Shown here: positions 1 through 64,000 of the stretch, one piece after another
How positions within the stretch are numbered: the first letter of the stretch is position 1
Layout of the letters: every line of letters starts with the position of its first letter
Position numbers and translations under genes: made by a program
Notes under the pieces: generated by a model
What the model was told of the DNA's origin: nothing
The model's input: only the letters and a program-made list of their open reading frames with translations
Database searches by the model: none
From: Dimorphilus gyrociliatus
Taxonomy: Eukaryota; Animalia; Annelida
Direction: 5' to 3'
Length of the DNA stretch: 64,000 nucleotides
Assembly (NCBI GenBank): GCA_904063045.1
Contig: CAJFCJ010000005.1
Coordinates: 2,309,988 to 2,373,987, forward strand

Positions 1-776
1 TAATGCTTGATCTTCTCCTATCCGTTGTCATTTCGTTTTCATATAAATACTGTTTACGTTCGATACGACAGACTGGTTTCCTGGTATGTTTTAAACAAAC
101 AAGTTTTGTACCATGGTAAAAAATATTTTGAAGCCATAGTCCGATAAACAGCAGGCAATTAACAGGATTTTCAAAACACTCTCACCCCGTTCTCATTTTC
201 CCCCCAATACCTAGCTGAACTAGTAAAAGTACGCAGCGCCTGAGGAAGGAATTTCCTCCATGAAAATTAACTAATAATACCTTATGGTAACGAAGAGAAA
301 ACATATGTTATTTTGCAGAACGCGTTTAGAAACATATGCTAAACTTTTGGGGAAAAATTTACCTAGTTTCGTTTCTGGTTATTTCGTTTCTTCAAAACTA
401 TAAATAAATAGATATAGAGAGTACATAACATAAATATTTCAATTAGCTATAGAGATTTTAGAATAGAACATAGTTGTTCGAATCTCACTATTTATGCGCA
501 ACACGAGACTACTACAATAAAGAATTGGTGTAATGTGAAGTGCATTTAATGCACTTAGTTTCTTTTCCAAAAATGGGCTTAATTCCCTTAATAGGAAGAC
601 ATTTAGACTTGAAAAAAATGCATTTGATACTCTAACCACAGTTAAGATTCTTTGGACATTCCATCCCGCTAGGGGGCTGGACTTTTGATACTGAACGATA
701 TTATAGTTATCCATCTAATCACTATTTTTAGAGGTATTAAATATTTTTTTAGAATAAAATTTTTTATTTCTCAAAA

Positions 777-1442
777 ATGGCGATTGTGCCAAAAAATTGC
801 ATCTTATATGTTGGAAAAAATAGTGAAAAATTACCATCGAAATATTTACAAAAGAGCCTGAACATCGTTAAATTGGACATAAGTAATAACGCTTTTAAAG
901 ATTTGTCATTCCTTTTTGCATTTACCAATTTACAAGAGCTTGTAGCTGATAATAATAGACTCAGAATTCCTCTAAAAATACCTCGACTGGACAGTTTAAG
1001 GACCATATGTTTGAACAAGAATAATTTGGATGATTTGAACGCGTTTTTGGACGAAATAGCCGACAAACTATCTGGCCTAACCTATTTAAGTCTACTCGGC
1101 AATCCCATATGTCCAACCCTACAGAGAGAGAGTGAAGATGACGACATTTTACGTTATCGGTGCTATGTATTGTATAAGCTGCCAAGCTTGAAATTCCTAG
1201 ACTCCTCACCTGTTAAAATAACTGAACTCCAGAGAAGTCATACTCATGGGGAATTCTATAGAATAGCGAGACCTGTAATTGTACAGGTGAAAGATTCAGA
1301 AGAGGAACTCTTAAAATCAAAATTGACACCTTTACCCATGTTAAAGACATCCGAAAAGAAAACGTCGTTTGGAAAGTGTAAATATATGTATAAAGGAAAG
1401 CATTCCGAAGGAAATAGATTTATCAGAAATGCCGACTTGTGA
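777..1442 (+). CDS. LRMDA: Leucine-rich melanocyte differentiation-associated protein (C10orf11-like), single exon, 221 aa
   Basis: Short LRRs (LDISNN, LVADNN, LNKNNL, LSLLGNPIC), an LRRcap (YRCYVLYKLPSLKFLD) and the characteristic C-terminus YKGKHSEGNRFIRNADL. The ORF is uninterrupted. Confidence 0.88.
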   Translation: MAIVPKNCILYVGKNSEKLPSKYLQKSLNIVKLDISNNAFKDLSFLFAFTNLQELVADNNRLRIPLKIPRLDSLRTICLNKNNLDDLNAFLDEIADKLSGLTYLSLLGNPICPTLQRESEDDDILRYRCYVLYKLPSLKFLDSSPVKITELQRSHTHGEFYRIARPVIVQVKDSEEELLKSKLTPLPMLKTSEKKTSFGKCKYMYKGKHSEGNRFIRNADL

Positions 1443-1587
1443 CCTAGGTTCTCTTTAATAAAGTTTAAAAACATTTTTTTATTATCTGGCTAATAATTTG
1501 GCCTATTGGAGATGTGAAATTTTCAGTTGTTAGTAACTCTCCATCAAACAATTTAAATGTCATAAAAATATCATGTAACAATAATTC

Positions 1588-4500
1588 TTAATTCATAATG
1601 GACAATAAATCTTCGTCAGGATCGACATAAATTGAGAAACCGTCATCGTCAACTTCATCACCTAATCTATAAATGTGTATCATATCGGTATTTTGTCTAT
1701 CTGGAATTCTGCAATCGTGCTCATGATTAGCGTAGGTTATTCTCTCGAACCACGGATGTTTTAACGCTTTTGATATTTTCCATCTTTTAAGAGGGTCCCT
1801 TTTCATCATATTTCTAATTAAACACTTCGCCCTAGAGGAGACTGTATCAGGTATGTCGAACACTCCTTTTTTAATTGCGGTGAAGACTTGGATGGGATTT
1901 TGACCATTAAATGGATACCTTCCTAAAATAATAGTATACATCATAACACCGCAAGACCATATATCAGCCGCTTGTCCATGAAAAGGTTTACCAACTTCCA
2001 GAGTTAGAAGTTCTGGACACACATATGCTGGACAGGCTATCTTATCAGCTCTATCTATATTCATTAATTGATCATTATCAATCACGTTAGCTTCTTCGAG
2101 ACCTTCCAACCGAATTTTTCGTCTGCAAATTATACAGAAACAAATTAGGAATTTCATCAAAAGATGGCGTTGTACAAATTTATAAAATTTTTTGGGGAGT
2201 AATGGAAAGAGAGAGAAGGCTGTAAAAGCGGCGCGGATAAAGTAAACTGAAAGAAAGAATGCTAAAAGGAAGTGAGGCAGGGGGGAGAGGGAAAGGCAAC
2301 AATATTAGTGAATAAGGGAATAGAAGGGAAGGGGAGGCGGACTGTTGAGTGGAAGGGAAGGGAAAAAGAAAACACCTAGATTTTGGATACACAATGCTCT
2401 ATAGTGCAAGTACCCCAGAAAATAAAGGCATCTAAAGAAATTATCAAAACCTATTAACTTTTTTATGCTTTTTGCTTGATTATAAATCTTCACAAGTATA
2501 TCGCTTATACGGGTTCTTTTTGAACGAGAAATTATTCACAAATATAAACTTTTACTTCTTATACAGTATATCTATATATCTACATAAGAAAAAAAGGCAA
2601 TTTATAATTACAACTACGTTTATCATAACTAGATATAAGCGCTCTTAAATGAGTAAAAATCATTCAAATTCTAATCTTTTTTAACAAATAACAACCATAA
2701 TATTTTCATCGATCTTTTATAAATAGGCCATACTTTTTACTTCTGGGTCGTTTAGTTAACAAATGGACTAGTAGTGACATTAGTAAAAAATATGCTGCGC
2801 AATATTAGCATATATTTACAGGGAGGTGGTGAACATTCTTTAAGCCTATATTAAGCTGACATTATTGGACTTTATAGAGGCTGACGTTGTGGCACGTAGA
2901 AAGTTTTACAGAACACAGATCGATTGTAAAAAGACTGTTTTTATAACGTTATTTTAGAGTTGTTGGCAGATAATACAACTACAAGTAAATGTAATTACAG
3001 AATCAACCCAGCCCTCATAGGTCAAAGGCAAACCCACAATATATACAGCTGTGTACAAGCAGAAACGAGCGCATGCGCGTTTTTGACGTCAAACGACGTT
3101 GCTGAGCAACGGTATAGGATGGTATTGATGATTTAGCATCCGATTATGCTGTGCTTTTTTTTCTACGCAGGCGTCTATTCTGCCTACGTTGTTTACGCAT
3201 AATCGAAAGCGAGGAAAACGTGAAAAAACAGGCTTGACAACCTCAGAATTTAGTTCGAGTGTTACACGTTGGAGTATTAAAAAGTTAAAGCTACAAAAAT
3301 CAATGAGGGAGGAAAATAGACTCACTAAGAATAAATAATGTTTAATCAGCAAAACCGAGCATTCAGTTAAAATGGTATTTTTTTAAAAAAAATATAAAGG
3401 AATTTTAGATATTCAACTAAAGTATCCGATGTAGAAAAAAAAAAAAACAAGGGCGTAGATTGTAAGAACTGCGTAGTTCAATCGTTCATCGAACGCCGAT
3501 GATTCATTAAGTGCAATCGCTGTGTTCTATTGCATACTACATTTTTCACAATGCTTGCTTACGCAATTCCGTTCCTTAAGCCTACAACAAAATGTCAAAA
3601 CTTTTTGAAACAGTTTCGTTATGGTTATGAAACGTTTTAAGAGGTTATTGATGACGACTTCAAATGAATAGAATATTTAGGATAAAGTTAATATTAAGGA
3701 AAATGAGCCATAATCAGGTGCGCGCGTTCTGTCACGTTTTTTCGTCGGTCAGGTGAAAGCGATTGTTGTACCTGATAATGGCAACTTATAATCGCCTCGT
3801 AGAAAATACCAGTTATAGGACCGAGTGTTACAATGTAGGTCATATTTTTGGGGAATCCTTGAAAACTAAGTTTTTCTATGATCAAGGTCGTTAAGCCGAA
3901 CCTATATTGTTAATATTGATGGTGACGCAATATAAACTGTAGAGATCGAACGATCCTCGAAATAGGAATATATATATATATAGGGATATGAGAAAAAAAA
4001 ATGATAACTCTCTCTTTCCCAAGAGTTGAGGGAGAAAATAAATAACGAATCACTCTTACCGTTCTTCATCAACAAAAACGAATCGTTTCAGTTTCAGATC
4101 GCGTAGAGACAAACCGTAGTCGTGACAATGCTGAACTGCTTCGAGAATCTGCCTAAAATAATACATGGCTTCTAGTTCCCTCAATCTTTTCTTATTTCTA
4201 ATATAATTATGTAAATCTCCGTAATTCCTGTCGAATATCATATAGCGATATTTATCGTTATTTAAGTCCTTCAATAACTCTCGTATACGCGCCACGTTTT
4301 CATGACAAGTTCGTAAATAGGCTTGAGTATATACTCTTTCCTTTTCTTTCGGTATAATCTGAAGGAGAAAAAGAATGATGTCAAATTGAGGAAGAGCTTT
4401 TTGTATTTCGTTAACATCTGATGACAGTATTATAGATTAAAATAACTGTATATCTTCCTATTTCTATTTTCTATCTCACCTAGTGTAAAATCCGTGTTAT

Positions 4501-4902
4501 ATATTGTTAAAAATTACTCACTTTACATATGATTTGTTCTCCAGTTATCCTATCTATGCCTTTACATGTTCTAATTTCGCCGTTAAAAGATTGGTCGACC
4601 TGCTCGTAAATTTTGTAACGGCCAACATTAATTGGTAAACATTTGTCGTCTGTTATAGTGTTCTTTTCGCTCGAGTTTGTCACATTTTGACTAAATGAAG
4701 GTTCGTTCGAATCGGGAGATGGCGATAGAGATGTCCTTGGAAAACATGGAGCTTGATACTCAATAGTAGGTGTAGGTACAGGAGAATTATTCTGAAACTC
4801 CTGCTCAACGTGCTCTTCCGTTATTGCGGACGCGGCATGAAAAGCTCCTTGTGTGAGTGGAGGACCTCTATTCCTGATATTCGCCTTATTTCGGCTTTGC
4901 AT
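1588..4902 (-). CDS. TRIB: Tribbles pseudokinase, 3 exons (4902-4522, 4358-4060, 2122-1588)
   Basis: Frame-consistent GT-AG junctions (AAA|gtgagt, ttcag|ATT, CG|gtaag, tgcag|A). Motifs LRDLKLKRFVF, CPAYVCPELL, ADIWSCGV and LKHPWF; no DFG. Confidence 0.93.
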
Positions 4903-5479
4903 GCTCTCCGTGCCTCAAAATGTTTTTTAGATATATTATTATTTTATAAAAATGAGTCAATTACGTCACGACGTGAAACCGAAACGTTTTCAGTCCTCTT
5001 GTGAAATTCTTATATTATTAACAAATCACAGATAATACTACAACGTTACGAATAATTGAGGATATTCTTCCATTTTCTCACTGAATCCGAACAAAGAACT
5101 GAACCACCATACGCTTAACCGCCGACAAATGCGTAATCGTATATACTCGAAGTAAATCACACTAGATGGCGCGTAGACTGGTGTGGAGAGAATGAGAATT
5201 TAGTTGAGTTTTTTTATTTTCTTGAACCCAATCAAGTAAATAATATTTAAAATTTAATTTCAAGCGAAATTCAAAAAATTGATTATGCCTTTTTTTTAAT
5301 TAGTTGCTACAGATGCATCCGTGACAAGACGTGTAAATATCTAGAACTTACAGTTGACCTTGTATCATTCTCTTGGATTTCCGGTACGTCATTTTGGCTG
5401 TCCCTCTTTCTGACTCATTTGGAATATATTACGTATTTGATCTCGAAAATCCCCTATTTTTAAACTATTAAGTCAAAAA
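4903..5479. promoter_or_regulatory. Bidirectional promoter region TRIB/NOSIP
   Basis: Head-to-head ATGs about 580 bp apart; TGAGTCA at 4953-4959, TTACGTCA at 4961-4968 and AGATGGCG at 5164-5171. Confidence 0.6.
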
Positions 5480-6441
5480 ATGGGTCGACACGCCCAGAAC
5501 AACAACGCGAGTTCGGTTTATACGTACCATGAACGCAAGAAGGACTCTAAAATTGGAGGATATGGTGATCAAAAAATTCGCTTGGGTAAGGATTCCCTCC
5601 AAAATTTTGATTGCTGTTGTTTAACGCAGCAAGTATGCAAGAACCCCGTACTCACACCAGATGGTTTTTTGTATGATAAACAAGCTATATTAGAGAATAT
5701 TTTACACCAGAAAAGACAAATTGCCCGTAAACTAAAGGAATATGAAAAGTTAAAAGAGCGAAAAAAGGTTACTTTAACGAACACGCTAGTTTTTTTCATG
5801 ACAAGTTGCGCTATCTATCGGTTTTAAAAAAATTATTTCTCGACTAGGTGGAAAAGATTCAAGAAGTTGCTTCAAAATACCAAGAGGAAGTCAAGAATTT
5901 TGCAGAAAACGAGGGATCAATTATCTCGAAATCATTTAAATCATCGGACAAAGGAAGTACCCCCGACAGCGAATCAATTTCCAATGTATCCGGTGATAAG
6001 AAAAATCATTTGCCGGCATTCTGGGTTCCTTCTAAAGCCCCGTCGGCCAAAATAGCTGAAATCGAAAAGCCTGATGAGAAGGTACGGTGTCCCATGTCTG
6101 GTAAACCTCTTAAGATGAAGAATCTAATTGACATAATCTTTACCGAAATCAAAGATCGCGAGGAAAAGAATGTCGTTTTAAAAGACGCACGTTACGTTTG
6201 TCCTGTCACAAATGACGTTTTAAGTAATAATGTAGCATGTGCAGTTTTAAGAACAAGCGGTCACGTAGTCACTTTGGAGTGCGTCGAAAAATTAATTAGA
6301 AAGGATATGATAAATCCTTTAGATGGTAAAAAATTGACTGAAAAAGACATTATTCCAATGAGAACTTTGGGCGGTGGTTTCGCCTCAGCCGGAGGTAAAG
6401 AATTGCAAGCTAAAAAACAGTATGCATCGATGCAAACTTGA
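5480..6441 (+). CDS. NOSIP: Nitric oxide synthase-interacting protein, 2 exons (5480-5767, 5848-6441)
   Basis: MGRHAQN..VYTYHERKKD, FDCCCLTQQVCKNPVLTPDGFLYDKQAILE, LPAFWVP, CPMSGKPL and GGGFA motifs. The 80-nt phase-0 intron joins the two ORFs. Confidence 0.95.
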
Positions 6442-8538
6442 TTAACTGAGAAGGCTAAAACTCGACGGTATAGTTTGCATAGTAAACACTTTGTTTCAGT
6501 TATATATAAAAGATTGCAGTTAGATTTTTATGAAACTTTGTATAATATACTTGGGCCTATTTGTCAACTTATCATACCACGCAAAAATTTTAATTATCTA
6601 TAACCGCAAAAGAAATCAGGCCAGACGAGTTTGATGACCAAAAATAAAAAATATACTACGTCATTGTATATGCCAATATGTATATTCTTGTTAATATATA
6701 AAATGTTATCATATATTTTTATTGTTTTATTGTTATAACAATATTCTCTACCCTTTAAATATATAAAAAAGGAAGGTGTAGTGTAAATAAGTTGAAGGGT
6801 CAGAAAAATTCCAAAAATGAAAGTAGAAATGTATTGTAAACAGAATAATTTCTTTATTTCTTGTTGTTGATGTAAGATTACTTTCATTTTATTGTATTAA
6901 TAAAACTATTCGATTTAGGATAAAAAAGATATGACGCAATAGAATTTTTGCTTACGCATAATTTATCAGCTTTTTTTTTTTGTCTATTACTTCTCTCTTT
7001 CTCTGTCTGTCTGTCTGTCTCTATTTAGTTTTTGTTTCCTTTGTTTCTCTCTCTCTCTCACGTTTTGTGTCTGTTATTATTATGATTATTCTCTATATAA
7101 TTCACTTTGATTGGATAATTTTAAAACGTTGACAAAACGAAAACAAAGCTAATACGTAATGACTTTTTTCTTTTATTTTTAGAAATTCTCAATTTATTTC
7201 AATTTCTTATCATGTGTTAGTGTAATTCCCCTGCTAGGAATTAACGAATGACTTACTCAAGTAAAGGGCGAGGGGGAAAAATCGGTAAAAGAAAGCATGC
7301 ATGAGTAAAAAAGAAGCATAAACGAATAGCTGACTAACAAAAGAAGTAATTTTCGTATTATCAACTATATGGGATTTAGATAGTCTAGTTTCTTTTTTTT
7401 TTTCTTACTATGTAAATATAGACGAAGATTCGACATTGTTTTTCTCAGTTTTCTTTATTTTTAGTATCTACTCTATTATTTCATATTCATCTATTTTTAG
7501 AGGGAAATGGGAAAAATAGTAAAGTTCTTTTTCAACTATAGTTTTCTGCTATATTAAGAATAAAGATATTCAAAGTTGATAGGCTAAAAAATTATTGGGA
7601 AGGAACTAAAAAGGGTATTTGTATTCTCTCTAATCTTTTTATCATACAATTTATTTACATTAGCATCAAATAGTATCTATTTAATAAAAAATAATAAGAA
7701 AGTACAATATTTAGTTATTTATTATCAAGCATAATAAGCCTTGTCCTTTACTAATTTTTGTTACTAATTCCTAAGTCTATAAATAAACCCAGCCTTGATA
7801 TTTTTCAGAGACGTAATCAATATATATATTCCAAACTTATCTTATTTATTTAAAACAAAGGCTATCTTAGATATCCTTTTGAAAGGTCTACATAAGCATT
7901 TATATCTTCACGTTAAAAAACAATATATTGTATTCTAAGGATAAAGTACCTTAAAGTAATAACAACAAAACAACAACGACGACGACGACGACAATAACAG
8001 TGATAACATACTTACCAATTTTCATTAATCCCTTCTTAGAGGCAGACTTGAATATGTGTTTTCTATAAACCTAATTCTTTATAGATTTCAACAGGAGATT
8101 TTTTTTTGGTTCTTTTCTATCTTATTCAATACCCTACTGTAAAGCAGCTATGAATATGTATGGCTACTTTTCTATCGGGATGACTACAGAATCCGATACG
8201 ATACGATTGTATTTGTATAATAAAATAGCACAAACTTTACGGGCATCACAGGTTGAATAGCTAAAACATATAAATATTTAGTAAAAAAAAATAAAAACAC
8301 ATGTAATGTAGATAGAGAGAAAGTGAGAGAGAGAGAGAGAGAGAGGGAGAAAAGGCAAAAACAATATCTTTGCTTTCCACATGAAATATTAAATGTATCC
8401 AAAATATAGGATAAAAGTATTAATATATAATGTAGTTATATTAAATATAGAGCATAGTATTGACGCTTAGCTAAATGTTTATCACAATGTAAAACAAATC
8501 GAATGTATAGATAAATATTTTAGGTTTCTTTTATTCTC

Positions 8539-11500
8539 TTACTTTGCCCATGACCTTGGCATTGTATTTGCGTTTCCTACCTCATTCGGATGATTCTTAA
8601 GATAGGACTGTAACTCGTCGGCTGAATCAAATATTTGAACTTTGAATGGAGAACCAGAAACTTCGTGATTTGACCATCTAACGTATACCAAATATTCACC
8701 AACTTCGGTTGGATGGTATTTGCATATTATAACGCGATCTTTTGGGTTTTCTTTCGACATAGTAACATTAAATGCACCCTTAGGTCCTCTTACTCGTACC
8801 AGTAGTTCACCAGCGCCGGCCCCTGTGGTGTCGACAAGGAATCTCGAAAGGAAGGTTGCCAATATACCATGTTGGATTCCTGGTCCTGAGACTTTAACCT
8901 TTGAGGGGTCGGGAGCACCTTGCACTTTCACTTCGAATGGACTTCCGGGAATATGTTCACCACAGTACTTAACTTGAAGTATGTGCTTTCCAGCCTCCTG
9001 GGTTTTTATTTTAAGCTTAAAAGTTCCATTGTGCTGATCGATGAGGTCACAGTAAGCTACTCTATTTGGTCCCATGCAATGAGCCGTTAGTTGTCCCGGT
9101 CCGGCCCCCTTCGTATCAATAATAGTCGATATCTCTTTACCGTAGCTAGCGGTTTGCAAACTCCTGGCTGCCAATTGAACTTTTTTAGCATCAGACCGTG
9201 TTGAAACATTTATCTTAAAGGGTGAACCAACGGCATCTCTATCTCCCCACTTAACGTTTAATAAATAAGCTCCTGGACGGGATGGAACATAGGAGCATCG
9301 ATACTTTTGATTACCCAAGGGTGTAACGTTAACATCGACGTGGCTCGTTACGCCAACTATTTTCACATCAGGGGAACCAGGTCCTGCAGCACTACCGTCA
9401 ATCTGAAAGAATGCCTCTTGATGAACTGTAGCTTCTTGTAGGCCTCTTCCAGTTAGAATCACTTTTTCCAAATCATCTGTTGACATCTTATCTGATATGG
9501 CAAAACCGGTCAATGGCGAATCAGCTAATTCAATACCGCCCCAAGAGACGCTGATATAATGCTCGCCAGTTTTTTGGGGTGTGAAACGCACTATTTTGAG
9601 GTTTTCATTGATATCCTTAATTTCTACTGGTAATGAACCAGCCGGCCCCCTCACGTCAACAGCTAAACTGGCGGATCCAGCCCCTGTAACGTCAAATTCT
9701 ATCTCCTTCGGTTCGTTAATCTTTAAAGCAATTCTAGATCTGGGATCCATATGAGATTGCCATCCACCAGTAACCTCTACTTTAGACGGTGAAACAATAT
9801 TCGGTTTCCAAGGGCTACCGGGCACTTCTTGTCCGTTTAATTTAACTACTACCTGATACGTTCCAACTTCAGCTGGCACGTAGGATATGCTATATTTACC
9901 ATCGGCATGCGGTTCAACATGGCATTTAGCGGCACCGTTAGGACCATCTACTTTTACCAATAATTCACCTTTCTGAGTATCTACTTTAAATGTTGCTTGC
10001 TTTCCTAAGACACCTTGATAAAGGCCTTCCCCAATTACGGTAACAGCATCACAACCTTTACCCTCTTCCACTTGCATGGATATAGGACATCCGGGTACAT
10101 TTAGACCTCCATACGTTACCTAAACACAATGAGCTGATTAATTAGTAAACACGTAATATTCTGTTATTCTTTAATTACTTACGTAAATTTTGTAAACACC
10201 ACTCTGGAAAGCCGTAAAATTGGCAATATAACCGCTATCTGTCTTAATTTGTTCGTAATTGACTTGCTCATTTCTGGGCGTTGTTATCGTTAATCCCATC
10301 TCGGCAAGACCAGCGTCAGCGGTATGTATGGCTATTTGAGCTCTTTGACCAATAGGTATCATATTCGGAACTTCAACTTTCACTTTATTAGGATCGAATA
10401 TTTGCACTCTAAAAGGTGTCCCCGCAATATGAACATCGGCGTAACGAACTTCGATAGTGTGTTCCCCAGTGTAAATTGACGAATATTCCACTTTATAATT
10501 ACCATCCGCTTGTAGAGCCAATTTGGCAGGAACTTTCTCTCCATTTGGTGCTAAAATAGGGGTAAAAAGAAAAAAAAGAACCAGAATAAGTAATAATTCC
10601 CTTTCCTTATGAATATTAATGATATTAAAAGATAAAAAATATTCAATAGAGAGATAGATAAAAGGGGTAAAAGATAAAAAGAGAGAGATTAAGGGAAGAT
10701 AGTAAAAGCTTCTTTTATAATATTAATATAGAAAAAAAAAACATCGACATAAAAAAAAAGACATCGATTATAATAAAAAACAAATATTAATTCTAAGAAA
10801 AAAAATATATGTTAATTAATTAGACGATTAATTAATATGCATAAAAATGAATAAATTAATAAACATAAGTAAGTGTAGTATAATTCATTTTTGTTTTTTG
10901 ATTCTCAGTTGATTTTTTTAATAAAAAAAAAAAAGAAGACTTTTGCTTTTTTGTGATTTTTTGGATATTATTGTGTTAACCTTGTACTTTAACTTCTAAA
11001 TCGACTACGGATATATCGTTGGTGTGACGTTTAATAGACGCCCAAGCAGTTTGATTAGATGCTACAAAATCTGGTGAAGAAGCGTCGAGTGAAAGAACGT
11101 TTCCGGGATCGGCCATGCTGACTTTCTTCGGGCAACCTTTAAAAGAAAAAAAAACCGTTGAGGATTAAATATATAAATAGAAAAGAAAAAGGGAATCAAT
11201 TGAAATGATAAAAAAAAAAGGAATTTGTACCAGGTACTTGTATTAAATTGAAGAGGACGTTAATTTCATGGTCTGTTGCCCTCTGGACTATATAGCGGTA
11301 TCTATGTTCAGTGTTTGAAATTTTATCTCTAACTGTTCTTATTAATTGATTCGAACAATTAACTTCAACATCTAAATCACCGGCTCCTGCTTTACTAGTG
11401 TCGACAGTAAAACCAAGTTCGTCTCCGACTTTACCATTTGAATCGATTTTAATAATCTCCACTTTGCTAGCATCGTAAGCTGAATAAGTCAACGTAGATC

Positions 11501-14500
11501 CAGATAAAATTTGTCCGGATGATTCAATGCTGACCGAATAAGTTCCAACAATTGTGGGTACGAATTGGCCGAGGAAAGAGTTGCCATGCTTATCAACAGA
11601 ACCCCATTGCTCGATACCTCTTGGATCGACTACTTTGACCTTGATATACGATTGGGAAGAAAATAACGATGGGTCTATATTGAAGCTAGCAACTTTTGAA
11701 ACGGGTACTAGGTTAACATTATTCCAGTTTGAGGCAACAACCGATTCTTCTCCAATTTGACAAAGGAAAGGTGAACCTACGACTGGCTCGTTGTTGAAAG
11801 TTATAACAATTGAATGAGGCGTATTGTCGCGGGGTATAAATGTGACTTCGTAAATAGCTTCTCCTTTGTCTTCTATTTCCGTTATGGCTCGAGATTGATT
11901 CTCTGATCTTACATCAACCGTCATTGTACCTTCTCCCGCCGCCTGACAATTAACATGAAAGGCAGTTGGCTTTCCGACAACACCCGGTCCTATAGAGCCT
12001 ACTTTTACTTCTCGAACGTCGTATATTTCAGGGTAGAAAGGACATTCGGGTATTGCTACATCGTTAACTTTAATCTCGACAACGTGACGTCCAACTACCT
12101 TTGGAACGTATTCAACTAGAAAACCGTTCGTCACTTGTTTATAAGAAAGCGAATGTAACTTCTTTCCATCAGGCGAAATAATCTCGCAATCGATTTTCGA
12201 TTTACGTCCATCTTTGGCTGTCGATATCTGTTTTATTTGTTTAATTATTCATTAATTAAGAAAATGATTTAAATAATAAAAATTATATGTAAATTCGAAA
12301 ATTACCACAAAGGATGCTGTTCGTTGGACCGCAGCAATTTTCAATCCTTCACCGTAGGCGCTAACCACACTCGAATCAGTTACTGGACAAGTTAATGGAC
12401 ATCCTTGAATAGCGTGTCCGTTAAATTTAACGCTTATTATATGATTTACAGCAATTTCTGGTGTAAATGTGACAAGAATGATACGCGTTTTCTCCACTTT
12501 AAAGTCGTTGTGAACATTCTTATCATTCGCTGTTATTTGAATCTCCAAATTACCCTTTCCAGCATTGGTAGGATCTATCTTAAAACTGGCTTCCTCCCCA
12601 ACCCTAGCCCCTTCAATTTCGCTTATAATTACTTTAGACGAATCGAACGCTTGTACAACAAACGGACAACCTTGAACAAGCATATCCGCAAATTTAGCTC
12701 TAATATCATGATTACCAACAATAATTGGAGTAAAGAATATTTTGAAGCCAACATCTCTTATCTCCTCAAGTCTTGTATGTAATTTTCGTCCTTCAGGATC
12801 TGTTATTTAATTAAAAGAAAACAAATTATGATTAACTTGTTAATTATGGAATGGGCATTACAGTGAGATGAAAATAAGGAGAGGAACGTAGTCGGATCAA
12901 TTTTAATACTATGATTTTTATCCAAAATGTTAACACTAATTAAGGACTAATTACAATGTAAATATCTAGTATATATAGATTTATTATATTATTAATTAAT
13001 TGGTCTTTCTCTTTCTCTCTCTCTCTATCTCTCTCTCTCTCGATCTTTCTCTCTATCTATCTATCTATCTATCTTTCCTTCTGTTTCTCTGTCGCTGTTA
13101 TCTTTCTCTATCTGTCGATCTTTCCCTTCCCTTTCCTCCTCTATGCTTCTTTTTCTTTCCTTCTTTCTCTCATTCATTCTCACTCAATCTCACTCACTCT
13201 CTCAGACCTTTTAAGTATCTAGATGAGTTAAAGTAAAGATTTGCTATAGGATTAGGACGGTTTAATTACTTTCTTTTTTCTATTTTATCTGGGTTAAGGC
13301 AACGTTCACAATTTGCTGGAAAGGTTAGCTTTTTAAAAAAACTGCAAGTGCAGTATATTGTATTATTTCCTCCCCATTATATAGGCCTATTGTATGGTGT
13401 TTTTTTTTTGGCTATTAGCTAAAGTATATGTACAAACCTGTAACAGCAAAGTCGAACAAATCGCTTTTGTATCCAATTGCTGGTACTTTTAGCGTCAACG
13501 ACGTCTCTTCATTACATTGTACTAGCTTATTTCCATCAATAGATAGTTTTTCGGCATCGAATACCCTAAATTTGAAAGGACTTCCGGTTATATGAACCGA
13601 ATTAAACGTTACAGATGCTTCGTGAATATCTCCAATATCTGGTGTGAATAGAACTTCAAACTTTTGCAAATCCAGATTTTGTACTATATTTTTGATATTT
13701 CTTCCCTGAACTCCAATTGATATTTGTATGTTTCCTTCTCCAGCGCCTGCAGCATTAACTACAAAGAAAAAAGATGTGAAGCAGTAAAATAGGAAATATA
13801 TAAAGGACCATTTTCTTATTACCTATAAAGGAACTTTTCTTTCCAACATAACAATCATTTATTTCGGAAACGGTGATCTTAGAAGCGTCACTGCACCTGG
13901 CCACAAAAGGGCTTCTACGTAGTTCAACACCGCCATATATTATTGATATATGATATTTTCCAACAGTAAAAGGTGTATAAGTAACTTCAAATCCGGCACT
14001 GATGGATCCAGTTAGTTTGTAAGGCAACTGAGTATCATCGGGAGCTGGAAGGTATTAGGGGAAAAAAACAAAGCATAGCCTACTTTTTCCTTTCTAATTA
14101 TAAAAAAAAACATAAAGAAAATAGTAACAAGAGCAGAAAAGTAGATAGAATAAAATGGAAAGAGAAATGACTTTGTTAAGTAAGATAAGAAAAAGTTGAT
14201 AATATAGGATTTTAATGAGGTAAAATAGCATGAAAAAAGTTGAAAATTTTTTTGTTTTTTTAAAAAAAAACAAAAAATATAAATAAAAATATAATAATTT
14301 TCTTATTACCGGTTACTGTTACGGATAAATCTGCTTCGCCTGCAGCTGATGCATCGATTTGAAACGTGCTTGGGCTGTTCACTGTGCAATTCGACAATCC
14401 TTCGCCCCTAGCCGATACTCTATTCGTATCTATAACGGGTATGTAGACGGGACACCTGGGAACTCTTTCATCGTTAAAGGTCATATCGATCATATGGGGA

Positions 14501-16448
14501 ACAGGAGATTTCGGTACAAATGTCATAATGTAGACATGATTTTGATCTTCGGAAGCTTTTCTAATAGTGTTCGGCACTTGACCGCCGTTGACCGAAATCG
14601 CCAAATTACCATTACCGGCCGAAGAGACGTCTATGCTGATATCAACAGGCTTACCAACAACTGCCTGGGAAGGTTCACTAAAGTTTATTAGCGAGGTATC
14701 ATAAGCTGAACATTTGAATGGTGAATTAGGGATGGGCGATCCTTCAAAATTAACGTCAATAGTATGTATTCCAGTATCCAGCGGAGTGTAAGTTAGCCGG
14801 AAAACCCCAGCTCCCAAAGGCGTTACTTGAACTGGTAAACTTCTCTTATTAGGAGAGATAACGTTTGCCGAAATAACTCCCTCGTTATTTGTACCACAAT
14901 TGACATCGAACGATGTTGGAAATTGGCAAGGTATAGGGCCAGTTAGGCCTATGCCGAATGCTTGAACTAAAGCAGCAGACTTTATCTCGATAGTCCACGG
15001 GCTAGCGGGCAGCTCTATTCCATTAAACTTCATACGAATGTGATGCAATCCCGGATTTATAGGAACAAAGACAGCATGGAATTGTTTGTTACCCACATCC
15101 TGGGCAGCGCACTTTATTTGCCCATCGTTTACCATTATCTCTAAATTGCCTGAACCGGCTCTGGAGGCGTCTATATCGAATTCAACTGGACGTCCAACTG
15201 CACTCGATGCACTTAGATTGCTAAGAGTAATGGACCGTGGATCGAAAGCTTGAGAACGAAATGGACTCCCACCAACAGGTCGGCCCATGAAGGCAACGTC
15301 AATAAGATGTTCACCTATTCCACGGAGAGAGAAGTGATAAAATATAATTGTGACTAATTTCGCTAGGAGAAACATTCATTAAATTATCATACGAACCAAC
15401 TTGCTTCGGTATATATTCCACTCTATAGTATCCCGCAGGTTGGGGTTGGATCTTTGATGGTAAGGTAATTCCGTTTGGAGCTGTGTTAAAGGATGTCAAT
15501 ATTAACTTCTCTTTCATGTGTGTAAAAAAAACTTAAAATGAATTAGGAAAAGACTGTTAAAAGAAAAAGAGAATACAAAGAATATTCGTAGTGGAAAGGA
15601 AGATAGATAAAGAGAAAGAGAAAATGGGTTAGTACTCAGTCAAATAAGTTGAAAAGTAAACAATGTTTTTTTTATGCTCGACTTATAAATTGAATTAAGG
15701 TGAGATTTTCTTATTTGTTTTCTTTTATATATCTATATATCTATATATATACTAATATATATTTACCTGTAATTTCTACAGATAAGTCGGAAAGTTTGGC
15801 TCCTGGTGTATCGGCGTGAATGAGAAAATTTGCGTATTGACCAACCATACATGTTGTTATGCCTTCGCCTGATACTTCGATTTTTGAAGCGTCAACAATC
15901 TCGACAGTAAATGGAGAGCCAGGTACGCGAATGTTAGCGAAGAGTACTTGTATAGAGTATCTTCCAGCTCCTGAGGGCGTAAAAGTTATTTTATAGATGC
16001 CTGGAGATTCTTTATCCACAAAAACCGGTACTGGTACTCCTTCGTGACTGATTTCCACAGAGAGGCTACCCTCTCCTGCTCCTGTACAATCGGCCGAAAA
16101 TGATAAACTTTTTCCAGCGACCCCGCCCTCTAAACCTCCTATCTTCACTTTAGCGGCGTCATATACCCTGACGCTAAACGGCGACCCTTCAATGTCTACT
16201 CCATCGTAAAGAATGGACACAAGCCAATCGCCAACCTCCGTTGGCTGAAAGTTAGCCGTAAACATTCCATCTTCTTCACGAACTGTTGTCTCTGTTATTC
16301 TTCCGGAAGGTGCTCTAGCCTTAACTCGAATATCTCCTTTTCTATCTAAAGTAGAGTCTATTTGAAAAGATGGAAAGGCATTTTGCAGTGTAGTAGAAGC
16401 GGTTTGATTAGTCGGCGATGACCACTGCATAGTTGCTGCTGCCGACAT
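8539..16448 (-). CDS. jbug: Jitterbug/FLN-2-type filamin rod, 10 exons, about 1969 aa, roughly 20 filamin Ig repeats, no CH domain seen
   Basis: Exons 16448-15767, 15480-15397, 15314-14310, 14044-13823, 13758-13438, 12799-12306, 12227-11231, 11136-10981, 10550-10183 and 10119-8539 sum to 5910 nt with consistent phases. Repeats carry GAGxGxL, YxPxxxGxY and GSPF signatures. The C-terminus GILATFLSRFLVDTTGAGAGELLVRVRGPKGAF matches the jitterbug type as I recall it. Confidence 0.88.
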
Positions 16449-16909
16449 TTTCAACAGGCGTGGTTTAGAATGACTAAATAACGTTGGGAAGGTCTACAAG
16501 ATTATATTGCAGAGCCGCGACACGGTCCATTGAATTTTGTTCAATATTAAATTCGATTATAAAAAAGTACAGGTCCTTTTTAGGCCTATTTTTCTTAAAT
16601 ACCTACAAATACTGTTTAAGTGTGTGTGTGTGTGTGTGTATGTACGTAATAATACCTTTGTTTATCTATGAGACAATGGCTAAATTGAACAGCTAATTTT
16701 CAAGAAAGAATAAACGATTGTAGTGTATTACAACAACATCGCCAAAAAAAAACGCTCTACGGTATTATATGGCGTCTAAGCACCAAATAAAAGCTCTATA
16801 TATATAAGAATATTTTTCTTTTTTTTTCATCTTTTTTTTTAATAAAAAAAAATTTGGTGAAAAATTTTTTTTCTTTCATCTTGCTACTTTCATGAAAAAT
16901 ATTTTATCT

Positions 16910-19900
16910 TTAAACCATTCCATCATCTTCCTCTGCCTTAGACTCTTGTGGAGCAGATTCGGCTGCAGGCGTTTCCTCGGTTTTTGGCGCTTCTTCAGTA
17001 GCCGGGGCTTGTTCTTCCTTCGTTTCTTCGGATTCTGGTGCTGGCTCTTCTTCTTTCTTTTCTTCAGTTTCTGCTGTTGGTTCTTCTTCTTTCTTCTCTT
17101 CAGTTTCTGGTGTTGGTTCTTCTTCTTTCTTTTCTTCAGTTTCTGGTGTTGGTTCTTCTTCTTTCTTTTCTTCAGTTTCTGGTGTTGGTTCCTCTTCTTT
17201 CTTTTCTTCAGTTTCTGGTTCTTGTTCGCCTGCTACTGGAGCTTCCTCTGTTTTATCACCTTCAGCAGGTTCTTCTTTTTGTTCGCCTTCAGCTGGTGTT
17301 TCGTCTTGCTTTTCTTCACTTTCTTCCTTCTTCTCCTCAGCTGGAGCATCCTCTGGTTGTTCTTCTGGTTTTTCTTCTGGCTTTTCTTCTTCAGTTGGAG
17401 CCTGTTCTTCAGCCGGAGCTTGTTCACTTTCGACAATCGGTTCAGCTGGCTTCTCTTCAGAAGCCTCTTCCTTAGCTTCTTCCTCTGCTGGTTTTTCTTC
17501 CGATGCTTGTTCTGCTTCTTCTTTGGGGGCTTCCTGATCTGCTTCTACGGCGGCTGCCTCCTCTTCAGTTGGTTTTTCAGTAGAGTCACCTTCTTTTTGA
17601 GCATCTTCTGAAGTTTGTTCAGGTGTAGCCTCTTCGGTTGCGGCGGTTTCCGGTTGCTGAAAATAATGAATTAAGAAAAAGAATTAAAATTAATTTGGTA
17701 TTCATTACCACAACTTCCTCAGAAGTTTCTTGAGTTTCGTTTTTTTGTTGCCCTTTCATTTCCTTAACTTGTTTTCTAGCCATCATACCGTGGAATCCAG
17801 CCTGGATTTTCAAGGCTGCCTTCTCAGTTTCAGGATCTTCAAGATCGATATCAATTTCCTCTTCTTCTGGTTTTTGTTGCTCTTCCGTTTGTTCAGCATC
17901 CTTATTTGCTGCTGCATCCTTCATAGACGCAACCTTCTTTCTAGCTAAATGTCCTCTCATGCCAGACTAAATTTCGGATAAAGAAAATCGAGATTTATTA
18001 CAAACATAACCGATTTGAAAGATAAACTTAAAATATTACTTGGATTTTTGTAGCTGCATCAACTTGTGCGGGGTCGTTAGGATCAAATCGAGCCATTCCA
18101 TCATCAGTGGTCTCCTCTTTAGCCGCTTCTTCAACTTGTTCTTCACCAACACGACCATCTTGATTAGACTCCTATATTATAATTAAACAGGAGGGAGAGG
18201 GAGAAAAAAAATCGAAATTATACTATTTGTATGTAAATTAAATAATATATAAAGCAAATTTGTTTCTTTTTTTGTTTTGTAGTTTGTCATTAAGCGGGGG
18301 GACGGTAACAATAAAATGAAAATTGTTTGTAATGATCAAAAATAAAGAAAAAACAAAAAACTAATTAGAATAAAAAAAATCTATAAAAATAAAACAAAAT
18401 ACAAGAACTGAAGGATAATTAAAAAGCTTTTAAAAATTATATATATATATATAATCTATATATAGATATATAATCTATATATATATATATAATCTATATA
18501 TATATATATATATATAAATTTATATATATACATATATAAGTGAAATAAAGTTCATGCCTTGTCTAATTAAAAAAAAAGTCTATTAAAGAGATGCGCCCAA
18601 AATCGATTACATGTCGCTGTCGTGAAAGAGGGAAAAAGAAAGGGGAGAAATGGTAAAGAGAGTAAAGAGAGTGAAAAAAGGCAGGGAGAGAGAGAAAGCA
18701 AGAGCGAGTTTGTATGTGAGTGAGAGGGGAAAATAGTATGAGGAAGAATAGCGTTTTAATTTCTCCACTGTAGGAATTTTGATTTGCAAAAATAACAAGG
18801 TTGAAATAAGAATAGTTTGAGAAAAGGAATACAATATATAATGCAGATGTCGTTGTCTCAGGTTATCTATTTCTCTCTCAATTAAGGAGTGAGTTTTCTT
18901 TCTTTGTAACTACTAAATGCAGCTTCCCTTTCCCCATCCCATCAAATTAACAGGATCGGTTGTTGTTTTCTACCTTTAAAGATTTCATCTCCTTTCGTGC
19001 TAAAAATCCTTTATAACTCGCTTGGATCTTAATAGCAGCTTTTTCCGTTTCCGGATCGTCCAGGTCTATATCGATTTCCTCGGCTTCTTCTACTTTTTCC
19101 TTCTTTTCTGCATCATCAGCTACGTCTGATTGTTTTTGTTCAACATCTTCATGATGTTTTTCGGCATTTTGCTGTTTACAATATCGACTTTCATACAATT
19201 TTTGTGCAGAGAGAAGTGTTACAAACAAGTATATGGATAATAATGGTGAAAATGGAAGGGCTGATGAAAGAGAAGGGGGAACAAAAACAAAATGTATGCA
19301 TAAATGGGAAATAGCATAAAAAGAGGATAAATACGAGAAGAACAATATAATCATTTATTCGTTTAGGAATTGGGCCAGAAAGAATAGAATAAAGAATACA
19401 ATGTTTACACGTAAAAGATAGTTTCGATGTATCGAACGGATGGATTTATAGTTAGGACCTGATACGAGAGAAAGCCATTTAGGCAAAAGGGTCGATTATA
19501 TTAACGAAACTCGCCTAGGGAACAGAATAAAGAGTCGGTTCCCCGCTGGAATTTCGACCATAGAATAGTCCTTAGTCAAACGATAAAAAAAAGGACGACA
19601 AAGTTCCTTTTAAAAATTGTTTGCCTTTTTTTTTTAAATAAAACAAAGCAAACTCAAAAAATAAAAACTAATAGACATACAACAACTTTGAGTATTGATT
19701 GTTTTTTATATATATATACTGTATATACTATATAGTATATAAACTAATCAATAAGGTCTAGAGAGAAGAAACACATCTAATTTAAATACCTTTTATATCT
19801 CTTTTATTTTGCCTCAAAACCCATTCCAGTTGGAGAAATATATAAATATCTATTTATATATATATTACACAAATATTACAACTTAAACATAGTTCTTTGT

Positions 19901-22900
19901 TTCTTTTAGCGTTGTTTAAGCATTGCGGAAAAAAAGTAATAGTTTGTTTTTAATGTAAAAAATATATAGTTCTCTTTTACAAAATGGAAAACGGTATGAT
20001 ATTTAGAGAGAGAGAGAGAGAGAGAGACGTAGATGGAGGGGCCATTCAGAAATATAAGGAAGAGATAATCGTAAAAGTAGGAGGAAGTGGAGGACAGTTA
20101 TTGATTGTTTATTAATAATACTATTGTTATTATTCAAATTTCATTGATTGATTGATTGGTTGATTGATTGATTTGATTGATTTATAGTTTGTTTATTTGT
20201 TCTTCATTGTTTTTATTCGTTTTCTTGTCTAAATACAGTCTGGAAGAAGATAAAGTTTTCCTTTTTTTTTCTTTTATATGAAGATAAAACGTACAGAAGA
20301 GAAGAGGAAAAAAGAGTAAGCTGTGTGTGATCATGCATAACTACGAGATCCCGTGTAAACGACTGATGCTATTTTACTTCTTAGCACTACTATTTTCTCC
20401 TTGTTCGGTTTTCTTAACGGCATTATCACTCTTCTTTGCTCCGCCTTTAAAACCTCTAAATTTCGATTGAATCTTTAGAGCAGCTTTCTCAACTTCTGGA
20501 TCCTTTAAATCAATATCAATTTCTTCTTCGACCGCTCCTACTTTGTCCGTATCCGATTTTTTACCTGCTTCCGCCATTCCTTTTTTGTTTGTATAGAGAA
20601 AAACGAATAGTATCGATTCAACAAATAAATCTAAACGCAATTTTACCCAATTTAAGTTTTAGAAAGGGAAAAAAGCGTCTCCTTTTCCTAATACACTAAA
20701 ACGACTTTTAATTTTGTACCTTATCTCTCCGTACACGTACGCGATTATGCACTAAAGTCAATAAATCATCGGATAAGTCGCACGCAAATCAATTAGAACG
20801 GAAACGAACTAGAAACGCTGGCTATTCAGCCAATATAATTAAAAATCTGCAACGTATTGAATAAAAAACCAAGCTATAAACCCTATTCCTGCCAATAATC
20901 TAATGTACATCAAAGAAAACTGTCAAATTATTTCACTATGAACAATATCCTATATAATTAATACAATTATGGGTAGCAATAGCACAAAAAATCTGTAGTA
21001 AGGCGGCAAGGGCCAATGTAAAGAGTGACGGGAGCGATTTAAGCTACAAACAGTCGCTCAGCTTGGTTGCTGTGACCTAAAGCTAAAATGACGAACCTCT
21101 AAGCAACTAGCGACATTTGTCGATCGTGTTCGCTAATTAGAAATGATCAATAAGTGGCATTAGTCGTGGCGGGCGATCGCTTAGTAATATAAGCCTTTAA
21201 ATACACCTTTTTATACTGAAAAGGCGTCTGATCGATCGAAAAAGAATTTCCCTATTACGAATACCAGTACAGTAGAAATAGAGAGCGTAGCATCTGCATA
21301 TATATATATATATATATATACAGTATATATATTTTTTTTTAAAAGAAACGCTCTCGGCGAACTCATTGCTAAGGGACAAGGACGATAAACTATATATATT
21401 TAGAAAGAAGGAAGAGTATTGAATCGATTGGTTTTTTAGAAAATTCTCAAAAGCTTTTCAATAATGCAAGTTGCCATTTTTATTAAAATCGTTACAATTT
21501 CTCTCTGAAATTGCTATTGGCAATATAAGTGAACCTTTAAAATCAATTTTTTGTACCATCTTATCCGCAACGCCGCTCAATAAAACCGCCTTAATCAATT
21601 TTCACATAATAAAACATTTAGAAAGAAAACAACTCTAGTTGTGCAAGTTGGTATGCTGGGGAAAAAAGAGACAGGGTTCTTTCCGTGCTCGTCGAGGATA
21701 AAGGGAATGAATAGATGAGAGAAGGAGAAGGAAAAACCGGTAGTAAAGCGCATCAATCAATTCCTACTCCGAATTATTCCTATTGCTCATAAATAACATT
21801 TGCGTTTTCTCTCTTTCAATCTCGCTTGTTCCTTTTCGACTTTTCGCCTTTTCGACTTTTCACCCATTTCTCTTAATATGGATTTAATAATGCAAAAATT
21901 GTGCTGGCGAACAAACATACAAACTAGTCTCTAGGATAAGCCGATTAAATTTATTTCTAAGATATATTAGGGACTTGAAAACGGGCAGGCAAGTTGAAAG
22001 AGAAAGGGAAAAGAGAGAGAGAGAATGAGAGAGATAGACAGACAGAGAGACTGACAGAGAGGTATTGGGGAAAAACGGATGTAAAATTGGTTAAAGAAAA
22101 AAGAATTTACATAGCTTAGGAAAAGGAATATGTAAATTAACCATTTCGATCATCCCGATCATCTTTATTTATTTTTACGCTCGACGCCGCCTCTTCATAT
22201 TAATGCATAAGTAATAATTTGAATAATGCTAGACGTTCATTACATTGATTGAGTTCTGTCGTTAAGCCTCTTGCGTCTAGTTACGGCATAAACTTAACAA
22301 TTTTTTTAATCTATAAAATCCCCAATATAGACATAAAAAAGAGGGGGTGGGAAAAGGAAAGAAAGAAAGAAAGAGACAGAGATACAGAGAGGGGAAAAGA
22401 GAAAGAGAGAGTGACAGAGAGAGAGAGAGAGAAATAGGAGAGAAAATTGAAATAATGGACAAAAGGTAAGAAATGTTAGGCGTTTTCGCTTCAAAAGTTA
22501 ATGAAAAACAAACCTGCGTACGTGTACAGAGTCAATAAACTGCCTAAATATCTATTAAATACGTCTAAATGTACATCGAAAATAAATTTAACTATATAAT
22601 TATTAAATGCATTATAGAAATAATGCACTAAGATAAACCTGAGAAAATTATACTTACGTATTCTGAACTATCGAATTGATAGATGAAGAGTGTGAGAGAG
22701 AGAGAAAAGGAATGCCGATAGAGCTAACAAATCACCTGTTAGACGCCGAGTAGTGAATGACGCTTAGACGTCGGTTCTGCAACCAACCAGACACAACGCT
22801 CGTAGCCGTTCTGCTTAGAACGCCACACCTACGCGCAATAGAATAAACGAGCCAAACTTTGGTATACTTTGTTTTTGTCATAACCTTTTAGACAGGAGAA

Positions 22901-24256
22901 GAGGAGAAAAGGATAGGGGATGTTTAAATATTGTACCGGCAGATGTTCTTAGCTGTTCTATTATGAAAGCTTAATTCTTTAAGAACGGACGTCTCTCTAA
23001 ATTTTTTTTGACAAAATCCGATTTTACAAACGAATAGCATTATCTTAAAGAAGTGGGAATGCATAGTTTTTTTTTGCTCTCGTTTTTTTTTCACTTGGCA
23101 AGTTATTAAAACCGGAAGCGTAAAAAGAAAATGAAAATTACAGATTTTACAAACTACCAATTATTTTACTAATTATCCATCTAACGATCGTATGTCATCA
23201 AACTGGAATGGGGAAGATGGGAGAAAGAGGCAATTTTTCGAGAGAGATAGCTTTTAGCTACGGGGGCGTTATATATATTAGTTATACAGTAATTCATTCG
23301 TGCAATCACAAGATGGCGTTTTTGTGTGATTAATTAATTGGTAAAAAGCTAACTAAATACACTGAAAGTACAAAAAGACAAAATGTTACTTAAGGGGAGG
23401 GGCTGAGGAAATTTTTTCACATAATCGTTTATGATTTTTTAATCCAATTAAAATATCAATTAGTAGGGTGAAAACAGGATGGAACCAAAAAGGGACAAAG
23501 TTAAAAAATCCACCTACCTCATCACCTTGAGCCTGTTCTTCGTCTACTTTATCCTCAGACTGGATTTTAGCTGTTTCTCCGTCAGTTGAGTCTACTGGTG
23601 CTGGAAAACAAAACATCTATTGTACGATTGGTCTCTTTCTGTGTAGTTACTATTCACCTTCTGGTTCAGTAACTGGTTCAACATCTGGTTCAGCGTCGCG
23701 TTGAGAGTTTTCCGCTGCCTTACTCTCCCTATAATAATGATTTTTAGGCAATTAGAAAGAGAGAACGAGGGATGGGAGTGACAGACGTACTAATCTCATA
23801 TATTAAAACGTACCTGAGCTCTTTAACAACCTGACGATCATGATAGCCTCTATAAGAAGACTGAATCTTCGTTGCTGCTTTTTCTTGTCGTTTAGTGTCA
23901 ACAACCTATAATAAACACATGAATAATTGTACATAGAAATACATTCTTTTTCTGAATACTAGTTATTTGTGTCCTCTCCTTTCGAACGAAGAGAAAAACA
24001 ACCAAATAAAGGTAATATCTCCTAATAGTACTCTCACATACCTTCTTAGCGTTGTATTGTCTATACGAAGTCTGTATTTTGAGCGCTGCATCTTGTTGTT
24101 GTGGATTGCTTGGATCAATATCTGGTTTCTAAAAGGATTAATGAAAACAATAAAGATAAAAATATATATTCAAAAGTTGTATTACCTGGAAAGCTTTATT
24201 ATTATATTGACGATCTTCTAAAGAGGCTGCCTGAGCAGCAGGGTCTTTTCCGGTTT
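16910..24256 (-). CDS. Shared core of a multi-IQ calmodulin-binding protein (Sp17/igloo/neuromodulin-like): 9 exons, 5 IQ motifs, Glu/Pro/Ala/Lys-rich tail
   Basis: Exons 24256-24186, 24128-24042, 23905-23814, 23728-23658, 23600-23518, 19171-18974, 18171-18040, 17966-17709 and 17656-16910 total 1739 nt, start in phase 1 and all have GT-AG junctions. IQ motifs: KIQTSYRQ, KIQSSYRG, KIQASYKG, KIQSGMRG, KIQAGFHG. Two are preceded by EEIDIDLxDPETEKAA acidic segments. Confidence 0.88.
17039..17218 (-). repeat. Coding tandem repeat, 5 x 36 bp (PETEEKKEEEPT)
   Basis: Five near-identical units CCAGAAACTGAAGAAAAGAAAGAAGAAGAACCAACA inside the last IQ-locus exon. Confidence 0.92.
18439..18538. repeat. 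(TA)n-rich compound microsatellite with repeated TAATCTATA units
   Basis: Direct inspection. Confidence 0.85.
20374..20577 (-). CDS. Intron-nested 67-aa single-IQ PEP-19/neurogranin-like peptide
   Basis: MAEAGKKSDTDKVGAVEEEIDIDLKDPEVEKAALKIQSKFRGFKGGAKK...SAKK*. It has an acidic EEIDIDL-DPE-EKAA segment plus IQ, an upstream acceptor (cgtttag, about 20634) and a downstream AATAAA on the minus strand near 20212. Confidence 0.78.
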   Translation of the reverse strand: MAEAGKKSDTDKVGAVEEEIDIDLKDPEVEKAALKIQSKFRGFKGGAKKSDNAVKKTEQGENSSAKK

Positions 24257-24899
24257 CTAATAGAGGAGAGGAAAGAAAAAAAAAACCAAAAATAAAAACA
24301 ATGAATAGATAATTTCAAATGAAAATTAATATCTTTCTCTTTTTGTTTTCCCTTTTTACTGTAGAAAGTATTATTTAATGTATCAATCCAATGGATAATT
24401 AAGCTAATTATAATAATAAAGGCCTATAATTAATTTATACAAATACAACAAATACACATACAAGAACACCAACAATACTGAATGTTATATTTATGTATAT
24501 ACTGTATATAGAATCTAGCTATATTTAAAGACATGCTAGGCCTAACATTTATAATTGTGAATATCGATCATGCAATTTGTTCACAACAAAGAATATCAAT
24601 GAACAACCTAGAAATAATAATAATAATAATATTTCATTCTTTTTCTCATGCTATAGGCCTCTCTGGAGACTTGTAACAAACTATACTGAATAGGCAAAAA
24701 TAAAGAAAGAGGGGAGAAATTATACATAGTTATTTTAATGAATGTAATAATTTCTAATAAAAATATATATATCTTATATATTCAATATCTATTTTTGGCG
24801 CTTGTTTTTTTTTTTAAAAAAAAAAAGAAAAGAAACTATTAATATGAAACTCTTTCTAATTATTACTATTACGACAGTTATAAATTATTACTATAATAC

Positions 24900-25113
24900 C
24901 ATTTTTAGTATTACTATTCTTAATTGGCCCATTTCTAGAGTTCTCTCCTAAAATTGACATACTATTAGCATTATCATCCGTATGCTTTCCTAAAGCCATT
25001 GACGTCGGCGATGTTGTAACATCTCCTCTAGTTTCTTTCGACCATGAACTCTTTCCAGCTTTACTTATTGTATATCTTCTCGTAAACATACAAGGACATA
25101 ATGCTTGTCCCAT
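24900..25113 (-). CDS. Alternative first coding exon C of the IQ locus: MGQALCPC lipidation motif
   Basis: The ORF starts MGQALCPCMFTRRY. Its phase-1 donor (AAT G|gtatta) at 24900 fits the core acceptor, and 214+1739 nt is divisible by 3. Confidence 0.7.
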
Positions 25114-25553
25114 GTTTAACAGTTCTTTTTTTTATCTCCTCTCTTTCTCTTGTAAAAGTTGAAGGTATAAGCTATAAGTCTCGTTTCGTATTATCCTTTA
25201 AACTACGGTCAATAGATAAAGAGGATAAAGTAGCGACAAGTAGAGAGAGAGAGAGAGGGAGGCAAAACAAGAGTTGAAAGATTACGAAAGAAAAGTAGAT
25301 AAGGATTCTACGTTTCTTTCCAAAATAATGCTCTCTTTGGACTTTTCCAATAAATTTTATATGTTTTAATTTCTTCAAACAATTCTTTTATCTTTAAAAG
25401 ATAATAGTCCTTCCTTTTAAAGTGTTCCTCTTTCCTTTACTTAAGTAAACTGATATTAGTCGCGAAATATCAGCAAAATAAAGGATCTTCTTTTCAATCT
25501 TTTATCATAAAATATTTTTATTACCAATGTAGAGCAGAGGTGAGAGAGAGAAT

Positions 25554-25587
<34 letters not shown>

Positions 25588-27016
25588 ATTATTCAATTCT
25601 TTTTCTTTTCTTTCATATACATATAGATATATAGATAAAAGATTGTGCGATGTCTTCTCTTTTAGTAAATTCTGTGGTAAAGTTCGTTATGAGAAAAAAA
25701 AGAAAAGAAAATTATTCAATCAACTCAGTTTATTTCGTATCCTAATTCTTTTTTTGTACAGTAACAAAATTTTGGTGTGAAAAATATTGTTATAAATGGA
25801 ATATGAGATAAAGAGAGATATATCTTGTGCTTGGAGGGTGAAGGAAGAGGGTAAAATAGACAGAGACTGAGAGACAATGAGGGGAAGGGGTGAGAGGAAA
25901 AGAGATAAATTAAAGAAAAGAATGAGTAAGTAAATAAATAAGAGAAACTATGTATGACAGAAAAGGTGAAGATTGTTATAAAAGAGATATTTTGTTTCAT
26001 AACAGCCTAGTAAGTGATAAGAAGTGTTTCCTCCCAATATATCTAATATTGTTATATGTATGCATATTTTGCTAAAATCAATATTTTACGAGCTAGTACA
26101 GTCTAGCGTTTATACTTGCATTTAACAGTGCAACTCAGCATGTCAATTGCTAAAATCTTAGGGTTAGTTTACAACCTATATATACATGTATACTTGTATT
26201 TAATTATTGTAATTATAAAAATATCTGTTTTTTAGTTTACTTTGCTAAAAAACCTGTCTCATATACACAAATACAAACACACATACACATGTATAATGGG
26301 AAATAAAGAGAGGGAGGGAGAGAGAGAGCGAGAGAGAGAGAGAAACAAACAAATAAAATGTAATATTTTGTTTCTTTTCTATCAATGTCTCTCTTTCATA
26401 TTTTCCAACGCTATATAAAAAAAATTAATATGCCACCGGTATCATATTTAGTTAATTTATTTATAAAAACCCTATTGAATTCTGAATGGCAAAATATTTT
26501 TAATGGCACTTTTTTGCATATAAATAGTTTACTTTATAGTTTTGTCAATTACATTATACTTTCTTTAGATAATAAACTGTATACAAAGCAAACCTTAGGA
26601 AATCTCTTATCACTTTATAGTTAGAGGAAAACTAATTATTATAAAGAAGAGAGTATTTTTTATTAATTATATCTCTTTGAAGACTAAAGGGTGATGGAGA
26701 GAGAAAAAAGGTTTAAACAAAATTTATATACAGCGTTCGTATATATAAATAGAAAAAAAAGAGAAAATGGATATATTAATTTTTTTCTAGGAGAACAAAT
26801 AGATATGGTTGAAGAAAAAAAAATTATACTAAAGATGATAGAGAGATGGAAAGAAAAGGAAAAGAATATAAGAAGAAAGAATAAGAGAAAAAGGATAACC
26901 TTTTTCTCCTTTTTTTTTCCTCAAATATAAATAGAAATTAATGAGTTGATCTATCTAAGTATTAAACAAAAAAAAACCTCCTAAAAACATAAAGGGAAGA
27001 ATTGAAATAAAACTTA

Positions 27017-27216
27017 CGAATGCTATCTCAATAAAGCTGCGATATTAATGCGAAAAGTTTTAGCACTCTGACGGCTACGCTAACCAATTGATTGGTAAAG
27101 GTATACCAATAAATTCATACATAGTTAAAGGTAGAACGAATTGTTATTACAATGTGAATCGCGTTGATGTAAAGAACAAATACCGCATATAAACAGGTAA
27201 AAGCGAGTGACGTCAC
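27017..27216 (-). promoter_or_regulatory. Intronic promoter-like island, probably for the MGQALCPC isoform
   Basis: GTGACGTCAC (CRE) at 27207-27216, inverted CCAAT pair at 27084-27095 and a minus-strand donor c|gtaagt at 27017. Confidence 0.45.
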
Positions 27217-27294
27217 CATCCTCCTCCAGGTGTGCATATATGCATAAATATATGTGTATGCATACGTACTAAGATATATACATTGTATACATAT

Positions 27295-27329
27295 ACATAC
27301 ATACATACATACATACATACATACATACA
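27295..27329. repeat. (ACAT)n microsatellite
   Basis: Visible tetranucleotide array. Other simple repeats: (GA)n near 8320, 20005, 25545; (TA)n near 18440-18535, 27450, 46660; (TG)n near 16620. Confidence 0.9.
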
Positions 27330-27441
27330 ATGCACACGAAAAGAGAAAGAGGTAGTTTAAGCAAACACTTAAGAGGGAAGGGCGGCGTCGCAAGCGTCAC
27401 TTTTATTTTTAGGTTGATTAAATTATTAAATTTGATATATG

Positions 27442-27479
<38 letters not shown>

Positions 27480-27955
27480 CATCCTTTTTTGATAAAGTGA
27501 TTGACTTATCAAAAGGAAAAAAGAACTTTAAAGTCTAAAGCCTTAAAAGAAAAAGATAAAGAAAGACATTTTCAATTCTTTTTCTTCAACTTTTTTAATT
27601 AACTTTCCTAAAAGTTAAATTAAAATTAAATTAGGTCTTTCTTTGTTGACAAATTAATTAAAATATAACAATTATACATATACGATTATATATGCCTAAT
27701 TTCATTCAAGCAAAAGCTACTCTTTATTAGTAGTAAATTTTAATTAGGGTTGGGCAATAAGACTACGAGGTAAAGAGATAAATATTTGGGGGAATAGGAC
27801 GTAAAATTTTGGGAATAGATTGATTTAATAGAAATCTCTCACTTTCGGTTCGTTCATTAAAGTTTACTAGATGGCGTATTAGAGCGTGTTAATAGAATAC
27901 AGTGCACAAAAAAAGCGCTGTTCTTCTATAAACATACAGCTATTGTTTCACCCAC

Positions 27956-28592
27956 CATTCTCGTCTCCTTTACTGACCACGCCTTCATCGTCCGTTGCTT
28001 GAGTTACGATAATACCGATTTTATTGTTCTTTTCGGTAATATCATTTTCTTCGTCTTCTACATGCTCCCCATCAAATATCCTAGTAGAATGCTTATGTTC
28101 TTCCTTATCTCCTTCTTTAATCGTTTTATCCGTTTCGATGGTTACCCTTTTTTCTAATGTATCTTCATCGTCGCCTTTGGCTGTTCCCTCAGTTTTTATA
28201 ACCTGATGAACAATCGTTTCCTTACAAATACTCTCATCGTTTCCTTCCTCTCTTATAGTAGACTTCAACTCCTTTTCGCTGACAAACGATATTACTGTCT
28301 TCGACCCTTTTGCATCATTTATTCTTACTTCTTCCCCTTGCGAATCCTTGTTAACCGGGTTCCGTATAACGGTCACCTCCTGCGCTTGATTAGGTTTCTC
28401 TACTTTTCCATCTTCTTCAACATTCTCAGAAGGTTTTTCTTCTTTCTCATTAGTTGAATCGTTACAAATTTCTTCTACCGGTTTATCAATTTTCTCCTGT
28501 TTGCCGGCTTCCTCTGATTTTATTTGATCATCTTGAGGTTCGTTATCGTTAATATTCTTTTCATCAGCCTCTTTACTTCCCGTACAACCCAT
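27956..28592 (-). CDS. Alternative first coding exon B of the IQ locus: MGCTGSK lipidation motif plus acidic linker
   Basis: The ORF starts MGCTGSKEADEK. Its phase-1 donor (AAT G|gtgggt) at 27956 fits the core acceptor at 24256, and 637+1739 nt is divisible by 3. Confidence 0.78.
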
Positions 28593-30335
28593 ATTAATTT
28601 TCCGAAGTTATTACTAAAAACAGAAAATTACAAAAACTTGCCAGTATAAGTTCTCTGCCGCTCAGACTGCCTGCCTTTATGTTCTTGTAACAGGTGTTTC
28701 GAATAAAAAAAAACTTTTGTACAGAAGTTAGAATCCGCTCATATAAGTCAGTTTTCTATAATTTTTTGTTTTTGATAAATAGATTCTTTTCAAGGATAAT
28801 CTATCAAATAATCTTCTTTAGTCAGGAGATTTCAATAAAAATTTGTAATCTCCCCAAAATTACTTGCTATTTAAACTTTGATGAATAAGAATAAGGCTGT
28901 AAAACTAGTTATAAAACAAGACAGCACCAACAAAGTGCAGTGTGCAACTCGCAGCCGGCGGGGAAAATGATAGTAAACACTCCTTGTCTGACCAATCCGA
29001 GGCGCCACGCCTACCACCGCTTGTCTCCTCTCTTATCGCATAAATCACTTTAATTAGGCCTAATGTTTGCTCCAAACTTCCGTTTGTCTAGTTTAGATGT
29101 ATTAAAAAAAAAAACTTTTTCAACTCTCACTGCCTCCCTTCTTCTTTCTCCTCTCCCCTTTTCAATCTCTCTCTCACTCTTTCTCAATTCCTTATACTAT
29201 TAAATTGACATAAACTATATACTGTATGTATATATATATATATGAAAAGAATACGAATAAAAGAGGGAATGGGGCATTTTTTTTAACGATCCCGTCAAAT
29301 TCGTATCGTCCTTGAATAAAAAAAAACTCTATTTTTACAACGTGTTGGCGGCTATATGTTACGAAATCAATTAGTAATTGTTATAATAACTGTTAAAGAG
29401 CATTGGAATGAGGGAACAGAGGGAAGAAAATTAAGATAGGAATGACAGAAGGAGAGAGTAGGAAGATAGATTAACATGCAGTTAATACAAGTATACAAGA
29501 ATATATATATATATATATATTATTCTCCTCCTTTACTTCTTTCTCTCTATCTATCTATCTATCTCTCTCTCTCTCGCTCTCTCTAATCTCTTGGCTTTGT
29601 TTTATAATTATGGGAAAAAGAGAAATTATCGTATAGAGTTCTTATAAATCGTCTCGTTCTATTTTTCTTCGAAAAAGCAAAAGGATAAGACGTTGATAAA
29701 GAGGAGTCAGAAGTTGATTACAAACTAAAAGTGATTTAGTGCCGCTGTGTTGATTCCTCAATCGTCGTGGTACTCAAAACAGTTTAAACTAGAACAAAGA
29801 TAAATGGCAAATGGTTCCATTTTATCTTCTCTCCACTTCTATCTTTATATTCGTTTCGAAAAACATTTGAGATTACGTAACGCCAACGTTTTAACCCGCT
29901 GCCCTTAATCCCTGCAACCCCCATCTTACATTCGCAGATGCTTCGTATAAATAGTTGCACATTGGACGTAATATGAATCTTTCATTTATATTAGCCATCA
30001 TCGTAGAGTTAGACTTTATGGGCTTGCAGATGTAAAAAAAAAAGAAAAAAAAAAGAAAGGCCTCTATTGTGCTGGCCTCTGTCGTCAGTTTACACCACTT
30101 AAAACATTAAACCAAAAAGATTTGGGATTTTAGAGAATAGAATAATAAAACGAAAAATGCCTTTTATCTTAGGTTCTCCTTTTACATTTCGTCTTATGGT
30201 ACAACTGTATAGAATTGTATACTCTAAAATAAACACATACAGTATCTAGATAAACAATATCTGGTTACCGAATATTGGACAACACCATTTTTGAAACAAT
30301 ACAGAGAACTTTGTAATATAGTAAATTGGACTTAC

Positions 30336-30596
30336 GTTTTCTCTCCTCTAATAATTTCTCGAAATATAATGCTGAAAATGCGCATATATCTTGTGGCTGA
30401 GTCCTTAGCACCTCTCTTGCCAATCCTTCTAGCAATGCTTGGAAACCGCGTGGGACTCGAACTTTACCCCTTACATTCGTAAAGGGTACACCCGCTGATG
30501 GACTTCTAATAAGATGTAAATATCTCCTTTAAATTGACTATATTTTCTCGCCAATTGATATACTCACGGATATTGTACTGATTGATTCTCAGACAT
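30336..30596 (-). CDS. SPA17: Alternative first coding exons A of the IQ locus: Sp17-type RIIa dimerisation/docking domain (30596-30568, 30505-30336)
   Basis: Translates to MSENQSVQYPSPSAGVPFTNVRGKVRVPRGFQALLEGLAREVLRTQPQDICAFSALYFEKLLEERK, matching the Sp17 N-terminus pattern (PFSN..R(I/V)PxGFxxLLEGLxRE(I/V)LRxQP..FAAxYFExLL). Junctions are CC|gtgagt, attag|A and C|gtaagt (phase 1). It is absent from the ORF track because the large exon has no in-frame ATG. Confidence 0.85.
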
Positions 30597-30739
30597 TATT
30601 CAAACTACATAAAAAATATAAAGGAAATCAGTCGTTACGAAATGTTTTTGGAAATTTAATTAAATAATCATTTTTTTTTATTTATTTTACATGCTAGTAT
30701 TAAAAATTGTACTTACATAACAAGTAACTTAATAAGTGA

Positions 30740-30814
30740 CTTAGAGTTATCACCGTTGCCAAGATAATGTTTGGCCAAAAACAAGATTCTGCCGCTTTGC
30801 AATACGCATGCGTA
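30740..30814 (-). promoter_or_regulatory. Putative promoter of the RIIa isoform: RFX X-box-like site and NRF1-like palindrome
   Basis: GTTGCCAAGATAAT at 30755-30768 (perfect GTTGCC half-site) and TACGCATGCGTA at 30803-30814, upstream of a non-coding exon donor (AT|gtaagt, about 30716). Confidence 0.45.
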
Positions 30815-31064
30815 GGACAGGTATTTTATAAACTGGTGTAAAAAATTTCGCAATATTATTAATATTCGCGCCAACTTTTCGAATAATTACTATATAATTA
30901 ACGCAAGTTAATTCACGAATTTTGTGTTTTTATCATATTATAAAAAACGTCGAAATACATAATCCCTTTAAAAGAGGTTACATTGATTTATAAACAGTCA
31001 CAAATCACACTAAAAATAGACAGAGAACGTCTTCCGTTCCAAAAAAAAACTATCAAAAAAAAAA

Positions 31065-31866
31065 TCAGTCATTTCCCTTCATTGTATCAAATTTCGACTT
31101 ATGATTCTTTGCTGAGTAGATAAAATAGGTTAGAGCTTCCTTTTCATTCACTCTAATTGAACGAAAATGCCTGGCAACTGACTGTGAAAAGAGAAAAAGA
31201 AAACAAAATATACACACGTGTTTTAATATTTAGATTTCAAACGCTTTTATAAAAAAGAAAATCTCTTATCGATATTTTCAAAGTTTTTAAAATGAAAATA
31301 GAAAGAGAAAGAAGAAATTCGACTACAAAATCAAAGAGATATCCTATAAACTTACGTCAGCCAGTTGAGATTTATTGCTCCCTTGTTTGATTGGAAGTTT
31401 AAAGTGACGTCGGTAACGTTTTAACATATTCATTGGCATGCTATTGAAGTCGACCTATATAAAGATAATTGATAATTTGATAAATGAAGAGGATAGGGAA
31501 CTTGGGTGAAATGCTATGAAAGATAAATACCACAGAAATTTCTTCCCTCGTGTGCAATTCGCTCTCTTTTCTCTTCCTTTTTACTCGGACGTTTTGGATC
31601 ATGTTTTTGTGGTGATCACAAATGTAGATGTGTCCGTGCTAAAATGATATTTGTAACGTTTACTTAAGGATTTACTTTATTATTTAAAGAAAACAACTTA
31701 CAGAATTGTCAATATTCAACTTCAAACGTTTTTGTAAAGCTTGTTTCTGTATACGCTTATTGTATACAGCATTACCAGCCGGCCGACGGCAATTCCTTCC
31801 ATCGTCCGTTAGGCAACAATATTGAACAGATGACCTCTGCTCTTCAGTACGAGAGTAACCATTCAT
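31065..31866 (-). CDS. SAP30: Sin3-associated protein SAP30/SAP30L, 4 exons
   Basis: [74 protein letters not shown]. All introns are phase 0; stop at 31065-31067. Confidence 0.93.
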
Positions 31867-33160
31867 ATCCCTACAAATATATGTCTTTGGATTAACATTC
31901 GATCAAGGAATAAGCAAACAACAATGTGATTATAATAGAAAATATTATTCAATTACGATCACGTATAGAAAAGCTTTAAAAACTTTCGTAAAAATAATTG
32001 TTTACCGTAGTTAGGATATAATTAAGACTGAATTTGGTTTGTAGTTATTTTTGTGCAATTTTCTGGTTAGTACGTTCCCTGATCGTTGTAAATCGCTCAA
32101 AAACCAAGATGCTAAACCAACTAGAATTCTAAACAATATGGCGTATGAGAGAATCCTAAATGACGTTATCTATTTTTAGAAACAAGGTATTTCCCAAACT
32201 TGAGGTAGAAGCTCCGACTAAGCTATTAGTGGTCATTTTTTGTTATGAGTAGTAACCACACTAATTCCTTGACCTTTTCTGTATCGTCGATAGGCTTTTA
32301 AAGAGATTTGGAAAAAGAACATATAAGAAATACAATATAGCCTACATACATGTGAACATATATTATCGGAAATTTAGCATTTGCCATTAATAAAATGAAG
32401 TATTAGCAATCACAAAGGGAAAGAAAATTTAAAATAGAACATTCTGTCAAAATCGATTACTTTTAAGTAGAGCGGCTATATTTTTGGATTATTTTGATAT
32501 TTAAGAAAGATATATAAGTTGATGCTATATTCGTAATTTGTCAAAAATTATCGATATTTCTCGCCTTAAAATAAAATGTAAAGGAAAGAAGAAAGAGAGG
32601 AAAAGAAACAAAGAAAGAATAAGATAAAACTCTTCTTTTTTCCCAAACTTAAAGAATGTTAACAATTTGATGTAACCTTATTTCTTTATTTATGAAAGTA
32701 TATCTTGTCTATATAAAGATCTGTGAAAGAGAAGAAGAAGAGATGGGAAAAGCAAACGGAAAAGATGTATAGGAAAGTGAACGAGAGAGAGAGAGAGAGA
32801 GATCTAGTGAAAGAACAAAAGAATTATTCTCATCTCTTCCTACCTTACATAGGAAGAGATGTAAGTTTTAATAGATGAAAGGCCGAGACTGAGACGAGTA
32901 GCTAATAAAATATAATATAAACTGGTGGAAAACGACATTAATATAATCTTATCATCCTATACACAGTCTTTATCCCCTTTTTAACTATATGAAGAGAATG
33001 AAATAAGGCGTATACAACCTTACATATAAATTTTTATATGTTGTTATATACTGTATATAGAGATAGATAGATGGATATTGATGTGTAAAATTCTGCAGCT
33101 GTATTATCTCTCAAGTAGTTTATACTTTGTAACTAATAATAAAATAAATTTTATCTATAA

Positions 33161-36084
33161 TCAAGCAGAAGATGGCATCAGAGTTGCGTTGCAGAGAGGT
33201 AAATTATTAGATGAAATAGTTGAATTGTTCCATACACATAATTTTGTCCATTTAATATCTACGTGAAAATTTCGACGGATAATATAGCCACAAATAGGCA
33301 AACATGCAAATATAACGAATATTAATAGGCGTAGGGCTATCAATTTCACTTTAGATTCTTCGTTGTTACTATTTAATAGTGCTATATAGAGAATTGAAAT
33401 GAAAAAAATCTTTTACTATAATAAACAACAGGAAAATAAACGTTAATTCGAAGACTTACGTATATTTTCATTAATATCATTTACTGATGCTACTGGTTCC
33501 TCATTTATTATGTTACTTATATTGCTTCTTTCAGCAGCTTTGGCCGCTTCCTTCTCAAAGTTCAGTTTTGCGACAAATATTAAGACAAATAAATCTTCGG
33601 CAAATATTCCAATTATATATCCAAGCCATAAGCCTATAAGTGTATATGTGTATAATAATATATTTTATCTCTTATAAACACTAAATAAATAAGTATTTTA
33701 ATAGAAAAAATTGATGGTAATAGTTACATAGTGCTGCCATCTAATGGCTTTTTTCCCAAATAATTTCTCTACAAGTGTGAATAATAGTTATATAGTTTTT
33801 ATTTAGATACTGATTAGATTTTCTACAAATTTGCACTAGTTATGAGATTACATAATTAGTTATATATATATATATATATCTTATCAAAATACTTACCAAG
33901 AAGCGCTAGTTTCGTTTTAAACATTAGAACTATTCCTATTGGTAGAGCTAATACGTAGTAGGCCGTGAATATTAATATAGCTCCTAAACCCTGACGACCT
34001 GTCCCTCTTATTATTCCTATACCAACGCCCTGTAAAATTGCCAATAAAAAAAAATATAGTAATAATTCCATTATTTTTCAATTTCCTATCTAACTAATAA
34101 ATAGGATTTGCTTCTATTTTATAGATCTATATACTTGTATATTAAAATTAAGTTTTCTATTTCGATGAAGGCCTACTTACCCCAACTCCTTCAAGTAGAA
34201 TAAATATGCAAACTAAGTACATCATACTTGCAGTATAGTTGGCAGTTTCCCTGCAATAAAATTTATATTTGTTTTTTTTTCCTTTAGAATAAAGAGGTTT
34301 TTCTTCTTGGAGAAGATAGGCACTTACTGATTTGAAGTAAACGCTTTGGGAATGTAATCTTTTAACATGTAAACAGCCATTGCAAATATCAGGGAGATAG
34401 CACCTTGCACTATTAAGGATACCCTACAAGATACTTTTGCCCAATTTGGATTATTTGAACCCAAATGCTGTCCAACTCTCGCTGTACATGCACCTCCTAA
34501 ACCCAAAGGAACCATAAAGGCAAAGCCTTCCAATTGGAACATTATTGAAAATGTGGCAATAGCCTCTTTACTATTTGGTAATCCGCCTACCAAAATGTGA
34601 TACTTTCATTTTATGAATAAATTTGGGTATAATTAACGAAAATATTTATTTACCCGCCAAAAACGTTCCGCATTCAGTGCACAGCCAGAATAAAACTGTC
34701 ATAAATATAGATAAAGCAGCAGTTTTTGAAATTGGACCCCATTTTTTCAAGCAGTCCCAAGTCCATCCTTAATAGATTAAAAGTTAAATTGGTAGAGTCA
34801 TTTTATCGAAATTACTAATTATAAACAATTTTGATTTACCGTCCCAAGTTTCCCTGTATATTCTACAGCCCCAAATGTAGGCGAATAATTGAAAAGTTGT
34901 CAAATAGTATGTTAAAGCAAGTGATATTGCTGATCCACTGCAATAGATTTTTAAACATTACTGTTTAGTTAAAGGGTTCAATTTGAAATTTAAACTAACA
35001 TAATGCCCATTTTAGCTTGATAAACCAATCCATAATGGAGTATGGCATTAATTACACAGCTTATAATGCAGATGATCAAATTGGCAATAACACGGTTCTG
35101 GAAAGATTAAATCTCATGAAACCAACTAAAAAATAAAGAAGAGATAATTTATTTTCTACGGATAAATACCTGACAAAGTAAATATCGCATGAGTGTGAAT
35201 AGACAGCAGTAGGCCTGTATACAGATATTCATTTAAATATATATTTATTAGAGAAACATAATAGAAATATATCCTATTCAAACTTAAGAATAACAAACCA
35301 AAATGCCAGGTGAAAAGTAAAGGACGTATTGTTGAACTTTGGCAGAAACTTCGGCATCTTGCTTGAGCAAAAGCAACAACGATTGAATGTTCAAGAATAT
35401 TGCAACAATTGGGAAGCATGTGAGTAAAATTAAAAAGAAGCATTTTTGCAGATAAAGACCAACAAGTTTCTTGTTTGTTCCCCCGTATAACTGGGAAAAA
35501 TATGTGTCTGCTCCAAAAGCTAAACCCCTGCCAACACTAACACAAACGATGTAAATGACCTATTGAAATGAGGATTGTCAATCTCTTGAATAGAAATTTT
35601 TTATATATAATAAATTAAGCCTACCGAAATTGCTAGGGAGGCGGCAGCCAAGTCCGTTTTACCCAGGTGACCGCAGAACATTAAGCTAATTGGTTGTATT
35701 AGGTAATGGAATAGCATAGATAAGGACTGGAAAGATATAAGAAAAAACAAAAAGATTTATATAAAAAAATAGCCCAAGAAACTAATGAACCGTGAGATGG
35801 CGTCTCTCTAATGCGTTCTATGATATGAATAAAAGAAAGAAAATATGAATATCTCCTTCAATGGTTATTATTTTCCCTACTGAAGAAAACTTAATGATAA
35901 AAGATAAATGAATAGAGAAGATTCTAATGAATAAAATTTAATTATAAAACTTAAATAAAAATCATTTGCAAACCGTGGGCCATGCCAAACTTAATATCTT
36001 TTTGAATTCCAACCAGTAGAATGTTGGGAAGAGGCCAGTTGATACTTGTACCTCATCATCTGTTTCATTTTCTTCTGCTTGCAT
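33161..36084 (-). CDS. SLC47A: Multidrug and toxin extrusion transporter (SLC47A/MATE1-like), multi-exon
   Basis: Exons read ILSLAWPT, MFCGHLGKTDLAAASLA, FGADTYFSQLYGG, VPLGLGGACTARVGQHLG, GIIRGTGRQGLGA and YYVLALPIG, followed by a final C-terminal TM helix. Internal exon bounds are approximate. Confidence 0.92.
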
Positions 36085-36366
36085 ACTGGGGAAAAAAATC
36101 AATTGCAAATCCTTAAGCTATGTTCTGCTTATTCGGTTCCATTTTTTAGAATGCAGAGATAAATTGAAACCTTTAATCGCTAACATTTCATACGAATATG
36201 AGACGATTAAAAATCGATCAATGTAACTGCGCAGTAAATAGAAACTGTCGAACCAATTCAACAATTGGCAACATCATTCTTCTATTGAAGAGTGAGGTTT
36301 TGTAGGCCTATGCCTGATACCATCCGTAGTGCCCTCTAAATATTTTTTTGATACAGATATTGGTTG

Positions 36367-36397
<31 letters not shown>

Positions 36398-36929
36398 GAA
36401 TATAAGCATAAAATTCACGCCATCTTTGAACTAATACTGTAGTAAAAATGGAGAAGGTTTGAAATCGATAAAATATTATTTTTTATGTTGACAAGATTAA
36501 TTCGACAATTTTAATTCGTTCATACGTAAACTAGTCACGTTTTTAAGTTTTCATTCAGCTTTATTAATCTATTTAAGTTGAATATGGAACGTAATTATTG
36601 ATCATGTGGTTTTTTGTTAATAATCTTATAAATTAGCTTGAAATTGATAGTAACGCTTTTCTCCCTAATAAAATAAATTATAATCAAATAAACTCAATTT
36701 AATATCTTAATTAATAGTTAATTAACTTCTTTATTCTTTTATAAATTACAGTTTTATTCGATTATTGACTTGTCAAATGCTTTAGCATTGAAAGTTTACT
36801 GGAATCACATTGAATGCAAAATATGGGACTACTAACAATGTTTTTATTCTTTTATCGTTTCCTTTCCAAGTTTAGGCATACCTAATTTATCGTCTGCTCC
36901 AACTCTAAAATTATATTAACCACATAACT

Positions 36930-38900
36930 ATGGCTGGTTCTTTGCGGATTTACGACAAACCTAGTGAAGAAAAACTTCAAGAAGAAGTTGAAAAGTTTAA
37001 AACAAGCCAATATTTTTATGGTAAAACATACTTTAAAAGAAATTACAATTTCGTCAATGATATTACATTTAGGTTCAATAATTCGGACAATACAGCTAAA
37101 TAATGACAGTGTAACAACCATGACATCAACACTTTTACCTTCACCCTTTCCAAAAGACTTATATGAGAAAGCCTTAAAAGTTCAACAGCCGTTTAACGAA
37201 TTAATGATAAAAGTTGCACATGATAAAGAATTTTTATACGAATGCTTGAAAAAGTAAACATATCAAAGATATAAAAACACTTGAATGTTTAAATTTAATT
37301 TTCATTTTTAGTACAATAGAAGTAGATAGTTTTACAAGACGTTTATGGAATATTGCCAATAAAGTTATTGAAATGGAAACAACACAAGTTGATTATCATT
37401 ATTTTCATATTTTAAAATAAAATTATTAATTAATTCTTTTTTTACAACTCCATAGAAAGTAAGTTTAGGATTGTTCAGATCAGATTATATGATTAATGAA
37501 AAAGATAACGGACTACAATTGGCACAAGTTGAATTTAATACAATCTCCTCGAGTTTTGGAGGTCTAGCTACTCGGATTAGAAAGTGTCATGAACATACTT
37601 TGTACAGATGGAAATTGAATCATTTGGCGAAATGTGTAATTATTTAACAATTTAATAATTCAATTCTACATTTTACAAGTATTTTCGTATTTTTCATTTT
37701 TTACTAACAGTTACCAGAAAATTTGGCAATTCCAACTCTAAGCCAAGGCATAAAAGCAGCATATGATTATTATAATTCTGAAAAGTATGGTTATTTTCTT
37801 TATGCATATATATTAAAATGATTTTTAAACATTAGAGCCGTTGTACTATTTTTGGTTCAAGACACCGAAAGGAATGAATTTGATCAGAGAGCTTTAGAGT
37901 ATGGTGTTATAGAGTTGAATTCTTCAATAGAAATTATCAGAGTATGCTGGCTTGACTTAAAAACTCAAGCAAGGGTTGCGAATGATGGAAAATATTTCTT
38001 GTACGTTTATTAATACACTTAATTTTCACTTGTGAATATAATAATGAAAAAACATCTTTTAAATAGCAAAGATCGGGAAGTTGCGGTTATCTATTTGAGG
38101 GATGGCTATATGCCAGACCAATATAATGAAGAGGTTTATATATTTATTAATTTATTCATGAATGAAATGAAGAAATCTTTTTTAGAATTGGAATATTAGA
38201 TTCGACATGGAGAGATCTCAAGCAGTAAAATGCCCATCTGTTCACCTTCAGTTAGCTGGGACTAAGCGTGTTCAACAGAAATTGGCAGAACCTAATGTAT
38301 TACAAAGATTTATTAAAGACCAAGAAGTTATCGAACAACTAAAGGAAACATTTGTGGGACTTTATAGTTTGGATATTGGAGAAGAGTCGAATAAAATGGT
38401 AGAGATAGCTATTGCATCACCAAATAAGTACGTGTTGAAACCGCAGAGAGAAGGCGGAGGTAAAATACAATTATTAATAAAGAAGCTTTTTGTCACGTTC
38501 TTATTATAAATTCCCCATAGGTAACAACTTTTATGGTGATGAGTTGGTTGCTCAATTACGCAAATTAACGCCAAAAGAGAGGGAAGCCTATATTCTAATG
38601 GAAAGAATATTTCCTCCAACTTTTAATAATTGTCTGGTTAAATTAAATACCACACCTCAATGGCTATCAATGATACATGAATTGGGAATATTTGGCTGTG
38701 CATTGGGGTAAAAAAAAATAAGAGACTATTCAAATACTTTTTTCCTACTTGTTAATTATATCTTTTTTTCGTGTAGAAATGGACAAAATATAATATTAAA
38801 TAATCACGGAGGACATCTATTAAGAACTAAAGCAGAAAAAGTAGATGAAGGTGGCGTTGCCAGTGGACATTCTGGTATAGATTCTCCCCTATTGATTTAA
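36930..38900 (+). CDS. GSS: Glutathione synthetase, about 10 exons
   Basis: LGLFRSDYM, QVEFNTISSSFGG, ERNEFDQR, LQLAGTKRVQQ, YVLKPQREGGG|NNFYG, ELGIFG, GHLLRTK and EGGVASG motifs. ATG at 36930, TAA at 38898-38900. Confidence 0.95.
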
Positions 38901-39783
38901 TCTTTAAACGATTAAAAACTAACTTCGTAGCCAACAATTTAAGCTCACAAACTGTATTAGTTTCATTTTATTCGGGTTATAAAATTATTTTATGAATACA
39001 TCTGAATTTTCTTTATCTACACTTTTATTTTTACAATAATTGCTGGCTTCTTAGCTATTCTATTTCAAAGAGATAAAAGAATTGCAAATCTATGCCTTTT
39101 CAATAGAATTTAATGTCATTTTTCTTTAAGAAATTAAATGCAATCCCCATAATCTACTCCTCTGATTTGGTCTTTTAATGCGTTAAAAAAAGAACAGAAT
39201 AGATAAAAGTCAGACCAAGAATCAGGTCTGCAAACCTTAATTGAGATGCGTAAATTCTTTGCAAAACTTGCTCTTTTCACCTTGATAAAATACTAAAAGT
39301 ATAATTTAAACAAATAGAGAAGATATTAGAAATCAATTAATTACTATTTAAATTATCTATAGACAACTCCTACTTGTGTTTTTCTTTCATTTATCCTCCT
39401 ACGATAACATTCCTCTTCAATAAATGTCTTGAAATTCGCTAAGCGAACAAATTAAGATCCATTTCTGCCCCACCTCTTCTTTTGAAAGTTCCTTCAATGG
39501 ATAGGCTAATAGTTTATTCGAGTGTTATTTCAATAACTTTTAACAAAAAAAAGAACATTTTTATTAATATTATTTTTTTTTATTAAAAAAACTAATACTG
39601 ATTTATATTTAAAGTTATTTATAAAGTTTTATACTTTAAATCATTCTATATCTGTTTTTTTTTTAATGTTTACTCTTTTAAATGTCAAAAGTAAGTAAAG
39701 TTAATTGGGTGGTTCGGAATATTGCGCGATATTTGCGGTTATTTACCAATTATCGCTCACTATTTCATATATACCAAAAGAGT

Positions 39784-41320
39784 ATGTTTTTAAGGAATTG
39801 TGCGCGAATTAACAACCTACAAGTTAAAAATCTTCTTTGTAGAGGATTAAAATCATCAAAAGAACTAAGCAGTCTCAGATTTTTATCGTCCAAATCTGAT
39901 GAAGGTCAGCAGTTTATGATGACATTCTTTCACAAATCGTATTATCGTACTTTCTTAAATATTATCGTATTTCCGTTAGTTTGTATCGAATTGAATTGTT
40001 TTATTTGCTTATGAATTAGGAGCCAAAATCTATGATGCTGTTGTTTGCGGAGGTGGAATGGTAGGAAATGCTGCTGCAGCCGCATTTGGGAAAACAAGCA
40101 TGCTCAATCATCTCAACATTCTCTTACTAGAATCGCAGGCCTACAAACCTACTGAAAAAGTTCAAAATGTATTCTCTAATAGGGTATCAGCGATCAGTCC
40201 GGCTTCCATAGAATTATTGAAGAGTGTAGGAGCTTGGGAAAGAATTGAAAAGACCTCCAGATATCAACCTGTAAAGCGAATGCAAGTTTGGGACTTTGCT
40301 TCAGATTCTACTATAACATTTAATAACCCGAATCCAGAACATAATCTTGCTTTCATAGTAGAGAACGACGTTATTGTCGATGCCTTAGTTGAACAAATAA
40401 AAGAATGTGAGAATGTATCCATGAGGAGTGGAACAAGGGTTGAAAAGTTCGCTATACCATCTAACGAAAGTACTGATCTGGTCGAATTAACTTTAGAGGA
40501 TGGGGAAAAAATCCTAACAAGGCTTTTAATTGGTGCCGACGGCGCTAAATCGCAGATTAGGGAAGAATGTGACTTGCACACAACTGGCTGGGATTATCAT
40601 CAAAGGGCAATTGTTGCGACATTAAAGCTACGTGATCCGACTGATAACAACGTAGCTTGGCAGCGCTTCCTTAAAAATGGTCCTATCGCCATGTTACCCT
40701 TATCCAACGAATATAGTTCTCTAGTCTGGTCAACATCTGTCAGCGAATCCAAAAGATTAATGGAATTGGATGACGACTGCTTCAAGGATGCCATAAATGA
40801 AGCTTTTTGGTCAAATGAGAATAGAGATGACGCTGCTCAAAATTTATTGGAGACCCTAAATCAGATTATTAGCAACCTTGGAGTAAATAAACCAAGCTCT
40901 ACTAGAATTCTTCCACCATCCGTTATAGAAGTCAATCAAAGGGCATCATTTCCTCTTGGCGTTACTCACACGACACATTACGTAAAACCTAGAGTAGCTT
41001 TGATTGGAGATGCCGCCCATAGAATCCATCCTCTCGCCGGACAAGGGGTCAATTTGGGATTTGGCGATGTACGTGTTTTGATTGACCATCTATCAGAAAG
41101 TGTTTACAACGGTAGCGAACTACCAGATTATAAAAGTTTACTAAAGTACGAAACCGATAGGCAGAGGCACGTTTTGCCGACGATTGCTCTAGTTGACTTT
41201 TTAAATAGATTATATAGTACGGATTTTGCTCCTTCTGTTTTGGCAAGAACCTTCGGCTTAACAAGTGTTGAGGCTTTAGAACCAGTGAAAAAACTATTTA
41301 TGGAGCATGCCATGAATTAA
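39784..41320 (+). CDS. COQ6: Ubiquinone biosynthesis monooxygenase COQ6, 2 exons (39784-39904, 40020-41320); possible extra MSK micro-exon at 39682-39690
   Basis: Mitochondrial-type presequence, YDAVVCGGGMVG, NRVSAISPAS, LLIGADG, AWQRFL..GPIAMLPL and ALIGDAAHRIHPLAGQGVNLGFGD. Confidence 0.95.
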
Positions 41321-41380
41321 ATAACAAATAAATAAATCCATTACATATAATCAATTGTTACAAATATTCTTGCGACAGTT

Positions 41381-42054
41381 TTAAATTGTGGTGTTTCTTG
41401 GGCGAAAAGTAGGCCGTATTTCGTATCGTTCTGTATATTATCAAAGCATAAGAAGTAAAAAGAAACTCATTAGAAAGAGACGATAAAAGAATGTTTTTTC
41501 GTTTTAAAAAGCTTATACCTGCTGCAAATATTATAGCAACACTCATTGCCAACAGAAAGGCAGTTAGGACAAACCAAAATATAAGTTTTTGAGGATCAAG
41601 TTTGTCGGCTCTAAACCTTTCAACATCTTCTATACCGTAAATTAACTTTTCCACTACACCAACTTTGTTGCCGAATGGATGAACGTATGTTGAACGCCTC
41701 AATTCGGCCAATTCTTTGAGAGTTTGTTCTGAGAATTTTATTCTATCTTCAGAGCTAGTGGATTTGTCACACTCAATGTTAAATGCTGGATTGTCGTATT
41801 CAGTGACTTTCAACTGCAAAAGAAAAGGGTGTGTAACAGAGAGATAGAGAGAGGAAGAGAGAAATAGAGCTAGAGAAAGAAAGAATGGGAGAAACATAGA
41901 AACTAGAGAGATGAAAATATGATTAAATATCATAATTATATTTTAAAAAAAACATTCAAGCTTGTTAAGTTCAGACTGAAATTCTTATAATTTATTAAAC
42001 CTTGAAATCGTTATTTCTTAAACCGATATCTCCTGCCTCGTCTGCCGAAGTCAT
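41381..42054 (-). CDS. Orphan single-pass (type II-like) membrane protein, copy A (exons 42054-42001, 41813-41519, 41430-41381); alternative first exon possible at 42554-42414
   Basis: Frame-consistent GT-AG junctions; motifs VTEYD, YVHPFG and KLDPQKLIFW, then one TM helix and a short luminal tail ending with the sequon NTT. It has a clear paralog at 47022-47606. Confidence 0.72.
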
Positions 42055-42083
42055 TTTTCATACTGAAAAATGTTTCTGTTATT

Positions 42084-42093
42084 GTGACGTCAC
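42084..42093. promoter_or_regulatory. CRE palindrome GTGACGTCAC upstream of TM gene A
   Basis: Perfect 10-bp palindrome 30 bp upstream of the ATG. Confidence 0.55.
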
Positions 42094-42758
42094 TTGCTTT
42101 TGTTATTGCCAATAATCTTGCGGAATATTTTATGAAGAGGAACGAGAAAGAAGAGAGGAAACGTATCGTTTACAAATAACCAATTAAACTATGTATAGGT
42201 GCGTCTAATTCCAACTCAGGTAGACAAGTTAACAAGGGACGAAAGTAAATTGCGACAGTTGAAAAGTGAAAATTTGCGTATTTGAAGACGATACACGAAT
42301 GATTCTTCGAAATACTATGTATTGCACGAATTGAAAACACCTCTTTATGATTAATAAATGTACATAAATTCTTAATAAATAGGACAAAATATATGATTTA
42401 AAAGTTTACGTACGCTTTGCGGTCTGTGGCCACTTTCCATACTGCTTTCAATATCAGTTTGTTCGGGTGAAGTCATTTCATTCCTGTCTTCTGAACCTGA
42501 TGTGAAAGAGGAGCTCACCCATTCTTTCATTCTTCTCAAAATGCTTTTGGACATGTTTTTGATCGATATCAAACAGCATTAATGGAAGAAAAAATATTAA
42601 AGAAAAAGAACAAGAGAGAGAGAAACAAAACAAGGCCACGCCTATAATTCATTTGTTTATAGATTGAACACGAAATTGATACACGATCTGTCTCAGCAAA
42701 AATCTTCGTGTTTATTAATACAGACAAATAAACCAAGAGGAAATAATTACCTACAAGC

Positions 42759-43286
42759 CTAAAAGTCCGGCTCTGGTTTAGATATAACGTCACTCAGACC
42801 AGAGAATTTTCTGGGTAAAGATTCGATCCATTTCCAGCATTTCTCGAATGTTTCCTGACTGCAAACAGAATCAGCATCTGATCTCCTGATTTCAGGCGAA
42901 CGTTCTACAGGTTTCACACTTTTCGTTCGACTAGCTAACGATTCTTCTGATAATCTTGGACTCGCTTTTGGCGTTAGATTTAAATTGAAAGGTGGAAGAA
43001 AAGCAACGGTCGAATAATCATAACTTTTAGATCTAGGTCTAGGGGGTGGCTCCTTACTCTTCGTAAATGATATTTTCGGTAGACATTTCAGTACGTCTTT
43101 TTCTTTTCCATCATTATGTTCTTTACCATTTCTTCCGTTGGATACCTGCCGAATTATTGGTGGTAGTAGTTTGGAGGTTGGCCAAGAATTCCAGTGATGT
43201 AGTTGTCGAGATTGTTTAGTTTTCGAAGTTGTAATTAGCCCACCGTAGTGCGAACGCAGCTTGTCTTTCTTCGACATAACATACAT
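42759..43286 (-). CDS. Orphan basic Ser/Pro-rich protein, copy A, with C-terminal FEKCWKWIESLPRKFS motif
   Basis: 175-aa single ORF whose C-terminal motif is shared with 47964-48449. Confidence 0.72.
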   Translation of the reverse strand: MYVMSKKDKLRSHYGGLITTSKTKQSRQLHHWNSWPTSKLLPPIIRQVSNGRNGKEHNDGKEKDVLKCLPKISFTKSKEPPPRPRSKSYDYSTVAFLPPFNLNLTPKASPRLSEESLASRTKSVKPVERSPEIRRSDADSVCSQETFEKCWKWIESLPRKFSGLSDVISKPEPDF

Positions 43287-45204
43287 TGGCCAAATATTGG
43301 TGTTATTCGCTTGTTATTCGTCCGCTACTCCTATACCACCAGTGTTTTTTTCCTAATATTTCAAAGTAGAAATGCCAAGTGGTTTTTTGCTATCACAAAA
43401 GGAAACAATATGTAATGAAAGATTAAGAAAAAGAAAATGGCAGTGTGACAATAATCCAATGAAAGGAGGGAAAAGGAGAATCTTAGGAATCGGCAAATCT
43501 ACTCTAGTCAGGTTCGTTAATCCTGTAAACTTTCTCGTAGTGCCAATAAAAAAAGGTGCGATTCATAAGCGGACAAAACCGACAGTGCCGCTGTCATAAG
43601 TGGCAATGTTTGTTTATGTATAATTATCAATCGTTCGTAAACTTTCTTGTAAGCGCTCAAGACCAATCTTACTTGCCAATTTATTTCAAAATAATTACAT
43701 TATGTTATATATGACCATAAGCTCTTTTCTAGATTCTCATTTAATTGCAATAAGTTAGAATAAACTAGTAATAGGCCTATTTTATATGTATTTTTTTGTT
43801 CAAGTGTAATGATTGAGGTAATTCTCTATCTGTCTTTCGCTATTTCACTCTACTCATTCTACGTAAATTTTAGAATTAACTCTGTTCAAGGGTTATTTAT
43901 ATTCATTAGAAAAAAATTGGATTGAATCAATCACTTGAACTAACAGATTCCTCTTATTCAAATTATAATAGGTAAAAAGAAAATGTAGCATTACCACGTT
44001 AGACTTTTAGCTAATTTATATTTGTGCAAACATTTGAAGCTGTTCTACTACCTTTATTGTTTATAAAGAGATTACTGTTTTTTTAAGCCTATACATTATA
44101 TATTTGTTGTTCAAACTATTCAAGAAAAGAAAAAGAAAAATTTTTCCCTTCTCTCTAACCATTCTTCTAATATTCTTGGTAGTCTTGTTTTTACATTCAT
44201 TTTCTTTTTTTAACTCTTTAATTTTAGATTAAAACTTGTATAGGCTTGTAAATGTAAGAGTAAATAAAAAGAGGTCAGTATGGTTTTTATTTTAATTATT
44301 ATCAAGAACATAACAAATAAAATAGAAAGGTAAAAGTGTTCTAAAATTAAGCCTATAGAAATTAATTAATCAATAAAAAATGTTTTAATTATAGAATATT
44401 TAAATAAGTAAGTTAATTTAGTATAAATCCTATAACTTCCTTTATTTTATCAAATGTGGAAAGCAGATAAGGTCAATAGAGTAATAAAAATATTGTTATT
44501 ACACATCATTGAAATGTGTAGGAGTATATAAATACATCTTGCTATACTTTTATATAAAGTCAAAAGTTTCCGAGAAGTATGATAATATTTTATGGAATAG
44601 TTCATTCTTTATTACTTTATTCTAATATCCAATAGGAAACTTCATTCTAATTACTAATATTTTACTTATTAGAAAGATATAAAAGAATAATTAAATGTTC
44701 AAAATTCTAGAAAATTTATAGTGAATAGAACAAAAAAGAAAAAAAGTTCCATGAATAGGCCTATTTACCCGCAATGGATATCTATCATTATTCGTTATTC
44801 AGCCTGCGTCTAATCATCCTCAGTCATTCTAAAGGAAATGAGAAATTTTCTGGTCTCTTTTTGTTAAATGATTTTAAGGTTAGCGGATTTCCGTGTTAAA
44901 TGTTGAACTTTTATCGAACTTAACAAAACAGGGGGGGAGGTAAAGTATATTAGGAATGGGGGGGGGGAGGATGAAAGAACAACTAGGAAAGGCTATTATG
45001 GCTCCACCTAGGCAACGAGTTTTTGAGAGATTATGCGATAAAATACGAGATTTGTGATTTCAGCATGGATATTTACTTGTAAAAAACTCGTTGATATACT
45101 AGCGTACAGTGTAAAAGAATATATCGATTAAATCAACAAATTAAGCAATTACCAACTTCCGTTGATTATATATTTGTCAGCTAAGTCCTACCGTTAATAG
45201 AAAG

Positions 45205-46209
45205 ATGGCCTCTAGTTTTTCCAATTTCTTTTCGAGGGATAAGGTATCGTATTATAGTGTTCTCTTATCTATTTGTAGTGAATAATAAACAACTTAATAT
45301 TTATTATCGCGTTTAGACATTTAAACAAAAGAAGAAAAATATAATCGAAGGAACACTTCGATATGATCTTCATAAACGAGCCAACGCCTCCCTAAATCAA
45401 GGATTCAACTTAAGATCCGTTGTGAAATTGCCAGACAGCGAAGATCTGAATGATTGGATAGCGGTTCATGTCGTCGATTTCTTTAATCGGATAAACGTTA
45501 TATACGGTATTGTAAATGAATATTGCACACCGGAGACGTGTCCTACAATGTCCGGTGGACAAAAATACGAGTATAAATGGTGTGATGGGGTTAAATATAA
45601 GAAACCGACATCCTTGCCAGCACCAACTTATATCTCCTACTTGATGGACTGGGTAGAATCGCAGATAAATAATGAAAATATTTTTCCTGTTGAAGTTGGT
45701 TAGTAAACAGTTTATAACGTGTTCTATTAAATACACAACATGTAGTATAAAATTACGTTCTATATCTATTAATAAAACATTCTATATTCGAATATTTTTT
45801 TATCTTTATTATGTTTTTTTCTATATTTTTCAACAGGTGTGGCTTTCCCTAAAAATTACAATTCAATCGTTAAGAAAATACTAACAAGACTATTCCGTGT
45901 TTTCGTTCACGTATACATACATCATTTTGATGTTTTAACAGATATGGGAGCGGTATGTATCTTTAAAAAAGTTATCTAGTTTATACTTGGGTAAAACATT
46001 CTTTTTATTCTATTTGTACATTTACCTAAACAGGAACCACATATCAATACTTGCTATAAACATTTTTACTATTTCGTTGCCGAATTCAATTTGGTTGAAA
46101 AGAAAGAACTTGAACCTTTGGTATATATACTTCCTTTATTATCAATACCCATTGAATTTTTGACTTTTATCCTGAACAGAAAGAGTTAACATGCCGAATT
46201 TGTAGTTAA
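45205..46209 (+). CDS. MOB3: MOB kinase activator 3, 5 exons
   Basis: [13 protein letters not shown]|[46 protein letters not shown] and [12 protein letters not shown]. The [10 protein letters not shown] motif is MOB3-type. Confidence 0.93.
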
Positions 46210-46657
46210 AATTGGAGAAAAGTGATGGAAAACTTACGAAAAACAAAAGAAAACGAAAATATGAAAGACATTCTGAAATTTACAATCAAATAGATAGAAC
46301 AGGGGATTTAAAAACAAACAAACAAACGCGTAATTGAAATTTGCCAAAACAGAAAAATCATTTCAATATTTCAATAACGGTTCTACAAAATATGAAATTC
46401 TATTTCATATAATTAATTTTATAAGTAAATTGTCGACCAATAGTTGTGTGAACAAGAAACAAGTGTATTTATATATTGATGATGTTTTTCTTGTTTTTTT
46501 TGATAAGCTAAATGTATAAAATTGTATCACTTTCATTACGTTTTGCTATATCTAGTCGGATAAAAAGAAATCAACCGATATTTTTACCTCTTTATTCTCT
46601 TCTTTATCCTCCTCCTTATTCTCTTCCCCTATCTCTTTATCTATAGCCTATATATAA

Positions 46658-46692
<35 letters not shown>

Positions 46693-47021
46693 CTGTATTG
46701 ATATATTTTTAGGTTGAGAGAAATAAAAGAAAGGTGAAAATCTTTTTGTATATATATATATATTTATTTGTATTTTGGCTATGTAAATATTTATATCATT
46801 AATAGGTCTTCTATCAGTTCGAGAATTATTTTTAGAACATTTTATAGCTGTCTAACCACTTTATTTCAATTGAAGGGTAATATAAACACGTGTTATAAAT
46901 TTACTCCGAAACCTTTCTTTTCCAACGTCACTCTTCCCTCTATTAACTTTTAAACAAAGATCGTATCAAGAAGCAAACTACTTCTCTTGCTATTTCCGGT
47001 TTTTGTTTCTTTTTTTTTTTG

Positions 47022-47606
47022 CTAACGTTTGCTCGTACTATTCTTCTTTAGTATAGATATAATGTCGTGGGTTTCTAAAGAAGAGTATAAGACTGACCAT
47101 TACTTTTGATGAATTATCAAACAACAACAACAAGACTTTAATTAATATGTTCTTTTACCTGCACTGAATATTATGACTCCACTAATAGCAACCATAAATA
47201 ACGTCAAAAATAGCCAAAATAGTAATTTTCTTGGATCGATTTTTTCAGCTTTACAGAAAGTTTCATTTGGTCCGTTTAGTAGCGCCTCAATTATATTATC
47301 ATTTGTACCAAAAGGATGAATGAATTTCTTATGTACTTCCCGTCGATCATTAGGTGGTGATGGGTAGTTATATTCGTCCGGAAAATCATATTCTATAACT
47401 TGCCACTGAATTGTTTAGAGGGGGGAAACAGCTTGTTTTTAACCCGTAAAATATAACTAATGCAGATTTAATAATAAACAAACTTGAAATATTGGTTCTT
47501 GTAAGGATGCTTGGTTCAAATTTGCTCCAATACCTGAATCTAAACTTGTAAGTTTTGTCTTATTTACTACGTCTACGTGAGAGTCCTGCTCATTTGCTTC
47601 GTTCAT
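47022..47606 (-). CDS. Orphan single-pass membrane protein, copy B (exons 47606-47484, 47405-47159, 47074-47022); not in ORF track
   Basis: Translates to ...EPIFQ|WQVIEYD..FIHPFG..KIDPRKLLFWLFLTLFMVAISGVIIFSA|ETHDIISILKKNSTSKR*. Intron positions and phases (0, 1) match copy A. Confidence 0.75.
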
Positions 47607-47776
47607 GACGCCGTACTGCTGAGAGTGACAGCTGTTGTCGACGCTATTCCATTGGGAATTGCGAGGTTATCAAGTTAATTTTTACTCGACTCTATATATA
47701 GTATGAATTATTCATGCGACGCTCTTTCTACCCGTTAACGCCACTTTCCAATACACACATTCACAATATTTTCGTA

Positions 47777-47788
47777 TGTGACGTCACA
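47777..47788. promoter_or_regulatory. CRE palindrome TGTGACGTCACA upstream of TM gene B
   Basis: Perfect 12-bp palindrome about 170 bp upstream of the ATG. Confidence 0.55.
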
Positions 47789-47963
47789 ATAATGTAAAAC
47801 ATTTAGAACTGATAAATAATAATGAATCGAATATACATTGTATAAATTTATGACAATATCGCCGACTATTCTATAAATAGGAATAAGAGAGAAAAGAGCC
47901 GAATATAATTCATTTCGGTTTTATTGAGATAAAGCATTTGAAAGTTAGTTCCAAAATGTGAGT

Positions 47964-48449
47964 CTATTCGGCGAGAAGAAAACTATCAGCTGAAGAAAAT
48001 TCTCTCGGTAAAGAATTTATCCATTCGGAACATTTTTTAAAAACATCCTGTTCGGCTATTCGATCTTGATGAACTAAAATTCTTTTCCGGTTCTTAACTT
48101 TAGCCGGTCCAAGATAACGATTCGTTAACGATTCAGCTGATAGTTGAGGGCTCGAATAGCCTTGAAGGTTTCTAACAACACGATTCCCATATCTATAATC
48201 ATTCAATTCGTTAATTAGATTAGTATTCAATATATACGAAGGTGTTAGAAATCGGTTGGGCGTTGTTATTGAACTATTCGAACCAGAATTGATTTTCGGC
48301 AACTTGTTAGAAAAGCCAATTGTCTCCCTTTTCTTTCTTCCTCGATAAATATCGTTGATCGCTTGTGATTTCACAGGCGTTAAATTGTTATTTCTTAACG
48401 TCGATAATCCCTTGTAAATTCTTCTAGGAGATTTATTACTATTTAACAT
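47964..48449 (-). CDS. Orphan basic Ser/Asn-rich protein, copy B, with C-terminal FKKCSEWINSLPREFS motif
   Basis: 161-aa single ORF; paralog of 42759-43286. Confidence 0.72.
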   Translation of the reverse strand: MLNSNKSPRRIYKGLSTLRNNNLTPVKSQAINDIYRGRKKRETIGFSNKLPKINSGSNSSITTPNRFLTPSYILNTNLINELNDYRYGNRVVRNLQGYSSPQLSAESLTNRYLGPAKVKNRKRILVHQDRIAEQDVFKKCSEWINSLPREFSSADSFLLAE

Positions 48450-50774
48450 TATCTTTATTATAAAATCGATTAAATATTTCCCTTATTTAATTATCTCTAA
48501 TTAACATATCCAATTTCCAAACATAAAAATAACAACAGGCAATAAACATGAAATAGAATAAGCAATATTTCTTTATATCCTGTATATATCTCTTTATTTC
48601 TTGTTGTTTGTTTGGTGTATAAAGTTCGACTGCTAATCCTAAAAGAACTTTCTTGCTTTTTTTTTACCAATTGTCCTTTATTCAACAAAAAAATATGGGA
48701 GGAAGGGGGAGTGGGGCGGAGAGTAGAAAGGAGGGGGGAGGGGGGGGGCAGGTTTTTGAAACGAACAAAAGGTCCACTTATATATATTAATGAATGGTAT
48801 AAAGTGAGTTCGATTCTTCAATGCATATTATAGCTAAATACAATTGTACAGCTATTTAAACATTCATTGATAGAAATTAATTATAATATTTTACGAATAA
48901 CAGGTTGATAATGCAGGATATAGACGTATTAAAAAGAAGTATATTATATATATATTTATACATAAAAAATGTACTAATGTATTCGTATAAACTATGAATT
49001 TACTAATAATAATAATAAGATAAAGTTACTTATGAAATATTTTCTATTTGATTTATAAATCTACTACTTAATCCAATAATCCATGAAGAAAAATTATTCA
49101 ATTCTTTTCATCGAATGATTAGCTATGATTATTAAAACTAATAGTTTTATAGAATATTATTTATTTGATTTGTTTACATAATAACTTGTTCCTGTTTGTT
49201 CATTTATTATATTCTTTTTCATAATTTGCATTAGATGCGATAATCTTTCTTTGCTTTAGGCGTTCTTATCAATTTATGTGTAATTTAGGATAATATATAG
49301 ACATATTAATAATGCTAATTAGTTTTTAATATCGATAATTAATTGGGAGTTAGCTAATCCCTTATTCTCCAATATGGTTAAAGCTTCATTATTATGACTT
49401 ATCGGCAAATAAGAATGATAAATTGAGGCATTACGCTGGAAATCGACCTTGTAGATATAGAGCGAGGTAAAGAAATTGCCTTATTTGTACAGATTTCCCT
49501 CTAAACGAACTTTTTCCTTCGATTCAGATCACGTCCAGTATATAGATTATTGTACAGGAAAGCGGATGACGTCTGGACAATTAGGCGTTGTCCCTGAATT
49601 CTTTTATTCAAGCTTCCCGTTGAGGGGGATTTCTTTTGTTTTCGTCGATACACATCGATTACTTCCGCCTAATGAATTTGATAGAATATAATGCAAATGA
49701 CAAAGTTCAATAGACTAGAATGAGACTAAACTTGATAAACAGCATACATAGTAAAAAAGAAAGATTATCTTAATAGCTCTATAGACAGAAATCATACAAA
49801 AGAACAATAAAAGCATTAGTTAAATAAGAAAGATGGATGAGAGATTTTTCAAATATAGTACAGTCAGTGAAACATTCTTAATAAACTCTCAATAGAGGGA
49901 ATAAATTGTCAGATTATATGAGATAAAAGAGAAACTTTACAACAGTCCTTTAAACAAGATTGTCTCAAACCTTCCCTCCCTCCTCCCCCTGTTTGCATTC
50001 TCGCTTCCCATTAAGACATTCTTTCTTTCATAACCGTGAAATAAATATCTAAAATGATATTTTTCTATTATTTTCTTTACCACTTTATATAATAGGTGCA
50101 TTTCTAATGATATTTGATAAGTCAGTAATAGAAATATGTAAATTAAATTGTTGCCTGGGATACAAAGTGCATTCTAGGTTTAATATGAATTTATCTATAT
50201 ATATATATACAGCATATATACTGTATACATACTGTATATATATTGTATACAATTTTATATAAATTAATTATAAATAAAAATAGCTAATTAAAAAAACAGA
50301 CTGCTTTCAAGGAATAAAAAAATAGCTGTACATGTACAGTATATCTATTTATAGTTACAAATGTATAATATAAGGCTTTGTACAAATACACGTATATTGC
50401 TGTCAGTATTTAATATAATATACTATATAAAAAAATAGCTATTGATTCATATTCCTAAGTGATTTATGTATGATAAGGGTCTTAATTATTTTGAAAACTG
50501 TTGAATAGGATATTAGAGTAAGGGGGTATAATTGTCTTCCGATATTCGCTTATTCATAGTGTATCAGTAACATTAGTGAATAACAGTTACAACGGTCATA
50601 ACAAGATAGTTTTATTAGTCTCCCTCTTGTGGATATTTTTCTCTGTATATTCATTAAATAATAAAGATAGATTATTTTAAATGTTAATGAAGTATCAAAG
50701 ATAACTAACCGCATTAATAGAAAAGAAACAAAATATAAAAAAGTCTATTAGTTTTTAATTGTAGCAGAAGATTT

Positions 50775-52857
50775 CTAAGACGGTTTTGTTGTACATTTCT
50801 TTAATATACCTTGCGCTGTAATTAGTCTTTCTTGTAGGAGATTAATTGTCTAAGATGAAATAAAAATATAAGAATAAACATCAAATTATAAAATAAATAT
50901 GGAAATATTTTATATGAATTATATCAAATATTATATATATAATCATATACATATATACAGTATATATATCTATATATACATTATTCATTATGTCGATTTG
51001 ATTAGCCAATTTTTTTAAAGAGTTAATAGCTTTGCTTTCATTCTGTGGAATTTCATTTGAAAAATGATTAGCTGTAAAAGTCTCATTTCGTCTGATATTC
51101 TGTTAAAAAATAGATTAAAGTTTATAATTAAAAAACTCTTTCAAATTAAAGTATTACATCACTATTTTCTTTTGTAATTCTTACGGGAATTAGTGTACTA
51201 CCGTCATGTTTCTATAATGGAGTAAAAAGGGATTATTAGTATCTTTAAACAAGGAAACACGTTCATCTTACGAAGCGAGTAGTACTACTTGTAGGGTCGT
51301 TTGTTAAAGAAAATCTTTCTTGAGTGAGATTGCTAGGAATAATACTATCTCTGTCCGTATTTCCATCAAAGTTAGTTTTCCAAATAAGAATTTTCTCATC
51401 TGTTCCACTCGTAGCAAAATAACCGCCATTAGGATTAAAAGAAACAGACGTTGTAGGTCCCTTATGGTGCATAATTGCGAATGAGATAATAGCACAATCA
51501 GATTAAGCAAAGAGTACAACACTAGTTTATTTTAGCCTAACCTTATGACCTTGAACGTTAAATAAGACTTTCTCCTTCATTAGGTCTAGAACTTTAAAAG
51601 TTGAATCGTCAGAAGCCGATAATAAATATTTACCAGATATATGGAAAGAAATACTATTAACTGGCCCTGAATGACTTTTAAAGTATTGTAATAATTTATT
51701 TCTCATCCTACAATCCCATATTCTAACTGAACAATCGGCAGATGCGGCCGCAACTAACATTCCACTTGGATGGAAAGCAACGTCGTTAATGTAGCTAATA
51801 AAAAAGTCATTAAGAATTTTGTTAACAAAGAACTGATCAATAAAAATGTGGATAAAGTTGTCTTACTCTGATAAATTGGTTAGTGTTTGAATGCAGTCTC
51901 CATTATCCCGATCCCATAATTTAACTGTTAAATCATCACTTCCGGATACAATCATACGTGCATCAGGTGAAAATCTTTATTCAATTCGAAATGTAAATAC
52001 TAAGGTCTATATATTAAGGGAAGAAAGGAAAATTGAACCTTGCACGTCGTACCCAGTTTCCATGACCTGATAAAGTCAATAATGAGCTATATCTTTCAAC
52101 CGACCAAATCTAAACATTAAGAAAGAAAAACAAGACTTTAAAGTAGAAAAATTAATATTTGTTATTTAATATTTATTTAAGAAATATATGAATGACCTTG
52201 ACTGTCGAATCGTCGGAAGCTGTGCATAGCGTTTGATCCTCCAGTGCAAAGTCAACACTTCGAATTGTAGCACTATGAACTCTGCAGATTTTCGGATCTA
52301 AAGTTCTTCAATTAAAAAGGTATTTCTTAATCTTGCTTTTAAGAATACTAATTCACTATAACATACACATTAGGCAACCATAATCTTAATGTCTTATCCC
52401 TTGACGATGATGCAATTAGACGACCCGAAGGTGAGAATGTAACAGATGTAATTGTATCCTTAAAAGTGATTACATATATTATTTAGCATTCTAAATGAAT
52501 TTAAATGAATACCGTATGGCCAATGTATTTATGAACAGCAGTTTTCAAGCCTAAATTCCAAAGAAATACAGAACAATCCATTCCACCAGATACTGTTTTC
52601 AAATTACTTCAATAATGAAAAAATGACTTTTCTATAACTTAACCAAACTTTTACCTAGTTGTTTCATAAAAGGATGAAAATTAACGGATTGAACTGCCTC
52701 TCTATGCTCTTTATATATTTGTACCAAAGAAGGGTTAGCCTGCGAAATATTGAACCATACAAAAACTAGATTACAATTCAAAAGTTTTACAAGTTTTAGC
52801 ACACTTTTTACATTATTTCAATATAAATAAGCACATTTATATAAAACTGACAACCAT
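50775..52857 (-). CDS. POC1: Centriolar WD40 protein POC1, multi-exon
   Basis: M|[53 protein letters not shown] and the C-terminal Poc1 coil [19 protein letters not shown]. The start micro-exon is inferred. Confidence 0.88.
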
Positions 52858-54119
52858 TTCTTCCTTTAAGCTGAGGTCAAAATTTCTAAAACAACCTCCA
52901 AATAGATCGTTTTCTAAGTGAAAAGAAGTAGCACGTGCTTTTCAAAGAGTACTCAATAAAATATCTCAATAACTATATTTTATTTATTTTTCATGTTTTC
53001 TTAACATTCACGAAGAAATAATCTATCTTCATAAGAAATATGTTGTAAATTTGTTATAATTTTAGGTGAAATTTCCAGAAAGTTTTACCTCCAATTATTG
53101 AAATGAAAAATTCGGGCTGAAATCTGATGCATTTATTCAAAGATTATCAAAAGTATTATAATTGATTACTTGATGAAAAAGCAGATTTTGAAATTGCAAC
53201 AAAAAATCTTGGTTAAATGTGAAAGATTATACTTTATACTCCTTCTTCATATTTCCTCTTCCGGTCTTTGAAAAATATCATTTTTGGAGCAAATTTTATA
53301 ATTATTTTATAGATTATAAGCAATTTGTAATGTACATTGAAGGAAACTGTCTAAATGGTAAAGATTAAAGGAAGAAATATCAGTACTTTGAAAATCGTGT
53401 TCTGAATTACGGCCAATGTTTGTGTATTAAGATCTCTTTTCAGATCTTTTTTGTACTTTAAAAAATAAATGTAGAATAAGTAATTCATCTGAATTGCTAT
53501 TTGTTGTTAAAACATTTGCAAAGTTGTAATATATAAAAAATTTGACGCAGTCATATTGTTGTATAAGTTTTTTTCACCAAAACAATAATGGCGGATGAAA
53601 AATGAATTTCTTTGAAAATGCAACACTTTAAAGTAGAATTTTCAAATATTTCAAGAAGATTTAAATACAATATGAACTAAATTATGTATAGTTTGAGAAA
53701 AATCTTGGAATAAGCTTTAATTATGGATTTTATTAATTTTTCACTTGTTCATAAAGACGCTCGAAAAGTTTTTTCAAAAATATTTTCATAATTTTCAAGA
53801 ATTTTTCATTAAAAAATTTTCAATGCTGATTTCATTTTTTTAAAAAGATTTCATTATTTATTCATGTATTACGAAAATGTTTCAATTGAGAAAACAGGAT
53901 ATCCTCTCCAAGAAGTAATAAATTGCTCAACGCGAAAGCCTCTTGGCCATACTTGTTTTGAGAGCAAAACGAAACGTTTCAAAAATCTTTTGAAAACCTT
54001 CTCGTCTTCAAATTTATCATCTACCGATCCTATTCTTAACTATGAACAACAACGAGCAACAGCTTCAATTGCAAAGACAGCAACAAAAATCGCTGTCTTT
54101 CTTGGAAGAGCAATTCTTA

Positions 54120-57100
54120 ATGTCTGAAGAATTGAAAGAAATTAAGGACGCAATTTTCGACTATTTGACAAAAAAAACAATGAGACCCATTTTACTAGCT
54201 GGTCTAAACTTGAGGACGTATTTGGGAAGAATGGGTCGATCGGTAGTAATTGCCGGGCAAAGAACAAGGGCCAAGAAACGCAGAAGTGAAACTGAAAGTA
54301 ACTATTCGAATTCTTATACTGAATATAATAATTATTAATAATATTTGTCCACATAAAGGTGGCGACGGAAATGAAACACCGGAAGGCCTGGATTCTGCCA
54401 GACGAGGTAAGTCAAGTTTGATCCAGAGCCGTATGAAACAAGTATTTGACAATATCCAAGCTCACCGTACGAAAGATACCGAAGGACACAAGAAAAGATC
54501 CGGAGGTTCCGTCGCTGAAGGTAGGTTAGAAATGAGAGACGGAAAAGTAAAACCAGGTTTCCAAGCTGGCAAAGCGTCTTCTGCTGACATAGAGGATCTG
54601 GAGGAAACTGTGACTCTTATCCGGTATAGTTCACCTGAGGATGTTGATGAATTGATTAGACAATCTGGAGGTAAATGACATTCCTATACAATTAAGATGT
54701 AAAACACAGATTGAAACAGGGAGGGCGTCTATTGTAAAACGTGCCAAGACGCATTTTCCACCTCGTAAGATCAAGTCTATCCTGAAAACACGTAAACGTT
54801 GCATATCCAACGATTCGGACGATGATGAACGAGCAATCACATACTCCCAGTCTACTGGGGATGAAAATCGGAGATCACGAGATGCTATGGGTAAGTTAAC
54901 GCGTAACATAACTATCTCCAATAGGTAAATACAATTTTTTTTTCATAGCTGATGACAGTGAAGATGAAGAAGTCTTGGGGGAGAGGGTGGTTTACACGCA
55001 GATGTCTGTACCTAGAAATCCTGACAAATTTATAAACAAAGCGGTTCAGTTGAATGTAGTTGAAGGTAAATATATGAACATATGTGTAAATACAAATTAT
55101 CATGTAAATAATGATTGAATGTTTTTTCAAGCTGCTCCCATGGAGGATCCTCAACTTCATAACTTGGTTTTTACCGAAATTTCTACATCTAAACCATTTG
55201 ATGACTCGTCTAATGCATCACAAGACATCTATACGTCAGAAGGTAGGCGAGAGTTTTAACATTTTGAAGTAGCAAAAAACTGATTGAGCATTTTCTACAG
55301 AATTGCAGACAACCATTCAAGAGAGCACACTGGGATCTGAACAAGTTAGTGAAACTAACAGAGACAGTCAATCTGATGAATCGAAGAGTAATTTGCCAGG
55401 ATGTAAGCTAAACAAGACATTTAAGCAATCAATTACTAATGATTTTTCACATTTAGCTATCATCAATAAACGATCAGAGCCTCAGAAGAAGTTCTGGATG
55501 TGTATGCAACATAACGGTAAGCTAATATTCTACATTCTTTTTATTAGCAATGATTATTCAATATAAATACTATTTTTACAGAGAAAAAAGAGTTCACTTT
55601 GACTTTACCCAAAGTCGTGATAGCATCCAACGATCGAGAGAAACAAAAACACTGGGTAATATCAGCTGATATGATAAAGCCCGGGATAAAGCGAACTGCG
55701 GGCGTTTCGAAAGAAATGTCTTCTCAAATCGAAGAAAAAAGAAGTCGATTTATTTCTTCAGAGGATGCGAAGCTTTTGAACAGACTACAAAGATATCCAG
55801 CATCCGATAATTCTGACAGCTCTGATTATGATTCCGAAAAGGAAACGTATTTGTCGTCCGACGATGATTTCGTTTCAACTGATGATGAAGGACTCGTCAT
55901 ACAGGTAGATGATGATCTGGTTACTGACGAGGAAGAATTTATACCTTTTGGCGCACAGGATCCTGCCACATACGACGACAAGCAAACGTCTCGTGTGGTA
56001 GTTCCACATATTCTCGATGAGAACGACTCTGACATTTTACCTAGGGAATATGTGGAAATGGTAGGATCAGAGCTTTTGACACTTGAGCATGAAAGTGAGG
56101 TGGCAGTGGGTGGTCTTCGGGCTCAATTATCAATTATAACCAACCATCTGCGCCAAGGTAAAAAGACAATTAAAGACCAGCTTAAAACCGACACAAGAAT
56201 AAAGAAAAAAGCTTTAAAGCACCGATGTAGAAGAGCGACAGCTTTGTATGACTTTTTCAAAATGGACGAGAATCGTGCATTTTCCCGAGAACTTGGAAGA
56301 ATGGCAGAAAAGCTGAAGCAGTCATGTGTGCATCATCAACCAGCGTTTGTTAATCTAATAACACCAGAGATAGATATGGAAAACGTTGGTTCATTAAATT
56401 ATACATCCTGGCTTACTCCAATAGAGGAACACCAGTTTCAGTTAAAAGATAAATTAGGGCGGGTTGAAGGCAATGTCAAAGGCTTTTATGCCATATCTGA
56501 AACTGGGAGATTCCTCTCGATTGACAAGAAACTGGTAAATTATACAAAGAAATTTGAAAGTTTATCAGTTGCTTGGAATGGAAAGCTGGCACTATTATCA
56601 ACAGGGAAGACAGACATTGCCAAAATAAGTATTCTAACCGACCATTTCGCGGAATATGAAAATCTTAAAGTCCTTTCCGAAGTGAAAATATGTACCCCAT
56701 TTTTCAGTGTGTTTGAGCACACTATTGCTTTCGTTACGAATGATCAAGTCAGATTCTACTTAAAAAATTCGAAGAACGTTTGGAACTATGAATTGAAAAC
56801 CTTCAAGCCGGAGAACTGCATGGTTATTGATGACAACATGTATTTGGTACAGAATGATAGAATATTGGAAATCAATAGCGAGACGAGAGACACTATGATA
56901 TACGAAAGCGTACTGAGAACTGACACCTTCTCAGTAGAAAAGCTAATTCACTTCGTTCGAAATGGGTTTAGAATACTTACAACTACAGAAAACTTACACG
57001 TATTTAATCCTGATAAAAAAGATTGTTCCTACTACTTGATGAATTCGACTTTTGAAGATAAAATTTTGCTGAGTTACTACATCACTCAAGCCAGCATCAT

Positions 57101-57176
57101 CTTTTGCTTAAGGAGCAAAGATGACTTTAAAGATTTATCTATTCAAAAATTTCCCTTAGAGGAGTCGTATTTCTGA
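54120..57176 (+). CDS. Orphan family member A: multi-exon acidic low-complexity N-terminus spliced to a 525-codon terminal exon (coiled coil plus beta-rich domain)
   Basis: A chain of phase-1 exons (about 54950-55067, 55131-55242, 55301-55402, 55460-55517) joins ORF 55599-57176 via tttacag|AG AAA. The start and the 54500-54700 junction are uncertain. Confidence 0.62.
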
Positions 57177-57743
57177 TATGATAAGTTTTCTGTAGATTGT
57201 TTATTTGTACATATTACATTAATACTCTACTTTTTATGAAATTTATGTAGAGAAACACTTGAATAATTGATATATGTATATAAATATATATAGTTTTTTT
57301 GTGTACAGTATGATATTATGTATATTGTTGCATACATGTAAACTTTGATAACTTTATTTCTTGAATACTTTATGATAAATGTAAATTTTACTGTATTTTT
57401 TTCTATATATATATAAATGTAAATATGTACTGAATAAAAAACAAACTTCAACATGAAGGAGTTTGATGAAACATAAAAACTTATTAAAAAACAAGTATCT
57501 AATCGTGTAGTTGATAGATTTTCCCTACCCCATTCGATAAAGCAAATCGTTGATATGTTAAACTAGAGTACTTTCATAATAAAAAGTTGACACTTCTCGA
57601 AAAATATAGCAGCGCAACGTGTAAGTCACTAGATCTGGTCTTCTAGGCGCATTAGCAATTTAAATTTCACTGAGGTAAGTTCAAGTTTATTCTTTATAGG
57701 TCATAAAAGTAATAATTTCATATAGTTAGCTTATTAAGAAAAA

Positions 57744-59030
57744 ATGGAAAATGAAACTGTATCAAATGAAGTTGAAATTACTACAATCGGCAGTTTTATA
57801 ATCAGTAAACCGTCCAATCTGCGCAAGAGAGATTTTGATTTGTCAAGTGTTTTAAAGAAGCATGGTCTTGATAAATCCTTTGTTTTAAATATTAAGAACA
57901 AAACTGAGTCTAACTATATAGAACTTCTTACTGCCAGTAAACGAGAACTGGAGAAACTCGATGACTTTGTTGCTAATTTAATGAATGGTATTAAAAAGCA
58001 TGAATATAACACTGAGAAAAAGATAGCTAGGTTCTATCATAATAAAAGACTAAAGTTAATTAGATTATTAAACGAAGTGAAGCATATAAACGAGTTTTCA
58101 AGAAGATGTAAGAATAAAGCGTTTCAAGAAGAACTATCCAAAATGGCGGACAAAATTAAATATTCCATTAAGTATACTTGCTCGAAGCATTTAACGTATG
58201 AAAAGAACGAAGTGAATGATCTAGATATTGGTTGTGTATCTCTTCCTGATTTTGAGTCGCCATTAAAAAGTTATGAGATTTGTACAAATGATGAATTAAC
58301 ATCAATTATTTCAAGTTCAAGAGGGTTCTATGGCCTTTTTGCAACAGGAGAAATCCTATGCGTGAATAGTAATGATTTAATTTGTTCAAAAGAAAATTCT
58401 GTTGCAAATATTCTTGTTACAAGCGATGAACAACTATGCTACGTAGTAAAGGATGGAAATACGTCTGTAACGCTAACGATTCTATCAAGTCACTATCATA
58501 TATTCGAAAGCTTTACTATCTATTCAGATACGAGACCTTGTACTTTTTCACAATTTGGCGTGTTTAAAGATGTGATATTCTTAACAACGAAGAACCAAGT
58601 AAGATGCTACGAGAAAAACGATATGGTTCATTGGGTTGAATGGAGTCTACTTGATTCCAAGCCCGTTGTACTAGAAACAAAAGATTGTAATGCTTATGTT
58701 GCTTCCGAAGATTACGTCATGATTATTAATTCAATCGACAAGACGACTACAACTCTTACTAGTAAAAGATGCGTTGAAAATATTTCTATTGCAAGAGATA
58801 TTGTTGGAAAAATTAACGATGATTGCGTAATATTGATAATGGAACAGATTATTCACGTGGTCGATCCAGTTAGAGAAACAGATAAAACGTACCATATGGA
58901 GACACTTTTTCCGGGTGAACAACTTAGAACGTATCGTATTCTTGGGAAGCAAGTTATTTTTTGTCTAACTAGTAAGACCGATCGAATGAAGCTAAGCTTT
59001 AGACATTACCCTCTTAATCCCAACGATTAA
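57744..59030 (+). CDS. Orphan family member B (428 aa, single coding exon)
   Basis: Long ORF sharing the NKAFQEELSKMADK coil motif and the C-terminal T.F....L..Y.I....VIFCL motif with A and C. Confidence 0.8.
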   Translation: MENETVSNEVEITTIGSFIISKPSNLRKRDFDLSSVLKKHGLDKSFVLNIKNKTESNYIELLTASKRELEKLDDFVANLMNGIKKHEYNTEKKIARFYHNKRLKLIRLLNEVKHINEFSRRCKNKAFQEELSKMADKIKYSIKYTCSKHLTYEKNEVNDLDIGCVSLPDFESPLKSYEICTNDELTSIISSSRGFYGLFATGEILCVNSNDLICSKENSVANILVTSDEQLCYVVKDGNTSVTLTILSSHYHIFESFTIYSDTRPCTFSQFGVFKDVIFLTTKNQVRCYEKNDMVHWVEWSLLDSKPVVLETKDCNAYVASEDYVMIINSIDKTTTTLTSKRCVENISIARDIVGKINDDCVILIMEQIIHVVDPVRETDKTYHMETLFPGEQLRTYRILGKQVIFCLTSKTDRMKLSFRHYPLNPND

Positions 59031-60009
59031 TGCGCTGAAGATGATTGATTTCTTAATAATATATTTTTTAGATCATGAGACATTTCACCTGAAAGAGTTG
59101 AAGATGAAAAAATTCAACTTATTCATGATTATTAACTTGATTATTGTGCTGATAACATATATGTATGTATGTTTGTATGTATGTATATTTGTTTGTTAGT
59201 TTAAGGTTAAAGGTTTTGTTTGAATGAAAGTATGGAAATATTTGGTTGATGATTGTAGCTTTTGTAATATATTAAACAGAAATAAACATTTGAAATGAAT
59301 ATATTTCTCTGTATTCTTTGAATTTAAAAGACACTTACGACTGAAATGATTGGACAATAAACTTGAAACAATTAGTCTAATCCCTTGCTGTAGATAGGCC
59401 TTTGTTAGTTATGAGATAATGATATGAAATGATACATTTATTGTTCTTCTAATTTTAAGTGCTTAACACGAAATTACTAAACATATAAATAGTATGATCG
59501 TATGACTTGACTATAAATAACAAAGTCAAAAAGCCCAATACGAAATTAGGTTAAAGAAAATAATAAAAACCCCGTGTTTAGAATCGATAGAAAAGTAAAC
59601 TTTCTTATCTATTCTCCCTACTCAATTATTTGTTTTTAAAAAAAGCTTTCTTTGTACTTTTTCAACAAATGTAAAAAAGAGATGAACCAACAAAACACTA
59701 AATAAAAGACCTAAAAATATAGAATATAAACAATATGTTGTTCAATACTGCTCAGAATTGAGATGTTGGTGTTATTCATTACTTTCGCGAATAATGTTAA
59801 AAAGAAGGACTATTTAAGAAAAAAGTGTGCTATATGTATAAAGTAACATTAATGTAGAGTAGGTGTTACAGCATATATCTAAGAGTTTAGTATTAGGCTT
59901 TAAAGTCAATTAATTCGTTAAGATAATATAGAGTTGAAAGAAAAAAGATAAATGTATTGAAAGTATTTGAAACATGAAATATTGAAATTGATTAGATCGT
60001 TATTATTAT

Positions 60010-61338
60010 TCATTCAGAGCAAATGCAACGGCGGAAATATCTTCGAAACTTGAAAAGTTTTTCATTTGTCGATGTACCAAGGCAAAAGATTACTTCTTCT
60101 TCAGTCATTCTATAGGAGACAAGATATTCTTCTCCAAAAATCGTTTGAGTTTCGTAAACTTCAGCCGAATTCTCTGATGGATCGACGATAAAGATAAAGC
60201 ATTTGGTCGATAATAGAAATTTGCCCTTATTTAGTTCATTAATTAGATTTCTCACAACGGATATCTGACGTTTTCCAATATAGCAGGTAATGTAGGCTTT
60301 TCTATCATCAGAAGTTGCGCTAATGTAGGAACCAACTTCGGTAGTTTCGTACAAAACATTATCAATGATTTTTGAATCCTCCGGAATTTTAGCAGGTTGA
60401 CATTTAGATAATAATCTTGTCCTGTTACTCTTCATCGACAGTTTATATTCAGTGTCGTACAACACCAAATCATCCTTTAGAATATGAAAGTAGGGTAGAT
60501 AATTGGTATAGGTTTTGTTTAATTGGTCAATTAGAGTTAGTTCTTTAAAGCAGTGAGTACTATTAGAGTAAATAAATACTGCAGGAATAGCCGAAACAGA
60601 ATGAGCTATAAACGCCAATTTTCCATCGTAAGTTATTGATATATCTCCAATAGCAAAAGTATTACTCAGAACAATTTGTTTCTTTTCAATATCTATAATT
60701 GATAGTCTCGATTCGCTTGTACAGTAAAATCCATCATCATTCGCTACAATCTTTTTGGGAACAAACTCTAAATCGACAATCTGTTCACCAATAGGATTTT
60801 CAAAAGGTGGAATAATCATTTTACCAATTTCAACGCCTTTAACCGGTTCACATTTTTCATAATAGGCTTTCATTTTCAAAATATTACCAATACAATAAAT
60901 CAGTTTTTCAGCCATTTTTTTAATATCATTCTGAAGATTCTTATTAGTTGTTCTATCGTAATATTCTTTAAGCATTTTCATTTCTTTTACCAGTTTATTC
61001 AACGTAGATAATTTTTCATCGAAAACATTTTCAAGATCCATACGTAAGTTTGTAAATTCCCTACAAACATGAGTTTGAATATTAAATACCTCATCTTTCA
61101 AATTATTAATTTGATTGTATTTATCATTCGTAATATCAATTTTCGCTTTTTCCATATTATCATCTAATATCTTTACAAAATCGTTTGTAAAGAAACCGTT
61201 AAATATTTCCATATTAAATCCATTAGACTCTCCAGAATTTACAACAGTATTCGTAGATTGTTGAGGAGTTTGTTCGTTCATAGATTCAATAGTTTCCATC
61301 TTTTCGTTTGAAAATATTCGCCAAATGTATTCGACCAA
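60010..61338 (-). CDS. Orphan family member C (442 aa, single coding exon, inverted)
   Basis: NKNLQNDIKKMAEK and TIFGEEYLVSYRMTEEEVIFCL match A and B. Confidence 0.8.
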   Translation of the reverse strand: MVEYIWRIFSNEKMETIESMNEQTPQQSTNTVVNSGESNGFNMEIFNGFFTNDFVKILDDNMEKAKIDITNDKYNQINNLKDEVFNIQTHVCREFTNLRMDLENVFDEKLSTLNKLVKEMKMLKEYYDRTTNKNLQNDIKKMAEKLIYCIGNILKMKAYYEKCEPVKGVEIGKMIIPPFENPIGEQIVDLEFVPKKIVANDDGFYCTSESRLSIIDIEKKQIVLSNTFAIGDISITYDGKLAFIAHSVSAIPAVFIYSNSTHCFKELTLIDQLNKTYTNYLPYFHILKDDLVLYDTEYKLSMKSNRTRLLSKCQPAKIPEDSKIIDNVLYETTEVGSYISATSDDRKAYITCYIGKRQISVVRNLINELNKGKFLLSTKCFIFIVDPSENSAEVYETQTIFGEEYLVSYRMTEEEVIFCLGTSTNEKLFKFRRYFRRCICSE

Positions 61339-61695
61339 ATTTCAAAAAGAACTGTAATTAGACGATGGAAAGACGCGGCTATTTATTGAGAAAATTGAGT
61401 TGATCAGTTTTTAACTAGACGAGTAGTTATAAGCGTTTTTTATTATTAGTTAAGTACAGTAATATTTAATGAATGTTTTCTCTATTAGTGCAAAGTACTT
61501 AACTTTTTACCAGTAACCTTTTTTTTGTTGTCTTTTTTATCTCATTAATATTCATAGACAATTAAAAATTATTAATAATGACAAGGTAATATTCATTTCA
61601 AAAAAAGAAATAGAAAATATCTCGTTCATAAGTTTTTCATTTGAATGTTAATTTAAAAAATCCTCCTTTAAAGGAATAGTTGTAGAAGGGAGAAT

Positions 61696-62130
61696 ATGAA
61701 ATCATTTGTTATCTTTATCCTTATCTATTACGCTTTTCTTTCTTTGGGGGAAGAAACAATAATTATGGGTAATAATGTCACATATATAAGCTCTAATCGG
61801 ATTAGAACTCTATTGCCTTTAAACGAGAGTACTTCCACGAGTCACTCGGTAGCACCTTCCATAGGAAAGAGAAGGAAATTAATGACATTCTCTGAAAGGT
61901 TCGCCAAGCTAATGGAAGGTGTGAGACGGCCAAGAAAGAGTTATACTCCTGTTCTTGCCGGTTCTATAAGCGTTTTTGTAGCCGTTCTATTAGGTATTGT
62001 TATTTTTGTATTGGTAAAAAAACGGAGAAGATCTACTAGTACAACAGATGATAATTGCACAAGAGATGTTACTCAAACATTATCTATATCATCCGATTCA
62101 AACGAAACAATAAACGATACCAGTACATAG
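61696..62130 (+). CDS. Small type I membrane protein (signal peptide, Ser/Thr-rich ectodomain, TM helix, KKRRR stop-transfer)
   Basis: 144-aa ORF with a hydrophobic N-terminus, TM segment VLAGSISVFVAVLLGIVIFVLV and N-glycosylation sequons NVT and NES. Confidence 0.7.
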   Translation: MKSFVIFILIYYAFLSLGEETIIMGNNVTYISSNRIRTLLPLNESTSTSHSVAPSIGKRRKLMTFSERFAKLMEGVRRPRKSYTPVLAGSISVFVAVLLGIVIFVLVKKRRRSTSTTDDNCTRDVTQTLSISSDSNETINDTST

Positions 62131-62212
62131 TTTATTAATTTATCTGTTTGTTTGTTTGTTTGTTTTCATTTATATGTTTTTTATTATTATACATAAATTG
62201 TTTGTATTCATA

Positions 62213-63034
62213 TTAAAATGAAGAGAATTCTTTAAATTTTTGAAATTTTGAACATATTTCACACCAATTATTATTATTATTTCTTAATGATCTAAACAGT
62301 TGGCAGACGACGGCACCGTAACGTCCTTTATTATTCTTAGCAATTAGGACATTCTGAGTACAAATTTGAACGCCATTCAACCTATGAAAGTCATCTTGAA
62401 TAGTTTTAAATAGTTTTTTTGTTAGGTTAATTTTTGTTGAGTCGTTTTGTAAGTCTGAAAGTTTACAAACAGCTGGAATATATTCTGTAACAATTGCTAT
62501 TTGTCTAAAAGTGGGAGATACTAAAGGAACAATTAACAATCCGTAGAATTTAGTAATAATCTCCGATTCATAAGAATGTATAGCTAATAGTGAGGCGTCT
62601 TCCAACACATGTCTAACCTCTCTATGATGAGCCTTAATAAATTTAATAGCAACTGGTTTATCATTAAAACTTGCTAGAAACACTTGATAAAAGGCTCCAT
62701 TACCGATACAAATTGCCGAATTATCATTATTAGAAAGTACTAAATTAATATCAGAATTTATTAAGATATTGAATTTATCATTAAATTCTGGTAGATAATT
62801 ATTAATTAACTGTTCAATACTACTTATAGCTTCATTTTTAATATAATCAGGTAGTTTTATATTTGGAACATTTAGTTCATTTTCCATGTGTAGCTTATTT
62901 AAATTTATTACACAATTATCACTTTTAACATTATAATTGGAATATTTCAATTGTTTATATAGATAAGAAATTGCTATTAATCCAGTAATAGTTATAATAG
63001 TAAATTGATCTAAGTCATTTAAATAGCTATTCAT
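62213..63034 (-). CDS. Truncated membrane-anchored pseudokinase
   Basis: N-terminal TM helix, IGNGAFYQV glycine loop, VAIK lysine and IVTEY hinge. The HRD and DFG positions are degenerate and the C-lobe is largely missing. Confidence 0.68.
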   Translation of the reverse strand: MNSYLNDLDQFTIITITGLIAISYLYKQLKYSNYNVKSDNCVINLNKLHMENELNVPNIKLPDYIKNEAISSIEQLINNYLPEFNDKFNILINSDINLVLSNNDNSAICIGNGAFYQVFLASFNDKPVAIKFIKAHHREVRHVLEDASLLAIHSYESEIITKFYGLLIVPLVSPTFRQIAIVTEYIPAVCKLSDLQNDSTKINLTKKLFKTIQDDFHRLNGVQICTQNVLIAKNNKGRYGAVVCQLFRSLRNNNNNWCEICSKFQKFKEFSSF

Positions 63035-63085
63035 ACTGTAAAATATTAATAAATAAACAAATCAACAAATAAACAAATGTTTAAT

Positions 63086-64000
63086 TTAAAAAATCGTCAT
63101 TTTCTTCTTATTATTTCTCTTTTCTTTGTGAGCATTTATTGTTTTATTTGATTGTTCTAATCTTCTTTTATAATCTTGAGTTTCCTTTAATTTTTCAATC
63201 ATATGTTTATAGACTCTTGTATCTTTTCCTTCGTTTCTTTTTATAGAATTCTCTAATCTATCTATTTCTTTATTTACAACTCTTAACTCTTGTTCAGTTT
63301 TGAACATCTGTCAAAAGAGAATAAAAGAAAAAAACGTATTTGAAATTAATTGAGTAACTGTTTTTTTAAAAAAAAAATAATTACTTGAACATTTAATGAT
63401 TTATCATTTCTCTGCTCTAGATCTTTTTCACTAATTTCTCTTCTGGTTTTATGAGCGGACGGAAGTGTCGTAGTTTTATCTAATTAAAAATTAATATTAG
63501 AATAATATTTACAACTTAGAATAAGAAAAGACATTACCTTTTTTATGTTTAGTACTTAATTTCTTATTAAGAAATTTAAAAACGTCCTTTTGAAGGGGAT
63601 TTTTCTTTTTTATTCGTGTATTAGTAGTATCGACGTTACCTAATTTCCTTTCTTTCATATTCATTATTCTATCTAGAGATTTACCTAGAAAATAGCATAG
63701 TTCAATTATACTTATTATTATTTTTTAACAATAATATAACCTGGTGGTAATACAACTATTGGAACAGGTTCAGATCTTCCTTTATTACTCTTTCCTAATC
63801 CTTCGCCTACTACGTAACCCATTTTAAGCATTAACTTTGAACCGATACCCTTTAATTTATAATATATTGTATTAGTAAGTATTATTAATTTTATACTCTT
63901 ACTAACCTTTGTATATTTTTCCCAATAGCCTATTTGAGAGTTGTCTACATTCTCCTCCTTAATTGTACGTGTTGGACACCACGTTTCGTTACCTTCGTTA
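63086..64000 (-). CDS. ZGPAT: ZGPAT, 3' portion (G-patch and C-terminal coiled coil); runs off the window
   Basis: YWEKYTK|GIGSKLMLKMGYVVGEGLGK..GRSEPVPIVVLPPG|KSLD, DVFKFLNKKL and the C-terminus KKMTIF. Confidence 0.88.

Follow-up and report, generated by a model that had tools for sequence, protein, structure and literature searches.

SPA17 has been studied as a protein of cilia and sperm and as a cancer-testis protein, and igloo, GAP-43, neurogranin and PEP-19 have been studied as neuronal calmodulin regulators; neither literature cites the other, and our full-text literature search found no paper in which 'igloo' and 'SPA17' occur together. SPA17 is conserved across metazoan phyla, and its extended dimerisation/docking (D/D) domain takes up residues 1-75, with flank strands on the N- and C-terminal sides (PMC8339350). 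Alone it binds AKAP18 weakly (9.6 uM), binding at 82 nM requiring ROPN1L; the vertebrate protein is axonemal and, in binding AKAP helices, favors the heterodimer that it forms with ROPN1L (PMC8339350). The main evolutionary and structural paper on SPA17 makes no mention of alternative acylated heads.

A locus in the annelid Dimorphilus gyrociliatus, lying within a 64,000-nt window (the whole stretch of DNA analysed), bears likenesses to each of these systems. It is, by its sequence, an SPA17 orthologue, having an RIIa domain at the N-terminus, bordered by the conserved sequences VPF.N...RVP.GF and EDR.YNN..F, and IQ motifs placed after an acidic stretch; but whereas vertebrate SPA17 has about 150 aa and one IQ, the D. 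gyrociliatus protein has 645 aa, with an acidic tail of 248 aa in addition to five IQ motifs. With arthropod igloo (igl), which in Drosophila is a GAP-43-like protein that binds calmodulin, it shares an MGC-type start and repeated 'DIDLxDPE..KAA.KIQ..FRG' units. With PCP4/PEP-19, neurogranin and GAP-43 (the calpacitins) it shares an acidic segment directly preceding the IQ, although in vertebrates each calpacitin has a small gene of its own and one IQ. In our view the locus is likely to be a single SPA17 transcription unit in which at least two promoters, and probably three, each serve their own first coding exon, every one leading to the acceptor at 24256.

Exon structure and the three heads

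Three first-coding units on the minus strand end in GT phase-1 donors (30336, 27956 and 24900), and all are in frame with one phase-1 acceptor (24256), which is preceded by a polypyrimidine tract and AG. An earlier note on this DNA had placed these sites and predicted products of 645, 791 and 650 aa; the coordinates were reproduced, and joining the exons gave open frames of those sizes for the RIIa, MGC and MGQ forms respectively, with one terminal stop each. Nine exons are shared (24256-24186, 24128-24042, 23905-23814, 23728-23658, 23600-23518, 19171-18974, 18171-18040, 17966-17709 and 17656-16910). Our protein collection represents D. gyrociliatus by ORF-style calls only (P0151, 214 aa). The features are as follows:

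30717-30769, minus strand: non-coding leader exon of the RIIa transcript; donor 30717, 5' end undefined
30568-30604, minus strand: RIIa transcript exon with ATG at 30596 (MSENQSVQYP); joint 30568>30505
30336-30505, minus strand: RIIa dimerisation/docking head exon; phase-1 donor 30336
28950-29113, minus strand: conserved block, candidate core promoter of the MGC transcript, from comparison with relative L001
27956-28592, minus strand: coding exon of the MGC head (212 aa, acidic, beginning MGCTGSKEAD...); phase-1 donor 27956, leader continuing upstream
27018-27281, minus strand: non-coding exon upstream of the MGQ exon; donor 27018, 5' end undefined
24900-25671, minus strand: MGQ head exon; acceptor 25671, CDS 25113-24900 (MGQALCPCMFTRRYTISK..., 71 aa), phase-1 donor 24900
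23518-24256, minus strand: five common exons, with the SPA17 C-flank EDRQYNNKAF, IQ1 and IQ2; a 404-nt X3 contig
18974-19171, minus strand: cassette exon of 66 aa, an acidic-IQ unit with IQ3 (Pfam IQ 3.9e-07); X3 loose ends
16910-18171, minus strand: last three exons, with IQ4, an acidic-IQ unit with IQ5, the tail and the stop; by frame and Pfam IQ (8.4e-07)

The RIIa head is encoded by 30596-30568 and 30505-30336. As had been predicted for 30505-30336, the Pfam RIIa profile (PF02197) matches there, over 30504-30337 (E 9.3e-16; score 57.7 bits, cut-off 22.4), and the model contains both extended D/D flanks (GVPFTNVRGKVRVPRGFQ ... EDRQYNNKAF). Among the RNA contigs of sample X3 the joint 30568>30505 (GT..AG, minus strand) has a depth of 1064, one contig runs 53 nt past 30604, matching 30717-30746, which GTAAGT follows, and the loose end at 30336 is the initial 30 nt of exon 24256, giving the junction 30336>24256. 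The predicted RIIa product is 60% identical to P0260 of Owenia over 167 aa spanning the head/core junction and both flanks.

The junction 27956>24256 is present in RNA contigs of three independent samples (X3, X4 and X1/X2), the one in X4, a coral metatranscriptome, being 722 nt long; a chimeric origin is unlikely because the three samples agree. Thus both the RIIa and the MGC heads are spliced onto the IQ/acidic core in RNA, bearing out the proposal of a single gene with alternative first exons. Coding constraint on the MGC exon is evident against L001, with 19/19/68 mismatches by codon position and a sole indel of 6 nt; upstream, the block 28950-29113 has 97% identity to L001 as against 80% in the leader immediately downstream. 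The head itself is acidic (59 D/E against 31 K/R) and in its 212-aa form was found elsewhere only in one close relative. Its start, MGCTGSK, matches the PROSITE myristoylation pattern PS00008, carries Cys3 and recalls the dually acylated N-terminus of G-alpha-i.

In the third unit, X3 contains the joint 27018>25671 (GT..AG, minus strand, depth 43) and a contig covering 24901-25538 at depth 89, about two to six times the intronic background (13-45); this contig stops at the predicted donor, just past which depth is about 1.5. The exon shows the same constraint against L004, with mismatches of 12/5/26 by codon position, indels of 3 and 12 nt, and a conserved ATG and donor. Conservation extends into the initial 30 nt of the following intron, where a 3-nt indel keeps the frame, so an 85-aa read-through micro-protein might be made instead. 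Of the three junctions to 24256 that the earlier note called for, the two from 30336 and 27956 were therefore seen in RNA, but the third, 24900>24256, was absent among the assembled contigs; this absence is weak evidence because assembly removes minor paths, and we infer that the MGQ donor is used with 24256. A pattern scan of JGI metagenome contigs for the MGQ|24256 junction gave no match; this carries no weight, as a control pattern for the 24186|24128 junction met nothing beyond chance matches of 20-24 nt, the organism being absent from those contigs. Of the proposed lipid-anchor signals, MGCTGSK alone fits the PS00008 pattern, and MGQALCP fails it because of Pro at position 7; the MGQ start does have Cys6, Cys8 and a basic run, reminiscent of the palmitoylated GAP-43 N-terminus MLCCMRRTKQ. 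A TGACGTCA site near 27215 was rejected as the MGQ promoter because an RNA contig reaches further upstream.

The suggestion that the units are mutually exclusive proved right at the protein level, since the MGC and MGQ leaders are closed in every frame by 6-12 stops. Depths of the heads are about 1064 (RIIa), 376 (MGC) and 89 (MGQ) against 2684 for the common exons, contig depth being a poor measure; the sum of the head depths falls below that of the common exons, so further first exons beyond the three heads are possible. Scanning 24257-32500 for more MG-type heads gave a sole additional ORF, at 29924 (MGVAGIK), which we discarded for its background depth and its lack of a myristoylation consensus.

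The shared IQ and acidic core

The 404-nt X3 contig corresponds exactly to the five spliced common exons, with four joints and a depth of 2684. Loose ends at 23518 continue to either 19171 or 18171, including or skipping the exon 19171-18974; the gene thus varies downstream of the heads too, the IQ3 exon being a cassette. Five IQ motifs were recognized by pattern, with Pfam IQ matches above cut-off in three exons, and the 248-aa tail is rich in E, A, P and K (39% E), in agreement with the five-IQ, acidic-tail core described from the letters alone. The body as a whole is of low complexity and disordered.

In the 791-aa form, two PEP-19-like acidic-IQ units lie at residues 380 and 495, and the acidic segment 'E-E-x-D-I-D-x-x-x-P-E-T-E-x-A-A' is present directly N-terminal to the IQ. 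The core aligns to PEP-19 (Purkinje cell protein 4; PDB 2N77_B) at E 1.4e-05, and its IQ region to Sp17 chains in the PDB entries 9FQR and 8J07 at 8.7e-04. Pairwise comparison aligns the 86-aa exon with P0128, a predicted igl of Pycnogonum, at 3e-15, a library search gives 1.7e-20 for P0128, and in the ESM Atlas P0128 adjoins an 'Igloo isoform A' cluster. The arthropod igloo entries sampled showed neither an RIIa head nor an EDRxYNN flank, and the similarity, at the level of the repeats alone, suggests that igloo and the core may be orthologous. Pfam Neuromodulin_N (PF10580) and Neuromodulin (PF06614) gave no match at E<=1 in any exon; going by its domain content, the protein is not a neuromodulin family member and would be GAP-43-like in its working at most. 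The idea that Sp17-like and igloo/GAP-43-like proteins are isoforms of one gene here therefore survives in part: the RIIa and MGC heads share a core with igloo/PEP-19-like units, but the Neuromodulin domains and the MGQ junction went unseen.

A 4.3-kb intron lies between the five common exons and the exon block from 19171 onward, and contains a head-less PEP-19-like 67-aa ORF and a conserved region. The intron and its contents are what could be said for taking the exons from 19171 to 16910 to be an igloo/PEP-19-like gene in its own right that our model alone joins to SPA17. The RNA contradicts this: X3 contigs pass from 23518 straight into 19171 and 18171, and the X4 contig with the MGC head runs 657 nt beyond the 27956 junction, more than the 404 nt of common exons. 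In many phyla, moreover, the orthologues are single proteins with RIIa and many acidic-IQ units. We rejected the two-gene model on the evidence of the RNA contigs and regard it as extremely improbable.

Head exchange in other animals

The earlier note had asked for the same linked arrangement in other spiralians, and mollusc isoform series provided it. A single core carries either an RIIa or an MG head in isoform series of Biomphalaria, Haliotis, Mytilus, Ruditapes, Branchiostoma and Rhopilema, and, Branchiostoma excepted, each genus attaches its heads at the 'ETG' position that corresponds to 24256. Biomphalaria glabrata has three heads: MGAAVLC in isoform X1 (XP_055866562), RIIa in X2 (XP_055866569) and MGTKFSKF in X3 (XP_055866570). 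RIIa and MG heads alternate on one core in Haliotis rufescens (XP_048254403, isoform X2; XP_046353038, isoform X3) and in Haliotis rubra, Mytilus trossulus, Ruditapes and the jellyfish Rhopilema esculentum (LOC135684955, isoforms X1 and X2). In Branchiostoma lanceolatum isoform X1 (XP_066301496) has RIIa and X2 (XP_066301499) has MGSCSSK, the latter joined further downstream and without the EDRFYNN segment. P0066, a transcript-derived ORF, has the head MGAILTTVCPCL (MG..CPC type) on a core closely resembling that of D. gyrociliatus.

The MG heads seen across phyla (among them MGGKLSRL..KRRK, MGGKFSRL..KKR, MGSCSSK, MGCTGSK and MGGLLSN) have Gly2 in every case, mostly Ser or Thr at position 6, basic clusters in most and Cys in several. 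Those of other animals are 17-70 aa long and mostly basic, unlike the 212-aa acidic MGC head. Judged from this distribution, the head-swap design is ancient and not peculiar to D. gyrociliatus. We found no paper describing an RIIa/MG head swap on one SPA17 core in a full-text literature search, as the earlier note had supposed; however, the arrangement is unpublished rather than unseen, because RefSeq series from molluscs, amphioxus and jellyfish already contain it. It is a real and ancient variant within a known gene family, and apparently one not yet described.

With these comparisons in hand, two further objections can be weighed. One is that the gene has only two heads, the MGQ exon belonging to a separate minor transcript that is non-coding or encodes the 85-aa micro-protein (MGQ...IYNCRNSNN). 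The missing 24900>24256 contig and the modest depth of 89 are compatible with this, as are the conserved 30 nt of intron and a read-through ORF that is open in the relative species; but that reading must also accommodate a contig that stops at the predicted donor, and a donor and phase that are conserved despite the 3-nt and 12-nt indels. The missing path is, furthermore, of the low-ratio connecting kind that assemblers drop beside a 2684-deep exon, and additional MG heads have precedents in the second MG head of Biomphalaria and in the MG..CPC head of P0066. We judge a separate MGQ transcript unlikely. The other objection is that the MG heads are genuine alternative N-termini that are no lipid anchors, yielding soluble, untethered calmodulin-binding isoforms lacking RIIa. 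Lipidation is here a pattern match only, the MGQ start fails PS00008, and the long, strongly acidic MGC head is unlike short basic anchors. Against this, MGCTGSK fits PS00008, has Cys3 and resembles the G-alpha-i start, and the constancy of Gly2 together with the prevalence of Ser/Thr6, basic clusters and Cys across phyla argues for acylation; soluble isoforms seem to us decidedly improbable.

Proposed working and wider meaning

We thus favor alternative first coding exons on a single SPA17 body, which has five IQ motifs, two of them within PEP-19-like units, along with the SPA17 'EDRxYNNxxF' flank and a long Glu-rich disordered tail. By analogy with SPA17, the RIIa head would dock this body onto the amphipathic helices that axonemal or AKAP scaffolds present; given the weak binding of SPA17 alone to AKAP18 and the need for ROPN1L, such 'AKAP docking' is probably docking within axonemal complexes. 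The MGCTGSK... head, with a putatively N-myristoylated Gly2 and palmitoylated Cys3, would bring the body to membranes, and the basic MGQ head may do so as a Cys-palmitoylated, GAP-43-like anchor. Calmodulin binding by the body is likewise predicted, as is the role that the earlier note envisaged, in which promoter choice would send one 'apo-CaM reservoir' to AKAP scaffolds or to membranes.

More tentatively, and with considerable doubt, we suggest that the cnidarian-bilaterian ancestor had one SPA17 locus, its poly-IQ body bearing either an RIIa or a myristoylated head; arthropod igloo would then descend, by subfunctionalisation, from separate transcription units of this locus, and neurogranin, PCP4 and possibly GAP-43 may have arisen likewise. 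The neurogranin gene still adjoins Spa17 in mouse, and in D. gyrociliatus the head-less 67-aa ORF lies within the SPA17 gene itself. If there was indeed one ancient gene with promoter choice, it would provide a concrete origin hypothesis for lipid-anchored IQ proteins, and a natural experiment in which one calmodulin-binding body is sent to axonemes or membranes. It would also account for the junk isoform names found in many genomes, such as 'triadin-like', 'abnormal spindle-like' and 'dentin sialophosphoprotein-like'.

Gene model and orthology

Rebuilding the gene model exon by exon gave three alternative first coding units (heads), each closed by a GT donor after the first codon base:

30596-30568 and 30505-30336, minus strand: RIIa head, two coding exons
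28592-27956, minus strand: MGC head, coding
25113-24900, minus strand: MGQ head, coding

A long pyrimidine tract and an AG directly precede the acceptor at 24256, where the shared body begins, and each head joined to the nine downstream exons yields a single open frame, of 645 (RIIa), 791 (MGC) and 650 (MGQ) aa, the very sizes in the three-head model of the earlier note. Both the MGC and the MGQ exon have a leader with 6-12 stops in every frame, so that an upstream exon is unable to read in and the heads are mutually exclusive in protein, as had been supposed. The RIIa domain, on whose detection the three-head reading had been staked beforehand, gives a Pfam match at 30504-30337 (E 9.3e-16, 57.7 bits; cut-off 22.4). 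The proposed core of five IQ motifs and an acidic tail was also recovered: in the 791-aa form the motifs lie at residues 254, 279, 396, 456 and 511, the body has two 'IDIDLxDPE' acidic units, and its 248-aa tail is 39% Glu. Pfam IQ matches are above the cut-off in three exons and weak in a fourth; the fifth motif is divided between two exons.

On sequence grounds, the gene is the SPA17 orthologue, in a long multi-IQ form. With the 86-aa exon as query, 1049 relatives emerged from 1.8 billion representatives; many are long proteins that repeat the acidic-IQ unit up to 26 times. Three observations lead to the assignment: the closest full head-plus-core relative among the matches listed, a protein of Owenia fusiformis, is 60% identical over 167 aa, straight across the RIIa/24256 junction; among the 150 matches listed, 13 have the RIIa motif and 17 the EDRxYNNxF flank; and the acidic-IQ unit matches, in the PDB, Chlamydomonas radial spoke protein 23, PEP-19 (2N77_B, 1.4e-05) and two Sp17 chains (9FQR, 8J07), which we take to derive from axoneme structures. 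Outside vertebrates, the long multi-IQ form is found in cnidarians, flatworms, molluscs, annelids, nemerteans, hemichordates and amphioxus.

Junctions in assembled RNA

The RNA data are assembled contigs, able to show presence and not absence. Set X3 comes from a run of apparently the same species (most contigs at least 99% alike), X4 from a coral metatranscriptome, and X1 and X2 from two files of a diverged relative. A 404-nt X3 contig of depth 2684 comprises the five common exons (24256..23518) and nothing else, joined at four GT..AG sites, and ends on both sides at graph branch points. Loose ends, where a contig runs past its match to the window, identify what lies beyond. At donor 30336 the X3 loose end equals the opening 30 nt of exon 24256, and the start of the same exon forms the loose ends at donor 27956 in X3, X4 (a 722-nt contig extending 657 nt past the junction) and X1; a 60-nt X1/X2 contig of depth 712 spans the whole 27956>24256 junction. 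Splicing to 24256 is therefore demonstrated for the RIIa head and, in three genotypes, for the MGC head. The RIIa transcript has a further non-coding leader exon, with donor 30717 spliced to 30604. Loose ends at 23518 in X3 lead to both 19171 and 18171, so that the IQ3 exon 19171-18974 (minus strand) is a skippable cassette and each head also occurs in a form 66 aa shorter.

The MGQ exon is transcribed (X3 contig 24901-25538, depth 89 vs 13-45 in introns). Its true 5' boundary is the acceptor 25671, to which a non-coding exon with donor 27018 is spliced across a GT..AG joint, and its contig ends no more than one base from the predicted donor, with depth about 1.5 beyond. Of the three junctions claimed by the earlier note, 24900|24256 is the one found in none of the assembled RNA contigs; we count this as not shown rather than refuted, because assemblers prune minor connecting paths beside a 2684-deep exon, and we regard the junction as probable.

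The X3 contigs of the heads have depths of about 1064, 376 and 89, a total well below the 2684 of the common exons, contig depth being a poor measure. An additional first exon may lie outside the stretches compared with RNA contigs. X3 contigs also depart from the window at 28433 (inside the MGC exon, not at a GT), 26509, 24485 and 29179, with loose ends of 148 to at least 255 nt that match nowhere in the 64-kb window; these may reflect differing haplotypes, chimeric contigs or trans-joined sequence.

Conservation of the MG heads and head swapping in other animals

Aligned with contigs of a relative (L001-L004), the MGC and MGQ heads evolve as coding sequence in frame with their phase-1 donors, as codon-position bias, indel sizes and conserved donors indicate. 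The relative's ORFs are 80% (P0152) and 72% (P0153) identical to the MGC exon and MGQ ORF, respectively. Between the MGC exon and L001, the three codon positions carry 19/19/68 mismatches, the sole indel is 6 nt and the donor is unchanged. Identity to L001 is 97% over the 164 nt of 29113-28950, against 80% for the leader downstream, and this block could well be a core promoter dedicated to the MGC transcript. The MGQ exon forms a conserved island in L004 (74% identity; flanks about 35-40% in a forced global alignment), with mismatches of 12/5/26, indels of 3 and 12 nt, and conserved ATG context and donor. The first ~30 intronic nt after this donor (24867-24899, minus strand) approach the exon in conservation and contain a 3-nt indel that keeps the frame, and an 85-aa read-through ORF is open in both species; the conserved stretch may act in splicing or encode part of a micro-protein.

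The same protein searches found MG-starting proteins that lack an RIIa domain and continue at once into the SPA17 flank, and their names, accessions and N-termini identify them as isoforms of the same genes as RIIa forms.

RIIa and MG isoforms of single genes (species; RIIa head; MG head)
Biomphalaria glabrata; X2; X1 MGAAVLC..., X3 MGTKFSKF...
Haliotis rufescens, H. rubra; X1, X3; X2 MGGKLSRL..KRRK
Mytilus trossulus; X1, X3-X5; X2 MGGKFSRL
Ruditapes philippinarum; X1, X3, X4; X2 MGNNFS
Branchiostoma lanceolatum; X1; X2 MGSCSSK
Rhopilema esculentum (jellyfish); X1; X2 MGGLLSN

The earlier note had proposed seeking the linked arrangement in other spiralians, and Biomphalaria (with three heads, like the gene here), Haliotis, Mytilus and Ruditapes have it. 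In all listed species except amphioxus, the heads join the core at the same 'ETG' residue, which corresponds to 24256. P0066, an ORF from transcript data that is catalogued under the apicomplexan Siedleckia, has a MGAILTTVCPCL head and a core very like ours; being similar to this core and to Owenia, it seems to come from an annelid, perhaps the parasite's host. Since jellyfish, molluscs and amphioxus share the head swap, the architecture appears to predate the cnidarian-bilaterian split.

Short molluscan MG heads (P0179, P0181, P0127, P0182) read MGGKLSRL..KRRK or MGGKFSRL..KKR. We take them to resemble, and only to resemble, vertebrate BASP1/NAP-22 at its myristoylated, basic N-terminus (MGGKLSKKKK); in our gene, the tail rich in E/A/P/K likewise resembles BASP1 in composition only.

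Head swapping in other phyla is the main addition to the earlier note. The arrangement is ancient and widespread, and visible in automatic annotation under uninformative names. It is unpublished as far as our full-text literature search reached, and the earlier note too was aware of no description: the search found none, nor any paper on acylated isoforms of SPA17, on a locus shared by SPA17 and igloo, or containing both 'igloo' and 'SPA17'. A term search of PMC8339350, the main paper on the evolution and structure of SPA17, found no mention of acylated isoforms. Relevant to a wider reading of SPA17 and small IQ proteins, NRGN, SPA17 and SIAE share one human 1.3-Mb segment (PMC4642301), and spa17 has been used as a name for zebrafish nrgnb itself (PMC9415131).

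Predicted roles of the heads and further ORFs

With alternative first exons on one body, the RIIa head would dock that body on amphipathic helices. Vertebrate SPA17, whose fold is tied to motile cilia, binds AKAP18 weakly alone (9.6 uM) and at 82 nM as a heterodimer with ROPN1L (PMC8339350). The earlier note had read both MG starts as acylation signals; MGCTGSK fits the PROSITE myristoylation pattern, with Cys3, whereas the MGQ start, MGQALCPCMFTRRYTISK, fails it at Pro7 and has two Cys and a basic run. Presumably the former resembles the dually acylated G-alpha-i start, and the latter is more like the palmitoylated GAP-43 start. As a prediction, this functional reading of the heads is reasonable. 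The body may be more than a passive calmodulin store, since its acidic-IQ units match PEP-19, whose acidic segment adjusts how fast calcium binds to and leaves calmodulin. In the crystal structure of SPA17, the EDRxYNNxxF strand belongs to the extended D/D domain (PMC8339350); it is encoded here in a common exon and thus retained by MG isoforms, which may point to a separate function for the strand, perhaps in oligomerisation.

Between the RIIa and MGC exons lies a 46-aa ORF (MGVAGIKGSGLKRW..., at 29924, minus strand) with phase-1 GT sites; a pattern check found no myristoylation consensus, and RNA depth there is only background. Inside the 23518>19171 intron, a 67-aa ORF (MAEAGKK..., 20374-20577, minus strand) is a single PEP-19-like acidic-IQ unit with a weak Pfam IQ match (17.5 bits). 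It may be a fourth, head-less product, perhaps expressed from its own promoter. Upstream of it, the intron stretch 23346-21718 aligns with the relative over 1743 nt at 72.5% identity, an unusual value for an intron here.
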